Source: Beijerinckiaceae bacterium (GTDB lineage: Bacteria > Pseudomonadota > Alphaproteobacteria > Rhizobiales > Beijerinckiaceae). Taken from it: a stretch of DNA of 64,000 nt. Positions 1 through 64,000 of the stretch are shown piece by piece. Every line of letters begins with the position of its first letter. Positions within the stretch are counted from its first letter, which is position 1. Made by a program: the position numbers and the translations under genes. The DNA is taken from the NCBI GenBank assembly GCA_965246795.1, contig CBDFFN010000012.1, positions 30,742 through 94,741 of the forward strand, given 5' to 3'. The notes below the pieces were generated by a model. It did no database searches and was not told where the DNA came from. It saw only the letters and a program-made list of their open reading frames with translations.

Positions 1-77
1 CATCGGCATTGCCGCATCGCCGACGACTCTCGTCGTCGACCCGACTGATCCCGTTCTGCTCTGACAAGGAGAAAACG

Positions 78-569
78 ATGGCTATCCGCAAACCGCTTGT
101 GCTCGGCGACGACGGCCTGCCGCAACAGCTTCAGGCGAACGATGCAATCGCAGCGCCGACGAACGCGCCGTCGATCCGGCCCGTTGCCAACGGCGAGGCC
201 TCAACGGCGCTCGTCTTCGGTATGGCGGTGTACGCAAGCGCCGCCGACACCGTGAAACGTGGTCAGGCGAACGCGAAGGCGACATCCGGCATCGTGGGCC
301 TTGTGTCGGATACCTCAATCGCCGCCGGCGCAAACGGCAACATCTGCGAATCCGGCATCCTCATCGGCACGAATGCACAGTGGGATGCGGTCGTGACGGG
401 GCAGACCGGCGGCCTGACGTTCAACACGCTCTATTTCCTCGATCCCGCCAACGCTGGCAAACTGACGGCGACGCCGCCGATCACGGCCGGGCAAGTGAAC
501 GTCCTTATCGGACGCGCACTGTCGCAGACCGAGCTCGAGGTGCTGACGGCGCAGCCGATCCTTCTGTGA
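78..569 (+). CDS. Phage-like hypothetical protein, Gly/Ala/Thr-rich, possible tail or structural protein
   Basis: ATG at 78 preceded by AAGGAG; the frame runs to the stop at 569; composition resembles phage fibre/structural proteins; no recognisable enzymatic motif. Confidence 0.45.
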   Translation: MAIRKPLVLGDDGLPQQLQANDAIAAPTNAPSIRPVANGEASTALVFGMAVYASAADTVKRGQANAKATSGIVGLVSDTSIAAGANGNICESGILIGTNAQWDAVVTGQTGGLTFNTLYFLDPANAGKLTATPPITAGQVNVLIGRALSQTELEVLTAQPILL

Positions 570-575
570 CGCGCG

Positions 576-857
576 ATGGCCGCCGCTCGCTATGCGCTTG
601 GTCTTGGTGCTGATGGCCTTCCAGCGCAGGTTCGCCCCGAGCCGCTGGCGCTCCCGGCGTTCACCGTTGCGTTGCTGCCTACAACGGGCAACAGCGTCGG
701 CGCGTTGGCCTTCGCGACAAACGGGCGCGCTCTGACGGGCGGCATTCTCGGCCTCCTGTTCGTCGTCGAGACCGCAGGAAACGGCACCGGATGTCTTGTC
801 TCGTGGAATGGCACCGCATGGAAGATCGCAGGAACGAACATTACCGTGACGGCGTGA
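576..857 (+). CDS. Small hypothetical protein, phage-module associated
   Basis: ORF begins 7 nt after the upstream stop; Ala/Gly/Thr-rich; weak RBS. Confidence 0.3.
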   Translation: MAAARYALGLGADGLPAQVRPEPLALPAFTVALLPTTGNSVGALAFATNGRALTGGILGLLFVVETAGNGTGCLVSWNGTAWKIAGTNITVTA

Positions 858-860
858 CGG

Positions 861-1115
861 TCACCCGCCTTTGATCTGATCCGCGAGGTCGTCCGGCACC
901 TGACCGTGCATCGCGAGGATCGTCGCTGAAGCGACTTCTCCCGTCTCGTCATCGGCGACGACCTGGATCGCCGCGACGCCTTTCTCGCGCGCGGACCATG
1001 CTTCGGCTTTCTTGACCGCGCCGTTCAGGCTCGGCGCCTCCTCGCGCTTGCCCGGCTTTAACTGGCCGCGGTTCGGCGCGAACGCCTGCACGAAATAGGT
1101 CGTCTTACTCGCCAC
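861..1115 (-). CDS. Small hypothetical protein
   Basis: 84-aa ORF; GTG start with GAGGAG 9 nt upstream on the minus strand. Confidence 0.4.
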   Translation of the reverse strand: MASKTTYFVQAFAPNRGQLKPGKREEAPSLNGAVKKAEAWSAREKGVAAIQVVADDETGEVASATILAMHGQVPDDLADQIKGG

Positions 1116-1213
1116 GCCCGCGCTCCTCAGGTCCGTCGGCGGTCACCCTATCACGCCGCTTTCTAGGCGCTGATCCGTCCCGGCGGCACCGGGATCATCC
1201 GAAAGGCAAGGCT

Positions 1214-1906
1214 ATGTCCCCTACCGGACTCGAAGCCCGTGACGCCGCTGCTGCGGCCGTTGCAGTGAAACCCCGTGTGACGCTCGACCAGATCAAAAGC
1301 TTGATCGCAAGCGAACGTTTCTTCACGGACGACACGCTGACGATCTGCGTCCTGACGCTGACCAACGGTTACAAAGTGACCGGCGAAAGCGCCGCCGCCG
1401 ACCCGGCGAACTACAATCCCGAGCTTGGACAGAAGATCGCGCGCGAGAAAGCGACGGCAGAAATCTGGCCGCTCGCGGGATATCTTCTTCGCGACACGCT
1501 GCACAAAGGCGACAACCCGGCTGTCATGCGCTGCAAGGTCACGCTCTACGACCGTTCGCAGGCTTACGCGGAAGCACCTCGCGACAAGGACAACAAGCCG
1601 CCGGGCCGACATACGTCCGAGCCGTACAGCTGGAAACGCGGCGACGGCAGCGAGGTCACGGGCGTGAGTGTGAAGGCCGATCCGACTGATCCCGCGAACA
1701 TCGTTCTGGACGGCGAACGCCTTCGCTTTAGCGCGGTCTGCCCGCCGACGTGCGATCCGAAAGGTGCGCCGGAAAACCTGATATTCGGACAGTTCACGCC
1801 GTCATTCCAGCTTGAAGCGCACGTGCGCAACAAGGGCGTGCTAGACCGCCTCGAAAAGGGCCGTGCCTACTACGTCGACTTCATTCCGGCGCCCGACGCC
1901 GCATAG
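1214..1906 (+). CDS. Phage protein of the N4-gp49 / Sf6-gp66 family with an extra C-terminal Cys-containing domain
   Basis: N-terminal segment TICVLTLTNGYKVTGESAAADPANYNPELGQKIAREKATAEIWPLAGYLLRD matches the conserved core I recall for the Phage_gp49_66 family. Confidence 0.6.
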   Translation: MSPTGLEARDAAAAAVAVKPRVTLDQIKSLIASERFFTDDTLTICVLTLTNGYKVTGESAAADPANYNPELGQKIAREKATAEIWPLAGYLLRDTLHKGDNPAVMRCKVTLYDRSQAYAEAPRDKDNKPPGRHTSEPYSWKRGDGSEVTGVSVKADPTDPANIVLDGERLRFSAVCPPTCDPKGAPENLIFGQFTPSFQLEAHVRNKGVLDRLEKGRAYYVDFIPAPDAA

Positions 1907-1962
1907 CCTGTCCCGCCCGCGCCGGGCCTGCTTCGGCAGGAAGCGCGGCCTCCCTAGACTTG

Positions 1963-2001
1963 GCCCGGCCGTGCTCACGCGCGGTCGGGCTTTTTTCTTT
2001 T
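1963..2001 (+). terminator. Intrinsic terminator after the Gp49-like gene
   Basis: 12-bp GC-rich stem 1963-1974 / 1979-1990 with loop TCAC, followed by TTTTTTCTTTTT. Confidence 0.5.
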
Positions 2002-2023
2002 TAGCTTTTGATTGGCGGCATTT

Positions 2024-2419
2024 CTACGGAGGAGGCTTCTTCGACGCCGTTGAACGGTTTGGTCGATCCTCGACATCCTTCGTCAGCCAATGCGCAATCT
2101 CGTTTGCCTCTGCTTGAGAAAACCGATGGCTGATCCAACCAAGAGCCGGATTTCGCAAGATGAAAAGTCGGTCTCCACCGTCGGTATAATTCGGGATCGA
2201 CCATGTCGGACTTGTGATTTCGGCGAGACGTACGACTGGGTCGAGTCGGTCGGGGACGGGCTCGCCTAACGCAGCTCTCGCGTTGGCCAGCTTCTGTATT
2301 GCGTCGCCGATTTCGTCGGAATTTATTGGCACCTCGCAAACGACCACGCCGTCTCTCTCTACAACGAGCTTGCCGACCGTTTTCGAGTCGTTTGTCAGCG
2401 CTACGATCTTCGTTGCCAT
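2024..2419 (-). CDS. Hypothetical protein, phage-module associated
   Basis: ATG at 2419 (MATKIVALTND...); tightly packed with two upstream minus-strand ORFs. Confidence 0.45.
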   Translation of the reverse strand: MATKIVALTNDSKTVGKLVVERDGVVVCEVPINSDEIGDAIQKLANARAALGEPVPDRLDPVVRLAEITSPTWSIPNYTDGGDRLFILRNPALGWISHRFSQAEANEIAHWLTKDVEDRPNRSTASKKPPP

Positions 2420-2420
2420 C

Positions 2421-2600
2421 TCAATCTTGCCTTTCCCATTCCGCAGCCACCGTCCCCTGCGCATACGTCCCGTCATCGAGATCAACGTTGATCGTACCGT
2501 CTTCTCCGACCCACGACACGATGCCGGCGAAGCAATCGAACAGAAGCTCGCGGCCCGGCGCGTCGGGCTTCATGCGAACACGGTCGCCGATCTTCAGCAT
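2421..2600 (-). CDS. Small hypothetical protein, 59 aa
   Basis: MLKIGDRVRMKPDAPGRELLFDCFAGIVSWVGEDGTINVDLDDGTYAQGTVAAEWERQD; its stop is adjacent to the start of the next gene; compact phage-like packing. Confidence 0.4.
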   Translation of the reverse strand: MLKIGDRVRMKPDAPGRELLFDCFAGIVSWVGEDGTINVDLDDGTYAQGTVAAEWERQD

Positions 2601-2608
2601 TCCGTCGC

Positions 2609-2977
2609 TCACCCGCCCCAAACCCCGCGCATCGCTGGCTGTCGCCTCTCGGCCGCAGTTTGCTCGTGCCACGCGCCCTGATGCCACGGCTTCGCATCAG
2701 GCATAGACAGGCGATGGCCGCACTTCGAGCAGACGAACCGGCCAGCCACGCGATCCCAGGTATCGCTTCCCTCGCATCGTATCAGGCCGAACGGAATGGC
2801 CGTGCATGACGGGCGCGGGCACTTCGGACAGCGGACTTCGAGGTGAGTGTGTCCGACCGCGGCGAGATCGGCGATGGTGGCGATATGCATGGGGATAGGG
2901 TAGGAGAATTCGGCGCTCAGCGCCTGCACTTTTACCGTGGGAATTTTGGTGGGACTTTTGGTTTGGTTCGGTCCCAC
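2609..2977 (-). CDS. Hypothetical protein with paired Cys clusters, zinc-ribbon-like
   Basis: CPKCPRPSC ... CSKCGHR motifs; start uncertain, either GTG at 2977 or ATG at 2890. Confidence 0.4.
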   Translation of the reverse strand: MGPNQTKSPTKIPTVKVQALSAEFSYPIPMHIATIADLAAVGHTHLEVRCPKCPRPSCTAIPFGLIRCEGSDTWDRVAGRFVCSKCGHRLSMPDAKPWHQGAWHEQTAAERRQPAMRGVWGG

Positions 2978-3067
2978 TGTATCCGCTTCGTTCTTCCTGC
3001 GTTCGCGCGGCGAGTTGAACGAGGGTTAGGGTGAAAGATCAGTGTTTACAGTGCAATGAGTATCAAT

Positions 3068-3144
3068 CGGGGTATGGCGCAGCCTGGTAGCGCGGTAGTT
3101 TTGGGTACTACAGGTCGCAGGTTCGAATCCTGCTGCCCCGACCA
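3068..3144 (+). tRNA. tRNA-Pro (anticodon TGG)
   Basis: Cloverleaf CGGGGTA..TACCCCG-A-CCA; anticodon loop TTTGGGT; GGTTCGAATCC T-arm; CCA encoded. Confidence 0.85.
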
Positions 3145-3159
3145 TCACAGGAGCCGGAC

Positions 3160-3468
3160 ATGAAGGTGGCGCGTATCTTCAAACCCGTGCGCGGCGCCAC
3201 GACGTCGGGCAAGGCCCGAACGCATGGCTGGGCGCTGCATTACGCGCCGGCCGCGCCGCGCCGCGTCGAGCCGCTGATGGGCTGGACGAGTTCGACCGAC
3301 ATGCTGGCGCAAGTGCGGCTGCAATTCCCGACGAAGGAAGAGGCGATCGCCTACGCGCAGCGCAACGGCATCGACTATCGCGTCGAGGAGCCGAAGCCGA
3401 AGCGCGAGACGACGCAAGCCTATTCCGACAATTTCCGCTCGGGCCGAACCGTCCCGTGGACACACTGA
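3160..3468 (+). CDS. ETC complex I subunit-like protein, NDUFS4 / AQDQ 18-kDa family homologue
   Basis: VARIFKPVRGATTSGKART..W.L......PLMGWTSSTDMLAQVRLQFPTKEEAIAYAQRNGIDY matches the NDUFS4 family core; AGGAG RBS; gene starts 15 bp after tRNA-Pro. Confidence 0.8.
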   Translation: MKVARIFKPVRGATTSGKARTHGWALHYAPAAPRRVEPLMGWTSSTDMLAQVRLQFPTKEEAIAYAQRNGIDYRVEEPKPKRETTQAYSDNFRSGRTVPWTH

Positions 3469-3488
3469 AGCTCGATCAATTGCCTTCG

Positions 3489-3565
3489 GACCCCGTAGCT
3501 CAGCTGGATAGAGCAGCCGCCTTCTAAGCGGCAGGTCGCAGGTTCGAGCCCTGCCGGGGTCGCCA
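3489..3565 (+). tRNA. tRNA-Arg (anticodon TCT)
   Basis: GACCCCG acceptor; GTAGCTCAGCTGGATAGAGC D-arm; anticodon loop CTTCTAA; GGTTCGAGCCC T-arm; CCA encoded. Confidence 0.85.
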
Positions 3566-3716
3566 CACTCGCGCATCCTGATTCAACTTAGAGTCAGTTT
3601 ATCGTGACCCGGTGTCATCGAATGACAAACGCAGGCCGCCAAGCCTTCAACGAATCCTCAACCACGTCGCGCGACATTGTCGTCGTTGAGCCTGTTGAGT
3701 ATCGCACGACACGGAA

Positions 3717-3751
3717 CGCCCGCCTCTCCAGCGCGATGAGGCGGGCGTTTT
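3717..3751 (+). terminator. Intrinsic terminator about 150 nt downstream of tRNA-Arg
   Basis: 10-bp stem CGCCCGCCTC / GAGGCGGGCG with an 11-nt loop, followed by TTTT. Confidence 0.5.
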
Positions 3752-3812
3752 GCGTTGATGCCGGACCAATCGTGAACCGATTGTCGCCCTATTCCACACG
3801 TAGGCATTGGAC

Positions 3813-4106
3813 ATGAACAGGCTCCGCGTTTCGTTTCATCGTATCGCTTTCGGCATGACGGTCGTCATGGCGGTGTCGATCGCCGGTGCATCAAGCGATG
3901 CGGACAATCACGGCGTCGCGGAGGTGCTGTCGAAAGACCTCTATCGACTGACGTCCAGCGTATCGGTGTTGACGAACGGCTGTACGCAGGAAGGCGGCAA
4001 GGTTCGCATCGATCGCCGTGCCGAGAAGATCATCTTTATCGACGACGCGTCGGCGGAATGCCGGATCGAGACCTGGGTGGCGCCCGTCTCGGCGGAGCTT
4101 CTGTAG
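3813..4106 (+). CDS. Small secreted hypothetical protein
   Basis: N-terminal hydrophobic signal-like segment (FGMTVVMAVSIAGASS); two Cys; start could be TTG at 3807. Confidence 0.4.
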   Translation: MNRLRVSFHRIAFGMTVVMAVSIAGASSDADNHGVAEVLSKDLYRLTSSVSVLTNGCTQEGGKVRIDRRAEKIIFIDDASAECRIETWVAPVSAELL

Positions 4107-4203
4107 CACGCAGAAAACGCCGCGATACGTTTCGTCGGCGCGGCACAAACGACGGAAACATGCATCGGCGACAAGGTTGCGACCACGCAGCCTCACTCGA
4201 GCC

Positions 4204-4611
4204 ATGCCACGCAATCCCGCAACCATCGCCAAGACTTTTCTAATCGCCTTTGCGGCGCTCGCGCTGATTGTTTTCGGCGTCTTCGCGATCAGGCGATGGA
4301 GTTTCGACGAAGCGCCGAACATCGTTGTGAGCATTGTGCTGCTTCCCTGGATCGTCGGGCCGGCGGCGCTGGCGACATTGTTCGTGGCACGCGCATGGTC
4401 GCCTACAGAGGCGTGGCTGTTCGTCAGCGCGGTTGTCGCCGCAATCGCTTCCACCGCGTGGCTTTGGGTCTCGCTCCTTCTGCGGGCTGACGGGCAGGGC
4501 GGACTTGCCGTTCTTGTCTTTCCGCTTTGGCAGTTCGTCGCGCTGCTTGTCTACGGAATTGTTGTCGTCGCCATCGGACACTTTTTTCGAGGTCGCTCCG
4601 TCACGACCTGA
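4204..4611 (+). CDS. Small integral membrane hypothetical protein
   Basis: ATG at 4204; four predicted hydrophobic helices in about 135 aa. Confidence 0.45.
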   Translation: MPRNPATIAKTFLIAFAALALIVFGVFAIRRWSFDEAPNIVVSIVLLPWIVGPAALATLFVARAWSPTEAWLFVSAVVAAIASTAWLWVSLLLRADGQGGLAVLVFPLWQFVALLVYGIVVVAIGHFFRGRSVTT

Positions 4612-4890
4612 ATGAAGTACGCGGAATAGGTGCGTTCACACATCAGTAATACGTCGACTTGAGCGCACAGCGACTCGCGTCGTGCCCGATTCGATGCGCG
4701 TCTGTTCTCGCTCGGTGCTTTTCGTCCCGTCGCGACGCAGGTTCAGCCGGCGTTCAGCGCGCGAATGTTCGACTGCTCTTGCCGCATCGATCCCACCGGC
4801 GCGGCACGGTTAACAAAGCCAGTTTGTGTAAAAACAAATGCAAATTTTCTTCTGCACGCAGCTGCAACACGCTCTCATTACGGTGCCTGA

Positions 4891-5496
4891 ATGAGCGCAC
4901 TGGCCCACTCCGACATCGCCCCGCACGAGCGGCGGAACTTCACTCGCATCCCGGTGGCCGTGAAGGGCCGTCTGATGCTCGATACGCGGCAGGAACTCGA
5001 CTGCACGATTACGGATATGTCGCTGAACGGCATGCTCGTGACCGCGAAGGCGCAGGTTGCGCGCGGTTCGACAATCGTCGCCTATGTCGATCATTTCGGA
5101 CGGCTGCAGGGGACCGTCGTGCGTACGACGTCAACCGGCTTCGCCGTCGCGCTGAATGTACCGCCGCCAAAGCGCGAGCGCATCTCCAATGTCCTCGCGT
5201 GGCTGGCGAGCCGGGGTCCCGAGGGAACACCGGACGATCGCTGCCATGAACGCATCGTGCCGAAGACCGGCGCCACGTCGCTCGAGCTCATCAATCGTCG
5301 CAGCTATGCCGCGCGCATCGTCGACTTCTCGCGCTCCGGCGCGGCCATCATGCTGCATCCACTGCCGAAACTCGACGCGCGCGTCGTCATCGGCCGAACC
5401 ACCGGACGCGTGGTGCGTCATTTCAACGGTGGTGTCGGCATTGAGTTTTTGCGCCTCATCCCGAGCGAACTATTCGACGAGAGCCACGTCCTTTAG
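4891..5496 (+). CDS. Tandem PilZ-domain protein, putative c-di-GMP receptor
   Basis: Two RxxxR...DxSxxG motif pairs (RRNFTRIPV..DMSLNGM and RRSYAARIVDFSRSGA); AT-rich promoter region upstream. Confidence 0.7.
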   Translation: MSALAHSDIAPHERRNFTRIPVAVKGRLMLDTRQELDCTITDMSLNGMLVTAKAQVARGSTIVAYVDHFGRLQGTVVRTTSTGFAVALNVPPPKRERISNVLAWLASRGPEGTPDDRCHERIVPKTGATSLELINRRSYAARIVDFSRSGAAIMLHPLPKLDARVVIGRTTGRVVRHFNGGVGIEFLRLIPSELFDESHVL

Positions 5497-5566
5497 GGTC
5501 GGGCACACGCAAAACGGCCGGATTGCTGTACAATCTCCAGGGAATCGCGGGAGATTGTAGTCGGAC

Positions 5567-7078
5567 GTGGCGATGAGGGCGGGCGCGCATCTTTCGAAGG
5601 GAACGCGCGTGCTGGCGGCAATCGCCTGCATTCTGCTCGGATTTTTCGCTTTCGCATCGCCTGCTTTCTCACAGGACGCTCGTCCCACCGCGGGCCCATC
5701 CGCACGCGCCCCGGCCAAAGCCGCAGGCCGCGGCCGTCTTGCGCTCGCCGAGCGCGCTTCGAGCGGCACAAGCCGCGGCACCTCGATGCTGGTCCGTTTT
5801 CGAAACGCGCCGTACCCCTACGACGGCGATATTCCCGCGACGGGAAAGCCCTTCTTCGATACGACCGATGCGAACGGACGACGCGGGCACACGTCGCCGC
5901 GCGGCGGCGTGAACTGGGAAACGCCGACCTATAGCGACGACCGCGTGCTGCTCTACGTGCCGCGCGGTTTCGATCCGTCGAAGCCGGCGGCGATCGTCGT
6001 CTTCTTCCACGGCAATCTCGCGACGCTCGAACGCGACGTGCGCGACCGGCAGGGCGTGCCGCGACAGCTCGAACAGTCGAAGCTGAATGCGATTCTCGTC
6101 GCCCCGCAATTTGCAGTGAACGTGAACGATTCCTCTTCGGGTAAATTCTTTCAGCCGGGCGCCTTCAACACTTTTCTGGCGGAAGCCGCGCCCGCCATCG
6201 CCGACGCCACGGGTGGCCAGATGTCTGCGGCGACGGCGGCCAGCCTGCCCGTGGTGCTCGTTGCATACAGCGGCGGTTATCAGGCTGCCGGTTTCACCCT
6301 GATGCATATGGGCGGCTCAAAGCGCATCGCCGGCGTCGTCCTGCTCGATGCGCTCTACGGCGAGGTCGAGAAATTCGCGGACTGGATCGTCGCGCGCCAC
6401 GACGGCGCATTCTTCCTAAGCGCCTATTCGCGCTCGTCCGCGGCGCAAAACGCGACGCTGAAGCGAATGATCGGGGAAGGGGGCGTGCGTAGCGCAGACG
6501 GACTTCCCAAAGCGCTCACGCCGGGGACCGTCGCCTTCGTGCCGGCGATCGACGCCGTGCACAACGATTTCGTCACGCGCGCCTGGACGGCCGACCCCTT
6601 GCGCGCGGCGCTTTCGCTCGTACGCCTGAAAGGCGACCGCGCGGTGCAGGAGACGGCTGCGCCGCCGGCGCAACCCGCACAGCGCGGAGCCGCACAGGCG
6701 CAACCGGCATCCGAGACGAATTCCGACGGTGCAGGCGGTCTCAGTTCCCTGAAAGGTCTCTTCGCCAATCGAGCCGCGCCACCTGCTGCGAGTACGCCGC
6801 CAGCGGCTGGAGCGAGCGGCGATGCCGTGATCCAACTTGGGGCTTTCCCCACGTCGAACGAGGCGGATGCACGCATTCGCGCCGTGCAGAAAAATTATCC
6901 GGAACTGGCCGAGCGGGAGTTTCGTACGGAGCCGACGGGCGACAAGAAGCCGATCTTCTATCGCGTGAGGATCGTCAATCTCACGCAAGACGACGCCGAT
7001 GTCGTCTGTCAGCGCGTCAACGCGAAAGAGGCTGGCAAGTGCTTTCGCGTGCGCGAGGCAAGGCCAGCTGCACGCTGA
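5567..7078 (+). CDS. Secreted alpha/beta-hydrolase-fold protein fused to a C-terminal SPOR domain
   Basis: Signal peptide; esterase-like core (AIVVFFHGN ... LVAYSGGYQAAG); Pro/Ala linker; C-terminal SPOR-like segment (VIQLGAF...YRVRIVNLTQDDADVVCQRVN). Confidence 0.65.
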   Translation: MAMRAGAHLSKGTRVLAAIACILLGFFAFASPAFSQDARPTAGPSARAPAKAAGRGRLALAERASSGTSRGTSMLVRFRNAPYPYDGDIPATGKPFFDTTDANGRRGHTSPRGGVNWETPTYSDDRVLLYVPRGFDPSKPAAIVVFFHGNLATLERDVRDRQGVPRQLEQSKLNAILVAPQFAVNVNDSSSGKFFQPGAFNTFLAEAAPAIADATGGQMSAATAASLPVVLVAYSGGYQAAGFTLMHMGGSKRIAGVVLLDALYGEVEKFADWIVARHDGAFFLSAYSRSSAAQNATLKRMIGEGGVRSADGLPKALTPGTVAFVPAIDAVHNDFVTRAWTADPLRAALSLVRLKGDRAVQETAAPPAQPAQRGAAQAQPASETNSDGAGGLSSLKGLFANRAAPPAASTPPAAGASGDAVIQLGAFPTSNEADARIRAVQKNYPELAEREFRTEPTGDKKPIFYRVRIVNLTQDDADVVCQRVNAKEAGKCFRVREARPAAR

Positions 7079-7082
7079 GCCG

Positions 7083-9077
7083 TCACCGCGACCGGCAGCA
7101 GGCGACAAACTTCGAATTCGCCCAGCCGGTCTCACCGTTCTGCAGGCGCACGTTCATCCAGTCACCGTCTTGGCCAAGCCGCGTCAGTAGCGTGCCCGGC
7201 CCCATGCGGGTCGACGACCACTTGCTCGAATAGCTCGGCGCATTGCGCAGCGCGAGCCAGTTGTCGCCGCTCGGATCGAGGCCCGTCACATAGTAAAAGT
7301 TTCCGCCCGACGACGCTGGCGGCGTGTAAGCGGCGGCCTTAGGTACCGATCCGCCGGTGCTGCGACAGCATGCGATGAATTTCGCGTTCGCCCAGCCGGT
7401 CTCTCCGCTCTGCGTGCGGACATTCATCCAGTCGCCCTGCTGTCCGAGGCGGGTGAGCAGCGTGCCCGGCCCCATGCGCGTCGCCGACCACGCGCTCGAA
7501 TAACTCGGCGCATTGCGCAGCGCGAGCCAGTTGTCGCCGTTCGGATCAAGACCAGTCACGTAGTAATACGAGCCTGCGCTTGGTGACGGCTGTTGCGGCG
7601 GCACGTATGGGGCCGGCGTGGGCGTCTGCGGCGTGTAGGACGCCTGCGCGGGCGAACTGCCTGCGCGGCAACAGGCAAGAAATTTCGAATTCGCCCAGCC
7701 AGTTTCGCCGTTCTGCGTGCGAACGTTCATCCACTCGCCTTGCTCGCCGAGCTTCGTCAGCAGCGTGCCCGGTCCCATCCGCGTCGCAGACCACGAACTC
7801 GAGTAGCTCGGCGCGTTGCGCAGCGCGAGCCAGTTGTCGCCGTTCGGATCGAGGCCGGTGACATAGTAGAAATTCGCGACTGCCGGCTCCACCCGCGCTT
7901 GCGCCGGCAGGGTGGCCGCGCCGGACATGTCCTTGGCGACCATCGCCACCTTCAATTGTTGGCACTTGTCGGCATAGGCGCTGTCGCCATAGGCGGTCGC
8001 CATCACCTCGCATTTTGCCACCTTGTCGCGCTCGCTCGGCGCGCGCTGGATCTCGTCCCATAGACCCTCGGCCTGTTTACGCTGGATGAGCGCAATGATG
8101 GTTTCGCGCTTGAGATGATTCGGAAACTCGCGCAGCACACGCTGATAACCTTCGATCGTGTCGACGCGCACCGCCTCGCCGAAGGCGACAAGCGGGTCGG
8201 GTGCGGGCGGGGCAGCTTCACGCACGTCCACCGGCTTATCCGCCGGCTTCTTTTCGATGACGACTGGCTGATCCGGCACGACGGCGGCGATACCGTCCAT
8301 GAAACTGAAGCCCTGCGTCAGACTTGTCGTTTCCCAAGGCTGCTGCGTCTTTGTCTGCTCGATGACGCGCACGCGAACTTTCCGGAACACGGTCTCGGCC
8401 TCGCCCGGCTGCGACATCTCCGATGCGAGCGCCTCGGCATAGGGGCTGTTGGTACCGTTGCCGTCCTGCGCGACGTCGCCGGGCTTCGTCGAAAAGGCGA
8501 TGAGAAAGCCCGTGCGCTGGTTCTCCAATCCTAGCCCACGGCCACCCGCGCTGCGCTGCGTTGCCGGTAGGGGATTGTCGCGGCATGCATCGAGTACGAC
8601 GATCGCGACTTTTGGCCGAGCGCGGTCGAGCGTCTCGAGGATCGATTCGGAAGAAACCGCGCGCAGTGGCAGATCGCGCTGAGATCGCAGCGTCGCATCG
8701 ACGGGCACAAGGTAGTTCTTGAGCTGGTCGTCCTGCATGCCGTGACCGGCATAGTAGAAAAGGGCCTGTGTCTCCGGACCGGCCGCCTTGATGGCGTCGG
8801 TGAAGTCCTGCACGGCGCCGACAAAACTTTCGCGGTTCGCGTTTTCGACGAGCGTGACCTTGAACTGCGCGGCTTCCAGCTTGCTCTTGATGAGCTGGCC
8901 ATCGTTGACCGGGTTCTTCAGCACCGGCAGCGTCGTATATTGCGAATTTGCGACGATCAGCGCGAGGCGCTCGGCGGCGAGAGCTGGCCCGAGGCTCGGG
9001 AGCGAAAAAGCCAAGGCGGCGAACGCAAGCCGCAGCCTGCTAGATGCCGTCGCCGACAAACAAAGATACGCTTTCAT
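7083..9077 (-). CDS. Secreted caspase-family (peptidase C14) protease with three C-terminal SH3b repeats
   Basis: Sec signal peptide; caspase His-Cys dyad context (YYAGHG ... VVLDACRDNP); three roughly 75-aa repeats (YYVTGLDPNGDNWLALRNAPSYSS..MGPGTLLT..WMNV..GETGWANSKF.ACCR) typical of bacterial SH3; ATG at 9075-9077. Confidence 0.8.
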   Translation of the reverse strand: MKAYLCLSATASSRLRLAFAALAFSLPSLGPALAAERLALIVANSQYTTLPVLKNPVNDGQLIKSKLEAAQFKVTLVENANRESFVGAVQDFTDAIKAAGPETQALFYYAGHGMQDDQLKNYLVPVDATLRSQRDLPLRAVSSESILETLDRARPKVAIVVLDACRDNPLPATQRSAGGRGLGLENQRTGFLIAFSTKPGDVAQDGNGTNSPYAEALASEMSQPGEAETVFRKVRVRVIEQTKTQQPWETTSLTQGFSFMDGIAAVVPDQPVVIEKKPADKPVDVREAAPPAPDPLVAFGEAVRVDTIEGYQRVLREFPNHLKRETIIALIQRKQAEGLWDEIQRAPSERDKVAKCEVMATAYGDSAYADKCQQLKVAMVAKDMSGAATLPAQARVEPAVANFYYVTGLDPNGDNWLALRNAPSYSSSWSATRMGPGTLLTKLGEQGEWMNVRTQNGETGWANSKFLACCRAGSSPAQASYTPQTPTPAPYVPPQQPSPSAGSYYYVTGLDPNGDNWLALRNAPSYSSAWSATRMGPGTLLTRLGQQGDWMNVRTQSGETGWANAKFIACCRSTGGSVPKAAAYTPPASSGGNFYYVTGLDPSGDNWLALRNAPSYSSKWSSTRMGPGTLLTRLGQDGDWMNVRLQNGETGWANSKFVACCRSR
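7086..7920. repeat. Three tandem, in-frame DNA repeats of about 280-300 bp encoding the SH3b triplet
   Basis: Near-identical stretches such as GCCCAGCCGGTCTC..CGTGCCCGGCCCCATGCG..CAGTTGTCGCCG recur at about 7105, 7385 and 7685. Confidence 0.6.
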
Positions 9078-9124
9078 CGACGACTGCCCCCAGACCTGAA
9101 AATATTCGGGACGCTCGGAGCGAG

Positions 9125-11773
9125 TCAATGCGACGCGAGTGGCGCTCGCACGGGTGCGGCGACGCCGTAGTAGGCCGGTAGGGCCAAGAGATAAGCGACG
9201 CCGCCGACGAACAGCACGTAGCTCAAACCGAAAGTCGAGCCGACGATCGGCACGAGCGACGTTGCGATGACGGAAAAACATCCGTTCACGCCCCAGGCCC
9301 AAACAAACAGGCTGTCCTTGCCAAGCCGTGACAGAGTCGACATCGCGACCGGCATTGGGAAGCCCATGAGGAAGGCCGGCGGAAAGATCAGCGCAAGGCA
9401 AAGCGCCAGACGCTGCCAGTAAGGCAAAGCACCGATTGCATCGAGAATCGTATCGAGCACCAGGCCGTAGCCCGCGAGCAGCGCGAAGATGGCGATGAAG
9501 ATCACAGGCATGACGCGCCCGGCGACCGGCATGATGCGCTCCGACACGAGACTGCCGATGCCGGAGAAAACAAGCATGCCGGTGATGAGCACCGCCGTGG
9601 AAACGGATGGGTTGCTCAAAGCCAGCATGAATTTCGGCACGAAGCCGACTTCTGCCGTCATGTAGCCAAGGCCGATGCCGGCGAAATATAGCAGCACGCG
9701 CAGCTTGCCCGGCGTATGCGAAAAGATCGCGCGCCAGCCGAAGCAGACGGGGATCGCGATCAACAGCAGCGCCGAGGTGCAGGCGAGAGCGAATGTCGCC
9801 CACAGCAGAAGATAGCCCCACTCGTCCTGCAGAATTTCGAGATGATCGAGGGAGCCGGGCAGGTCGGCGGGCCGCACATAGGCGGCGAAATACGGCCGGT
9901 CGTTGGTCAGCGCGCGCACGTCGAACACGTAATTGTTCGCAAGCGCCGGCCAGCGGCCACCGAGCAACGCGCTCCACGCTGCACGTGCGACCTTCACCGG
10001 CGGAAGCGCCTGCGCCTCGCCCTCGGGCGCGTCGGGCTTGTCGGCGGTGGGCGCGGCATCCGTGGCTTTCGCGAGCTCGTCCGGGACGTCGCGCGCTTCG
10101 AACTGCGCCTTGAGATCAGAGAGGACGCCACCGATGTCCTTGTCGGCATCGAGCACATTTCCCGGCGCGTAAATCTCGTCGAAGGACATGGCCTTCGTGT
10201 GCGCACGCAGGCGCTCGATATCTTCGGTTGTGAAGCCGCCGCGCTTGTAAAGCACCGTCGTCGTCGAAAGGTAGCTCGACGCGACGAAGAACGACTGGTC
10301 GCGCTTAGCGCCGCCGAGCGTGCGCGCCGCCTCCGCTATCGTCGCGTAGAGTTTCAAGATCGACTTCGGCGGCTCTTCCTTGTTCCACAAAGTGACCGAT
10401 AGGATACCGCCGTCGGCGAGCGCGCGCATGTACGCGGCCATCGCTTCGCGCGTGTAGGCGAATTTCTCGACGACCGCGAAGCCGCCCGGATTGGACAGGC
10501 CGGCGGAATCCGCAAGGCTGAGGTCGATGACGTCGTAGCGCTCGCTTGTGCTCTTGAGGAAGATGCGCCCGTCGTAGGGAATGACGCCAAGGCCCGGTCG
10601 CGAAAGGATATCGCCCGTGAAGCGGCGCAGGCCGGGATCCGACCTGAAGGCGTCAAGGACGGCAGGGTTGCTCTCCGCGACAGTCACCGCGCCGCCGCCG
10701 TACAACGCGACATTCGTCGAGAGACCGCCGCCGAACTGGACGACGAACGTCTTCGGCTTCGCCTTCAGAACATAGGGATAGAACATCGGCAGGAAGCGAT
10801 AGTAGTCCGCCTGTCCGCCGGTCAGCGTCTTGATGACGGCGCTCGGCCCTTCGCCGTCAACGTAGAGCCCGAGATACGCGTCCTTCGGAAAGTCCGCGAG
10901 ATTGAACGCCGCATTGTCCGAGAGCCCCGGTGCGAAATGCAGGTACGAGCTCGTGTAGACGTCGACCTGCCCGAACGGCGATGACGCGGTGTAAACGCGC
11001 GCCGCATCGGGGAACTTCTGAACGTAGGCGATGCCCTTGTAGTCGGACACTGCGAGCTTACTGAGCCCGAGCAGGTTCGGCAGCACGAGATAGGCTGCAA
11101 TGGAGATCGCCGCCGCAGCAAGCGTGGCGACGATGCCGCTGCGTTGGCCGACGGCGACGAACCACAGAATGCCACCGAGCGTCCAAATCAGGATCGGGAA
11201 TAGTAGAATGTCGGTTGGTGGAAAGACGAAAGCGGCGAGCATCGTCGCAAGCCCGCACACGCCCGAGCCGGTGAGATCGGCGAAATAGACGCGGCCGAAA
11301 ACCCGTTCGGCTTTGAGGAATACGATGCCGATGAAGAACGCGCCAGCAAGGAACGGCAGCAGATAAAGGAAGAAGTTACCCGCGAGCTTCCATCGCTGCG
11401 CCGAGTCCGAGATCAGGAAGATCGCGTTGAACGGGATGCGCTGCGCGGCGAGATGGCTGAGCGTGATCAGCGGCCCGATGAGCAGTAGCGAGAAAGCCGC
11501 AGCACTGCGCCAGTGGCGGGAGAACCAGCCCGTCGCGACGCACATGACCGCGCTCGCGAGCCCGAAGCCGAGCATTGCAAGGCTGAGCACGAAGGAGCCG
11601 AAATGCGCCCAGCTCCCGACGGAGAAGACGCGCATGATCCCGATCTGCAGGGCGATCAGCGCCCCGGCGACGAGCGCGACACCGAGATAGAGCGCAGGCG
11701 ACGCCGGCATTGCACGCGAGGCTGGCAGAGCAGCGTCGGGCACGGCGGCTCCCGCGCCGACCGAAGACGTCAC
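9125..11773 (-). CDS. Polytopic membrane protein fused to a spermidine/spermine synthase-like domain
   Basis: N- and C-terminal transmembrane helix bundles flank a soluble domain with a degenerate aminopropyltransferase-like Rossmann core (VVQFGGGLSTN ... YDVIDLSLADSAG); GTG start overlaps the stop of the upstream gene. Confidence 0.7.
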   Translation of the reverse strand: MTSSVGAGAAVPDAALPASRAMPASPALYLGVALVAGALIALQIGIMRVFSVGSWAHFGSFVLSLAMLGFGLASAVMCVATGWFSRHWRSAAAFSLLLIGPLITLSHLAAQRIPFNAIFLISDSAQRWKLAGNFFLYLLPFLAGAFFIGIVFLKAERVFGRVYFADLTGSGVCGLATMLAAFVFPPTDILLFPILIWTLGGILWFVAVGQRSGIVATLAAAAISIAAYLVLPNLLGLSKLAVSDYKGIAYVQKFPDAARVYTASSPFGQVDVYTSSYLHFAPGLSDNAAFNLADFPKDAYLGLYVDGEGPSAVIKTLTGGQADYYRFLPMFYPYVLKAKPKTFVVQFGGGLSTNVALYGGGAVTVAESNPAVLDAFRSDPGLRRFTGDILSRPGLGVIPYDGRIFLKSTSERYDVIDLSLADSAGLSNPGGFAVVEKFAYTREAMAAYMRALADGGILSVTLWNKEEPPKSILKLYATIAEAARTLGGAKRDQSFFVASSYLSTTTVLYKRGGFTTEDIERLRAHTKAMSFDEIYAPGNVLDADKDIGGVLSDLKAQFEARDVPDELAKATDAAPTADKPDAPEGEAQALPPVKVARAAWSALLGGRWPALANNYVFDVRALTNDRPYFAAYVRPADLPGSLDHLEILQDEWGYLLLWATFALACTSALLLIAIPVCFGWRAIFSHTPGKLRVLLYFAGIGLGYMTAEVGFVPKFMLALSNPSVSTAVLITGMLVFSGIGSLVSERIMPVAGRVMPVIFIAIFALLAGYGLVLDTILDAIGALPYWQRLALCLALIFPPAFLMGFPMPVAMSTLSRLGKDSLFVWAWGVNGCFSVIATSLVPIVGSTFGLSYVLFVGGVAYLLALPAYYGVAAPVRAPLASH

Positions 11774-12645
11774 TTGTTGTGCGTGCCGGCGATCTTGTCA
11801 CCATCCAACTTCGTGAAGGGGACGAAGGGGACGATCTTGCCGCTGAAAATATCGGAGCGCGCGACGCTGACGGCGCCGGCCGCATCCTGCGTCTTCGTCA
11901 CCTTCAGCACGTGCTGCGCGCCGGGTGGCCCGATCGGAATGACCATGATGCCGCCGGTCTTCAGCTGTTGCAGCAGTGGCGGCGGGATATGGTCGATGCC
12001 GCAGGTTACTATGATCTTGTCGAACGGCCCGGCGTCTTCCCAGCCGTAATAGCCATCGGCATTCTTCGAGTTGATCGACTTGAACTCGGTGTAACCCTTT
12101 GCGATCAGCGCGTCGTAGATGCCGCGCGTTCGCTCGGCCAGCGGCTTCACGATCTCGACCGTCCACACCTTGTCCGTGAGATTCGCGAGATAGGCGGACT
12201 GATAACCGGAGCCGGTGCCGATCTCGAGCACCTTGTCGCCGAGCTTCACGTCGATGACGCTGGTCATGCGGCCAACGAGATGTGGTCCGGAAATCGTCAC
12301 GCCGTAACCGATGTCGAGAAACGCATGGTCGTAGGCGCGGCCGAGATTCTGCGGCAGCACGAACTCTTCGCGTGGCGTCATGAGGAACGCGCGCTTGTTG
12401 CGGTCGTCCGACAGGTCTTTGTTTGCGAGCAGGACTTGGTAGCGATCCCAGCGCTCCGTCAGCATTTTCGGCGCTTCACCGCGCTGCGTCTGCATGTACG
12501 ACACGAAAGCATCGCGCGACGTCTTCGGCGGCCCGACATTGAAATCGTAGGCCTGCGTGATGGCGGCAAAGGCGCGATCGGAAAGTGCCGCCGTCGCGGC
12601 GAGAGACGCGAGAAGCGCGCGGCGATTCATGGGCAGGCGGTGCAT
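11770..12645 (-). CDS. pcm: Protein-L-isoaspartate O-methyltransferase (PCMT) family protein with a twin-arginine signal peptide
   Basis: SAM motif I VLEIGTGSGYQSAYLA; PCMT-like length and core; N-terminal MNRRALLASLAATAALS Tat motif; 4-nt overlap with the downstream gene. Confidence 0.8.
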   Translation of the reverse strand: MHRLPMNRRALLASLAATAALSDRAFAAITQAYDFNVGPPKTSRDAFVSYMQTQRGEAPKMLTERWDRYQVLLANKDLSDDRNKRAFLMTPREEFVLPQNLGRAYDHAFLDIGYGVTISGPHLVGRMTSVIDVKLGDKVLEIGTGSGYQSAYLANLTDKVWTVEIVKPLAERTRGIYDALIAKGYTEFKSINSKNADGYYGWEDAGPFDKIIVTCGIDHIPPPLLQQLKTGGIMVIPIGPPGAQHVLKVTKTQDAAGAVSVARSDIFSGKIVPFVPFTKLDGDKIAGTHNK

Positions 12646-12831
12646 CGAGGGAACGTTTCCGGCGGTGACATGTAAAGCTTGACTGTTGCCAGTGATGTCA
12701 TTTCGCGCCGGCGTTTACAACGCCGCAAACCGGTAATGCACGATTTGTCGTTGTTTGCGTGCAGGCGCGCAACATTCATGCGCGGTTCAACGCAGGTTTG
12801 CTCTTATCGCAGCCGACCGGAGGAGGTCGTG

Positions 12832-13053
12832 ATGCGTGCACTCATTGCTGGAACTGCCTTGCTGATGTTGGCCGGCGTCGCCAATGCGAACCCCTGGGGA
12901 TGGGGTGGGGGACCGGGCTACGGTTTCGGCCCACCGCCGCCGCGGCCCGTGTTCGATCGCGGCTACGGGCATGGTTGGGGTGGTCCACCGCGCCGCTGCT
13001 GGTGGGTCGATGGCTTCTACGGACCGCGCAAGGTCTGCCGCGGCGGCTGGTAA
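12832..13053 (+). CDS. Small secreted Gly/Pro/Trp-rich protein
   Basis: GGAGGAGG RBS 6 nt upstream of ATG; signal peptide MRALIAGTALLMLAGVANA; GWGGGPGYGFGPPPP repeats. Confidence 0.45.
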   Translation: MRALIAGTALLMLAGVANANPWGWGGGPGYGFGPPPPRPVFDRGYGHGWGGPPRRCWWVDGFYGPRKVCRGGW

Positions 13054-13084
13054 GTTCGGGGGGCGGCGCGCAAAAACGCGCCGT

Positions 13085-14254
13085 TCACTCCGACAGAGCG
13101 ATGAAGTTGGTGCCTTCCCAGGCTTCGCGACCGCGTGCACCGTCATCCGAAAGGATCAGGGTTGCACCCGGCGTTAGCAGCGAGGCGAGAAGGGCAGCCG
13201 TTCCCGGCGCGAGATGCAGCCGCGCCAGCGCTTCCCACGACGTCGACGGTGCGAGCGGAGCGCTCGGCACGTCGCGCATACGTCGCGAGCGCGTCGCATT
13301 GTCGAGGATGCTCGCCTCGAGGATCGGTGCGTTGAGCGTGACCGCCGACCAATTCTTCGCGGCATCGGCGCCGGCCATGAACAGATGCGTGCCGAGCGGC
13401 CGCGCCGGATCGTCGATCGCGATCGGCACGGTCATCAGCGGTTTGCCGGCGCGGCGGACGAAAAGCTTTCCCGCTTTGCGGCTGACAAGGATGCTGACGG
13501 GCGATTGCGCGCCAAATGCTTTCTCTGCATTGGCCACGCCGCGCGGAGGCGCGGACACTTCAATGTCGTCCGGCAGTGCCGCCGCATCGGGATCGTGCTG
13601 CGTAGGCGGCGCAGCGAAGAGAGCCGGCAGACCCGCGGGCGCCGGCGACACGTCATCGCGCGCGATGATCACACGCGCACCGTTGCGGGTGTAGCGAAAG
13701 AGATCGGTGGCGAAGGCGCGGGGCAGGCGAATGCAGCCATGCGAAGCGGGTCGGCCGGTGACGTGACCTTCGTGCAGCGCCACGCCGGACCATGTGATGC
13801 GCTGCATGTAGGGCATCGGCGCGGCGCTGTAGAGATTGGACTCGTGGTAACGCTGCTTCTCGATGATGCTGAAAATCCCGTGCGGCGTCGGATGATCAGC
13901 GACGCCGGTCGAGACACTCGTCTGCGCGACCGGCATCCCGTCATCGAAAACGGTCAGCGTCTGATGGTTGGTCGAGACGACGAGTATCACCCGGCCGGTC
14001 GAGGTCGCCGGCAGCAACGACGGACGCGCACGGGCTTCGCGATCCTCACGCGCAAGGCGACGCACGCGATCTTCCACACTGGCGCGCGGGCGCCTGACAA
14101 CGGGTCGCTCGATCGTTGCCGTCGGCGTCGGGTCACGGAAAAGATTGAACGGCCATTGCGCCGCGGCCGGCGTCGGAGCGACGCTCGCCGAGGTGGCGAC
14201 GGTGAGGGCAAGCCAGGTCACACGTGCGTGGAAGTTGCGCGCGCTTCGGTTCAC
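13085..14254 (-). CDS. L,D-transpeptidase (YkuD domain) with an extra C-terminal domain
   Basis: Signal peptide; YkuD catalytic motif HPTPHG...SHGCIRLP. Confidence 0.75.
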   Translation of the reverse strand: MNRSARNFHARVTWLALTVATSASVAPTPAAAQWPFNLFRDPTPTATIERPVVRRPRASVEDRVRRLAREDREARARPSLLPATSTGRVILVVSTNHQTLTVFDDGMPVAQTSVSTGVADHPTPHGIFSIIEKQRYHESNLYSAAPMPYMQRITWSGVALHEGHVTGRPASHGCIRLPRAFATDLFRYTRNGARVIIARDDVSPAPAGLPALFAAPPTQHDPDAAALPDDIEVSAPPRGVANAEKAFGAQSPVSILVSRKAGKLFVRRAGKPLMTVPIAIDDPARPLGTHLFMAGADAAKNWSAVTLNAPILEASILDNATRSRRMRDVPSAPLAPSTSWEALARLHLAPGTAALLASLLTPGATLILSDDGARGREAWEGTNFIALSE

Positions 14255-14442
14255 CGTCCCCGCCCCTCGTAGATCGGCAAATCGCCGTCACCGGCTTTTA
14301 CGCAGATTCTGGTAAATCGTCCGGCAATGCTGCAGGCAAAAGCAACAAAGTTGATGCCTGTGTTTTCTCCGCAGCGGTAGGGTCGCGCGGCGCGACCCCG
14401 CGTCGTTGCCGCGGTCGTCGCGGGCATCGCATGGAGGCCGGC

Positions 14443-14877
14443 ATGTCTTGGTCGAAGAAGTTTTCCGCTGTCGCGGACAGGGTTTCGGTCCTTGCCGGCC
14501 GGCCGCTGACATTCATGACGATGATCGCCCTGATCGTCGTGTGGGCAATCACCGGACCGATCTTCGGCTATTCGGATGCGTGGCAGTTGGTCATTAACAC
14601 GGGCACCACGATCATCACCTTCCTGATGGTGTTCTTGATCCAGAACACCCAGAACCGCGACGGTGCCGCCATCCAGGCAAAGCTTGACGAACTCATTCGC
14701 GCCAGCGCCGCGCATAACCGCTTCATCGGCATTGAAAAATTGTCGGACGAGGAACTCGACAAGCTGCGCGAAAAGGATTCCGCGAATGCGGATCGCATCG
14801 CCGCTGCGCTCGATGCGGCGGAGGCTGCCGAGGACAGCGCGCAGGATAAGGCGGACAAAGCCGAACGGGCGGCTTAA
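14443..14877 (+). CDS. Low-affinity iron permease family small membrane protein
   Basis: Core GRPLTFMTMIALIVVWAITGPIFGYSDAWQLVINTGTTIITFLMVFLIQNTQNRD matches the family as I recall it; acidic coiled C-terminus. Confidence 0.55.
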   Translation: MSWSKKFSAVADRVSVLAGRPLTFMTMIALIVVWAITGPIFGYSDAWQLVINTGTTIITFLMVFLIQNTQNRDGAAIQAKLDELIRASAAHNRFIGIEKLSDEELDKLREKDSANADRIAAALDAAEAAEDSAQDKADKAERAA

Positions 14878-14882
14878 AGTAT

Positions 14883-14959
14883 TGGCGCGCCTCGCAGGAC
14901 TCGAACCTGCAACCTTCGGGTTCGAAGCCCGACACTCTATCCGATTGAGCTAGAGGCGC
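14883..14959 (-). tRNA. tRNA-Arg, anticodon read as TCG
   Basis: Reverse complement gives GCGCCTC-TA-GCTCAATCGGATAGAGT-G-TCGGG-CTTCGAA-CCCGA-AGGTT-GCAGGTTCGAGTCCTGC-GAGGCGC-G-CCA; Arg-like D-loop with A20. Confidence 0.8.
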
Positions 14960-14998
14960 GTCGCAACAGACATAGCGACTTGAAGGCGATACGGAAAG

Positions 14999-16180
14999 TC
15001 AGGCGTCCGCTGCGCGCAGGCGCGCAAACCCACGATCGAGGTCGGCGATGAGATCGTCCGTATCCTCGAGGCCGATCGAGAAGCGCAGCGCTGGCCCTTC
15101 CGGCTTCCATTCCGTCGCCGACCGATAAGAGGCGCAATCGAAGGGGATGACGAGGCTCTCGAATCCGCCCCAGGAATAACCGAGCCCGAAGAGTTCGAGA
15201 CCGTCAAGCATCGCCGCGACGGCCTTCTTGGATGCTGGCTTCAGAATGACTGAAAACAGGCCGGACGCGCCGGAGAAATCGCGTTGCCAGATCGCGTGAC
15301 CGAGATGGTCGGGTAGGCCGGGGTGCAGCACGCGCGACACTTCCGGACGTCCTACGAGATAATTTGCCAGCGCGAAGCCCTGGCGCTGCGCCTCGCGCAG
15401 ACGAAGCTCCATCGTTCGCAGGCCGCGAAGCCCGAGAAACACATCCTCCGCGCCGGCGGTCATCGCAAAGCTGTCGAACGTGTCGCGCAGCTTTGGCCAC
15501 CACTCGGCATTTGCCGACACCATGCCGAGCAGCAGGTCGGAGTGACCGGACAAATATTTCGTGCCGGCCTCCACCGCCATATCGACACCGCGCTCGTGCG
15601 GCGGGAAGAAAAGCGGCGTCGCCCACGTATTGTCCATGATGACGCAGGCGCCGCGATCGCGCGCCACCGACGCGATGGCCGGAATGTCCTGCATCTCGAA
15701 GCTTTGCGAACCCGGCGCCTCGACGAAGACGACACTTGTGTTCGGCCGCATCAACGCGGCGATGCCGTCGCCAATCAGCGGATCGAAATAGGTCGTCTCG
15801 ACCCCGAAGCGCTTCATGATCGTGTCGGCGAAATGCCGCGTCGGCCGGTACACGCTATCGGTGATCAGCACATGGTCGCCGGCCTTCACAGCCGTCATCA
15901 GCGCGACCGTGATGGCTGCAAGCCCGGACGGCGCGAGCACTGTGCCCGCCGCGCCAGAGATCTCGGTCCAAGCGATCTCGAGCGCATCCGTCGTCGGCGT
16001 GCCCTTCGTGCCATAGACGTAGCGCTGCGTCCGCGCATAGAGCGCCTCGGTGTCGGGGTAGAGCACCGTCGAGCCGCGATAGGTCGGCGTGTTTACGAAG
16101 CCGAACTGCTCGAACGGCTTCCGCCCGGCGTGAACGAGTTTCGTGCGTGTTTTGCGGGGTGTGTCGGAGGAGTCGCTCAT
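14999..16180 (-). CDS. metC: Cystathionine beta-lyase
   Basis: PLP-dependent Cys/Met-metabolism family; TKYLSGHSD lysine motif; metC-like length and N-terminus. Confidence 0.8.
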   Translation of the reverse strand: MSDSSDTPRKTRTKLVHAGRKPFEQFGFVNTPTYRGSTVLYPDTEALYARTQRYVYGTKGTPTTDALEIAWTEISGAAGTVLAPSGLAAITVALMTAVKAGDHVLITDSVYRPTRHFADTIMKRFGVETTYFDPLIGDGIAALMRPNTSVVFVEAPGSQSFEMQDIPAIASVARDRGACVIMDNTWATPLFFPPHERGVDMAVEAGTKYLSGHSDLLLGMVSANAEWWPKLRDTFDSFAMTAGAEDVFLGLRGLRTMELRLREAQRQGFALANYLVGRPEVSRVLHPGLPDHLGHAIWQRDFSGASGLFSVILKPASKKAVAAMLDGLELFGLGYSWGGFESLVIPFDCASYRSATEWKPEGPALRFSIGLEDTDDLIADLDRGFARLRAADA

Positions 16181-16324
16181 AGCCGGCTCGTAGCCGTTTT
16201 CCGCCCGTCCCGAAAGGCGAACGGCAGCGGTACGGCCGTCACACCGTTGCCGCCTTGACCCCTCACGGGAAAGCTCCTGTTATGCCGGCCGACCCGTCGA
16301 CCGCCGCGTCACCACAAGGCTTCC

Positions 16325-17344
16325 ATGAGACCCGTTGTTCGCATTTCGATTCTGTTGGCCGGCGTCATGGTCGCGGCAAGCGCCGCTACGGCCGGTCCCA
16401 CGATCGACCAGGTCCGCAAGCGCGGACAGCTCGTATGCGGCGTCAATCCCGGCGTGGCCGGCTTCGGGTCTTCCGACGAACGCGGCAACTGGAACGGGTT
16501 TGATGTCGACTTCTGCCGCGCCGTCGCCGCCGCGCTCTTCAACGATCCGACAAAGGTCCGTTTCGTCCCGTTGAACGCCAAGGATCGGCTGTCGGCGCTG
16601 CAGAACAGCGAGATCGATATCCTCTCGCGCAACACGAGCTACACACTCTCGCGCGAGGCGACGCAGGGCCTCGAATTCGGCGCCATCACCTATTTCGATG
16701 GCCAGGGTTTCATGGTTCGAAAGAAGCTCAACTTGTCGTCCGCGCTGGAGCTGTCCAACGCGACGGTTTGCGTGCAGCAGGACACGACGACCGAGCTTAA
16801 TCTCGCCGACTTTTTTCGCGCGCACAGTATGAGTTACGAACCCGTTATCGCAACCAACACCGGCGAAGCGATTAAGTCCTACGACAGCGGGCGCTGTAAC
16901 GCCTTTACGACCGACATTTCGCAGCTCTACGCCGAGCGCACCAAGCTCGGCGCGCCGGAAGAGCACGTCGTGTTGCCGGAGGTGATCTCGAAGGAACCGC
17001 TAGGACCCGCCGTCAGGCAGGGCGACGACCAGTGGTATAACATCGTCAAATGGGTGCATTACGCGACGGTCGCGGCGGAAGAGGCCGAGATCACGTCGAA
17101 AAACGTCGACGACAAGATGAAGGACCCGAGCCCCAATACGAAACGGTTGCTTGGCACGGAAGGTAATTTCGGCGAACCGATGGGGCTCACGGCGGACTGG
17201 GCTTACCGCATCATCAAGCACGTCGGGAACTACGGCGAGATTTTCGACCGCAATCTTGGCGAGGGCTCGAAGCTGAAGATCAAGCGCGGCGTCAACGCGC
17301 TGTGGACGAAGAACGGCCTGCAATACGCGCCGCCAATCAGGTGA
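16325..17344 (+). CDS. Amino-acid ABC transporter substrate-binding protein, general L-amino-acid AapJ/BztA-like
   Basis: Signal peptide; family 3 SBP fold hallmarks (GVNPGVAGFG.. NGFDVDFCRAVAAALF); no cognate permease genes adjacent. Confidence 0.75.
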   Translation: MRPVVRISILLAGVMVAASAATAGPTIDQVRKRGQLVCGVNPGVAGFGSSDERGNWNGFDVDFCRAVAAALFNDPTKVRFVPLNAKDRLSALQNSEIDILSRNTSYTLSREATQGLEFGAITYFDGQGFMVRKKLNLSSALELSNATVCVQQDTTTELNLADFFRAHSMSYEPVIATNTGEAIKSYDSGRCNAFTTDISQLYAERTKLGAPEEHVVLPEVISKEPLGPAVRQGDDQWYNIVKWVHYATVAAEEAEITSKNVDDKMKDPSPNTKRLLGTEGNFGEPMGLTADWAYRIIKHVGNYGEIFDRNLGEGSKLKIKRGVNALWTKNGLQYAPPIR

Positions 17345-17430
17345 CGGCGAGGCGTGACCTGACCTAAGGGTTAATCGCCTCTTAAGCACTTGCCGCCCAT
17401 GCTCCCGGACAGGAATTCCGGAGCGTATGG

Positions 17431-18918
17431 ATGAAATTCGTCGAGACGGCAGTGATCGGCGCCGGCCCGGCCGGACTGGTCGCGGCCTACACGCTTAGCG
17501 GCGCCGGACACGATGTCGTCGTCTTCGAGCAGGACGAAACCTACGTGGGCGGCATCAGCCGCACGGTCGACTACAAAGGCTTTCTCTTCGATATCGGCGG
17601 TCACCGCTTCTTCTCGAAATCGAAAGAGATCGTCGATCTCTGGAACGAGATCCTGCCCGACGATTTCATCGATCGGCCGCGGCTTTCGCGTATCTACTAT
17701 GACGGCAAATTCTACGCTTATCCCTTGAAGGCGTTCGAGGCGCTTTTCAATCTGGGCCTGCTGAAGAGTACAGCCTGCGTCGCCTCCTTCGCCTGGGCGA
17801 AAGTGTTTCCGCTCGGCAATCCGAAGACCTTCCACGGCTGGGTTCGCAATCAGTTCGGCGAGAAGCTTTTCTCGATCTTCTTCAAGACCTACACCGAGAA
17901 AGTGTGGGGCATGAGTTGCGACGACATCTCCGCCGATTGGGCGGCGCAGCGGATCAAGGGACTTAGTCTCGGCGCGGCGATCTTTGATGGCCTGCGACGT
18001 TCGCTCGGTCTCAAAAGAAAGGGCGATGGCGCAAAGTCGCTCATCGAGTCCTTCCGTTATCCGCGGCGCGGGCCCGGCATGATGTGGGAGGCCTGCGCGA
18101 AGAAGATCGTCGAAAGAGGCGGGCGTATCGCGATGGGCCGTCGTGTTACGAAACTCGCGTTCGACGAGGCCAGTAATATCTGGACGATCCATGCGACGGG
18201 TCCCGACGGCGCGGCCGAGTCTGTTGTCGCACGCCATGTGATTTCGTCGGCGCCGATCGCCGAACTCATGGGCGCCATCACGCCGACGCCACTGACGCTC
18301 TTGCATGCGCGTCAGCTGAAATACCGCGACTTCCTCACTGTCGTGCTCATCGCCAAAAACACGCAGGAATTGCCCGACAACTGGATTTACATCCACGATC
18401 CTGAAGTGAAGGTCGGCCGCGTACAGAACTTCCGCTCCTGGTCGCCGGAAATGATCCCCGACGCAACGTCCACGTGCCTCGGCCTCGAATACTTTTGCTT
18501 CGAGGGCGATGGGCTGTGGAGCGCGACGGACAGCGAATTGATCGAGCTCGCCAAGCGCGAAATCTCGAAGGTCGGCCTCATGCAAGCCGACGACGTCGTC
18601 GATGCATCCGTCGTTCGGCAGGCAAAGGCATATCCCGTCTATGACGACAGCTACGCGCGCAACGTCGAGACGATCCGCTTCGAAATCGCGACACGTTTCC
18701 CCGGCCTGCATCTCGTCGGCCGCAACGGAATGCACAAGTACAACAACCAGGACCATGCGATGATGACAGGGCTGCTGACGGCGCTCAACATCGTCGAGGG
18801 CCGTCCCGTGCACGACGTGTGGTCGGTCAACGAGGACGCCGAATATTCGGAGGCCGGCGTGTCTGGCGCACGCGAGGCTCTGGCGTCCGTGCGCCTTGTC
18901 CCGACGAAAGCGGCGTGA
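17431..18918 (+). CDS. NAD(P)/FAD-dependent oxidoreductase, amine-oxidase / UDP-galactopyranose-mutase-like fold
   Basis: N-terminal GxGxxG ([15 protein letters not shown]); GR2-family length. Confidence 0.75.
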
Positions 18919-19313
18919 ACGCGCTCGCGCGTGACGGGGTCCGCTATTTCGGCGTCAGCGTCGCTGCGCTCGGCGTCGACTACGGCTTGCTTGCCGGACT
19001 GCATCGCATCGTCGGCATGCACTACCTCGCCGCGGGAACATTCTCTTTTGCCGCCGGCCTCGTCGTCGCGTGGACGGCGAGCGCGGCCTTCGTGTTCGAC
19101 GGCCGCCGCAAGTTTTCCCGCACGCACGAATTCCTGGGCTTTGTAGCGACCGGCGTTGCAGGGTTGGTACTGACGCAGGTTTTGATGCTGCTGATTGTCG
19201 ATACATCAGGCGTCGCACCGGAGCTGGCAAAAATTCCGGTCGCGGGCTGTGTGTTCGTGTTCAATTTTACCAGCCGTCGCGCGCTGCTGTTTGCACGCGC
19301 CGCGACTGCGTAG
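18915..19313 (+). CDS. GtrA-family membrane protein, putative lipid-linked sugar translocation
   Basis: About 130 aa with four transmembrane helices; GtrA-like segment [16 protein letters not shown]...FVFNFTSRR; GTG start overlaps the upstream stop. Confidence 0.7.
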
Positions 19314-19314
19314 A

Positions 19315-21120
19315 TCAACGCGCAATCGCGAAGACCGACAGAGCAGGGCCTCGCGAAATCGGGCGCAACCACGATGGCGTGTTTCCCGCCAGCAATTGCG
19401 CCGCGAGACCGTCAGGCGCGCGTGCTGCTAGCATCTTCATCTGCGTCATGCCGGGGCAGACTGCGAGCAGCGTCGCACTCGATTGTGCAATGAGCGAGCG
19501 CGCCGCATCGGGCGTTGCAAGAAATGCTTCGAGCGACAGGCGGTTGCCGACATTGTCGCGGTGATAGGGCGCTGCAATCGCCGCATGCGGCGTATGAGCA
19601 AGAATATGCGAGCCGAGATCGATCGGACCGAGCACGGTGCTCGGCAGTAGTGCCGCGAGCGGCGCCAGAGCATCGGGCATCAGGCAAGCCATACCGGTGC
19701 CCTGCGTCGGCGTGTCGTCTGCAGGCAATGCGAAAGCGAGTGGCAAAGGTGCAAACACGAGCCCGACGACGGCGACGATGCACAGGCGCGCGGCGCGCGA
19801 CAGCGACGTCGCAGACAGCCGATCGGCGCAGCGTAGGATGGCCGGTGCGGCGACAATGGCCGCGAGCGGCAGACCCGTCGACAACATGCGAATGCCCCAC
19901 ACGCTAGATGCGAGGCAGGCGAGCAAAAGCGCTGCGAGCAGCGCGTGTTTCGCGCGATCCGTCGCATCGCCACGCCATGACGAGGCTACAGACACGACAA
20001 ACGCCGAGACGATAGGCAGAACAAGCGCGAGCCCGGTCCAGAAATGCGTGTGCAGGAAGGCAGGGAGGGGCTCCACCTCGACGACGTTGCGCAACCAGAG
20101 TTCGCGCACCAGCGGATCGAGCCCGGTGAAGGGATCGCCAAGGCATTTCGGTGCGACAAGCACGACTGTGAGGAGCGGGAGCGGCGCAAAAGCGAGCAGC
20201 GTAAGAATTCTTGCGCGCAGACTTTGCAGGCGCCGCGATAGTGTGCCGAGCGTCCCGAGCACGGCGCAGCCAGCAATACCGCCTGAAAAATGCGCGATGG
20301 AATAAGCGTCGCAGACGGCATCGCCGCGATGTCCCGGCCCGACTGTCGCGAAGAACAGAGCGATCAGGCTCGCCGCGAAGCCACCAGCGAAGGCGAGCAT
20401 GGCGGGGCGTGATGTGTTGCCGCGGAGAACGAACACGAACGGATAGGATGCGCCAACGATCGCGATGGTTGGCACGTTCTCGAGGCTGATCGCTAACGAC
20501 ATCGCCGCACAGAACCCGGCCACGAGCGCCGCGCGCAAGGAACCATCGAAAGCGCGTAGCGTCGCGCCGGTCATCAGCACGACCAGCAGGATCTGCGGCG
20601 CGTGATGATCGATGCGGCCGGGAACGAACTGGCCGAGAAACGGTGCACCGAGGAAGCAGAAGACGATCGCCGGCACGCGCGCGCGGGCTGCGCCCAGTGC
20701 TGTCGCGGCCGTGCCGCAAGCTGCCATCAGGGCAACGCATAGAGCCGCGGGGAAGATCAACCGTGCAAGCCGCTCGGCGCTTTCGGCGCCGAGGAACGGC
20801 TGCGCGAGCATCTGCAGCGCTGCGAGTGGCATATCGACGACGCGAGACCAGTGCATGAACATGCCGCGCGGCGGGTCCATGCGCGCAATCGAAAGATCGT
20901 ACCAGCTCTGGCCACCAAGCCATTGGCGAACCTGCACGGCCCGCGCGGCATCGTCGGAGTCGAAGAAGGCCCCCGTACGCCACACGACGCCCGTGCGGTC
21001 GAGCGTAATGAGTGTCGCAAGCGCCAGACAGCCGAGGATCGCGAGCAGAGCGCGCGATGGCATCGCGGGGGCGCGCGCCTTTGTCGAGACAGAGGAAGCC
21101 AAAGCGACGGTTCCGGTCAT
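19315..21120 (-). CDS. Polytopic membrane glycosyltransferase, family 39 / ArnT-like
   Basis: About 12 transmembrane segments with N-terminal loop motifs typical of GT-C enzymes; sits in a GtrA/oxidoreductase neighbourhood; start may be the internal ATG at about 21063. Confidence 0.6.
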   Translation of the reverse strand: MTGTVALASSVSTKARAPAMPSRALLAILGCLALATLITLDRTGVVWRTGAFFDSDDAARAVQVRQWLGGQSWYDLSIARMDPPRGMFMHWSRVVDMPLAALQMLAQPFLGAESAERLARLIFPAALCVALMAACGTAATALGAARARVPAIVFCFLGAPFLGQFVPGRIDHHAPQILLVVLMTGATLRAFDGSLRAALVAGFCAAMSLAISLENVPTIAIVGASYPFVFVLRGNTSRPAMLAFAGGFAASLIALFFATVGPGHRGDAVCDAYSIAHFSGGIAGCAVLGTLGTLSRRLQSLRARILTLLAFAPLPLLTVVLVAPKCLGDPFTGLDPLVRELWLRNVVEVEPLPAFLHTHFWTGLALVLPIVSAFVVSVASSWRGDATDRAKHALLAALLLACLASSVWGIRMLSTGLPLAAIVAAPAILRCADRLSATSLSRAARLCIVAVVGLVFAPLPLAFALPADDTPTQGTGMACLMPDALAPLAALLPSTVLGPIDLGSHILAHTPHAAIAAPYHRDNVGNRLSLEAFLATPDAARSLIAQSSATLLAVCPGMTQMKMLAARAPDGLAAQLLAGNTPSWLRPISRGPALSVFAIAR

Positions 21121-21178
21121 GACCTGATCATGCTAGCGCCGGCTTGCCAGAGCGTTGATGGCGGTGCACGCTTCCGCC

Positions 21179-21718
21179 CTACGTCAGGCGACGCTTTTGG
21201 AAACCCGGCATCATCGTCGCGCGGCGCGACGACAGGTTGCGCGAGTTGACCCCCATCCAGCCGATCTCGCCAGTCAGCCGTCCGTACTCGATTTTCGGAC
21301 AGCGGTTCATCACCACGCGAAGCCCCGCAGCCTCGGCTCGCTCTGCGGCCTCGTCGTTTCGGACGGAAAGCTGCATCCAGATGACCTTCGGCAGCGGGCG
21401 CAATGCGAGCGCCTCGTCCACGATCGCACCGGCCGCTGCCGAATTGCGGAAAATATCGACCATGTCGATCGGGCCGGAAATATCGGCGAGGCTCGAAAAC
21501 ACAGGCACGCCGAGGATCGCGCCGCTTGCGAGGCCGGGATTTACGGCATGAACGGTGTACCCTCTCGAACGAAGGTATTTCAGCGCGAGAAAGGAGGGCC
21601 GCGCCGGATTGTCGGACGCGCCCACCATCGCAATGACCTTCACTTCGTCAAGTATTTTACGAATGAAGTCATCGCTATAGACGAGCGGTTTGATGTCGTC
21701 TGCGAGCGGCGTTTCCAT
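21179..21718 (-). CDS. CoA-binding domain protein, YccU/YneT-like
   Basis: VIAMVGASDNPARPSF..YLRSRGYTVHAVNP Rossmann-like CoA-binding motif; start uncertain. Confidence 0.65.
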   Translation of the reverse strand: METPLADDIKPLVYSDDFIRKILDEVKVIAMVGASDNPARPSFLALKYLRSRGYTVHAVNPGLASGAILGVPVFSSLADISGPIDMVDIFRNSAAAGAIVDEALALRPLPKVIWMQLSVRNDEAAERAEAAGLRVVMNRCPKIEYGRLTGEIGWMGVNSRNLSSRRATMMPGFQKRRLT

Positions 21719-22509
21719 CAGTTCTGGCGTCCGATGAGGTAAGTGAGCCGCCACCCGTCGCGAGTCTGGCGCACACAGAGAGCCTCGGGCGCGAGCTCAT
21801 CGAGCGTGACGCCTTCCGCGAAACCGACGCCGCCCGCCGGTAGTGCGAGCGCCGTCCAGCCGTCGGGTGCGACCGTGCCGTGTCCCGTCACAAGCGGCAC
21901 GAGCGCGCCTTTCGGCAATGTCACGGCAACAGGCGCGGCGCGATCGGTGCGTCCCCTTGCTTCGATCGACGCCGCCGCAATCCGGAACGTCGAGGCCTCG
22001 ATGTCGAGCGCCTTGGCCAGCTCCTTCGCCTTGGACCGATCGATGGCGGGCAGAGCGGGCAGGCAGGCAGCGTCACCGAGCTCGGCAACGGGGCCGGGCG
22101 CGCCTGACACTGTGAGCAGCGAGTCGAGCAGGCCCCACATGGCCTCGTCGCGCGTCTTCGCGTCGACGGACTTGTCATCCTTGCCGCCGCAGCAAAGCGC
22201 GAGCCGGAGCTTGTCGAGCGGCGTCTTGCCCGCACGGACGGCCGGCACGCGGCCGGGCGCACAATGCTCAGTCGGGTCGGCAGAGCAGGAGAGGGCGGCG
22301 AAATCCGACGCCAACAGTGCACCGAGCCGCTTCGCATCCTTAGCGGCAATTGCCGCGCGCAATGCTGTGAAAGTCTCTGCCGCCGCGGGTGTCGCCGCGG
22401 CGGGCGTTGTTACGACAAGAAGTTCGTAGGCCGGCGTCTTAATCGGCGCCTGCGCGTGGGCGGCAACCGTAGCGAAAATCAGAACGGCGGCGGGCAGGGT
22501 ACAGCGCAT
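21718..22509 (-). CDS. Secreted hypothetical protein
   Basis: Signal peptide MRCTLPAAVLIFATVAAHA; Ala-rich with several Cys; no known motif. Confidence 0.45.
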   Translation of the reverse strand: MRCTLPAAVLIFATVAAHAQAPIKTPAYELLVVTTPAAATPAAAETFTALRAAIAAKDAKRLGALLASDFAALSCSADPTEHCAPGRVPAVRAGKTPLDKLRLALCCGGKDDKSVDAKTRDEAMWGLLDSLLTVSGAPGPVAELGDAACLPALPAIDRSKAKELAKALDIEASTFRIAAASIEARGRTDRAAPVAVTLPKGALVPLVTGHGTVAPDGWTALALPAGGVGFAEGVTLDELAPEALCVRQTRDGWRLTYLIGRQN

Positions 22510-22596
22510 GGCGGACTTTTGCCGTCCGCCGCTCACGCGTTCAAGTCTCGCAGTCGCATCCCAAGTTGCTTTTCGCGAGGCGAAAGCCTCGAAATG

Positions 22597-22971
22597 TCAG
22601 GCGCTCTCGGCGAGAACGACCATGCCTGACTGCGTCTCGACGCAAATTTCCCGCATGCCGTGCGAAAACACGGGCTCGCCGACCTGGCGGCCCGGCACCT
22701 GTGCCACGGCCGACGCGAGATCGTCGACGCGGATGTAGAAACACGGCTCCGACCGCAGCGCCGCGAGCGCGGCGGCAGGCAGACGCCGCTTCGCGAATTT
22801 TTCGGAAACGACTGTCACGCCGTTTTCGCGCGGTGAAAATTCCATCCAGTTGGCATTGGGCGCGAGCGTGGGATCGCCGAGAATCAGCGCTGTCACATGT
22901 CGGGATTGCCGAGGCAAAGACGTCATCTCCGGTGAATCCAGCGGTAGAATCCAAACCGCTGAATCGGTCAA
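22597..22971 (-). CDS. Hypothetical protein apparently co-transcribed with lexA
   Basis: Start overlaps the lexA stop by 4 nt; coding-like composition; no recognised domain. Confidence 0.45.
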
Positions 22972-23669
22972 TAGGCGCGCAGCAGGCTGATCAACTTGCC
23001 CTGTATGCGCACGCGGTCCGGACCGAAGATGCGTGTCTCGTAAGAAGGATTGGCGGCTTCGAGCGCTATGGAGGCGCCACGTTTGCGCAGGCGCTTCAGC
23101 GTCGCTTCCTCATCGTCGATGAGCGCAACAACGATGTCGCCGGTCTCGGCCGTCTCCTGCTTGCGCAGGATCACTGTGTCGCCATCGAGAATGCCGGCTT
23201 CGATCATAGAGTCGCCGCGCACTTCCAGCGCATAATGATCGCCGGCGCCGAGAAAATCAGGCGGCATCGGGATCGTATGGCTGCGCGACTGCAGCGCCTC
23301 GATCGGAGTACCGGCAGCGATGCGACCCATTACGGGGATCGCGACATGCACGGGCACGTCGGCCTCCGACGTTCTTGGGCGAATGCGGCCAAGACTGCCC
23401 TCGATGACGGATGGCGCGAAGCGGCCGCGCGACGGCGACGCTGCGGGCGTCGCGCCCTCGGGCAGGCGGATCACTTCAAGCGCACGGGCGCGGTTCGGCA
23501 GGCGGCGGATGAAGCCGCGCTCTTCTAGAGCCATGATGAGGCGATGGATGCCGGACTTCGAACGCAGATCCAGCGCGTCCTTCATCTCGTCGAAGGACGG
23601 CGGCACGCCGCTTTCCTTCAGGCGCTCGTGGATGAAGCGTAGCAGCTCGCTCTGCTTGCGTGTGAGCAT
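22968..23669 (-). CDS. lexA: LexA repressor
   Basis: N-terminal winged HTH ([18 protein letters not shown]...); Ala-Gly cleavage site ([10 protein letters not shown]); S24 peptidase Ser/Lys (GDSM ... KRL). Confidence 0.9.
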
Positions 23670-23771
23670 CGACGGTCCCGTTCGCGCGTCGGGAGACCCG
23701 AATCGCTGTTGTTGCCCCAGTCGGCGCGAACCTCGGCGAGTCGGCTAAACAAAGGGTGAACACATTTAACC

Positions 23772-23786
23772 GTTCGCGATGTGTTC
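23772..23786. promoter_or_regulatory. Alphaproteobacterial SOS box GTTC-N7-GTTC between lexA and a divergent secreted-protein gene
   Basis: GTTCGCGATGTGTTC, 103 bp upstream of the lexA start and 72 bp upstream of the plus-strand gene start. Confidence 0.6.
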
Positions 23787-23857
23787 CGTCAACTTTGAGC
23801 CTAAGAAATGTTGCTCGTGTCAACTCTGCCCGCTATCGAGGCCTTAAGGGGTCGTCA

Positions 23858-24841
23858 ATGAGAGCATTCGCATTCGCTGCCGCCGCCCTGCTGTCAGCAA
23901 CGGCGCCGGCAGTCGCCGACAGTTGCTACGACGTTTACGGCACCGGCAATTTCTCCTGCGACGAGCAGCAGCCGGCCCCGAAGCCCGCACCGGCACGCAA
24001 TCTTCGTAGCGACCTGCAGAAGCGAATGGCCGAGGCGAAACGCGCTGCCGAAGCGCAAACCTCCCGCGGGAACAAGGTTCGAGACGCGCAGGCACTGCTT
24101 GAAGGAGTAAAAGCGAAACTCGTGCGCAATGTCGCGCCGGAAGAACGAGCAGCGCTGCGCAAGGAATACGACAGCGCGACGCGCGATTTCCGCAACGCGG
24201 CTGACGCATTCATTGCAGGCGCACCGGCGGGCGAACGCGACGAGCGTCGCCAGCGTCGCGACGGCTTCCTTGCCGAAGTGGAGACGCTCGCGAAGGCCGC
24301 CGGCCTGTTCGATCTCGCGCCGGCGATGCAGCAGACGGCCGCCGTGCCGGACGCGCCGCGCCCGGAATGGCCGAAGAAGGTGCTTTGCGAGCCGAAGAAT
24401 AAGAGTGGCGTCGAGCGCTGCTATGAAGTCGGCCGGCGCGGTCTCTCTTGTACGCTCGTACTCGAGCAGAACGGCGAGCGCATGTGGTCGCAAAAGCAGC
24501 CGCGCTGTTCGAACACGTTTGCGCTCCAGTTGCGCAATGATCTCTTGCGCGGCGATGAACTTCCAACGTTTGGCAAGCTCACCCGCGCATCGAAACAAGC
24601 AGAGCCGGTTCCCGAAGCGCCTTCCGTCGATGTCGGCGAAGCGCTGGACACCGGCATTTCTGTCCTCGGCGCGCTCAGTGGTGTCGTCGGCGGCGCATCG
24701 GCGTTGGCCGGCGCATCGCGTGCCGGAGCCGCAACTTCAAGTGCTTCGTCGCTGACGCACGCAGCACGGTCGACGGTCGGCAACGGCGGGCCGACGCGGG
24801 CTCCAGCCGCGAACCGCAGCGACATCACCGGGACGCGGTAG
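23858..24841 (+). CDS. Secreted Cys-containing hypothetical protein, possibly SOS-regulated
   Basis: Signal peptide MRAFAFAAAALLSATAPAVA; charged coiled-coil-like middle; Gly/Ser/Ala-rich C-terminus. Confidence 0.5.
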   Translation: MRAFAFAAAALLSATAPAVADSCYDVYGTGNFSCDEQQPAPKPAPARNLRSDLQKRMAEAKRAAEAQTSRGNKVRDAQALLEGVKAKLVRNVAPEERAALRKEYDSATRDFRNAADAFIAGAPAGERDERRQRRDGFLAEVETLAKAAGLFDLAPAMQQTAAVPDAPRPEWPKKVLCEPKNKSGVERCYEVGRRGLSCTLVLEQNGERMWSQKQPRCSNTFALQLRNDLLRGDELPTFGKLTRASKQAEPVPEAPSVDVGEALDTGISVLGALSGVVGGASALAGASRAGAATSSASSLTHAARSTVGNGGPTRAPAANRSDITGTR

Positions 24842-24912
24842 GCAAGGCCTTCCGCCCAAGAAAAACCCCGCCGATCGCTCGGCGGGGTGCTGAATCACAT
24901 CAGGCGTGTTGC

Positions 24913-25203
24913 TCAGTAGCCGTAGCGCGGACCGCCGTAGCCGCCGCCGCCGTATCCACGACCGTAGCCACCGCCACCGTACCCGCCGCCATAAGCGCAA
25001 ACCAGATTACCGCTTTGGTTTTGCACCGCGCCGCCGGGGCAGGATCGCATGTCGATCGATGTCTGGATCGGGATGCCGTAATTGCCGAGGCAAGTTCCGC
25101 TCAGGATCGGTCCCTGACGGTTCAAGGAACAATTCTGCACCTGCGCCTCCGCCGTGCCGGCGAGGCAGAGCGTCAGGACCAGAAGGGAAGTGATGCGCAA
25201 CAT
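24913..25203 (-). CDS. Small secreted Gly/Tyr-rich protein
   Basis: AAGGAG RBS; signal peptide MLRITSLLVLTLCLAGTAEA; C-terminal (GGYG)n repeats. Confidence 0.5.
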   Translation of the reverse strand: MLRITSLLVLTLCLAGTAEAQVQNCSLNRQGPILSGTCLGNYGIPIQTSIDMRSCPGGAVQNQSGNLVCAYGGGYGGGGYGRGYGGGGYGGPRYGY

Positions 25204-26215
25204 TTTTGCTCCTTTGCCGGCACCGCGCCCGCGCTCGTCTCCCATGCGGTGCATGGGAGACCGTGCAGACCCAACGCCAAGTAGGTGGGCCTGTTACTTT
25301 TGTCTTATCGCGATCGACATGAACGTTAGCTGAGCAAGGCTTCGCGCCAGCTACCGGTGCCGCTGGTATATTTTCGGGGCTGCGCGGCAAGGCAACATGA
25401 GAAGACTTCGGCGCCAGCCTTACAATCAGGTGTAAGCCGTTCTCGATTTCGTGAGGCGCGACACGCGAAAGCGAACGTAGCATCGCCGCTATCGAAGAGG
25501 GGAACTCATCGTGACAAACTCGAATTCTCGCAATCTATGGCTCGCGACGACGGCGGCGGTCACGATACTCGGCATGACGGCGCAACCAGAGCTTCAGGGC
25601 GGGCCAGTCTTACAAGGACACTAGCGGCGGAGAGCCCAGCGAAGTTGGCGGTGAGGCCGCAAACAGACAGAAAGCGGACATGTCGCAGCGCAATGTCGAA
25701 GCGCTCGGTGTCGCCCTTGCGAAGAAGCCGCCGGGGCCGGGCACCGACCCCGGCACGGCGCCCGATGCGCAGAGCCGCAGTGGATCGAAGCCGGCTATCG
25801 TTTCGGGTAGCGCCTTTCTGAATGGTGGCAACGAGGACGCATCGGTCCGTGCCGAACGGCGGCGGCGGCGAAGGTGCGATGTTGGAAAACGCCGTCAAGA
25901 TCTAAAACGAGAAGCGGCAGTAATCGCCGGGGCGGCGTACACTGTCGAAAAAATTGGAGTGACGGTCGCGCCTCGCTCGACCGTCACGTAAATCCGAAAA
26001 TTACGGCGGCGCCGACGCGCTGCAAACGTCAGATATCGAGAGACGGCGCGAAGCGCCCGCATACCGATCGACGGCAGCAGGCCGGAACGACGATCTCGGG
26101 CGGCGCAGTTGTTAAGACCATCGAATGTTTTCGACAATCGATTCACCAATAACTCTCCCTTAACCGCAGCTCGCTTAAATCACGGCACAAACGTGGCGTT
26201 CGATGGGTTTGCGTA

Positions 26216-27529
26216 ATGCGAGTTGAGCCAGGAAATTCCTTCCGGTCCTGCAGGCGCTTCGCCTTGCTTGCCGCAACTGCAATGGCCTTGACGGGCTGCG
26301 CGGACTCTTCTCGTTTCGCCGATCCGCTCGGAAATCCATTCGGCAGCACTGCGAGCAACGGTGGCGGCGGTAGCGGTGTCGATCGCACGCCGACCGGCTC
26401 CGTGCCCGAGCCTCGCCGCATGGCTTCCAACGAGCCGATCGTGGGCCGCCCGCTCGATCCGCCGGGGCAGGGCGCTTCGCGGAACTATTCGTCCGCCCCT
26501 GCGCCGGCGCTTTCCGCGGCATCGTCGCGCGGGCCCGCCGCATCCGCATCGAACTGGACCGCCACCGGCGGTACGCCCGTCGTGATGGCGCAAGGCGAGA
26601 CGCCTGCGGTTCTTGCCGACCGCTACGGCGTGCCGGTCGACGCGCTCGTGCGCAGCAACGGCTATTCGTCGGCGTCCGAGATGAAGCCTGGCGCTCGTAT
26701 CGTTGTGCCGGTTTATTCCGTCGGCGCGGGCAGGAGCGCACCGCCTGCGCGGGAAGCTGCTGCGCCTGTCGCCGCAAAGCCGACACCTCTTGCCGCCGGC
26801 AAGCCCGTTCCTGTCGCAGCGAAGCCCGCACCGCGTGAGACGCTGAAAATGGTCAAGGGTCCAGAGCCTGTTCGCAAGCTCGATCCGAAGGTCGAGAAGG
26901 CTGCGAGCGCAAAAGCAAAACTGCTGGAGCGCACCAAGACGTCGCGTGCGAAAATCGAGGACGAAGACGAAAAGCCTGCGATTAAGAGCAAATCTATCGC
27001 TCCGCCGCCTGTGAAACAGGCCGTCGTTCGCGAAGAGCCATTGAAGGTCGAAAAGCCTGCGCCCGCACCGAAGGTCGCAAAGCTCGAAGAAAAGAAGATC
27101 GACTCCGCGCCGACTGCGAGCCTGCCGCCGGCAGACGCGAAGAAGGACGCGGCCGACAACGCTCCGGAATTCCGCTGGCCAGCGCGTGGCCGCGTCATCC
27201 AGGGCTTCAAGGCCGGCGGCAACGATGGCATCAACATCGCAGTGCCGGAAGGCACGGCGGTCAAGGCTGCGGAAGATGGCGTCGTCGCCTATGCCGGCAG
27301 CGAATTGAAAGGCTACGGCAATCTCGTGCTTGTGCGCCATCCCAATGGCTTCGTATCGGCTTACGCCAACAACGGCAGCCTCGATGTGAAGCGCGGAGAC
27401 GCGGTGAAACGCGGACAGACGATCGCGAAATCCGGCCAGAGCGGCAACGTGTCTTCGCCGCAGTTGCACTTCGAACTGCGCAAGGGTGCGCAGCCGGTCG
27501 ACCCGTCGAATTACCTCGCCAATATGTAG
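26216..27529 (+). CDS. LysM-domain / M23-peptidase lipoprotein, NlpD-like
   Basis: Lipobox LTGC; LysM segment (AVLADRYGVPVDALVRSNG); Lys/Ala/Pro-rich linker; M23 motifs (HPNGFVSAYANN ... GQSGNVSSPQLHFELR). Confidence 0.8.
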   Translation: MRVEPGNSFRSCRRFALLAATAMALTGCADSSRFADPLGNPFGSTASNGGGGSGVDRTPTGSVPEPRRMASNEPIVGRPLDPPGQGASRNYSSAPAPALSAASSRGPAASASNWTATGGTPVVMAQGETPAVLADRYGVPVDALVRSNGYSSASEMKPGARIVVPVYSVGAGRSAPPAREAAAPVAAKPTPLAAGKPVPVAAKPAPRETLKMVKGPEPVRKLDPKVEKAASAKAKLLERTKTSRAKIEDEDEKPAIKSKSIAPPPVKQAVVREEPLKVEKPAPAPKVAKLEEKKIDSAPTASLPPADAKKDAADNAPEFRWPARGRVIQGFKAGGNDGINIAVPEGTAVKAAEDGVVAYAGSELKGYGNLVLVRHPNGFVSAYANNGSLDVKRGDAVKRGQTIAKSGQSGNVSSPQLHFELRKGAQPVDPSNYLANM

Positions 27530-27578
27530 GCGAAACAAATTCTCTCCGGTCCGCGAGACACGAACCGGAAGATCAAGA

Positions 27579-27613
27579 GGCGGCGGGTCCAAGGAAAGGC
27601 CCGCCGCCTTCTT
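27579..27613 (+). terminator. Intrinsic terminator after the nlpD-like gene
   Basis: GGCGGCGGG ... CCCGCCGCC stem followed by TTCTT. Confidence 0.5.
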
Positions 27614-27796
27614 ACTTTGACGGGAAGCCTCGTTTGCACTACATGACGTGTGCCGCGTCGCGGCATGAGCGTTCCAGTCGCGTGAGCCGATCTCTCGGCC
27701 AACTGTCGAGCGCATCACATCCCGACACCGACGATCCGACACGCGGGTTCGTCCGTCGAACGGCTTGCGTTTCAAGCCGCTGGTAGAAAGCATTTC

Positions 27797-29179
27797 TTGA
27801 CCGATTTCATGACTCTCGGCCTCGCCGAGCCGTTGGCGCGTGCTGTTCGCGACGCCGGATATTCCACGCCCACGCCGATCCAGGCGCAGGCGATCCCCTC
27901 GCTTCTTCAGGGTCGCGATCTCCTCGGCATTGCGCAGACAGGTACCGGCAAGACGGCGGCCTTTGCTCTGCCGATCCTCGATCGTCTGATCCGTGACGGC
28001 CGACGCGCCGAGCCGCGTCACGTCCGCGCGCTGATCCTTGCACCGACGCGCGAACTTGCAGCGCAGATCGCGGAAAGCTTCAAAGTGTACGGCCGCCACG
28101 CGCGTATCAGCGTCGGCTGCATCGTCGGTGGTGTGAGCCCCGGCCCGCAGGTCGCGATGCTCGCGCGCGGCGTCGATGTGCTTGTCGCGACACCGGGGCG
28201 GCTGCTCGATCATCTTGGCGCAGGCAAATTTTCTCTCTCGGCGACAAAAATCGTCGTGCTGGACGAGGCCGATCACATGCTCGACCTCGGCTTCGTCGTG
28301 CCGATCCGGCGCATCATCGCGAAACTGCCTCGCGAGCGGCAGAATCTCTTCTTCTCCGCGACGATGCCGCGCGAAATCGCTGCGCTCGCCGGCGAGTTCC
28401 TGCACGATCCCGTGCAGGTCAGTGTCACGCCGGCGGCGACGACGGTCGAGCGCATTACGCAGCGCGCATTGTTCATCGAGGCGGGCGCTAAAGCCGACCT
28501 GCTCGTCGAACTTCTAGGCGATGCCGCGTTCCGCCGCACGATCGTCTTCACACGCACGAAACGTGGCGCCGACAAGGTGACGCGTCGGCTTGAAACCGCA
28601 GCGATCCCCTCGCTCGCGATCCACGGCAACAAGAGCCAGGGGCAGCGCCAGCGCGCGCTTGATGCTTTCAAGGGCGGCAACATCCGTGTCCTCGTCGCGA
28701 CCGACATCGCAGCGCGCGGCATTGACATCGATGCCGTCACCCACGTGATCAATTACGAATTGCCGGAGGTGCCGGAGGCTTACGTGCATCGCATCGGTCG
28801 CACGGCTCGTGCAGGCGCGGAGGGTGCAGCGGTGTCGCTGGTCGATGCGTCCGAAGCGCATCTTCTGCGCGCAATCGAGAAGGCAACGCGCCAGCGGGTG
28901 CCTGCAACTGACCGGCGCGGCACCGTTACGATCACGAAAGATACGTCGCCGCGCGTGCCGGAACATCGCGATCCGCGTGCGCAGGGCAAGCCGCGCAACG
29001 GCGCAGGCCGGCCGGCCGCACCCGCCAATCGACGTGCCGAACGGCCGCGCAACAATGGCGTGGAGCGAACGCAGAATGCCGGCCCCGGCAAGGTCGTATG
29101 GTCGAATTTCGGCGGCACCGACAAGAAGCCGGCCCGCAGTCGAAATCGCAACGGCGGCGCGAACCAAGCGTCGCGCTAA
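27797..29179 (+). CDS. DEAD-box ATP-dependent RNA helicase, RhlE-like
   Basis: Q-motif; AQTGTGKT; DEAD (VLDEADHMLD); SAT; HRIGRTARAG; Arg/Gly-rich C-tail; start either TTG at 27797 or ATG at 27809. Confidence 0.85.
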   Translation: MTDFMTLGLAEPLARAVRDAGYSTPTPIQAQAIPSLLQGRDLLGIAQTGTGKTAAFALPILDRLIRDGRRAEPRHVRALILAPTRELAAQIAESFKVYGRHARISVGCIVGGVSPGPQVAMLARGVDVLVATPGRLLDHLGAGKFSLSATKIVVLDEADHMLDLGFVVPIRRIIAKLPRERQNLFFSATMPREIAALAGEFLHDPVQVSVTPAATTVERITQRALFIEAGAKADLLVELLGDAAFRRTIVFTRTKRGADKVTRRLETAAIPSLAIHGNKSQGQRQRALDAFKGGNIRVLVATDIAARGIDIDAVTHVINYELPEVPEAYVHRIGRTARAGAEGAAVSLVDASEAHLLRAIEKATRQRVPATDRRGTVTITKDTSPRVPEHRDPRAQGKPRNGAGRPAAPANRRAERPRNNGVERTQNAGPGKVVWSNFGGTDKKPARSRNRNGGANQASR

Positions 29180-29262
29180 GCCGCCCGTCGCAAGCAATAA
29201 TGCATGACAGACGCGCCCCGCGCGCGTTTGTCGTCTCGCGACTATCCCGCTAGGCGACGCGG

Positions 29263-30159
29263 ATGACGCCCGCCGTAAAGCCGCTCGACCGTGTCGCCGT
29301 CGGCCTCATGCTTTTGCTGTGCGTGAGCTGGGGCTTCACGCAGATCGCCGCAAAGATTTCGCTTCCGGAAATTCCGGCGCTCACGCAGGCCGCACTGCGC
29401 TCGGCCGTCGGCACTGTGCTGTTCGGCGCGTTCGCGATCTGGCGGAACCCGAAATTCTTCACCGCGGATGGGTCCCTGCGCGGCGGCATTCTGTGCGGCG
29501 TACTCTTCGGGCTGGAATTCGTGGCCCTGTTCGTAGGTTTGCAGTTCACGACCGCCGGTCGCGCCATCTTGTTTCTTTATTCTGCACCGTTGTTCGTCGC
29601 GCTCGGGCTGCGCTTTGTCGTGCCGGACGAGCGACTATCGCGACTACAATGGGCGGGACTTTTCCTGTCGTTCGTTGGTCTTGCGCTGGCGCTCGGCGTC
29701 GGCAGCATCTCGCGCACACAATTGCCGGGAGATGCTTTGTCGCTGCTGGCCGGCGCACTTTGGGCCGGAACGACACTCGCGGTGAAAGGCACCAATCTCC
29801 GCAAAGCGATCCCGGAGAAGGTGCTGCTCTACCAACTTTCGATCTCGATCGTCGTATTGGGGGCAGGGGCGCTCGCCGCGGGCGAAGCTTTCCCGACGCG
29901 CATTTCGCCGCTGGTGGCGTTTGCCTTCGCCTATCAGACGCTTTGGGTCGTCTGCATCACCTTCTTCCTCTGGTTCTGGCTGATGGCGCGCTATCGCGCG
30001 GGCGAACTATCGGCCTTCACCTTTCTCACGCCGGTCTTTGGCGTCTTCGCAAGCGCTGCGCTGCTTGGTGACCCGCTAACGCCGGGGTTCATTGCAGCGG
30101 TGGCGCTGGTTGCGGCCGGCATCGGGCTTGTGAATTGGCCCGTGCGAGTGCCGGTGTGA
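29263..30159 (+). CDS. DMT-superfamily transporter, EamA family
   Basis: Ten transmembrane helices; duplicated EamA-like halves. Confidence 0.75.
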   Translation: MTPAVKPLDRVAVGLMLLLCVSWGFTQIAAKISLPEIPALTQAALRSAVGTVLFGAFAIWRNPKFFTADGSLRGGILCGVLFGLEFVALFVGLQFTTAGRAILFLYSAPLFVALGLRFVVPDERLSRLQWAGLFLSFVGLALALGVGSISRTQLPGDALSLLAGALWAGTTLAVKGTNLRKAIPEKVLLYQLSISIVVLGAGALAAGEAFPTRISPLVAFAFAYQTLWVVCITFFLWFWLMARYRAGELSAFTFLTPVFGVFASAALLGDPLTPGFIAAVALVAAGIGLVNWPVRVPV

Positions 30160-30232
30160 AACGATGTCGCCTTGGCTGTCGGCGTAACGCGCTGCCTGCA
30201 TTACGATAGACCGCCAACAGAAAAGGGCACCG

Positions 30233-30730
30233 ATGCCGAGCCGCCGCTTCGTCGTCACGTTGGCAGTCTTCGCGCCGCTTGCTGCAATCGCTCCGGCGAT
30301 CGCGCAAGGGACCGATCCGGCCGACCCGGTACGAAAACTTTACGCAAACTTCGGTGTCGGTGGGGCTGCTGGCAAAAGCGGGTTTAGCGAAAAAGTCGCC
30401 ACGCAGCTGCTGACGAAAAGTTTGCTTGCGCTCTACCGCAAGGCGGTGAAGGCCGAACTCGACTACGATTTCTTCGTCCAGGGCAACGACTTCAATCTTG
30501 CGAAGCCGATCGAGATCGGCGCCGTCGTACGCGTGGACGACACGGCGACGGTCGCCGCGATCCTGACCCAGAACGTTTCCGATACTGGCAGCAAGACACG
30601 TCAGAAAACCTATCTCTTCGGGTTCAAGCTCGTGCAACAGGACGGCCGCTGGCGCATCGACGATGCGACTTACAAGCAGACGTCTTTGCGGCGCGAATGG
30701 CAGGCTACGATTGCCGCAAGCAAACCATAG
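30233..30730 (+). CDS. Secreted hypothetical protein
   Basis: Signal peptide (AVFAPLAAIAPAIAQG); no catalytic motif. Confidence 0.5.
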   Translation: MPSRRFVVTLAVFAPLAAIAPAIAQGTDPADPVRKLYANFGVGGAAGKSGFSEKVATQLLTKSLLALYRKAVKAELDYDFFVQGNDFNLAKPIEIGAVVRVDDTATVAAILTQNVSDTGSKTRQKTYLFGFKLVQQDGRWRIDDATYKQTSLRREWQATIAASKP

Positions 30731-31062
30731 TGGCCACCGGGACGGACCTGAGACGTCTCGCACTGGCGCTCGAAGGCGTCGGCGAGAAGCCGCACTTCGA
30801 CCGTACGGCGTTCTTTGTCGCGCGCACCTTCGTCACGCTCGCCGTTGACGGTCTGACCGCCAACTTCAAGTTCGCGTCGGACGAACAAGAGCTGAAATGC
30901 ACTGTAGCGCCCGACGCCTTTGCATTAGTGCCCGGCGGTTGGGGCCGTATGGGCTGGACGGCTGCCACGCTTGCCGCGCTCAGCGAGGCGGAACTCGCTG
31001 TCGCATTGCGGATGGCATGGCAACATGCGTTGCCGAAACCGAAAAAGCGTCGGCGCACCTGA
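30731..31062 (+). CDS. MmcQ/YjbR-family protein
   Basis: GTDLRRLALALEGVGEKPHFDRTAFFVARTFVTL resembles the MmcQ/YjbR family; GTG start immediately after the upstream stop. Confidence 0.55.
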
Positions 31063-31090
31063 TGCGCGTCGACGCTTTGATGCACATTGA

Positions 31091-32911
31091 CTAGCGCTTT
31101 GTATCGGATGCGGCCGTGCCACTGGGATTAAGGACGTCCGACAATACCGCCGCCGCACCTTCAAGTCCGCCGCTGCCCCCGGACACGTAAACCCGAGGCA
31201 GTTGCAGGTTACGCACAATCTCCGGATGCGCGGTCAATGCATCGAGGATAAGTTTGAACGTCTGCAACCGCATCACGCTCTCCCGGCCGAGCACGTCGGT
31301 CTGAGCGCGCTGACCGGCCGCCTGTTCCTCAAGGAACAGGCGCTCGCCACGACCCTCCGCCGCCCGCTTGTCCTGCAAAAGCTGCGCGCTCTTCACGCCG
31401 ATCTGCGCTGCTACTAGATCCTTCTGCTGGTCGGCGGTGGCACGCGCCTGCTCGGTCGCCTGGCGCTGCGTCTGTGCTTCGCGCTCCTGCTCGAATGCTG
31501 CCTTCAACTGCGTCGCCAGTTGCTGACGCTGCCGTGCCAGCAGTAGTTCCGGCGGGATCGCAGTCTCGCCAAGCCGGATTTCCTTCACGTCGACGCCCGC
31601 GCGACGGCCGTCCTCCTTGGCGAGTGCAAGGATTGCGGCTTCGAGAGCAGGGCGCTGCTCAACCGTGTCCGCAACGGTCGTCGGCCGCGTGAACGTGCGC
31701 GTGGTGCCGTCCGCCTGCGATGTCGCAACGGTGATCTGCCCGCCGAAGACGTTGCGCACATGTGAGCGGATCGCGGGGATGATGATGCGCTCCTCGACTT
31801 CCGCCTGCCCACCGACAGACGCGACGACGATCGGCGCGCGTTCCGGCGCAATCTGCACCACCGCGCGCAATTCCGTCGGCACCTGCCATCCCTCGACGAT
31901 CGTGTTGATGGCGCGGTCATCACCGATGTCGCGCTGATCGACCGAACTCTCCTGCTGCACGAAGTCGCCTTTGGAATCGACGGCGAGCTTGATGAAGCGC
32001 TTCTGGAAACCACCCTTAAAGTTCAAGGTCGTTACGCGCGTAGAGACAAGGGTCACGCTGTAGGCGTCGCGATTGAGATAATAATCGTTCGGCGGCAGCG
32101 ACGTCGCCCAGACACCCTTGCAGCCGGCCGCCACGAGCTCGGCGACGAGCCCATCCACGTCGACTTTCGCGGTTATTGGCGTGCAGTCCTTGCCGGGCTC
32201 CTGCACAGCCGAGCGCACGACGCCGACGGAGCCCGCGGGAACGCGCGTGATCTCGGTCGTGAGAGGCGAGTCGATCCGGCTCAGTCCATCGATATTATAA
32301 ACGTCGTCCTGCCGGGTGGTGACGTCGCGCCCGTTCGGCTCATAACCGATGCGGACTTCGAACAATGCGAGATTGAGCGCATAGGTGCCCGGCTTGAGAA
32401 CGCTAAGTTGCAGGCCTTTCTGCCCACCGTGCCGCAGGAAATATTCGGCCTCGATGAAGCTCTGAAAATCCTTCTCCGGCCAAGCGTCGGCCATGACTTG
32501 ATCGTAGCGAAGATTTGCCCCGTCACGTGCAACGATACGTCCGTAAAAGCCCTGCGGCACCGTCACCAGCGGCACCGTCGTCACCGCGTTGAAGACGTTG
32601 AACAGAAGCGAAACGCGCCAGGCGCCCGGCGGCACGATGCCGGCCTGATAACCGGTCTCGCCGTCGGTCGCGATGATCCGGTTTTCGGCAAGGTTCTTCG
32701 TTCCGTACAGCTTGTGCACGATGCCGACCTTGTCCGCCGGCACCCTGACGATGCTGGTGGCGAGAACGAACAGGACTGCAAGCAACGACAGGATTGTGCG
32801 GCCTGCGACTGTCAGAGATTGACGCACGGCCGGATCGAAGCGACCCGGCAGCAGGCGCGGCAATACCACGGCGAGCGCGATCGCGATCGCCGCGTAAACA
32901 ACGTAACTCAT
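31091..32911 (-). CDS. SPFH/band-7 (flotillin-like) membrane protein with a long C-terminal coiled coil
   Basis: N-terminal transmembrane helices; SPFH-like core; Gln/Ala/Glu-rich coiled-coil tail. Confidence 0.75.
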   Translation of the reverse strand: MSYVVYAAIAIALAVVLPRLLPGRFDPAVRQSLTVAGRTILSLLAVLFVLATSIVRVPADKVGIVHKLYGTKNLAENRIIATDGETGYQAGIVPPGAWRVSLLFNVFNAVTTVPLVTVPQGFYGRIVARDGANLRYDQVMADAWPEKDFQSFIEAEYFLRHGGQKGLQLSVLKPGTYALNLALFEVRIGYEPNGRDVTTRQDDVYNIDGLSRIDSPLTTEITRVPAGSVGVVRSAVQEPGKDCTPITAKVDVDGLVAELVAAGCKGVWATSLPPNDYYLNRDAYSVTLVSTRVTTLNFKGGFQKRFIKLAVDSKGDFVQQESSVDQRDIGDDRAINTIVEGWQVPTELRAVVQIAPERAPIVVASVGGQAEVEERIIIPAIRSHVRNVFGGQITVATSQADGTTRTFTRPTTVADTVEQRPALEAAILALAKEDGRRAGVDVKEIRLGETAIPPELLLARQRQQLATQLKAAFEQEREAQTQRQATEQARATADQQKDLVAAQIGVKSAQLLQDKRAAEGRGERLFLEEQAAGQRAQTDVLGRESVMRLQTFKLILDALTAHPEIVRNLQLPRVYVSGGSGGLEGAAAVLSDVLNPSGTAASDTKR

Positions 32912-33077
32912 GGAAAGTCTCCGATCGCCGCGTGGCGGTCAGAGACGCGCGCAGCGTAGGCGGCCTTGTGCGCTCGAATTGTTGCTGGCGTTTGCTTCCG
33001 CGGCACGTTGCGCGCCGTTACCGGCGTCACTGCTTCTTAAGCACGAACTTTTGATCGTCCGCACCCAAGGTCGGCGC

Positions 33078-34667
33078 TCAGCGCGTCGCGCCAACGTTCT
33101 TCGTCACGTTCCAGAACACCGGCACGGAGGCGCGGATGACACCCTCGATACCCTTCCGCACCGCCATCGGTTGCAGATATTCGCCGAGCGGCACATGCGT
33201 CGAGATTGCGATCGCGCGCTCCTGCGCTTCGGCCGCGACCGCCTTCTGATCCTGCAAGCTCGTCGCGCGCAGAAACTTGTCGCGCAGACCTTCGAGTGTC
33301 GGATCACAGGGCCAGCCCGGCGCGGCCTTCGCACAGGATGCGTTCATGAACGACTGCATCACAGGATCGAGCAAGTCGGCACCAACCCAAGACGTATGGA
33401 CGAGCGCCCAACCATCCTTTTTCGCGCGGCGCGAGATCACCGTCTGCCAATCCATCGATTGCATGTCGACGGTAAAACCTGCCCGCTCGAGCGCCTGTTT
33501 CGCAACCGGTCCGAGATTCACGAAACGCGACACGTCGGTGGCCGACAACAAGATCACCGGCGTGCCGTCGTAGCCGGCCTCTTTCAGAAGCACGCGCGCC
33601 TTCTCGTAGTTCGACGTGAGCTTGTCTTCCATCCCGGCGGTAGTGCCCATCGCGCTGTCGCAGGGATAGTCGCTCTTGCAGGTGCGGTAGTAGGCGGGGT
33701 CGCCGACCGACGCGCGAAGATAATCGTCCTGGTTCAGCGCATACCAGACGGCAGCGCGCACCTTCGGATTGTCCATCGGCGGTACGAGCCAATTGAAGCG
33801 TAGTGTGTATTGCGCGCTGTTCGGCATATCGATCAGAGCAAGCGAACTGTCCTTTTTAGTGAGCGGTAGCAGATCGTGTGGCGGTTGTTCGACGATGTCG
33901 ACCTCGCCGTTCTGAAGCGCATTCAGCGCCTGCTGCTGATCGTTGATCGCCACCCATTCGATGCGGTCGACCTTCGCAACCTTGCCGCCGGCGAGGCCGG
34001 AGGCAGGCTCGGCGCGCGGCTTATAATCGGCAAACTTCGTGTAAACGAGCTTGTCGCCGGCGCGCCATTCGTCCTTCTTGAACGCGAACGGTCCCGAGCC
34101 TGTGAAATCCGAGATCTGCGTGTTCGGGTCCGTCGCGGCGACGCGTTCCGGCATCATGAACGGCACGTTCGACGACGGTTTTCCCAGCGCGTAGATCAGC
34201 AGACCCGTCGGCTCCTTCAATTCGAAGACGATCGTCTTCGCGTCGGGTGCCAAAAGCGCTTTCGTCAGTCCAAGAATCTTCTGGCCGATGGCATCTTTTG
34301 CCGCCCAGCGGCGGATGGAGGCGATGCAATCCGCTGCCGTCACCGGCGCACCATCGTGCCACTTCAAGCCGTCACGCAACGTGATCGTGGTGGTCAGCCC
34401 GTCCGGCGTGGTCGTGTAACCCTGCGCCATCTGCGGCTGCGTCTTGCCGTCCGCATCGGTCGCGAACAGCGTGTCGTAGATCATGTAGCCGTGGTTGCGG
34501 GTGATGTAGACGGTCGTCCAGATCGGATCGAGAATCTTGACGTCCGAATGCATGACGATGCGCAACGTCGTATCGGCTGCCTGTGCCGGGCCGGGGGCTG
34601 CCGCGATTGCGGCCAGCAGCGGCGCGAGAAGCAGGCACAGCGCGCGCACCAGACGAGAGCGGTCCAT
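33078..34667 (-). CDS. ABC transporter substrate-binding protein, family 5 (peptide/nickel/opine type)
   Basis: Signal peptide; about 530 aa with DppA/OppA-like architecture (KWHDGAPVTAAD ...); no adjacent permease genes. Confidence 0.75.
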   Translation of the reverse strand: MDRSRLVRALCLLLAPLLAAIAAAPGPAQAADTTLRIVMHSDVKILDPIWTTVYITRNHGYMIYDTLFATDADGKTQPQMAQGYTTTPDGLTTTITLRDGLKWHDGAPVTAADCIASIRRWAAKDAIGQKILGLTKALLAPDAKTIVFELKEPTGLLIYALGKPSSNVPFMMPERVAATDPNTQISDFTGSGPFAFKKDEWRAGDKLVYTKFADYKPRAEPASGLAGGKVAKVDRIEWVAINDQQQALNALQNGEVDIVEQPPHDLLPLTKKDSSLALIDMPNSAQYTLRFNWLVPPMDNPKVRAAVWYALNQDDYLRASVGDPAYYRTCKSDYPCDSAMGTTAGMEDKLTSNYEKARVLLKEAGYDGTPVILLSATDVSRFVNLGPVAKQALERAGFTVDMQSMDWQTVISRRAKKDGWALVHTSWVGADLLDPVMQSFMNASCAKAAPGWPCDPTLEGLRDKFLRATSLQDQKAVAAEAQERAIAISTHVPLGEYLQPMAVRKGIEGVIRASVPVFWNVTKNVGATR

Positions 34668-34769
34668 CAAAGGTCCTTTCAGAGACCGGCAGGCGAGGAG
34701 CTTCGCCACCGTCGGGAATAAATCTCAAACATCCCGAGTCTGACCTTCGCACACCGTTTGGAGGCGCGC

Positions 34770-35717
34770 ATGGGACAGGACAAGGAAGACCGCGGCGTCG
34801 ATCGCCGTTTCGCTTTGGAATGCATGGTTTGGGCCGGAACCGGCGTCCTCTGGACGGTCGCGGGGGGCGTGCCGTCATCGCGCCTCATCGGAAGCGCACA
34901 GGCGCAAGGCGCAACGGCGACCGGCACGAGCTTCGTTCAGATTTCGGACAGCCACATCGGGTTCAGCAAGCCGGCCAACCCGGACGCCTCGGCAACGCTG
35001 CGCGATGCTATCGATCGTGTGAAGGCGGTACCGTCGAAGCCCGCGTTCATGATCCACACCGGCGACATCAGCCATCTTTCGAAGCCGGAGGAATTCGATG
35101 CGGCGGACCAGATCATCGGAGCATCGCGTCTCGACGTGCACTACGTGCCCGGCGAGCATGACATCATCGACGAGGATCGCGGCAAACTTTATCTTGAGCG
35201 CTACGGCCGACGCGCGGGCGCAAAAGGCGCGGGTTGGTATTCGTTCGATGCAGGCGGCATCCACTTCATCGGCCTCGTCAACGTCCTCGATCTCAAGGCC
35301 GGCGGCATGGGCAGCCTAGGCGGCGAACAGCTGGCTTGGCTCGCAGACGACATCAAGGACCGCACGAGTTCGACGCCGATCGTCGTTTTCGCGCATATTC
35401 CTCTCTGGGTCGTCGCACCCGAATGGGGGTGGGGCACCGAGGACGGTGCGCAGGCGCTGAAGCTTCTCTCGCGCTTCGGCTCGGTGACGGTGCTCAACGG
35501 CCACATCCACCAGACGATGCAGAAGGTCGAAGGCAATGTCGCCTTCTACACCGCGCGCTCGACGGCCTTTCCGCAACCCGCGCCCGGCACGGCGTCTTCA
35601 CCCGGACCGATGGTCGTTCCGGCCGGAGAGTTGCGAAAGGTTCTGGGCGTGCGCAGCGTGCTCTACAGCCCCGGCACGACATCGCTTGCCTTCACCGACA
35701 CGACACTTGCGTCGTGA
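34770..35717 (+). CDS. Tat-exported metallophosphoesterase, calcineurin-like
   Basis: GGAGG RBS; twin-arginine motif DRRFALE; phosphoesterase motifs (SDSHIG, GDISH, GEHD, NGHIH). Confidence 0.7.
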   Translation: MGQDKEDRGVDRRFALECMVWAGTGVLWTVAGGVPSSRLIGSAQAQGATATGTSFVQISDSHIGFSKPANPDASATLRDAIDRVKAVPSKPAFMIHTGDISHLSKPEEFDAADQIIGASRLDVHYVPGEHDIIDEDRGKLYLERYGRRAGAKGAGWYSFDAGGIHFIGLVNVLDLKAGGMGSLGGEQLAWLADDIKDRTSSTPIVVFAHIPLWVVAPEWGWGTEDGAQALKLLSRFGSVTVLNGHIHQTMQKVEGNVAFYTARSTAFPQPAPGTASSPGPMVVPAGELRKVLGVRSVLYSPGTTSLAFTDTTLAS

Positions 35718-35731
35718 GGGGGGAGCGGCAG

Positions 35732-36046
35732 ATGTTTCGTCTCGTTCTTGCCGCCCTCGCGGGCACGATTGTCGCGGTGGTCGCAGCTTCCGCGAAAGCG
35801 GCCGATGTGACGATCGACAATTTCGCCTTCACGCCGGCCGAGATCACGGTCAAGGCAGGCGAGACGATCACCTTCGTCAATCACGACGACATTCCGCATT
35901 CGGTGGTCGCAAAGGCCGGGAGCTTCCGCTCGAAAGCCCTCGACACGGACGACAAATTCACATTCACGTTCCAGACGGCGGGTGACTTTCCGTATTACTG
36001 CGGTCTTCATCCGCATATGACGGGGAAGGTCACCGTCGTCCCCTGA
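35732..36046 (+). CDS. Cupredoxin (type-1 blue copper) protein, amicyanin/pseudoazurin-like
   Basis: Signal peptide; Cu ligands His (IPHSVV), Cys-x2-His-x2-Met (YYCGLHPHM). Confidence 0.7.
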   Translation: MFRLVLAALAGTIVAVVAASAKAADVTIDNFAFTPAEITVKAGETITFVNHDDIPHSVVAKAGSFRSKALDTDDKFTFTFQTAGDFPYYCGLHPHMTGKVTVVP

Positions 36047-36113
36047 CGTGCGACCGCTGGCCGAAAATGCGGTCGCTGGACAGGCTTGCAGGCCGGCGAC
36101 CGGACGGAGCACG

Positions 36114-36632
36114 ATGAAGAGCGACCGCGAGCGCCGCCTGTTCGCAGAGCTCGTCGTCCCGCATCTCGACGATGCCTACGGTCTCGCGCGATGGCTGAGC
36201 GGAAACAACGCCGACGCCGAAGACATTGTACAAGATGCCTGCATTCGCGCGCTCGCGTCGATCGAAACCGCGGTCATCCGAAGCGCAAAGGCGTGGCTGT
36301 TGACGATCGTGCGCAATGTCGCCTTCACACGCCTCGCCGCACACAAGAAGGCCGGGCTCGTCTTCGTCGGAGATGCGCTTTCTGACCTCGCCGGTGCCGG
36401 TAACGACGCGACGCCCGAAGAAGCCGTCATCGCCCGCGCCGACCATGCCGCGCTCGAGCGTGCGATCGCGCGGCTGCCACTGCAATTTCGCGAGGCCATC
36501 GTGATGCGCGACTTTCACGACCTGTCCTATCGCGAGATCGCCGATGCGACAGGCGTTCCCATCGGCACGGTGATGTCGCGGCTTGCGCGTGCGCGCGGCC
36601 TGCTGCTTGCCGGGCTCCAGGAGATTCGATGA
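36114..36632 (+). CDS. RNA polymerase ECF-type sigma-70 factor
   Basis: Region 2 (DAYGLARWL.. DAEDIVQDACIRA) and region 4 HTH (LSYREIADATGVPIGTVMSRLARAR). Confidence 0.8.
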   Translation: MKSDRERRLFAELVVPHLDDAYGLARWLSGNNADAEDIVQDACIRALASIETAVIRSAKAWLLTIVRNVAFTRLAAHKKAGLVFVGDALSDLAGAGNDATPEEAVIARADHAALERAIARLPLQFREAIVMRDFHDLSYREIADATGVPIGTVMSRLARARGLLLAGLQEIR

Positions 36633-37408
36633 TGACAGAGGACGACACACTGCTCGTCCAGGCGCTCGTGGACGATGAACTCGATGCGCTTTCGGCCGCT
36701 GCGCTCGAAGCGCGCTTTGCCGCCGAGCCAGGCCTCGCGGCAGCCTACAGCCGCCTGCTTTCTCTCCGTGAGCAAATGCGGGCCATTCCGGCGGCACGCG
36801 CGCCGGATGCGCTGCGGGAACGCATCCATGCTTTGGCGAAACAGACGCCAGCGACGGGTGGTGCCCCGACGCAAGCTGTGCCTAAGCGCGCATCCTGGCC
36901 TGTCGCTGGCGCAATGGCGGCATCACTGCTGATTGGCGTCGGCGCCGGTTGGTTCGGCACCACATTGACGCGGCCAACGGAGGAGACCCGTGCATTGGTC
37001 ACTTCGCATGTGCGTGGGCTCGTCGCGGGCCGGCCCTTCGATGTCGAGTCGAGCGACAGCCATACGGTGCGGCCGTGGTTCGCGGGCAAGATCGCCGTCG
37101 CGCCGTTCGTCGTCGATCTTGCGTCGGACGGATTCCCGCTCGAAGGCGGACGCGTCGATGTCGTCGACGGCGTCGCCGAACCGACGCTTGTCTACCGTCG
37201 CGGACAGCACACGATCAGCGTGACACGATTGCCGACCAGCAGCGAAGCGGCGGGCGCACTTCGACCAGCGCGCAGAACCGTCGATGGTCACGCGGCGCTT
37301 GCATGGCGTGGTGGGGATGCGACCTACCTCGCGATTTCGGACGCGGCGTCCGGAGAACTCGACGCGTTGCAGACGGCGTTCGAACGCGCGCGGCAGGCGG
37401 GGCGCTAA
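36629..37408 (+). CDS. Anti-sigma factor, RskA-like single-pass membrane protein
   Basis: Start overlaps the sigma stop; N-terminal anti-sigma helix (LLVQALVDDELDA); central transmembrane helix; periplasmic C-domain. Confidence 0.65.
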   Translation: MMTEDDTLLVQALVDDELDALSAAALEARFAAEPGLAAAYSRLLSLREQMRAIPAARAPDALRERIHALAKQTPATGGAPTQAVPKRASWPVAGAMAASLLIGVGAGWFGTTLTRPTEETRALVTSHVRGLVAGRPFDVESSDSHTVRPWFAGKIAVAPFVVDLASDGFPLEGGRVDVVDGVAEPTLVYRRGQHTISVTRLPTSSEAAGALRPARRTVDGHAALAWRGGDATYLAISDAASGELDALQTAFERARQAGR

Positions 37409-38280
37409 CCCGTCGCTTTGCCCTGCCGGCCCGCGAAATCCTGGATGAACTGCCATGCGGTGCGGCCCGAACGTGCGCCGCGCGTCGTCGCCCATTCCAG
37501 CGCTTCGTGCTCGATCGCATCGCGGTCGCCGGCCAGCCCGAAATGCTCGCAATAGCCAAACACCATCGCAAGATATTCGTCCTGGCTGCATTTGTGGAAG
37601 CCGAGCCAAAGGCCGAAGCGGTCCGACAGCGATACTTTCTCTTCGACCGCCTCGCCGGGATTGATCGCGGTGGCGCGCTCGTTGTCCATCATGTCGCGCG
37701 GCAGGAGATGTCGGCGGTTCGACGTCGCGTAGAACAGGACGTTGTCCGGACGGCCTTCGATGCCGCCTTCGAGTACCGCCTTCAACGACTTGTAGGATGT
37801 GTCGCCGCCATCGAAGGAAAGATCGTCGCAGAAGACGAGAAAGCGATAGGGCGTCGGACGCAGGATCGCCATCAGCGCCGGGAGGCTTTCGATGTCCTCG
37901 CGATGGATTTCGACGAGTTTTAATCCCGGCGTGGCGCGCGCGATGTCGGCATGCACGGCCTTCACGAGCGATGACTTTCCCATCCCCCGCGCGCCCCACA
38001 ACAGCGCGTTGTTCGCTGCAAGACCCTTCGCGAACCGCTCGGTGTTTTCGACGAGTTGGTCGCGCACGCGGTCGATGCCTTGCAGCAGGCCCATCTCGAC
38101 GCGGTTCACTTTCGGCACGGGTTGCAGCGTGCCGGTCGCGGCCTGCCAGACGAAGGCGTCGGCTGTGGTGAAGTCGACTTTCCCTGCTGCGTCCGGCACA
38201 CGGCGCTCCAACGCGTCAGCGATGCGAGTGAGAACGCCGAGCAGTGCAGCGTCGGCGGGCAGGGGTGATTGAGCCGTCAT
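37405..38280 (-). CDS. ATP-binding protein of the DUF815 AAA-like family
   Basis: Walker A GARGMGKSS; Walker B LVFCDDL; DUF815-like length. Confidence 0.65.
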   Translation of the reverse strand: MTAQSPLPADAALLGVLTRIADALERRVPDAAGKVDFTTADAFVWQAATGTLQPVPKVNRVEMGLLQGIDRVRDQLVENTERFAKGLAANNALLWGARGMGKSSLVKAVHADIARATPGLKLVEIHREDIESLPALMAILRPTPYRFLVFCDDLSFDGGDTSYKSLKAVLEGGIEGRPDNVLFYATSNRRHLLPRDMMDNERATAINPGEAVEEKVSLSDRFGLWLGFHKCSQDEYLAMVFGYCEHFGLAGDRDAIEHEALEWATTRGARSGRTAWQFIQDFAGRQGKATG

Positions 38281-38289
38281 CGCTGCGGC

Positions 38290-38718
38290 CTACTGCGCTT
38301 CTCCGAACGTGTCACCCGGCACGCCGGGCTTCAGCCGCAACAGCCGGGAGTCAAGAAGCGCTGCCTGGCGGTGTTTAACGGCCTCGCGGTAGATCGGGTC
38401 GCGCAGCATATCAATGAACGCCTGACCGCTCGGATATTCGGCGATGAACACGAGGTCCCAGATTTCGTGCGACGGTCCGATCAACATCAGTTGCGGCACG
38501 CCGACCCAAAACTGCTTTCCGCCGAGTTTCTTGAACACCGGCCCGCTCTCGCGGGAGTAGGCACGATAGGCTTCACGACCGGAAACGTCACGGCCGTCGG
38601 AGTAGGCGGCCTTCTCGCGCAATCGGACGAGATTGAGCATGTGGATCGGCCCATCATCGGTGGGCAGGTCCTTGAAGTAGCCGAAGGACTCTTTGGTGGG
38701 GTCGATGTATCCGGCCAC
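38290..38718 (-). CDS. DUF1330-domain protein
   Basis: About 140 aa with DUF1330-like conservation (PIHMLNLVRLRE ... FIAEYPSGQAF). Confidence 0.6.
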   Translation of the reverse strand: MAGYIDPTKESFGYFKDLPTDDGPIHMLNLVRLREKAAYSDGRDVSGREAYRAYSRESGPVFKKLGGKQFWVGVPQLMLIGPSHEIWDLVFIAEYPSGQAFIDMLRDPIYREAVKHRQAALLDSRLLRLKPGVPGDTFGEAQ

Positions 38719-38793
38719 GTTCTGCTCCCTGCTCTGCGTCTTTGCGGAGTAGGGTACACGCCCGGCGCGGGCGGCAGTAGCCGCCCCGTCACA

Positions 38794-39756
38794 TCACGGC
38801 AGCGCGGTTGCCTTCGCGATGTAATCCGGCACGACAAAGGCCTTATAGTCCGGCTGCGCGGCGAGATTTCCGAGCGCGATCTGCGTCGTCATACTGACCG
38901 TCAGCGCCTCCGGCGTAATCGCGGCGCTTCCCGGATAGACCTTGTCGGCGATCATGCGCTTCACGGCCGTCTCGACGACGGCGGCATCGAGCGTCGGAAA
39001 CTGCTTCTGTGCGATGGCGACGGTGCGATCGATATTCTTGCCCATGAAACGCAGCGCCAGTTCCATCGCGTTGGTGGTGCGCTGCGCGATGTCCGGATCA
39101 AGGTCCTTCTTCGCTGTCAGCGCCGAAAAGGCATAGGGACCGTAGAGCTTCGGGAAACCGAGCACGACCTTCATGCCTTTGGCGACGACTTGGTCGAGGC
39201 CCGGCTCGTACATCACGGCGATCTTCGCCTGTCCGGCCACGAGGGGGCCGGGCTCGCTGCCGATCTGGACGGGAATCATCTCCACGTCCTTCTGCGGGTC
39301 CATACCGTTTTCCTTCAGCAGCTTCAGGAAGAGCGACGTGCTCGTCGTCGGCATCTGTCCGACGACGACCTTCTGGCCCTTCAGGTCCTTGACCGAGTCG
39401 AACTTGAAATCCGGCGCCGTTGCGATCCACACGGCGGCACCGTTGACGACGTTGCAGAAGATGCCGACCGGCGCGCCTTTCGACGCTGCGATCGCTGTCC
39501 ATTCCGGCCCATGCAGCGAGATCTGCGCACTGCCCGACAGCACCGCCGACAGTGCGACGCTCGGCGCGCCCGCCGTCTCCTTTGTCACATCGAGGCCCTG
39601 CTTGACGAAGAAACCTTCGTCCATCGCGACATAGAGCGGCAGGTAGAGCAGCGATTGGAAGGCCTGCGAGATCGTCACCTTCTTGTTCTGCGCCCAGGCC
39701 GGGGTGGCGACGATAAGGCAGGCGAGAAGCGCGCAGGCGTGTGACAGACGTTTCAT
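38794..39756 (-). CDS. ABC transporter substrate-binding protein, NMT1/SsuA/TauA-like (sulfonate/nitrate/taurine type)
   Basis: Signal peptide; NMT1-like fold hallmarks; reads as an operon with the permease and ATPase. Confidence 0.75.
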   Translation of the reverse strand: MKRLSHACALLACLIVATPAWAQNKKVTISQAFQSLLYLPLYVAMDEGFFVKQGLDVTKETAGAPSVALSAVLSGSAQISLHGPEWTAIAASKGAPVGIFCNVVNGAAVWIATAPDFKFDSVKDLKGQKVVVGQMPTTSTSLFLKLLKENGMDPQKDVEMIPVQIGSEPGPLVAGQAKIAVMYEPGLDQVVAKGMKVVLGFPKLYGPYAFSALTAKKDLDPDIAQRTTNAMELALRFMGKNIDRTVAIAQKQFPTLDAAVVETAVKRMIADKVYPGSAAITPEALTVSMTTQIALGNLAAQPDYKAFVVPDYIAKATALP

Positions 39757-39806
39757 CGGCGATCCTTTACGAAACTCAGACTTCAAACATCAGACTTGCA
39801 GGCGGT

Positions 39807-40658
39807 TCAGACTTGCAGACGGTTCGTGGCGGTCTCGGCCTTCCACGGCAAAGCAGCGCGCTCGATGATGTCGATCGCGTAGTAGAGCAGGAAGCCGATG
39901 AGCATGAGCGCGAAGAGGCCCGCCCACACTGTGTTGAGATCGTAGAAGCTCGATGCCGTGAAGATCAGGTGGCCGAGGCCAACTTGCGACGAGATGAATT
40001 CGCCGACGACCGCGCCGACGAGGCCGAAGCCGACATTGATGCGGAACGTCGCGATGATCGCCGGCAGCGTTGAGGGCACAACCACTTTCGTGAAGATGCG
40101 GTGTTTGCTAACGCCCATCGAATAGACCAGCGCTTGAAGGTCGGGGTCGGCATCCTTTGCAGCCTGGTAGGCGGCGATGAGCGCGACAATCGCGGTGAGC
40201 GAGATCGACAGCGCGACTTTCGATACGAGGCCGGTGCCGAACCACAGGATGACGATCGGCGCGAAAGCGATTTTAGGCACGCTGTTGATGGCGACGATGA
40301 ACGGCTCGACCACACGCGCGACGAAGGGCGAATACCATAGCGCAAGGCCGCAGGCGGAGCCGATGGTCGTGCCGATGATGAAGCCGAGGATGGCTTCGTA
40401 GAGCGTATAACCTGCATCGCGTAACAGCGAGCCGTCGAGCAGCGCTTTCCAGAGAAAGGCGCCGATGCCCGCGGGCTGGCCGAAAAGGAAGGCGGAGACG
40501 AAGCCTGCGCGTACGCCGGCTTCCCAGAGACCGAGCACCAGCGCGGTGCCGAGAAGCTGGATTGCCACACGACCGAGCGGCGTATCGAAACGCAGGCCTG
40601 TGCGTCGTGGACTCTTCTTTACCGGCGCGGCATGCTCTCCGATCGCGGGCGCGCTCAC
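39807..40658 (-). CDS. ABC transporter permease, SsuC/TauC-like
   Basis: Six transmembrane helices; EAA-like loop (AKDADPDLQALVYSMGVS). Confidence 0.8.
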   Translation of the reverse strand: MSAPAIGEHAAPVKKSPRRTGLRFDTPLGRVAIQLLGTALVLGLWEAGVRAGFVSAFLFGQPAGIGAFLWKALLDGSLLRDAGYTLYEAILGFIIGTTIGSACGLALWYSPFVARVVEPFIVAINSVPKIAFAPIVILWFGTGLVSKVALSISLTAIVALIAAYQAAKDADPDLQALVYSMGVSKHRIFTKVVVPSTLPAIIATFRINVGFGLVGAVVGEFISSQVGLGHLIFTASSFYDLNTVWAGLFALMLIGFLLYYAIDIIERAALPWKAETATNRLQV

Positions 40659-41422
40659 GCGGCTTTCGCCGTCTGAATGTCGAGTTCACTGCACAGCAAA
40701 CGGAAGTAAGCGGAGAAAGCCGGATCGCTGCGCGCCGCAATCGGCGAGCGCTCGGCGATATCGATGTCGTGCACCGCCTTCACGGTCGCGGGTCGCTGCC
40801 CGAGCACGACGATGCGCTTCGACAGAGCCACCGCCTCGTCGATATCGTGCGTGACGAGGATCACCGTCTTGTGGAATGTCTCGACTGCCTCCATCAGCAC
40901 ACCTTCGAGATAGAGGCGCGTCTGGTAATCAAGCGCCGAGAAGGGCTCGTCGAGCAGGAGAATTTCCGGGTCCATGACAAGCGTACGGATCAACGCCACG
41001 CGCTGCCGCATGCCACCCGACAGCATTTTTGGATAGGCTTCCTCGAAGCCCGACAGGCCGAAGGTCGAGAGATATTCACGCGCCGTATCGAGCGCCTGCG
41101 CCTTCGGGACGTCTTTTGCCTCGAGCCCAAGCAGCACGGTGCGCCACGGCAGCAAAAGGTCGCGCTGCATCATGTAGCCGACCCGTCCGCGCAGGCTTTC
41201 GATGCGCTGGCCGCGATAAAGCAGGGTGCCGTCGTCCGGCTCGACGAGGCCGGCGATGACGTTGAAGACCGTCGTCTTTCCGCAACCGCTCGGCCCGATA
41301 ATGCTGACGAAATCCCGCTCGTTGATGTCGAAGCTCAGTCCGGCGAGGACGGGCACGGGATGCGCCACCGTGCCGAACGCCTTCCGGAGGTTACGGACAC
41401 TGAGCTGAGGAGGGGCGACCAC
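40655..41422 (-). CDS. ABC transporter ATP-binding protein, SsuB/TauB-like
   Basis: Walker A GPSGCGKTT; ABC signature LSGGMRQR; Walker B LLLDEP. Confidence 0.85.
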   Translation of the reverse strand: MVAPPQLSVRNLRKAFGTVAHPVPVLAGLSFDINERDFVSIIGPSGCGKTTVFNVIAGLVEPDDGTLLYRGQRIESLRGRVGYMMQRDLLLPWRTVLLGLEAKDVPKAQALDTAREYLSTFGLSGFEEAYPKMLSGGMRQRVALIRTLVMDPEILLLDEPFSALDYQTRLYLEGVLMEAVETFHKTVILVTHDIDEAVALSKRIVVLGQRPATVKAVHDIDIAERSPIAARSDPAFSAYFRLLCSELDIQTAKAA

Positions 41423-41610
41423 GAGGACTTTGCACGCAAGGACCGGGCCAGAGAGATCGGCTCAGACCTTGCCGTCCTGGCAAACCTCCGCTACACACCG
41501 CGTCATTCCACAGGCGATGTTTTCGCGCACCCTGATTCAAGGGTTCGCTCCGGTGGCGGACAAAATCCGCCTTCATGCATCGCCGAGGTTAAACCGGAGA
41601 AGGTTCGCAG

Positions 41611-42630
41611 ATGGCACTGCCTGATTTCACTATGCGTGGGCTCCTCGAGTCCGGCGCTCATTTCGGCCACCAGTCTCATCGCTGGAATCCGAAAATGGCC
41701 CCCTATATTTTCGGCGCCCGCAACAACATCCACATCATCGACCTCGCCCAGACCGTGCCGCTGCTGCACCAGGCGTTGAAGGTCGTGTCGGACACCGTCG
41801 CCAAGGGCGGCCGCGTGCTGCTCGTCGGCACCAAGCGGCAGGCGCAGGATCAGATCGCCGAAGCCGCAAAGAAGTCGGCGCAATATTACATCAACGCCCG
41901 CTGGCTCGGCGGCATGCTGACGAACTGGAAGACGATCTCGGGATCGATCAATCGTTTGCGCAAGCTCGATGAGCAACTGACGACTGGCGCCGTCGGCCTG
42001 ACCAAGAAAGAGCGGCTGATGCTCTCGCGCGAGCAGGAGCGTCTCGAGCGCGCCCTCGGCGGAATCAAGGACATGGGCGGTGTGCCCGACCTGATCTTCG
42101 TCATCGACACCAACAAGGAACAGCTGGCGATCAAGGAAGCCAACCGGCTGAAAATCCCGGTCGCGGCGATCCTCGACACCAATTCCGATCCGGATGGCAT
42201 CACGTACCCGATCCCCGGCAACGACGACGCCGGTCGCGCCATCGCGCTGTATTGCGATCTTATCGCGCGCGCCGCGATCGACGGCATCGGCCGCAGTCAG
42301 GGTTCGTCCGGCGTCGATGTCGGCTCATTCGAGGAGCCGGCCGCCGAGACGCTGCCGGGCGAGGCCGCGCCATCCGACGCCGACGACGTCCCGACGGAGA
42401 CGTTCGAGCTCCTCAGCGCCCCGCGCGGCGCTCCGGACGATCTTGCCAAGCTGCACGGCGTTGGCCCGCAGCTGGTGAAAAAGCTCAACGATGCGGGCGT
42501 TTTCCATTATTGGCAGGTTGGCGCGATGACGCCGGACGACGCCAAGAAGCTCGATGCCGATCTCAAGCTCAACGGGCGCGTTGAGCGTGATGGCTGGATC
42601 GCAGCGGCTCGGCAGCTCGCAAGCGCGTAG
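41611..42630 (+). CDS. rpsB: 30S ribosomal protein S2 with an alphaproteobacterial C-terminal extension
   Basis: [35 protein letters not shown] is diagnostic. Confidence 0.95.
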
Positions 42631-42656
42631 CCGCGTCCCCATATTCTAACAAGCAA

Positions 42657-42690
42657 CCCGCGCGATGCTTCGCGCGGGATTTCTCATTTC
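42657..42690 (+). terminator. Hairpin between rpsB and tsf, possible attenuator or terminator
   Basis: CCCGCGCG-ATGCTT-CGCGCGGG followed by ATTTCTCATTTC. Confidence 0.55.
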
Positions 42691-42710
42691 AAGGAAGAAG
42701 GAACGGGCCG

Positions 42711-43640
42711 ATGGCCACGATCACTGCTGCCCTCGTGAAAGACCTGCGCGAGAAAACCGGTGCGGGCATGATGGACTGCAAAGTTGCGCTTGGCGAAGTG
42801 AGCGGCGACATCGAACAGGCGATCGACTGGCTGCGCAAGAAGGGCCTCTCGAAGGCTGCCAAGAAGTCCGGCCGCGTTGCGGCGGAAGGGCTTGTGGCGC
42901 TTGCCATCGACGGCACGAAAGGCGTTGCGGTCGAAGTCAATTCCGAGACGGATTTCGTCGCGCGCAACGAAGATTTCCAGGCGCTCGCGCGCAACATCGC
43001 GAAGACGGCGCTGAAGGTGGGCTCTGATGATGTCGAGGCGATCAAAAGCGCGGCCTATCCCGCCGGCGGTACGGTCAACGACGCGATCACCAATGCCATC
43101 GCGACGATCGGCGAGAACATGACGCTGCGCCGCGCTGCGCTCTTGTCCGTCGAGCAGGGCGCCATCGGCCAGTATGTGCACAACACCGTCGGCGACGGCC
43201 TCGGCAAGATCGGCGTCCTCGTCGCCGTCGAGTCGAAGGGAGACGCGAGCGTCGTCGCGACACTCGCACGGCAGATCGCTATGCACGTTGCATCGGCGAG
43301 CCCGCTGGCGCTCGATGCCTCGCAGCTCGATCCCGAGACGGTCGCGCGCGAAAAGAAAGTGCTGGCCGAGAAGAACGCTGGCAAGCCGGCGAACGTGCTC
43401 GAGAAGATCGTCGAGTCCGGCCTCAAGACCTATTACAAGGAAGTCTGCCTCCTAGAGCAGCCCTCCTTCCATCCCGACCACGGCGGCAAGACGATCGCCC
43501 AGGCGGTGAAGGAGATCGAGAGTAAAGCCGGCGCGCCGGTCGCGGTGACTGGCTTCGTCCGCTATGCGCTTGGCGAAGGTGTCGAGAAGGGCGAGGTTGC
43601 AGACTTTGCCGCCGAAGTCGCCGCGGCCGTAAAGGGATGA
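42711..43640 (+). CDS. tsf: Elongation factor Ts
   Basis: [27 protein letters not shown] is diagnostic; UBA-like N-terminus plus dimerisation domains. Confidence 0.95.
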
Positions 43641-43644
43641 AAAA

Positions 43645-44256
43645 TCAGGCCGGCTCGTCCATGAGCCGGCCAAGTAAATCGTCGCGCACAGTCGACAGAA
43701 TTTCGTCCGAGAGGGTAGGGTCGCTTTTTGCGACGCTGCGCGCCAGAGCCAGCGCACCCGTGAGCGACGCGGTGAGCGCAATCGCATGCCGCCGCGCCAC
43801 ACCACTCCCCGCCGACCCGTCGTCGGCGAGCTTCGTCAATCCCGCCAGATAAGCGTCGAGGCCGGCGGCATACATGCGGCCGGTGTCACCGTCGCTGCGC
43901 GCCGCGTCCGCCGAGAACGCCACCATTGGGCAATGCGCTGCCGGCGCATCCCGCCAAGTTCGCGAAAGATAGCGGGATACGTAACCCGCTAGTCCGAGCC
44001 GGCGACCGGGGCCGGGCGGGGCGACGGCGGCCTCCGTCAGCACGCCCGCGCTGCCTGCGAAGGCGCGTGCACAGGCCTGCGCCTCCAGATCCGCTTTCGA
44101 CGCGAAATGGTTGTAGAAGCCGCCATGCGTCAGGCCGGCCTCGCGCATGAGATCGGCAACCGAAACGCCGTCAAAGCCCCGCTCGCGAAACAGTTTTAGC
44201 GCCGTGTCCAGCACGCGCTCGCGATTTTCCGCGACCTGTTTGGTGGAGAGTTTCAT
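43645..44256 (-). CDS. TetR/AcrR-family transcriptional regulator
   Basis: N-terminal HTH (FRERGFDGVSVADLMREAGLTHGGFYNHF). Confidence 0.8.
   Translation of the reverse strand: MKLSTKQVAENRERVLDTALKLFRERGFDGVSVADLMREAGLTHGGFYNHFASKADLEAQACARAFAGSAGVLTEAAVAPPGPGRRLGLAGYVSRYLSRTWRDAPAAHCPMVAFSADAARSDGDTGRMYAAGLDAYLAGLTKLADDGSAGSGVARRHAIALTASLTGALALARSVAKSDPTLSDEILSTVRDDLLGRLMDEPA
43648..43671 (+). terminator. Hairpin immediately after tsf, overlapping the 3' end of the convergent TetR gene
   Basis: GGCCGGCTC-GTCCAT-GAGCCGGCC perfect 9-bp stem; weak T-tract. Confidence 0.45.
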
Positions 44257-44359
44257 TCCGTTTTCCAACCGCCTTGACAGCGATGACGAACATCATCAAT
44301 GTTCGATGACGGCTGTCATCATAACTGTTTTGCCTCGTAGTTTCAATTCGGATCGTCTG

Positions 44360-45667
44360 ATGCTTGCAACGAGCCTTGCCGCCGCCCTTCACCGGCGGGG
44401 CATCCATTACGGCTGGATCGTCGTCGCGGTGACGTTCTTCTCAAGCCTTTGCATGGCCGGCGCGGTTGGTTTGCCCGGTGCGTTCATTCTGCCGTTTGGC
44501 AAGGAATTCGGCTGGGATGTCGGCCACATCTCGGCGGCACTTGCCGTCCGACTGCTGCTGTTCGGGCTGATGGCGCCGTTTTCGGCGGCGCTCATTGAGC
44601 GCTATGGCGTGCGAACGATCGTGCTCTTCGCCCAGTCGCTTGTCATCATCGGCCTGCTCGGCGGCCTCGTGATGACGCAGCTTTGGCAGCTCGTGATCTT
44701 CTGGGGTCTCATAATCGGGTTTGGCACCGGCCTCACGGCGCTCGTCCTTGGCGCGATCATGTCGACGCGCTGGTTCACAGAGCGGCGCGGTCTCGTCGTC
44801 GGCATGCTGACTGCTGCGGTCGCGACGGGACAGCTCACATTCCTGCCGCTTGCGGCCTGGCTCATCGAAACAATTGGCTGGCGTTACGCCATCCTGCCGT
44901 CGGTGGGCGCGATCGCGGTGGCGGCCGTGCTGACGCTGCTGTTCCTGAAGGATCGTCCCGCAGATGTAGGCCTTGTACCCTACGGTGAACCGATCGGCGC
45001 GGCGATCCCGGTTCCGTTACCGTCGCCCGGCGGCAACATTTTCGCCAGCGCCTTCGGCACGCTTGCGATGGCGTCGAAGAAGCCCGCGTTCTGGCTCCTG
45101 GCTGGTTCGTTCTTCATTTGCGGCCTCTCGACGGCCGGCCTCGTGCAGACGCATTTCATTTCGCTATGCGTCGACCAGGGCATGACATCGGTCGAAGGCG
45201 CGTCGATGCTCGCGCTGATGGGCGCCTTCGACTTCGTCGGCACGATCCTGTCGGGCCATCTTTCGGACCGCTACGACAACCGCAAGCTGCTGTTCTGGTA
45301 CTACGGCCTTCGCGGCCTCTCGCTGCTCTGGTTGCCGTACTCGACCTTCACGCTCTTCGGCCTATCGATATTCGTCGTCTTCTACGGCCTCGACTGGATC
45401 GCAACGGTGCCGCCGACTGTAAGGCTGACCGCGCAGACGTTCGGGCGCGAAAAGGCCGGTCTCGTCTTTGGCTGGATTTTCGCCTCGCATCAGCTCGGCT
45501 CGGCTCTCGCCGCCTATGCCGGTGGCGCGACACGGACGGCGCTTCTTACCTACATGCCGGCCTTCGTCGTTGCCGGCGCACTGTGCCTGCTCGCAGCCAT
45601 CATGGTGATGCTCGTCAACCGGCCAGCGCAGCCCGCTCCTGTCGCCTCCGCGCCGGCGAGAGGCTGA
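44360..45667 (+). CDS. MFS transporter
   Basis: Twelve transmembrane helices; divergent from the TetR gene; start could be the earlier ATG at about 44298. Confidence 0.75.
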   Translation: MLATSLAAALHRRGIHYGWIVVAVTFFSSLCMAGAVGLPGAFILPFGKEFGWDVGHISAALAVRLLLFGLMAPFSAALIERYGVRTIVLFAQSLVIIGLLGGLVMTQLWQLVIFWGLIIGFGTGLTALVLGAIMSTRWFTERRGLVVGMLTAAVATGQLTFLPLAAWLIETIGWRYAILPSVGAIAVAAVLTLLFLKDRPADVGLVPYGEPIGAAIPVPLPSPGGNIFASAFGTLAMASKKPAFWLLAGSFFICGLSTAGLVQTHFISLCVDQGMTSVEGASMLALMGAFDFVGTILSGHLSDRYDNRKLLFWYYGLRGLSLLWLPYSTFTLFGLSIFVVFYGLDWIATVPPTVRLTAQTFGREKAGLVFGWIFASHQLGSALAAYAGGATRTALLTYMPAFVVAGALCLLAAIMVMLVNRPAQPAPVASAPARG

Positions 45668-45669
45668 CG

Positions 45670-46175
45670 ATGGACGCCGTCAAAGGCAAGACCCGCCAGC
45701 GCGTCATCACGTGGGAAGACCCGACCGTCATCGCGGCGCAAGTCGGACATCTCTCGGGTTTGGAGCTTTTCCAGAAGGCGCTTTCCGGCGAACTGCCGCC
45801 GCCACCCGCTATCGAGCTGCTCGGCATGCAGCTCGATTCGATCGAGAAGGGCAGAGCGGTCTTCAGCCTTGAACCGGCGGAATATCACTACAACCCGATC
45901 GGCGTCGTGCATGGCGGCATTATCGCGACGATGCTCGACTCGGCGGTCGGCTGCGCCGTTCACGCCTCGTTGCCGGCCGGCGTCGCTTACACGACGCTCG
46001 AAATCAAGGTGAACTACCTTCGCGCGACAAGACCGGACGGATCCGTGCCGAGGGGCAGGTGATCCATCTCGGACGCAAGTCGGCTGTCGCTGAGGGAAAG
46101 GTTCTCGATGCCGCCGGCAAGGTCTACGCGACCTGCTCGACGACCTGCATTTTGATGCCGCTCGACGGCAGTTGA
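45670..46175 (+). pseudogene. PaaI-family (hotdog) thioesterase, disrupted by an apparent -1 frameshift near 46037-46041
   Basis: N-terminal part (NPIGVVHGGIIATMLDSAVGCAVHA..YLRATRPDG) reads in frame 1 to the stop at 46060. The conserved C-terminal part (IRAEGQVIHLGRKSAVAEGKVLDAAGKVYATCSTTCILMP) continues in the +1 frame to TGA at 46173-46175. Confidence 0.6.
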
Positions 46176-47048
46176 TCAGCGCGCCGCCGCGTAACGCGGC
46201 ACTGCCGAACGTTCCGGCGCGCGCAATGGAACGATCTGCGCGTCTTCGGGCACTTCGTCCGTCACCACCGTGAATTCCACGAGGCGCGCTGCGCCGAACG
46301 AATGCGTGATTGCGCAATCTGCTGCGTCGCGACCACGCGCCATCACGATCCGCCCGATGCGCGGCGTATTGTGCCGGGCGTCGAACGTCCACCAGCGGCC
46401 TTCGAGATAGACTTCGAACCAGGCGCTGAAGTCCATCGGATCGTCGACCGGCGGAATTCCGATGTCCCCGAGATAGCCAGTGCAATAGCGGGCAGGGATG
46501 TTCATCGCACGACAAAGCGTGATTGCAAGATGCGCGAAGTCGCGACAGACCCCAACCCGCTCTTTCACAGAATCGCTGGCGCAACGCGTGTTGCGGGCCT
46601 GCTGGTAGTCGAAGCGGATTGTGGCATTGGCGAAGTCGCAGATCGCCTGCACGCGCGCCCAACCCTCATGGGCATGAAAATTCGTCCAAGCGAGATCGCT
46701 GAGCAGATCGGAATCGCAATAGCGGCTCGGCAGCAGGAATTGCAGCGCATCGTCGGGCAGGTCGTCGATCGGCACCTGTCGCGCGTGCGGGGCTACCTCG
46801 TCGTGAAGACCGCTATCCGAGATCAGGAAATCGTTGGCAAAGGTGATCTGGCCGGCCGGCGCCAGCACGCGCACCATCGAGTTACCGAATGGATCGCGGA
46901 TGGCTCGCGAGGCGATTGGCGGCGTGACCGCCACGATATCGGGCGTCTTTAGATCAGAAATCCGGTCTGGGTGCACGTTCAAGAGGGTCTGGATCGCCGT
47001 CGGTACCGGGCATTCCAGCGTCACGCGATAGCCCGCACGAATAAGCAT
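46176..47048 (-). CDS. Transglutaminase-like family protein (bacterial transglutaminase N-domain plus core)
   Basis: Catalytic Cys motif GVCRDFAHL; core ...AWFEVYL..W..FDARHN; His position appears to be Ser. Confidence 0.75.
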   Translation of the reverse strand: MLIRAGYRVTLECPVPTAIQTLLNVHPDRISDLKTPDIVAVTPPIASRAIRDPFGNSMVRVLAPAGQITFANDFLISDSGLHDEVAPHARQVPIDDLPDDALQFLLPSRYCDSDLLSDLAWTNFHAHEGWARVQAICDFANATIRFDYQQARNTRCASDSVKERVGVCRDFAHLAITLCRAMNIPARYCTGYLGDIGIPPVDDPMDFSAWFEVYLEGRWWTFDARHNTPRIGRIVMARGRDAADCAITHSFGAARLVEFTVVTDEVPEDAQIVPLRAPERSAVPRYAAAR

Positions 47049-47159
47049 GTCTCCGGCCTCAACCTTGAACAGAACCGTACGGGCAACGGCGTTTTTGATC
47101 GATGGTTGCGGTTCAAGCGGCGGAAAGCGCAGGCAAATTAGCTTAAAGAATAGGCGGCT

Positions 47160-48068
47160 TCAGTGCGGGTCGCCGAGGTCGTCCGGCGGCGTGCCGGTGA
47201 AAACGTTGACCTCGACGTCCATCCCAAGATCGTCTTTGGCGTCGCCATAGTAGGTGCCGGAGAGTGGCGTGGCCTGCCGGCTGTCACGCGCCACGGCAAC
47301 CCGGATCAGGTCTCGGCTGCCGACGATCGCGTTCGTCGGGTCGAACTCCACCCACCCCGAGCCCGGCAGATAGACCTGCACCCACGCATGGGTCGAACCG
47401 CCGCCGAGATAACGATCGCCACCTTGATCGCGGTCCGGCACGTAGATGTAGCCGCTGACGAAGCGGGCGGCGAAGCCGAGCGATCGCACCGCCTCCATCA
47501 TCAAGACTGCGAAGTCGCGGCAGGTGCCGCGCCGCGAGGCGAGGGTCGCCAACGGGGCCTGCGTCCCGTTCTCGCTGCGTCGCGCGTAGGCAAAGCCGTC
47601 GCGGATCGCGTGCGTCATCGTCATCAGAAGCGAGCCGGTTTCGATCGAGTGCCCCGGGCGAACGAATTGGCGCGCCCATTGCCCTACGTCGTCGTCGGGG
47701 TCGAGGTACTGCCGCTCGATCGTTCGCGACAGGTCCGGCATCTCTGCGGAATTGTAGACGAAGGGGTAGTTGCGAGCCTCGTCGTCGAGCCGGAAATCCG
47801 GCGCGTTGAACGGCGTGTGATCAAGTGTGATGTTGCTCTCGATCCGCAACATGTCGGACGCGTCGTCGAAATCGACGATCGTGACGCAATTGCCGAAAAC
47901 GTCGTGGATCCAGCGCGATTCCGAAGGGGTCGGCGATATGCGCAGCGACGACCGCAGAAGCCGCTGGTCGTAGCTGTCGCGCGGACGCAAGAGCATCCGG
48001 TGTTCGCCGAAGCGAACAGGGCGCCGGTAGCGATATGTCGTGACGTGGCGGACGGAAAGGACGGTCAC
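47160..48068 (-). CDS. Transglutaminase-like family protein, paralogue of the upstream gene
   Basis: GTCRDFAVL Cys; THAWVQVYLPGSGWVEFDPTN His/Asp core. Confidence 0.75.
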   Translation of the reverse strand: MTVLSVRHVTTYRYRRPVRFGEHRMLLRPRDSYDQRLLRSSLRISPTPSESRWIHDVFGNCVTIVDFDDASDMLRIESNITLDHTPFNAPDFRLDDEARNYPFVYNSAEMPDLSRTIERQYLDPDDDVGQWARQFVRPGHSIETGSLLMTMTHAIRDGFAYARRSENGTQAPLATLASRRGTCRDFAVLMMEAVRSLGFAARFVSGYIYVPDRDQGGDRYLGGGSTHAWVQVYLPGSGWVEFDPTNAIVGSRDLIRVAVARDSRQATPLSGTYYGDAKDDLGMDVEVNVFTGTPPDDLGDPH

Positions 48069-48253
48069 CGCGAACTCTGGCGCACTCTTGGGCCGAACTA
48101 CGCCGGCAGCGCGAAACTAAAGCTGCCGGAGAGTGCAGGTGCAACATACCAAATCGCGATGCAGCAAGAGCGCGGCGACCTGCGGTATTCATGTCACGCC
48201 CAAAACTGGAACGGATTTCGCATCGCAGCGCGGCGGCTTGAGGAGGGGTTCTC

Positions 48254-48529
48254 ATGCACATCGCACGGCTGTTCACGGAGCATCCCGCGTCTCTCGGCGA
48301 GAGTTACGCGCAGCATTCCCGCGTAGCGATGAGTTACGCAATCCCGCTCGCACTCGCCGCAACAGCGGCCGTCGTCCACGCAATTTTCCCGTTTCTGTTC
48401 AAGACGACGGCATCCGACATCATCCGACAGTTGAACACGCGCATGGCGAAGCGCTGCGCGGTGTGCCCCTCCGGGCCACAGCATCGACCGGACCTTTTCC
48501 CGGCTGCGACCACCGTCGACCTGACGTGA
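48254..48529 (+). CDS. Small conserved hypothetical protein, DUF6356-like
   Basis: GAGGAGGGG RBS; MHIARLFTEHPASLGESY N-terminus resembles a conserved alphaproteobacterial family. Confidence 0.45.
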   Translation: MHIARLFTEHPASLGESYAQHSRVAMSYAIPLALAATAAVVHAIFPFLFKTTASDIIRQLNTRMAKRCAVCPSGPQHRPDLFPAATTVDLT

Positions 48530-48541
48530 CCGTGGTAAGCA

Positions 48542-48823
48542 TCACCAGCGACGGCCGAAACGACCCGACCCTGCCACCAGCCGCAAGATCACGAGTAGAA
48601 TAACCGCACCGAGCGTCGCGTTGACAAGCGCGCTGACGATACCGCTGCCGAGATGGATGCCAAGGCGCGGGAAGAGCCAGCTTCCCAGGAAAGCGCCGAG
48701 AATACCGACGATGAGGTCTCCGATCAGACCAAAGCCCGCGCCTCGAACAATGCGACCCGCGAGATAGCCAGCTACGATCCCGACGAGGATGACGACCAGC
48801 AGGCTTTCGTTGGACATGTTCAT
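48542..48823 (-). CDS. GlsB/YeaQ/YmgE-family stress membrane protein
   Basis: About 90 aa with Gly-zipper transmembrane helices (VGIVAGYLAGRIV..GLIGDLIVGILGAFLGSWLF). Confidence 0.7.
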   Translation of the reverse strand: MNMSNESLLVVILVGIVAGYLAGRIVRGAGFGLIGDLIVGILGAFLGSWLFPRLGIHLGSGIVSALVNATLGAVILLVILRLVAGSGRFGRRW

Positions 48824-48922
48824 GATGCGCTCCCGCGCGACGCCGCTGCGCCGCTTGCAAGCTCAACACCGATGAAGCGAAGGCGTTGCATTCCAGATAT
48901 CGCAAACGGCCGGGGGATTAGT

Positions 48923-49012
48923 TGGCGGAAGGGGTGGGATTCGAACCCACGGTGGGCTTGCACCCACGGCGGTTTTCAAGACCGCTGCCTTAAACCACTC
49001 GGCCACCCTTCC
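48923..49012 (-). tRNA. tRNA-Ser (anticodon TGA)
   Basis: Reverse complement GGAAGGGTGGCCGAGTGG...; anticodon loop CTTGAAA; long variable arm; GGTTCGAATCC T-arm; CCA encoded. Confidence 0.85.
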
Positions 49013-49147
49013 GGCTGCGCCCGGACCAACCCGTTGTGCGAGACGAAGCACGCGAGCGCAAGCGTCCATAGCGTTGCGCGCGAAACACGCTGTTCGACAA
49101 TCGGTCGCAGCGCCGTCCGATCGATTGACCCAGGAAAAGGCCGGCAC

Positions 49148-49162
49148 TTAATCTGCGCTTAA
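49148..49162. promoter_or_regulatory. CtrA-like half-consensus box TTAA-N7-TTAA upstream of rlpA
   Basis: TTAATCTGCGCTTAAAG, about 60 bp upstream of the rlpA start. Confidence 0.25.
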
Positions 49163-49221
49163 AGTTTCGGGGAAATGCTCTGACGTCCGCAAGATGCGGT
49201 GCGTCCTGTTGGGGAACACGT

Positions 49222-50157
49222 TTGACCGGATCGTCGCGTCACATCGAAGGCTCGCTGCGGGCGAAAACTTTGGTGCCGGTTCTGTCGCTTTGCGTCGTCG
49301 GACTATTGTCCGGTTGTGCGACCCAGCCGCAGCGCACCGCCGGTAGCTCGTTCGATCCAAAGTACGGCGTTTCCGCCAGCCCGCGTGTCGTTGCCGACGG
49401 CGATTCTGTCCCCAAGGGCGGCGGTAATGCTTTGATCGGCAAGCCCTACACGATCGCCGGCCAGACCTATTACCCGTCGGAGAAATCCTACTCCGCCGTC
49501 GGCCTGGCGTCCTGGTACGGCTCGGCCTTCCACGGGCGTCGCACCGCTAACGGCGAGATTTTCGATCGCATGTCGATCAGCGCTGCGCATCCAACGATGC
49601 CGCTGCCGAGCTACGCGCGTGTCACGAACCTGCGCAATCATCATTCGATTATCGTGCGCGTCAACGACCGCGGCCCCTATCACGCCAACCGCGTGATGGA
49701 CGTGTCGGAGCAGGTTGCGGAGGCCCTCGCATTCAAACGTGTCGGGACCGCAAAGGTGCGTGTCGACTTCGTTGGCAAGGCCTCGATCGCAGGGTCCGAT
49801 GACAACAAGCTGATGGCGACGCTGCGCACCGATGGCGCGCCGGCATCCGTTGGTCGTGACGGCGCCACCTATGTTGCTGGCGCCGAAGAGGCTCCGATGA
49901 TGCCGACGCGTGTTGCCTCGGCGGCACCTGTCGCAATCCCGGCTCAAACGGCTTCGGATGCCGACGACGAACCGGCATTCGCCGGAACTCGCTCGCGCAA
50001 CCTCGCGAGCGCGCCGCTGCCGCCGTCCCGGCCTTTCGACCTCGGTACGATCCCCGGCGCCGCGACACCGATCGCCGCATCGCGCGTCACCGCCGGCCGT
50101 TCCGACGTCCGCTCAATGCAGGCGATGATGCGCAGCGACGACCGCGCTCGCCGATAA
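49222..50157 (+). CDS. rlpA: Septal ring lytic transglycosylase RlpA-family lipoprotein
   Basis: Lipobox LLSGC; DPBB domain (GLASWYGSAFHGRRTANGEIFD...ARVTNLRN..S..VRVNDRGPY); Ala/Pro-rich tail; start codon uncertain. Confidence 0.8.
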   Translation: MTGSSRHIEGSLRAKTLVPVLSLCVVGLLSGCATQPQRTAGSSFDPKYGVSASPRVVADGDSVPKGGGNALIGKPYTIAGQTYYPSEKSYSAVGLASWYGSAFHGRRTANGEIFDRMSISAAHPTMPLPSYARVTNLRNHHSIIVRVNDRGPYHANRVMDVSEQVAEALAFKRVGTAKVRVDFVGKASIAGSDDNKLMATLRTDGAPASVGRDGATYVAGAEEAPMMPTRVASAAPVAIPAQTASDADDEPAFAGTRSRNLASAPLPPSRPFDLGTIPGAATPIAASRVTAGRSDVRSMQAMMRSDDRARR

Positions 50158-50229
50158 GCGCAGGTCGCGCTTGCTTTCGCTCGCCGGCCAGCGTCACCAT
50201 CGCTGGATGAAACAGGACGGGCAGGGGCG

Positions 50230-51396
50230 ATGATCCGGCACGCTATCGCGGGCGGATTCGTCTGCCTTCTCGCTTCATCACTTCATGCGCAGCAGACCGT
50301 TTCGACGTCCTGCGCCAACGCGATCCTCATGGATGCAGAAACGCGCTCTGTTCTCCTCGAAAAGGATGCGGATGCGCTGGAATCGCCAGCATCGCTTGCA
50401 AAGGTGATGACGGCGGAGGTCGTGTTCCGTCAGATTGCCGAGGGAAAGCTTCGTCTCGACGACACGTTCGAGATTTCCGAACACGCCTGGCGCACCGGCG
50501 GCGCATCGGCCGGCGGCTCGGCCATGTTCGCGCAACTGAAGTCGAGGGTGCGCGTCGAAGACCTCATCCGCGGGCTTGTCATTCAATCCGGCAACGATGC
50601 GGCGATCGCGCTGGCGGAAGGCGTCGCGGGCTCGGAGGAAGCGTTTGCGCGCATCATGACGGCGCGGGCACGCGAAATCGGCCTGACGCAATCGCGTTTC
50701 GCAAACCCTTGGGGGAAGGGCGATCCCGAGCAGAAGGTGACGGCACGCGAGATGGCGCTGCTGTCCGACTACATCGTGCGCACCTATCCCGACCTCTACA
50801 AATATTTCGGCGAGAAGGAGTTCACCTGGAACAAGATCCGCCAGATGAACCGCAATCCGCTGCTGTTCACCGACATCGGCGCGGATGGGCTCAAGACCGG
50901 CAACATCGCGGAATCCGGCTTCGGCCTGATCGGATCGGCGGTGCAGAACGGACAGCGGCTGTACGTGGTGCTCAACAATTGCAAAAGCGCAAAAGACCGC
51001 GCCGAAGATGGCCGCAAGCTTCTCGTCTGGGGACTGCGCAGCTTCGACAAGAAGGCGATCTTTGCCGCCGGCGAGACGATAGGCGCTGCGAAGGTGTTCG
51101 GCGGTGATCGCAGCGAGGTGACGCTGATCGCCGACAAAGCCGTCACTCTTTTTACGCCGCGCGGATCAAATGAGAAACTGACGGGCAAGGTCGTGTACGA
51201 CGGGCCGATCCCCGCGCCGGTCGAGAAGGGCGCGAAGATCGCGTCGCTGAAAATCTGGCGCGGCGCGAGCCTCGTCTACGAGACGCCGCTGCGTGCCGCC
51301 ACGGACGTGCCGCAAGGCACGCTAAGCCGCCGGGCGCTGGACGCCGGAATGGAATACGGCACGGGACTGGTGCGGCACTACATCCTGCGGAAATGA
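50230..51396 (+). CDS. D-alanyl-D-alanine carboxypeptidase, PBP5/DacA-like
   Basis: SxxK (SLAKVMT), SGN (QSGND) and KTG motifs; signal peptide. Confidence 0.85.
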   Translation: MIRHAIAGGFVCLLASSLHAQQTVSTSCANAILMDAETRSVLLEKDADALESPASLAKVMTAEVVFRQIAEGKLRLDDTFEISEHAWRTGGASAGGSAMFAQLKSRVRVEDLIRGLVIQSGNDAAIALAEGVAGSEEAFARIMTARAREIGLTQSRFANPWGKGDPEQKVTAREMALLSDYIVRTYPDLYKYFGEKEFTWNKIRQMNRNPLLFTDIGADGLKTGNIAESGFGLIGSAVQNGQRLYVVLNNCKSAKDRAEDGRKLLVWGLRSFDKKAIFAAGETIGAAKVFGGDRSEVTLIADKAVTLFTPRGSNEKLTGKVVYDGPIPAPVEKGAKIASLKIWRGASLVYETPLRAATDVPQGTLSRRALDAGMEYGTGLVRHYILRK

Positions 51397-52052
51397 GCGA
51401 GCATCCAGGCCGACTGATCACGTTCGAGGGCGGGGAAGGGGCGGGCAAATCGACCCAGGTCCGGCTGCTCGCGGATCGCCTTGCGGCGCATGGAATCGCG
51501 GCGCTCCCGACACGCGAGCCGGGCGGCTCGCCGCATGCCGAGGCCTTGCGGGAAGTTTTGTTGTCGGGCCTTGCGGCATCGCTTGGGCCTAAGGGGGAGG
51601 CGGTGCTTTTCACTGCGGCCCGTATCGATCATGTCGACAAGACGATTTTGCCGGCGCTTGCGGCCGGCAAGTTCGTGCTCTGCGACCGCTTCATCGACTC
51701 GACACTGGCCTATCAGGGCGCGTTGGGGCAGGTGCCTGGCGGTATGATCGCGGCACTCGAACGCGTCGCGATCGGCGAACGCCGGCCCGATCTCACCGTG
51801 TTGATCGACGTGCCGCCCGACGTCGGGCTTGCGCGCGCCGCGCGCCGGCGCGGTCGCGGTGCAGCCGACCGTTTCGAACGCGAGGACGGCACGTTTCACA
51901 GGGATCTGCGCGAGGCCTATCGCGGCATTGCGGAAGCCGAGCCTGCGCGCTTCCTCATTGTCGACGGAACGCTCGACGAGCGCGCGATCGCCGACGCGAT
52001 CTGGGTCGAGATCATGCGCCGCTTTACCATCGCAGCCGAGCACGCGGCTTGA
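51393..52052 (+). CDS. tmk: Thymidylate kinase
   Basis: P-loop FEGGEGAGKST; DRF motif (CDRFIDST). Confidence 0.9.
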   Translation: MSEHPGRLITFEGGEGAGKSTQVRLLADRLAAHGIAALPTREPGGSPHAEALREVLLSGLAASLGPKGEAVLFTAARIDHVDKTILPALAAGKFVLCDRFIDSTLAYQGALGQVPGGMIAALERVAIGERRPDLTVLIDVPPDVGLARAARRRGRGAADRFEREDGTFHRDLREAYRGIAEAEPARFLIVDGTLDERAIADAIWVEIMRRFTIAAEHAA

Positions 52053-53125
52053 AAGCGCCGCGCGGCAAGGCGGCCGAAGCGCCACCCGAAAGCGACCGGC
52101 ATCCGCTTGCGCCGCATCCGCGCGAGCAGGCGGCGCTCTTCGGTCACGACGCAGCGGAGCGCACGCTGCTCGACGCTTATCGATCGGGCCGCTTTCCGCA
52201 CGCCTGGATTTTTGGCGGACGGCCTGGGATCGGTAAAGCGACGTTGGCTTGGAGGCTGGCGCGCTTTCTCGCCGCCAACCCCGATCCACAGACGCGCGAT
52301 GTCCTCGAAGCCCAAACACTCGCTGTCTCGCCTGACAGCGCCGCCGCACGAACGATCGCATCCCTCGCCGCGCCGAACATCGCGCTGCTGCGCCGCGAAT
52401 GGAACACCAAGATTTCGCCCCCCAAACACTACGGTGTCATCCGCGTCGACGAGGTGCGCGAAGCCTCGAAACGATTTCGGCTCTCGGCGGTCGGCGGCGG
52501 CTGGCGCATTGCCATCATCGACACGGCCGACGATCTTCATCCATCGGCGGCGAATGCGCTGCTGAAACTCATCGAGGAGCCGCCGTCGCGTTCGCTCTTC
52601 CTGCTGATCTCGCATCAACCAGGACGGCTGCTGCCGACGATCCGATCGCGCTGCCGCCGTCTTATTCTGTCGCCGCTGGGCGCGGATGAGATGGGAAAGA
52701 CGCTTGCTTCGCTTGGCGTTGAAGTCAACGACGCGCTACTTGTGCGCGCACGCGGCTCCGTCGGCGACGCGATTTCCCTGTCGGCTGCCGACGGCGGTGC
52801 GCGCATCGCGAGCGATGTCGAGCGCATGTTGCAGCGCCTGCCCGGCATCGACTGGCGGGAGGTGGCGACTCTCGCCGACCGCGTGTCGCCGCCGCGTGCC
52901 GATGCAGAGTTCGAAGGGTTTGTCGGCGCCGTTTTCCACTACCTGCAGGATGAGGTGCGGCGACATGCGGGCGAAGGGACGCAGCGCCTTGCGCCACTGG
53001 CACAGGTATGGGAACAGTTCGACGCGGCCGCGCGCGCGACCGATACGCTCAATCTCGACAAACGGGCGCTTGTCCTGAACCTGTTCGAGGACCTGGGCGC
53101 CGCATCGGCTGCCGCGAACCGCTAA
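52049..53125 (+). CDS. holB: DNA polymerase III subunit delta-prime
   Basis: AAA-like GRPGIGKATLA; clamp-loader length; conserved position after tmk. Confidence 0.85.
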   Translation: MKAPRGKAAEAPPESDRHPLAPHPREQAALFGHDAAERTLLDAYRSGRFPHAWIFGGRPGIGKATLAWRLARFLAANPDPQTRDVLEAQTLAVSPDSAAARTIASLAAPNIALLRREWNTKISPPKHYGVIRVDEVREASKRFRLSAVGGGWRIAIIDTADDLHPSAANALLKLIEEPPSRSLFLLISHQPGRLLPTIRSRCRRLILSPLGADEMGKTLASLGVEVNDALLVRARGSVGDAISLSAADGGARIASDVERMLQRLPGIDWREVATLADRVSPPRADAEFEGFVGAVFHYLQDEVRRHAGEGTQRLAPLAQVWEQFDAAARATDTLNLDKRALVLNLFEDLGAASAAANR

Positions 53126-53176
53126 TCGACAAAGTCCCGTCCGCGGGCATTTGGACCCGCATTTGCGGGAGATGCG

Positions 53177-54754
53177 ATGAGCACCCGCGACACACTTCTG
53201 ATCTCGACGGCCATTCCTTACGCCAACGGCGCGCCGCATATCGGTCACGCTTACGAGCGGATCGCGACCGACGCGATCGCCCGCTTCCACCGGCTCGACG
53301 GCCGCGACGTGTTGTTCGTCACCGGCATGGACGAGCACGGGCTGAAAGTGCAGCAGACCGCACAGCGCGAGGGAATTTCGCCGCACGATTTCGTCGATCG
53401 CATCGCTGAAGCGTTTCGCGAACTCGGCGATGTGCTCGAGTCGCCGACGGACGATTTCGTCCGAACCACTGAGGCGCGTCATGCCCGCGCGTCGCAGGCA
53501 CTGTGGGAGCGGATGGCCGCTGCCGGCGACATCTACCTCGACACCTATGCCGGCTGGTATTCCGTTCGCGACGAAGCCTATTTCGACGAGAGCGAACTGA
53601 CGGACGCGCCCGACGGCACGCGCCGTGCGCCGACCGGCGCGCCGGTGCAATGGGTCCAGGAATCTTCCTACTTCTTCAGGCTGTCGAAATACGCCGACAA
53701 ATTGCTCGCGCTCTACGAGTTGCGGCCCGACTTCATCGTCCCCGAGCATTACCGGAACGAGATCGTCGCGTTCGTTAAGCGGGGGCTTTCCGACCTATCG
53801 ATCTCGCGCACGACGTTCGATTGGGGCGTGCCGGTGCCGGGCGATCCCAAGCACGTCATGTACGTGTGGGTCGATGCGCTGACGAATTACATCACCGCGG
53901 CCGGCTTTCCGGATGCAGAAGCGCCGACCGCAAAGTACTGGACGCCCGACGAAGCCGGGCATCGCGTGGTTCACGTCATCGGCAAGGACATCACGCGCTT
54001 CCACGCGATCTACTGGCCGGCCTTTCTCATGTCTGCGGGCGTGCCGTTGCCGTCGCAAATCGTTGTCCACGGCTTCCTGTTCAACCGCGGGGAGAAGATG
54101 TCGAAGTCGGTCGGCAACGTCATCGATCCCTCGGGTCTGGCGAACACCTACGGCATCGATCCGCTGCGCTATTTCCTCCTGCGCGAGACGCCGTTCGGGC
54201 AGGATGGCTCCTACTCGCATGAAGCCATCGTCGCGCGGATCAACGCCGATCTCGCGAACGATCTCGGCAATCTCGCGCAGCGCTCGCTATCCATGATCGC
54301 GAAAAACTGCGGTGCCGCGATGCCGGGCCGCGGCCCTCTGACGGCGGCGGACGAAGCGATCCTCGCGGAAGCGCGCGGCATTGGCACGAAAGCGCGGGCG
54401 GCGATGAAGGGCTTTGCGCTGCATGCCGTGCTGGCCGAAATCTGGCGCGTGGTCGCGGAGGCGAACCGCTATTTCGCGGGGCAGGAGCCCTGGATGCTTC
54501 GCAAATCCGATCCGGCGCGGATGGCGACCGTGTTGGCCGTGACAGCCGACGTGTTGCGCCATGTCGCGATCTGGACGCAGCCTTTCATGCCGGGAAAGAT
54601 GAGCGGACTGCTCGATGCGCTCGGCGTTGCCGACGGCGATCGGACCTTCGCTGCGACGGCGAGCGAGGGCGTCGCATCGGGGACGCCGCTACCTCCGCCG
54701 GTCGGTCTCTTCCCGCGCTTCGTCGAGGACGAGCCGGTCGCGCAAAAGGCTTGA
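53177..54754 (+). CDS. metG: Methionine--tRNA ligase, short form
   Basis: HIGH (PYANGAPHIGHAYE) and KMSKS motifs. Confidence 0.95.
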   Translation: MSTRDTLLISTAIPYANGAPHIGHAYERIATDAIARFHRLDGRDVLFVTGMDEHGLKVQQTAQREGISPHDFVDRIAEAFRELGDVLESPTDDFVRTTEARHARASQALWERMAAAGDIYLDTYAGWYSVRDEAYFDESELTDAPDGTRRAPTGAPVQWVQESSYFFRLSKYADKLLALYELRPDFIVPEHYRNEIVAFVKRGLSDLSISRTTFDWGVPVPGDPKHVMYVWVDALTNYITAAGFPDAEAPTAKYWTPDEAGHRVVHVIGKDITRFHAIYWPAFLMSAGVPLPSQIVVHGFLFNRGEKMSKSVGNVIDPSGLANTYGIDPLRYFLLRETPFGQDGSYSHEAIVARINADLANDLGNLAQRSLSMIAKNCGAAMPGRGPLTAADEAILAEARGIGTKARAAMKGFALHAVLAEIWRVVAEANRYFAGQEPWMLRKSDPARMATVLAVTADVLRHVAIWTQPFMPGKMSGLLDALGVADGDRTFAATASEGVASGTPLPPPVGLFPRFVEDEPVAQKA

Positions 54755-54757
54755 GCC

Positions 54758-55550
54758 CATGCTCATCGACTCGCACTGCCACCTCGACTTTCCTGAGCTG
54801 GAGGCCGACCGCGTCGGCGTACTGGCCCGCGCGCGGGCGGCCGGTGTCGCGCGCATGATCACGATCTCGACGCGGATCGACCGATACGACGCCTATCGCG
54901 CTATCGCCGAAGCCGAGCTGGACGTCTTCTTCACGATCGGCACACATCCGCATCAGGCGCACGACTCGCCAGAAGCGAGCGTCGAGGAACTCATGGTGTT
55001 GGCGGCGCATCCCAAATGCGTTGGGATCGGCGAGGCGGGCCTCGATTACCACTATGACAAGGCGCCGCGTAACGTCGCGGCACGCGTCTTTCGCACGCAT
55101 ATCGCAGCGGCCCGCGCGACCGGCCTGCCGCTCGTCATCCACGCACGCGATGCCGACGCCGACGTCGCGGCCATCCTGGAAGACGAGATGGGGAAGGGGC
55201 CGTTCACGGCAGTTCTACACTGCTTCACGGCCTCGCGGACGTTGGCGGAGGCCGGCATCCGTTTGGGGCTCTACGTGTCGTTTTCCGGCGTCATCACCTT
55301 CAAGAATTCGGAGGAGCTACGCGCCATAGCCCGCGAACTGCCGCTAGATCGGCTTCTGGTTGAGACCGATGCGCCGTTTCTTGCTCCGGCTCCTTATCGC
55401 GGTAAGCGCAACGAACCAGCCTTCGTTGCGGAAACCGCAAAAGTGCTGGCGGGCGTTCGTGGGATAGATTCCTCGGAGTTCTCACGAGTTACATCGAAGA
55501 ACGTCCTGACACTATTCTCTAAAATGCCGTCTGCCTCATACGCCGCATGA
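54758..55550 (+). CDS. tatD: TatD-family metal-dependent hydrolase
   Basis: MLIDSHCHLDF N-terminus; GEAGLDYHY; TDAPFLAP. Confidence 0.85.
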
Positions 55551-56344
55551 CCCTCAGGCTTACTATTCTTGGCTGCGGATCGTCCGGCGGCGTTCCGCGC
55601 GTCGGGCCATCCGGTTGGGGCGCCTGCGATCCGGATGAACCGCGAAATCGCCGCCGCCGATGCGCTGTCCTAGTCGAACGGATCGCTCCGGAGGGCCGCA
55701 CGGTCGTCCTTGTGGACGCCGGCCCGGACATCCGCGAACAGCTCCTCGACGCCGGCGTCGCCCGGCTTGACGCGATCCTGATGACCCATGCGCATGCGGA
55801 CCATCTTCACGGCATCGACGATGTCCGGCCGCTGGTCATCAGCATGCGGCGGCGCATTCCGATGTATATGGATGGCCCAACGGCGGCCGAGGTCCACGCC
55901 AAGTTCGGCTACGTCATCGAGACACCGCCGGGCAGCCAGTATCCGCCGCTGGTCGACGAGCAACGTCTGACGCCGGGTATCCCGGTCCGGATCGACGGCC
56001 CAGGCGGACCGATCGAGGCTTTACCGCTTCGCTTCGAGCATGGCGACATCGATGCCCTCGGGTTTCGCTTCGGCAACGTCCTGTATTCGCCCGACCTTAG
56101 CTCCGTCCCACCGGAAACTGAGTATGGCCTCGCGGGGCTCGATGTCTGGATCATCGATGCGCTGCGCTACACACCACATCCCAGCCACATCACGGTCGCG
56201 CGGGCGCTCGAACTTGTCGACAAGTTTGGCAGTCGGCGCGCCGTCCTCACGAACCTGCACACCGATCTCGACTACGCGAGGCTCAGTGCAGAGGTGCCGA
56301 CCGCCGTCGCGGTGGCGTCCGACGGCATGACATTAGAAATCTAG
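55547..56344 (+). CDS. MBL-fold metallo-hydrolase, PhnP-like
   Basis: ILGCGSSGGVPR...; HAHADH motif (THAHADHLHGIDD). Confidence 0.75.
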   Translation: MTLRLTILGCGSSGGVPRVGPSGWGACDPDEPRNRRRRCAVLVERIAPEGRTVVLVDAGPDIREQLLDAGVARLDAILMTHAHADHLHGIDDVRPLVISMRRRIPMYMDGPTAAEVHAKFGYVIETPPGSQYPPLVDEQRLTPGIPVRIDGPGGPIEALPLRFEHGDIDALGFRFGNVLYSPDLSSVPPETEYGLAGLDVWIIDALRYTPHPSHITVARALELVDKFGSRRAVLTNLHTDLDYARLSAEVPTAVAVASDGMTLEI

Positions 56345-56653
56345 CTTTTTAAACAGCTCATTTATGTTCCATAATATCGCTTATGCGAATTACGTATATC
56401 TGGTTTGGAGACGCTTCCGCTAGTCGCCTCTCCAACTTCTCCCGTGATCGTCGGAGCAAGTTCGAGATTCTGGTAGCCAATCGCCACATTTGGCGTTATG
56501 TCTGATCGCGCGCGAACTCATGGCAATTGACCGTTACAATCAACGTTGGCTTTGGCTGGTTCTCGGACCGGTCTTTTCTGCGTTTCAGCGACATCGACAA
56601 ATGGGGCGCGTGCCCGGGAGTCCGGGCATGGACGATGAGACAACGAGACTGGC

Positions 56654-57379
56654 ATGAGCAAAGGTAGAGATTTCCGGCCGCGCAAACGTGGCTTCGACGA
56701 TGACGCGCCCTTCGGTGGCGGCGGTGGCGACGGCTATCGTCCGGCTCGGCCTCCGGCACGGTCCCAGTTTGGGCCTCCTGGCGGCGGTGCTTTTCCGGAC
56801 ATGGTTCCGTCAAATGCGCCGACGGTTGACGCGACCGTCAAATGGTTCAAGGGCGACAAGGGCTTTGGCTTTGTCGAACTCGGCAATGGCACTGGTGATG
56901 CTTTCTTGCATATCGGCGCTGTCCAGGCAGCGGGGTACGAGACCCTGCCCCCGGGCGCCAAGCTGAAGGTCGTCGTATCCGCTGGTCAGAAAGGCCAGCA
57001 AGTGACGCGCATCACGGAGGCCGATCTTTCGACGGCCACGCCGGAGCGCCCGCGCAGCGGCGGCTTTGGTGGTGGCGGCGGCGGCTTTGGTGGTGGTGGT
57101 GGCGGCGGCGGCGGTTATGGGGATCGCGACTCGCGTCCGCCTCGCCGTACGGCGCCCGACCCGTCGACGGCCATCTCGCTGTCCGGCAAGGTCAAATGGT
57201 TCGATGAGACCAAGGGCTTCGGCTTCGTGCAGTCGAACGACGGCGGCAAAGACGTCTTCGTGCATATCTCCGTTCTTGGCGCGTCCGGGCTCCACAGCCT
57301 GATGGAAGGCCAAGCCGTGAATATGCAGGTCGTCGACACACCGAAGGGCCGCGAGGCGCTTTCAATCTCCGCCGGCTGA
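56654..57379 (+). CDS. Cold-shock DNA-binding protein with two CSD domains and Gly-rich linkers
   Basis: Two VKWF.(G/E).KGFGFV RNP1-like cold-shock cores separated by (GGG)n tracts. Confidence 0.8.
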   Translation: MSKGRDFRPRKRGFDDDAPFGGGGGDGYRPARPPARSQFGPPGGGAFPDMVPSNAPTVDATVKWFKGDKGFGFVELGNGTGDAFLHIGAVQAAGYETLPPGAKLKVVVSAGQKGQQVTRITEADLSTATPERPRSGGFGGGGGGFGGGGGGGGGYGDRDSRPPRRTAPDPSTAISLSGKVKWFDETKGFGFVQSNDGGKDVFVHISVLGASGLHSLMEGQAVNMQVVDTPKGREALSISAG

Positions 57380-57400
57380 TCTACCACTTTTTCAGTTCGA

Positions 57401-57432
57401 ACGGCCGGCCTCGCGCCGGCCGTTTTCGTTTT
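57401..57432 (+). terminator. Intrinsic terminator after the cold-shock gene
   Basis: ACGGCCGGC-CTCGC-GCCGGCCGT stem followed by TTTCGTTTT. Confidence 0.5.
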
Positions 57433-57446
57433 CCGGCGCTGCACAT

Positions 57447-58271
57447 ATGAGCCCTGCTCCCGATCGCTCGATCGATCGCCTGATCGAGATCATGGCGCAG
57501 TTGCGCACACCGACGACCGGCTGCGCCTGGGATCTCGCGCAGACCTTCGCGACGACCACGCCTTACACGATCGAAGAGGCCTACGAGGTCGCGGACGCCG
57601 TGGCCCGCAACGATCTGCCCGATCTACGCGACGAACTCGGCGATCTTCTTCTGCAGGTCGTCTTTCACGCCCGGATGGCGCAGGAGCAAGAGGCCTTCGA
57701 TTTCGGCGACGTCGTCGCGTCGATCAACGCCAAACTCGTACGTCGACATCCGCATATCTTCGGTGATACGCGCGATTTAAAAGCAAACGAAGTCAAAGCG
57801 CTGTGGGACACAATCAAAGCGCAGGAAAAGGCTGCGCGCGCCGCCGAACGAGGACCTCAAGCGACGACCTCCGCGCTCGACGATACGCCCGCAGGCCTTC
57901 CGCCGCTTGGCCGCGCCGCGCAACTTCAGAAGACTGCAGCAGCGGTCGGATTCGACTGGCCCGACGTAACGCCGGTGATCGCGAAGGTTCGCGAAGAACT
58001 CGACGAGATCGAAGGCCTGCTCGCCGACCCCAAAGCGTCGGTCGAAGCGCGCAGCGAAGAGATCGGAGATCTCCTGTTTGCTGTCGTCAACCTCGCCCGC
58101 CATCTTGGAGTCGCGCCTGACGCTGCGATAACGGCCGCCAACCAGAAGTTCGCCCGCCGCTTTCGCGGCGTGGAAGCAATTCTGGCCGCACGCGGGTACA
58201 AACCCTCGCAGAGTACTCTCGCGGAAATGGATGCAGCCTGGGACGACGTGAAGCGGACTGAGAAGCGCTAG
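57447..58271 (+). CDS. mazG: Nucleoside triphosphate pyrophosphohydrolase MazG
   Basis: Tandem MazG EExxE motifs (EEAYEVADAV ... EELDEIEG). Confidence 0.85.
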   Translation: MSPAPDRSIDRLIEIMAQLRTPTTGCAWDLAQTFATTTPYTIEEAYEVADAVARNDLPDLRDELGDLLLQVVFHARMAQEQEAFDFGDVVASINAKLVRRHPHIFGDTRDLKANEVKALWDTIKAQEKAARAAERGPQATTSALDDTPAGLPPLGRAAQLQKTAAAVGFDWPDVTPVIAKVREELDEIEGLLADPKASVEARSEEIGDLLFAVVNLARHLGVAPDAAITAANQKFARRFRGVEAILAARGYKPSQSTLAEMDAAWDDVKRTEKR

Positions 58272-59638
58272 ATCGTCCCGGTCGGCCGCAAGTCTTGAGG
58301 CGCATGCGCTTGCGGAAAGCGCCGGACGACGCGCTCGGCGCGCTCTGGCGGAATGCGCAGCGTCACCCGCGTCGCGCCATCGGTCCCAGCGCGGCGATCA
58401 AGCACCTCGCAGGTCTCGTGCAGCCAGGCCAACGAAGCGCCGTCCTCTGCCGGAACATCGACTTCGAGAACGATGCGCCCCGTCGCAAGGCAGTCCTCGA
58501 TCGCATCGAGCAGAGACGCGATGCCTTCTCCCGTCAACGCCGACACAACGACGGGCCGTGCGCCGCGTGGCGTTGCCCGTGCGCGCCGCAGCAGCGCCTC
58601 CTGCCCCTCGGCATCGAGCGCGTCGAGCTTGTTCCAGACTTCGAGGAAGCGTCCGCGCGCCGGGTCGACACCGAGTTCGTCGAGAATGCGTTCGACGTCC
58701 CTGCTCTGCGCTTCGCTGTCGCCATGCGACATGTCGCGGACGTGCAGCACCACATCGGCAGAGATCACCTCCTCAAGCGTGGCGCGGAAAGCCGAAACCA
58801 GCGAGGTCGGAAGATCGGCGATGAACCCGACCGTATCGGAAAGAATGACGCGAGCGCCATGCGGGAGACGAACGGCGCGCAAGGTCGGGTCGAGCGTTGC
58901 GAACAGCAGGTCCTCCGCCACCACGTCGGCATGCGTCAGGCGGTTGAAGAGCGTTGATTTCCCGGCGTTGGTGTAGCCTACCAGCGCGACGACCGGCCAC
59001 GGCACATCCTGTCGGCGTGCCCGGCTCAGCCCCCGCGTGCGTTTCACCTGTTCGAGGTCGCGCTCGATGCGGCTTATCCGCTCCTGGATCAGGCGACGGT
59101 CGGTTTCGATCTGCGTTTCGCCAGGACCGCCAAGGAAGCCGAAGCCGCCGCGCTGCCGCTCCAGATGGGTCCAGGACCGCACAAGCCGCGATTTTTGATA
59201 GGCGAGATGCGCGAGTTCGACCTGCAGCGCGCCTTCCCTAGTCCGCGCGCGGCGGCCGAAAATTTCGAGGATCAGACCAGTGCGGTCGATGACCTTCGTC
59301 TTCAGCGCTTTTTCGAGATTGCGCTGTTGCACCGGCGACAGGGCGCAGTCCGCCACGACGAGGACGATCTCGCTCTCGGCAACGATGGCTGCGATCTCTT
59401 CGACCTTGCCTTTTCCGACATAAGTCGCCGGGCGAATGGCGCCCAGCATCACCAGAGAATGGCCGACAACTTCCACGTCGATCGCTGCGGCAAGGCCAAT
59501 CGCCTCGTCGATTCGCGCCTCGGGCGACCGCCCCGCTCCAGCACCAGCAGCCGTTCGCTCGTTGAGGTAGGGTCCAACCACCCAAACCCGCGCGCGCTTA
59601 TCGCCCCGTATTGGACGCGGACCGAGGTCGACGCTCAC
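58268..59638 (-). CDS. hflX: GTPase HflX
   Basis: G-domain G1 GYTNAGKST; HflX N-domain; immediately downstream of hfq. Confidence 0.9.
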   Translation of the reverse strand: MSVDLGPRPIRGDKRARVWVVGPYLNERTAAGAGAGRSPEARIDEAIGLAAAIDVEVVGHSLVMLGAIRPATYVGKGKVEEIAAIVAESEIVLVVADCALSPVQQRNLEKALKTKVIDRTGLILEIFGRRARTREGALQVELAHLAYQKSRLVRSWTHLERQRGGFGFLGGPGETQIETDRRLIQERISRIERDLEQVKRTRGLSRARRQDVPWPVVALVGYTNAGKSTLFNRLTHADVVAEDLLFATLDPTLRAVRLPHGARVILSDTVGFIADLPTSLVSAFRATLEEVISADVVLHVRDMSHGDSEAQSRDVERILDELGVDPARGRFLEVWNKLDALDAEGQEALLRRARATPRGARPVVVSALTGEGIASLLDAIEDCLATGRIVLEVDVPAEDGASLAWLHETCEVLDRRAGTDGATRVTLRIPPERAERVVRRFPQAHAPQDLRPTGTI

Positions 59639-59656
59639 GAGGTCATGGCCTGGGCG

Positions 59657-59905
59657 TTAACTGCTTGCCTCTTCGGTCGGTTCAAACATCTGGATCGGCT
59701 GGCCCGGCATGATCGTCGAGATCGCATGCTTATAAACAAGTTGCGAGTGACCATCACGGCGTAGCAGTACACAGAAATTGTCGAACCAGGTCACGATGCC
59801 CTGCAGCTTCACGCCGTTAACAAGAAAGATCGTGAGCGGAATTTTGTTCTTGCGGACATAGTTGAGAAACGTGTCCTGAAGATTTTGACTGCGTTCGGCC
59901 GCCAT
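59657..59905 (-). CDS. hfq: RNA chaperone Hfq
   Basis: Sm1/Sm2 motifs ([39 protein letters not shown] ... YKHAIST). Confidence 0.95.
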
Positions 59906-60116
59906 TTCTTACCTTGCCCCTAGTGCCGCCCTCGCGGCCGCCTCCAGACGTATGCGCCCCGTGCCTCGCGCATACCAAACCGTTCATATCGTGCAAGACA
60001 CCGGGCTGGACAACCCTCCGCTCAGGCATCTGCGCAATGACACCTTACGGTCTGCAAACGAGAGGCCAGCAATCGTCCCTTCCGGTTACAGCACTGCTAG
60101 CACCCCGCTCTCTCCG

Positions 60117-61481
60117 TCAGTCGATCGATAGCGATTTCAATTTACGATGCAGGGCCGATCGCTCCATTCCGATGAATTCAGCTGTGCGGGAAATGTTGCC
60201 GCCGAAACGGCTGATCTGCGCAACCAGATATTCGCGCTCGAACATCTCGCGCGCATCGCGCAGCGGCATGCCGAGCAATTTTTCACCGCCGGCGCCGTTC
60301 GGCGTGCCGGGCACAAGCCCCACGACTTCGGACGGCAGCATTTCTGCGCTGATCTCCTGGTCGACATCCCCCGTCGCAAGGATCATCAGACGCTCGACGT
60401 TATTGCGAAGCTGGCGAATGTTGCCCGGCCAGTCATGCGACTGCAGCACAGCCATAGCGTCCTGTGCGATCTTGCGACGCGCCATGCCGGTCGTCTGCAG
60501 CACAAGATCCATGAAAAAGTCGATCAGCTCCGGAATGTCCTCGCGTCGCTCCGCCAACGATGGAACGCGGATCGGCACGACAGACAGACGATGAAATAAG
60601 TCCTCACGGAATGAGCCTTCGGCGATCGCAGCGCCTAGATCGCGTGATGTTGAAGAGACGATGCGTACATCGACGTTGACGCGCGTCGTGCCGCCGACCC
60701 GCTGGAAACTCTGATCGACAAGCACGCGCAGGATCTTCGCCTGTGTCTCGCGCGGCATGTCGGAGACTTCGTCGATGTAGAGGGTGCCGCTATGCGCTTC
60801 TTCCAGCGCGCCGATCTTGCGAGACCCGTTGTTGCCCTCGTTGCCGAAAAGTTCGATCTCCATCGTCTCCGGCGTTATCGTCGCCGCGTTGATGACGACG
60901 AACGGCCCTGCCTTGCGTCCAGACGCGTCGTGAATGGAACGCGCGACGAGTTCCTTGCCGGTGCCGGGACCACCCGTGATGAGAACGCGCGAATTCGCCG
61001 GCGCGACGCGGTCGATCACTTGTCGCAGCTGGTTGATGACAGTCGACGAGCCGATGATACGGTCGGTCGCGCCACTGCGCTGACGCAGATCGGAAACTTC
61101 GCGACGCAGGCGCGAGGTTTCGAGCGCGCGTTCCACGACAAGGCAAAGCCGGTCGGCCTTGAAAGGCTTCTCGATGAAATCGTAAGCGCCAGATTTGATC
61201 GCGCTCACCGCCGTTTCGATGTTGCCGTGGCCCGAGATCATCACGACAGGCAATTCGGGATGTTGCTTCTTCACGACCTCGAGCAATTGCAGCCCGTCGA
61301 GCGTCGAGCCTTGCATCCAGATGTCGAGGAAGGCGAGACCCGGCCGCCGCGCCTCGATTGCCGCAAGCGCTTCGTCCGAGTTCTTCGCTGTACGCGTGTC
61401 GTAGCCTTCGTCCGAGAGAATGCCGGACACGAGTTTGCGGATGTCGGACTCGTCGTCGACGATGAGAATGTCGGTTGCCAT
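60117..61481 (-). CDS. ntrX: Sigma-54-dependent response regulator NtrX
   Basis: Receiver domain (MATDILIVDDE); AAA sigma54-interaction domain (GESGTGKE-like GGPGTGKE, GAFTGA-like); Fis HTH. Confidence 0.85.
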   Translation of the reverse strand: MATDILIVDDESDIRKLVSGILSDEGYDTRTAKNSDEALAAIEARRPGLAFLDIWMQGSTLDGLQLLEVVKKQHPELPVVMISGHGNIETAVSAIKSGAYDFIEKPFKADRLCLVVERALETSRLRREVSDLRQRSGATDRIIGSSTVINQLRQVIDRVAPANSRVLITGGPGTGKELVARSIHDASGRKAGPFVVINAATITPETMEIELFGNEGNNGSRKIGALEEAHSGTLYIDEVSDMPRETQAKILRVLVDQSFQRVGGTTRVNVDVRIVSSTSRDLGAAIAEGSFREDLFHRLSVVPIRVPSLAERREDIPELIDFFMDLVLQTTGMARRKIAQDAMAVLQSHDWPGNIRQLRNNVERLMILATGDVDQEISAEMLPSEVVGLVPGTPNGAGGEKLLGMPLRDAREMFEREYLVAQISRFGGNISRTAEFIGMERSALHRKLKSLSID

Positions 61482-61490
61482 GTCGTCTCG

Positions 61491-63734
61491 TCAGTTTGCC
61501 TGGATCAGGGTTTTGGGTTCGGCCGACGTCTCGTCGGGTGCGGCCGGACCTAGCGGAAGGTCGATGCGGACGCGCGCGCCACGTCGGCCCACGGCGTCAA
61601 GAAGTTCGAGTCGGCCACCGTGCTCTTCAACGATCTTTGCGACGATAGGGAGGCCGAGTCCTGTTCCCTCGGATCGCGTCGTTACATAGGGCTCGAGCAG
61701 CCGTTGACGATTTTCCAACGGGAAGCCCTTCCCGTTGTCGCTGATGTCGATGATCGCGCGACCGTCGTCCGTCGACAGGACGATCTCGACAAAACCCTCC
61801 TCGCCGATTTCCTCGAACGCGGCGATACCCTCTGTCGCGTTCTTGATGACATTGGTCAGCGCCTGCGAGATCAGGCGCCGATCGAATGTCGTAACGACCG
61901 GCTGCGCGGGCAGCGATTCCTTCAGCGTGACGCCGGGATGGCCGACACGCATCAGAAACACAGCCTCACGCACGCACTGGCTAAGATCTTCGCGTTGCGG
62001 CCGCGCTTTCGGCATGCGCGCGAACGATGAAAACTCGTCGACCATGCGCTTGATGTCGTCGACCTGGCGCACGATCGTGTCGGTGCACTGGTCGAAAATG
62101 TCGCGATCCTGCGTAATGACGCGACCGTATTTGCGCTTCAATCGCTCCGCCGAAAGCGCAATCGGCGTCAGCGGATTTTTGATCTCGTGCGCGATGCGGC
62201 GCGCGACATCCGCCCACGCCGACGTGCGTTGCGCACTAACCAGGTCGGTGATGTCGTCGAGCGTTGCGACATAGCTGCGACCGTCAGCGACTGTCCCCGC
62301 AGATGTCACGCGCACGTTAACGGTGCGCTCCTTGCCATCGCGGAGCAGCGAGATTTGTTTCTCGACCGCGCGTCCAGTGCCGGCCGCGTCCTGCAGCACT
62401 GCAGCAATTTCCGGAAGCACCTGACCGACCGGCTGCCCGACGGCGCCATCGTTCGTCACGACCAGCTGCTCGGCGGAGCGGTTCAGCACCGACACGTCGC
62501 CTTTCGGATCGATGCCGATCACCGCGGCCGGCACGCCCGCAAGCACTGCTTCCGAGAACGCGCGACGTTCCTCGTTCAGGCTGTTGGCCGCAAGAAGCCG
62601 GTTCTGCTGCAGCCGTAACTCGGTCGTCATATTGTTGAAGGTCTCGCCGAGATGCGAAAGATCGCCCTCGGTGCGGTCGGGCGGTACGCGCACGAAGAGG
62701 TTGCCGGCCGCGACCTGATCCGTCGCGGAGATGAGGCGGCGGATCGGCGTCACGAGCTTGTTCGCGAAAGACAGGCCGAGCCACACCGCCGACAGCAACA
62801 TGATGAACGCAAGCAGCGAAAACATGATCGCAAAGGCGAGCAGGATGTTGCGGCGGTGCGCCTCGAAACCGTTGTAGATCGCGATGAGGTTCGCGGCCTG
62901 TTCGGGAAATTGCATTGTGAACGGATCGATCGGTCGCGCAACGTAGAGAAACGCACCGTCGTAGGCCTTGAGCTCGCGCAAGGCGACAAAGGCCTTGCCG
63001 TCTTCCAGCACGAGGCAGGTCGGCTCGCCGCTGCGCGCGTCCGCGAAATCGTTCGTTTCGGGCTTGCTGACCGTCGTCTTCGGTTGCCCCTCGGCGGAAT
63101 AATCCACCTGATCGAGGATCGTGCCGTCTTCACGCATCAGCGCCGCCGACGTGAAGCCAAGAAATTTCGCGCGGGTGAAAAGGAAATCGTGAAAAAGCTT
63201 TCGGTCGACATCGAACATCGGCCGCGCGCGATCGAGGTCGGATGTCGTGAGGTTCGCTTCCTGCAGCAGTGAATGGCATTGCGACTGACGGAAGAATTGC
63301 GCCGCGGTCGCCGTGTTGAAAATGAACGAACGTACGTCGTTCATGAAGGCAGGGCTGATGGCGCGATCAATCGTGACAGCGCCTGCGATCGCCATCAATA
63401 TCGCCGGCACCGCCGCGATGATCGAGAAAAGTTTGACGATGCGCAGATGCAGTCGCGCACCGGCGACGCCTTCGCGCCATGCGGACACGATTGTCCAACC
63501 TTCGACGACAACAATCGCAACGAGGATGAGGATTGCGACGACATCTGCGATGAACAGTGCGGTAACGATCTCGCCTGTCGGCGCGATCGACGTTAGGCCG
63601 GACAAAACGAAAAAACTGGCGAGCGCGCATATCAGCGCGAAGATCACCGCAAACGGTCCGAGCCGCGTCAGCACGCGCGCGGCCGTACCACGGTTCACTT
63701 CGTCCGATTCAATAGAGTTCGCCGCGTCCGTCAC
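61491..63734 (-). CDS. ntrY: Sensor histidine kinase NtrY
   Basis: N-terminal transmembrane and HAMP region; PAS; HisKA H-box (RRIAHEIKNPLTPI); HATPase_c (GTGLGL). Confidence 0.85.
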   Translation of the reverse strand: MTDAANSIESDEVNRGTAARVLTRLGPFAVIFALICALASFFVLSGLTSIAPTGEIVTALFIADVVAILILVAIVVVEGWTIVSAWREGVAGARLHLRIVKLFSIIAAVPAILMAIAGAVTIDRAISPAFMNDVRSFIFNTATAAQFFRQSQCHSLLQEANLTTSDLDRARPMFDVDRKLFHDFLFTRAKFLGFTSAALMREDGTILDQVDYSAEGQPKTTVSKPETNDFADARSGEPTCLVLEDGKAFVALRELKAYDGAFLYVARPIDPFTMQFPEQAANLIAIYNGFEAHRRNILLAFAIMFSLLAFIMLLSAVWLGLSFANKLVTPIRRLISATDQVAAGNLFVRVPPDRTEGDLSHLGETFNNMTTELRLQQNRLLAANSLNEERRAFSEAVLAGVPAAVIGIDPKGDVSVLNRSAEQLVVTNDGAVGQPVGQVLPEIAAVLQDAAGTGRAVEKQISLLRDGKERTVNVRVTSAGTVADGRSYVATLDDITDLVSAQRTSAWADVARRIAHEIKNPLTPIALSAERLKRKYGRVITQDRDIFDQCTDTIVRQVDDIKRMVDEFSSFARMPKARPQREDLSQCVREAVFLMRVGHPGVTLKESLPAQPVVTTFDRRLISQALTNVIKNATEGIAAFEEIGEEGFVEIVLSTDDGRAIIDISDNGKGFPLENRQRLLEPYVTTRSEGTGLGLPIVAKIVEEHGGRLELLDAVGRRGARVRIDLPLGPAAPDETSAEPKTLIQAN

Positions 63735-63883
63735 TCGTCACCAATGATCCCGTTGGGGATTCTATCAACCGCCAGTGGCAGTGACGCAACGGTGTTGCGC
63801 GATTGCGACGGATTTCTGGCGAAGGTGGGACGATGACCGTTGCGTGGCGCTTTCGACCGCGCAAATCTGTCTTTTGAACCGCT

Positions 63884-64000
63884 CTAACGCGGCAGGCGCA
63901 TCATCTTGATTTCGAGATCGCGGACTTTCTTGCGCAGCGTGTTGCGGTTAAGGCCTAAGAGTTCTGCCGCTTTAATCTGATTGCCGCGCGTCGCCGCCAG
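63884..64000 (-). CDS. ntrC: Nitrogen regulation protein NtrC, C-terminal fragment (5' part lies beyond the window)
   Basis: Minus-strand translation ...[38 protein letters not shown]-stop is a Fis-type HTH of NtrC-like regulators; conserved position upstream of ntrYX. Confidence 0.7.

Follow-up and report, generated by a model that had tools for sequence, protein, structure and literature searches.

A conserved gene trio for a Tat-signal-bearing PIMT-type methyltransferase, an MFS transporter with a spermidine-synthase-fold domain and a secreted hydrolase, rearranged in a Beijerinckiaceae bacterium

The window, by which we mean the whole stretch of 64,000 nucleotides of Beijerinckiaceae DNA that was analysed, contains a group of neighbouring genes for predicted envelope proteins. 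Several of these belong to, or are homologous to members of, a conserved gene trio whose members are numbered 1 to 3 here. The features are as follows.

5567..7078, (+) strand: secreted putative alpha/beta hydrolase with C-terminal SPOR domain, homologue of trio gene 3, inverted here.
7083..9077, (-) strand: Sec-secreted caspase (Peptidase_C14) of 664 aa with three SH3b repeats (Pfam), lineage-specific neighbour.
9099..9128, (-) strand: sigma-70-like promoter match, TTGACT-N16-AATATT or N18-TATTTT, in the gap 5' of the caspase gene (consensus match only).
9125..11773, (-) strand: modelled 14-TM MFS transporter of 882 aa with a SpeE-fold domain within the TM7-TM8 loop, trio gene 2.
9158..9829, (-) strand: gene 2 residues 649-872, extra TM8 and MFS C-lobe (TM9-14), from model helices, MFS fold and conservation.
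9830..11056, (-) strand: gene 2 residues 240-648, spermidine-synthase-fold domain, predicted periplasmic, from Foldseek and a profile match.
11066..11698, (-) strand: gene 2 residues 26-236, MFS N-lobe (TM1-6) and extra TM7, from model helices, hydropathy and MFS fold.
11770..12645, (-) strand: Tat-exported (as predicted) PIMT/PCMT-family methyltransferase of 291 aa (PF01135), trio gene 1.
12565..12645, (-) strand: predicted twin-arginine signal peptide of the PCMT, residues 1-27, MHRLPMNRRALLASLAATAALSDRAFA, cleaved before A (sequence reading).
13085..14254, (-) strand: L,D-transpeptidase (YkuD, E=6e-22; Pfam).

Open reading frames and Pfam matches bear out the coordinates and domain content that a preliminary description of this locus gave for its three minus-strand genes. 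They also bear out the 4-nt GTGA stop/start overlap between the PCMT gene and the membrane gene (11770-11773) and the 47-nt gap between the membrane gene and the caspase gene (9078-9124). The public record for the source contig holds gene products of 291, 872, 664 and 501 aa; the membrane protein is called there from a start 10 codons later, at 872 aa, so the overlap with the PCMT gene hinges on the choice of start. In the window, the caspase gene lies between the membrane gene and the inverted, SPOR-fused hydrolase gene.

Gene neighbourhoods were counted at the best 80 of 396 genome loci that encode relatives of gene 2. These 80 loci have a conserved same-strand array, in which the gene for a Tat-PCMT is followed by that for an 880-aa membrane protein and then by that for a secreted putative alpha/beta hydrolase of about 320 aa. 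Among them, the PCMT gene is upstream of the membrane gene on the same strand at 68 of 73 loci, the hydrolase gene is directly downstream of it on the same strand at 74 of 75, and the full trio is found at 65 of the 69 loci that have both flanks. Trio loci occur in Hyphomicrobiales, Reyranella, Rhodanobacteraceae, Ahniellaceae and Pseudolysobacter, several Gammaproteobacteria included, and stop/start overlaps are found repeatedly, at several of the loci. When the hydrolase is taken as the starting point, two short hydrolases likewise lie within trios. Moreover, in a natural fusion protein of 1162 aa, P0243, the MFS-SpeE-like protein is joined through one extra TM helix to the hydrolase domain. 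In some genomes, gene 2 occurs without its trio partners.

These counts revise the composition of the triad that had been proposed, namely PCMT, SpeE-like membrane protein and caspase. The PCMT and the membrane protein indeed form a tight same-strand pair, but the caspase is encoded at none of the best 80 of the 396 loci, and the position of third partner belongs to the putative alpha/beta hydrolase, as both the 74 of 75 loci and the natural fusion indicate. The hydrolase-SPOR gene of the window, which had been taken for a mere neighbour, is instead a homologue of this conserved trio member, being 44-61% identical to the gene directly downstream of the membrane gene at the 74 of 75 loci. The L,D-transpeptidase gene, likewise cited as a neighbour in support of a cell-envelope theme, is not conserved (0 of the best 80 of 396 loci). 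We also considered a fourth conserved gene, an HD-like downstream ORF, but it is restricted to Reyranella-type loci and thus reflects local synteny. Within the window, a module of three genes that is widely conserved, and predicted to act outside the cytoplasm, has thus been rearranged in a lineage-specific way. We found no description of this module in the searchable literature, in agreement with the earlier claim that the system had not been described.

Judging from its sequence, gene 1 encodes a bona fide PIMT-type enzyme with a conserved Tat signal, predicted to be periplasmic. The protein matches PF01135 with E=6e-41 (141 bits, gathering cut-off 20.3) and aligns end to end with the solved PIMTs 4l7v, 4o29 and 3lbf (E~1e-34 to 1e-31). 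It retains the PIMT motifs TIS-x-P, LEIGTGSGY, PFD-x-IIVT and GG-x-MVIP, and SAM-binding motifs I, II and III are present. Its scores lie under the NCBIfam equivalog cut-offs (NF001453, 166 vs 188 bits; TIGR00080, 136 vs 159 bits). The N-terminus reads MNRRALL..., with a cleavage site AFA/A and a basic residue in the c-region, and a Tat-type motif (K/Q/N)RR(T/S)F with a hydrophobic stretch and AxA is kept in essentially all PCMT homologues of the 69 loci, which supports the twin-arginine signal that had been predicted at the outset. One homologue has a precomputed match to PF10518 (TAT_signal), marked faint. A RiPP-type PIMT was rejected: scores against the graspetide model TIGR04188 (101 vs 380 bits) and the FxLD model TIGR04364 (97 vs 320 bits) are low, and no ATP-grasp or lanthipeptide partner genes were found in the window or at the loci with Pfam-annotated neighbours. 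Another PIMT, the longevity gene product RPA2580 of R. palustris, is missing substrate-binding residues according to its own paper; nothing connects RPA2580 to the trio.

Gene 2 was modelled with AF2 from a 120-sequence alignment. The model has 14 helices in an MFS fold, with two six-helix lobes and two extra TMs (7 + 7 TM), and a 410-aa enzyme-like domain is inserted between the extra helices TM7 and TM8. The two transmembrane bundles that had been read from the sequence are one MFS transporter in this model. Gene 2 has no match to MFS sequence families in Pfam or NCBIfam. An internal duplication was rejected, with no similarity between the two TM halves (hhalign probability 0.1). In the model, the inserted domain has the SpeE fold, an N-terminal beta domain with a Rossmann core: Foldseek relates it to 1xj5, 1inl, 1uir and 3o4f (E 5e-6 to 2e-4, TM-score (target) 0.5-0.57, 15-19% identity), and a profile match to 1uir has E=0.0024. 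Among the SpeE families, there is no Pfam match (PF01564) and nothing above the thresholds of TIGR00417, PRK00811 and PRK03612; the PRK03612 match, 14.4 vs 472 bits, covers residues 361-482 only (E=0.009).

The SpeE-fold domain is predicted to be on the periplasmic face, as the preliminary description had suggested. Across the 120 sequences, the K+R count of the short loops is 16.9 on the N-terminal side and 2.1 on the opposite side, and a 14-helix MFS fold implies that both termini of gene 2 are inside. In P0243, the hydrolase, which elsewhere has its own signal peptide, would be carried by the extra TM to the face of the membrane away from the gene 2 C-terminus. Within the domain, residues G348/G350, E367, D/E401, R403, D414 and E436 are conserved family-wide, and the putative cofactor site (Gly loop, E367, D/E401, R403) is conserved in 92 members whose median identity is 29%. 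The dcSAM/polyamine signatures (the acidic residue of GGGDGG, DE..YHE and D-x-x-D-P) are absent, the protein having GGG(I/L)ST and AYYRF, and D422 is the sole residue that aligns with the SpeE D-P aspartate; the prediction is not that of a cytoplasmic domain with canonical dcSAM motifs. In the membrane-embedded part, E708 and N830 are invariant among the family, which would be consistent with transport of a cationic substrate coupled to protons. Co-variation between the TM1 acidic residue and the Gly-loop acidic residue, which could have hinted at a ligand common to carrier and domain, is weak (43/21/11/15, odds ratio ~2.8, phylogeny uncorrected) and carries no weight in what follows. The fusion family comprises 9,297 clusters at 50% identity with E<=1e-3.

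Trio gene 3 encodes a predicted secreted hydrolase whose Ser, Asp and His residues are conserved. In the window protein, the hydrolase domain (residues ~70-355) contains HGN, AYS235GGY, D261 and H332. The putative nucleophile elbow AYS235GG (pattern G/A-x-S-x-G) varies little or not at all, as do HGN, D261 and H332, in a family that matches none in Pfam or the PDB: apart from SPOR, no Pfam family was found, and a profile search of the PDB gave nothing significant (best E 0.26; feruloyl-esterase match, E 0.78). NCBI names relatives of this protein 'alpha/beta hydrolase'. The SPOR match at residues 417-495 of the 5567-7078(+) product is borderline (E=2.9e-4, 21.5 vs a gathering threshold of 21 bits), and SPOR occurs in 3 of 26 family members (best E 6e-6).

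The caspase of the window has a Peptidase_C14 domain (E=4.9e-36) and three SH3_3 stretches, and is predicted to be secreted and peptidoglycan-binding. It has the His-Cys dyad motifs YYAGHG and LDACRDNP, of which GHG and DACR are kept in orthologues. In two other contigs (L082 and L088), caspase orthologues adjoin SPOR-bearing hydrolase paralogues. The caspase gene may have its own promoter: only two sigma-70-like matches occur in 9.5 kb, both within the 47-nt gap, although with 1.2 expected the promoter signal is weak. A defence system was considered and rejected, since PADLOC gives generic methyltransferase and caspase matches only.

Tentatively, and with more doubt than confidence, we propose that the trio is a periplasmic module for SAM-dependent carboxyl methylation or isoaspartyl repair, in which the MFS fusion would give access to SAM and the hydrolase would be an esterase. 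Carboxyl groups would be methylated in the periplasm at the expense of SAM, and the likeliest targets would be isoaspartyl sites, or comparable ones with a free alpha-carboxyl, in long-lived proteins of the envelope. The PIMT would fold in the cytoplasm, possibly become loaded with SAM, and then be exported by Tat. Passage of a cationic adenosyl compound through the inner membrane, be it export of SAM, return of SAH or MTA, or both, would fall to the MFS part of gene 2; the periplasmic SpeE-fold domain would bind this compound at the exit, by which the periplasm would gain an otherwise missing cofactor. The hydrolase could be a matching esterase or imidase that takes either the methylated product or the damaged substrate; in the window genome, this hydrolase, SPOR-fused and inverted, would be paired with the caspase-SH3b protein outside the core. 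A broader version of the proposal would have many Proteobacteria perform dedicated periplasmic SAM chemistry, with an MFS carrier and its SpeE-fold dock supplying a Tat-PIMT and the hydrolase aiding repair or reversible methylation of aged envelope proteins, and this we regard as unlikely.

Alternatively, the SpeE-fold domain could itself be the main enzyme, a periplasmic alkyl (aminopropyl, methyl or aminocarboxypropyl) transferase whose own MFS part exports dcSAM, SAM or a polyamine, and whose acceptor is a polyamine or an envelope polymer such as peptidoglycan. The PCMT would then methylate a free alpha-carboxyl, for example that of the gamma-linked stem-peptide D-Glu, which is isoAsp-like, and the hydrolase would remove or process the modification. 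This is possible but doubtful, because the PCMT retains every one of the PIMT motifs that typify recognition of isoAsp in proteins, fusions to SPOR form a minority and in several cases lie outside trios, and no peptidoglycan-synthesis genes are conserved near trio loci in the neighbourhoods inspected. The loss of GGGDGG and DE..YHE from the gene 2 subfamily argues against such a transferase, and equally against an ordinary membrane-anchored cytoplasmic spermidine synthase. The latter, although it would agree with the automatic JGI names ('spermidine synthase', 'predicted membrane-bound spermidine synthase'), the weak PRK03612/SpeE matches and the SpeE fold, is hardly credible given scores far under the family cut-offs (14 vs 472 bits) and a predicted topology that places the domain outside.

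The remaining explanations concern which genes act together. Three independent envelope proteins might simply travel together, in synteny without a common pathway; the solitary gene 2 of some genomes would fit this, and the functional link among the three is a prediction from sequence. However, the trio keeps its order and strand in two classes of Proteobacteria, where its proteins are ~60% identical and the flanking genes are all different, and the stop/start overlaps and the fusion of genes 2 and 3 likewise make such independence quite improbable. The model of the preliminary description, by which PCMT, SpeE-like membrane protein and caspase-SH3b form one periplasmic protein-processing operon, is favoured by the shared strand, the absence of a terminator-like site from the 47-nt gap, the predicted secretion and peptidoglycan binding of the caspase, and the orthologues found with SPOR-bearing hydrolase paralogues. 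We nevertheless consider it very improbable: the caspase is missing from all of the best 80 of 396 related loci, a scan by caspase alignment found the PCMT, membrane or hydrolase gene near caspase relatives at 0 of 9 metagenome loci, and there is a promoter-like site within the gap. The paralogue association, the same-strand layout and the predicted secretion make a lineage-specific add-on role possible for the caspase.

ATP and SAM are taken to be absent from the periplasm, and SAM-dependent enzymes are hence unexpected there. In the trio, a PIMT-type enzyme with a conserved Tat signal is locked to a transporter predicted to display an adenosyl-cofactor fold on the outer face, which raises the question whether isoaspartyl repair or carboxyl methylation takes place outside the cytoplasm, and by what route the cofactor is supplied. 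The bacteria that carry the trio grow slowly, in soil and freshwater, and their long-lived envelope proteins would gain from repair; culturable carriers include Reyranella massiliensis 521, Reyranella soli NBRC 108950 and Prosthecomicrobium hirschii 16. If the broader version of our proposal holds, the stand-alone branch of the fusion family, which is much larger and runs to thousands of clusters, would consist of periplasmic transferases that depend on (dc)SAM. Neither Pfam nor NCBIfam has a model devoted to this very large fusion family, so that the discovery of a function would provide annotation for many genes.

The individual proteins can be compared with known ones. The PCMT shares with canonical PIMT/Pcm (E. 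coli 3LBF, V. cholerae 4L7V) a full-length alignment (E~1e-34) and all SAM-binding and substrate motifs, but has a conserved Tat signal and an N-terminal extension of ~45 aa, scores under the equivalog cut-offs, and has genes for a membrane protein and a hydrolase as its partners where E. coli pcm has surE/nlpD. Its predicted site is the periplasm, which is not known to have a SAM pool. In comparison with SpeE (PF01564; 1INL, 1UIR, 3O4F), the gene 2 domain is 15-19% identical, is without the dcSAM-specific Asp or DE..YHE, and is inserted in a transporter loop with a predicted periplasmic location. The PRK03612-type membrane-fused SpeE homologues, named 'fused MFS/spermidine synthase' by NCBI, also combine a membrane domain with a SpeE-like domain, but in gene 2 the latter lies between the MFS lobes (7 + 7 TM) and not at the C-terminus; we found no characterised membrane-fused SpeE homologue in the searchable literature. 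Unlike the 14-TM MFS transporters of DHA2 type (NorC 7d5p, EfpA 9bii) and the DHA1/SLC18 amine carriers (VMAT2 9kqa), gene 2 has no MFS Pfam match and has a 410-aa enzyme-like domain between its extra helices. The window caspase, with C14, His/Cys motifs and three SH3b repeats, resembles bacterial caspase homologues (Peptidase_C14) with cell-wall-binding repeats; in other genomes, no linkage of caspase and trio was seen.

As a system, the trio recalls the carboxyl methyltransferase/methylesterase pairs CheR/CheB and LCMT-1/PME-1, the last of which is an alpha/beta hydrolase. The trio hydrolase, which is without a Pfam family, has no sequence relation to CheB or PME-1, but in the trio, too, a carboxyl methyltransferase gene has a putative serine-hydrolase gene as its partner. 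A second parallel is MsrPQ, which repairs methionine sulfoxide in the periplasm by means of a Tat-exported enzyme and an inner-membrane partner that brings electrons. The proteins and the chemistry of MsrPQ and the trio are unrelated, and the likeness is one of analogy only: a Tat-exported repair enzyme would be served by an inner-membrane supplier of a cytoplasmic resource, which in the trio is possibly SAM.

The preliminary description had placed three minus-strand ORFs, encoding a PCMT-type methyltransferase, a membrane protein and a caspase, in one transcription unit. The claimed positions were borne out, and the claimed domain content was confirmed by Pfam:

11770-12645, minus strand: gene 1, 291 aa; PCMT domain (Pfam, E=6e-41)
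9125-11773, minus strand: gene 2, membrane protein, 882 aa; no Pfam match
7083-9077, minus strand: caspase, 664 aa; Peptidase_C14 (Pfam, E=4.9e-36) and three SH3_3 repeats
5567-7078, plus strand: gene 3, secreted hydrolase; SPOR (Pfam)
13085-14254, minus strand: L,D-transpeptidase; YkuD (Pfam)

The sole family match of the gene 2 protein is the aminopropyltransferase PRK03612 (E=0.009). The proposed 4-nt overlap between genes 1 and 2 is present as a shared GTGA at 11770-11773, but it hinges on the start codon chosen, since gene 2 begins 10 codons later (872 aa) in the public gene call. The 47-nt gap between gene 2 and the caspase ATG is also present, and contains the only sigma-70-like matches within 9.5 kb, which are weak. 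The G+C content of the ~11-kb stretch carrying these genes (0.60-0.67) is the same as that of its surroundings, and so gives no sign of an island. The stretch is preceded by tRNA-Pro(tgg) and tRNA-Arg(tct) (3068-3144 and 3489-3565) and followed by tRNA-Arg(tcg) (14883-14959). A small plus-strand ORF at 12832-13053, between genes for the methyltransferase and the L,D-transpeptidase, is only a possible gene; it encodes a signal peptide and a Gly/Pro/Trp-rich, 55-residue tail with two cysteines (MRALIAGTALLMLAGVANA-NPWGWGGGPGYGFGPPPP...).

Searching GTDB species genomes with a gene 2 profile yielded 396 loci, the best 80 of which were taken with 10-kb flanks. These 80 belong to Hyphomicrobiales, Reyranella and relatives, Prosthecomicrobium and Gammaproteobacteria (Rhodanobacteraceae, Ahniellaceae and Pseudolysobacter).

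Gene linkage in the best 80 loci, scored by tblastn with the window proteins; denominators are loci with enough flank.
PCMT homologue, upstream of the membrane gene, same strand: 68/73
Homologue of 5567-7078 (N-terminal ~300 aa), downstream of the membrane gene, same strand: 74/75
Complete trio: 65/69
Caspase, anywhere in the locus: 0/80
L,D-transpeptidase, anywhere in the locus: 0/80

On these counts, the conserved unit is the methyltransferase, the membrane protein and the hydrolase. The expected co-conservation thus held for the methyltransferase with the membrane gene, but neither the caspase as third member nor the L,D-transpeptidase as neighbour recurred in the related loci. Flanking genes vary by lineage, stop/start overlaps recur in several loci, and two short hydrolases picked from the hydrolase side both lay within trios. 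This trio of predicted extracytoplasmic proteins is conserved and probably co-translated. In the window copy, the hydrolase gene is inverted, encodes SPOR at its C-terminal end and is separated from the membrane gene by the caspase gene.

Some loci depart from this layout. In L001, L004, L006 and L008 the hydrolase is present and the PCMT gene is not adjacent; in L001, genes 2 and 3 also read as a single ORF, joined by the signal-like segment of the hydrolase. An alphaproteobacterial MAG (L018, 9944-12616) has an 890-aa MFS-SpeE-like gene without trio partners, flanked by ORFs that, read from translations only, resemble a copper ATPase and a large polytopic membrane protein. In L089 (1835-4465), a 462-aa hydrolase homologue and, downstream on the same strand, a Tat-signal PCMT are encoded without an intervening MFS gene; this contig is rich in short gene fragments, so the layout could stem from misassembly or a frameshift. 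In a Beijerinckiaceae-type contig (L087, 4378-7000), the MFS-SpeE-like gene is split between two gene calls (613 and 237 aa), which could reflect a frameshift, pseudogene or sequencing error.

The caspase is a lineage-specific neighbour outside the conserved core, and may partner the form of the hydrolase that bears SPOR. In two other contigs, orthologues that share its linker and SH3b repeats adjoin hydrolase paralogues with SPOR.

SPOR-hydrolase next to a caspase with three SH3b repeats.
Window, 5567-9077: convergent
L082, 10001-13674: tandem
L088, 3252-5942: convergent, like the window

This adjacency in three separate contigs points to a further conserved gene set, smaller than the trio: a pair of hydrolases tethered to peptidoglycan. 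The MAG that contains L082 also contains L012, where the trio is canonical; trio genes are absent from all nine metagenome loci found with the caspase alignment. The window's SH3b repeats (7083-7890) are mutually ~74% identical in protein sequence, each with a CCR end motif, and their cysteine pair is kept in orthologues.

The Tat signal attributed to the methyltransferase is supported by its homologues in 69 loci, which keep a Tat-type N-terminus, typically KRRTF, a hydrophobic stretch and AxA; the window protein has NRRALL...AFA|A, with a basic residue ahead of the cleavage site. Over its full length, the mature protein aligns with solved PIMTs (E~1e-34). It retains the motifs TIS-x-P, LEIGTGSGY, PFD-x-IIVT and GG-x-MVIP, and it scores below the NCBI equivalog cut-offs.

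Hydropathy and an AF2 model (120-sequence alignment, pLDDT 84, pTM 0.87) both place a 410-residue domain between two bundles of seven transmembrane helices in gene 2; a domain between two transmembrane bundles had been described. As modelled, the protein is a 14-TM MFS member with a SpeE-fold domain in the loop of the extra helices TM7/TM8. Three lines of evidence predict that this loop is outside the cytoplasm, in agreement with the earlier proposal. Short-loop K+R content in 120 family sequences is 16.9 on the N-terminal side versus 2.1 on the other; both termini of MFS proteins are cytoplasmic; and direct fusion of genes 2 and 3 exists in nature, P0243 (1162 aa) being a single chain in which one extra hydrophobic helix separates the last MFS helix of the MFS-SpeE-like part from the hydrolase domain, and stand-alone hydrolases carrying signal peptides.

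Across 92 gene 2-family members (median 29% identity to the window protein), near-invariant residues of the soluble domain are K246, G283, D306, G348/G350, E367, N369, R403, D414, E436, W463, P468, D624 and P627; E708 and N830 are invariant in the membrane. In this fold, as in class I SAM-dependent enzymes, the adenosyl cofactor is usually contacted by the Gly loop, by the Glu that follows strand 2 and by the acidic residue (D/E) that precedes R403. The window subfamily lacks the canonical SpeE signatures GGGDGG and DE..YHE and carries GGG(I/L)ST and AYYRF. The family comprises 9,297 clusters (50% identity, E<=1e-3), or 2,590 at E<=1e-30, and most members are ~800 aa with the same architecture. 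No curated family model exists for this ~800-aa fusion branch (the P0284 group), whose gene stands without PCMT or hydrolase in two loci (L084, 8001-10481; L085, 8001-10472). Many of its proteins have GGGxD in the Gly loop and a Glu in TM1, and one is named from Candidatus Poribacteria.

The hydrolases (~310-340 aa) have signal-like N-terminal sequences and invariant HGN, AYS235GGY, D261 and H332. They have no Pfam family or significant PDB match; relatives carry the NCBI name alpha/beta hydrolase. In a tree of poor resolution, at least three branches gained a SPOR fusion.

We tentatively suggest that the trio serves periplasmic SAM-dependent carboxyl methylation. The Tat-exported PIMT would methylate, the MFS fusion would carry adenosyl compounds across the membrane, with a docking domain at the exit, to provide cofactor, and the target of the hydrolase would be the methylated product or the damaged substrate. 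In the main alternative, which we rate as slightly less likely, the central transferase would be the SpeE-fold domain itself; it would modify an envelope polymer or a polyamine, and the PCMT and hydrolase would work on that substrate too. This alternative is favoured by the stand-alone gene 2 branch and by the links to SPOR and SH3b, and disfavoured by the intact PIMT motif set and the loss of the SpeE signatures.

No description of the module came up in literature searches that covered PIMTs of the periplasm or exported by Tat, SAM in the periplasm, and spermidine synthases that are membrane-bound or fused to MFS, in keeping with the view that it is undescribed. PADLOC gave only generic matches. 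The R. palustris longevity PIMT RPA2580, said to be without substrate-binding residues, could not be tied to the trio. The original observation stands, and its interpretation does so in part, with the hydrolase rather than the caspase completing the trio. What the window contains is a rearranged copy, interrupted by an unrelated caspase gene, of a widespread and uncharacterised module of PIMT, MFS-SpeE-fold protein and hydrolase that is predicted to be periplasmic.
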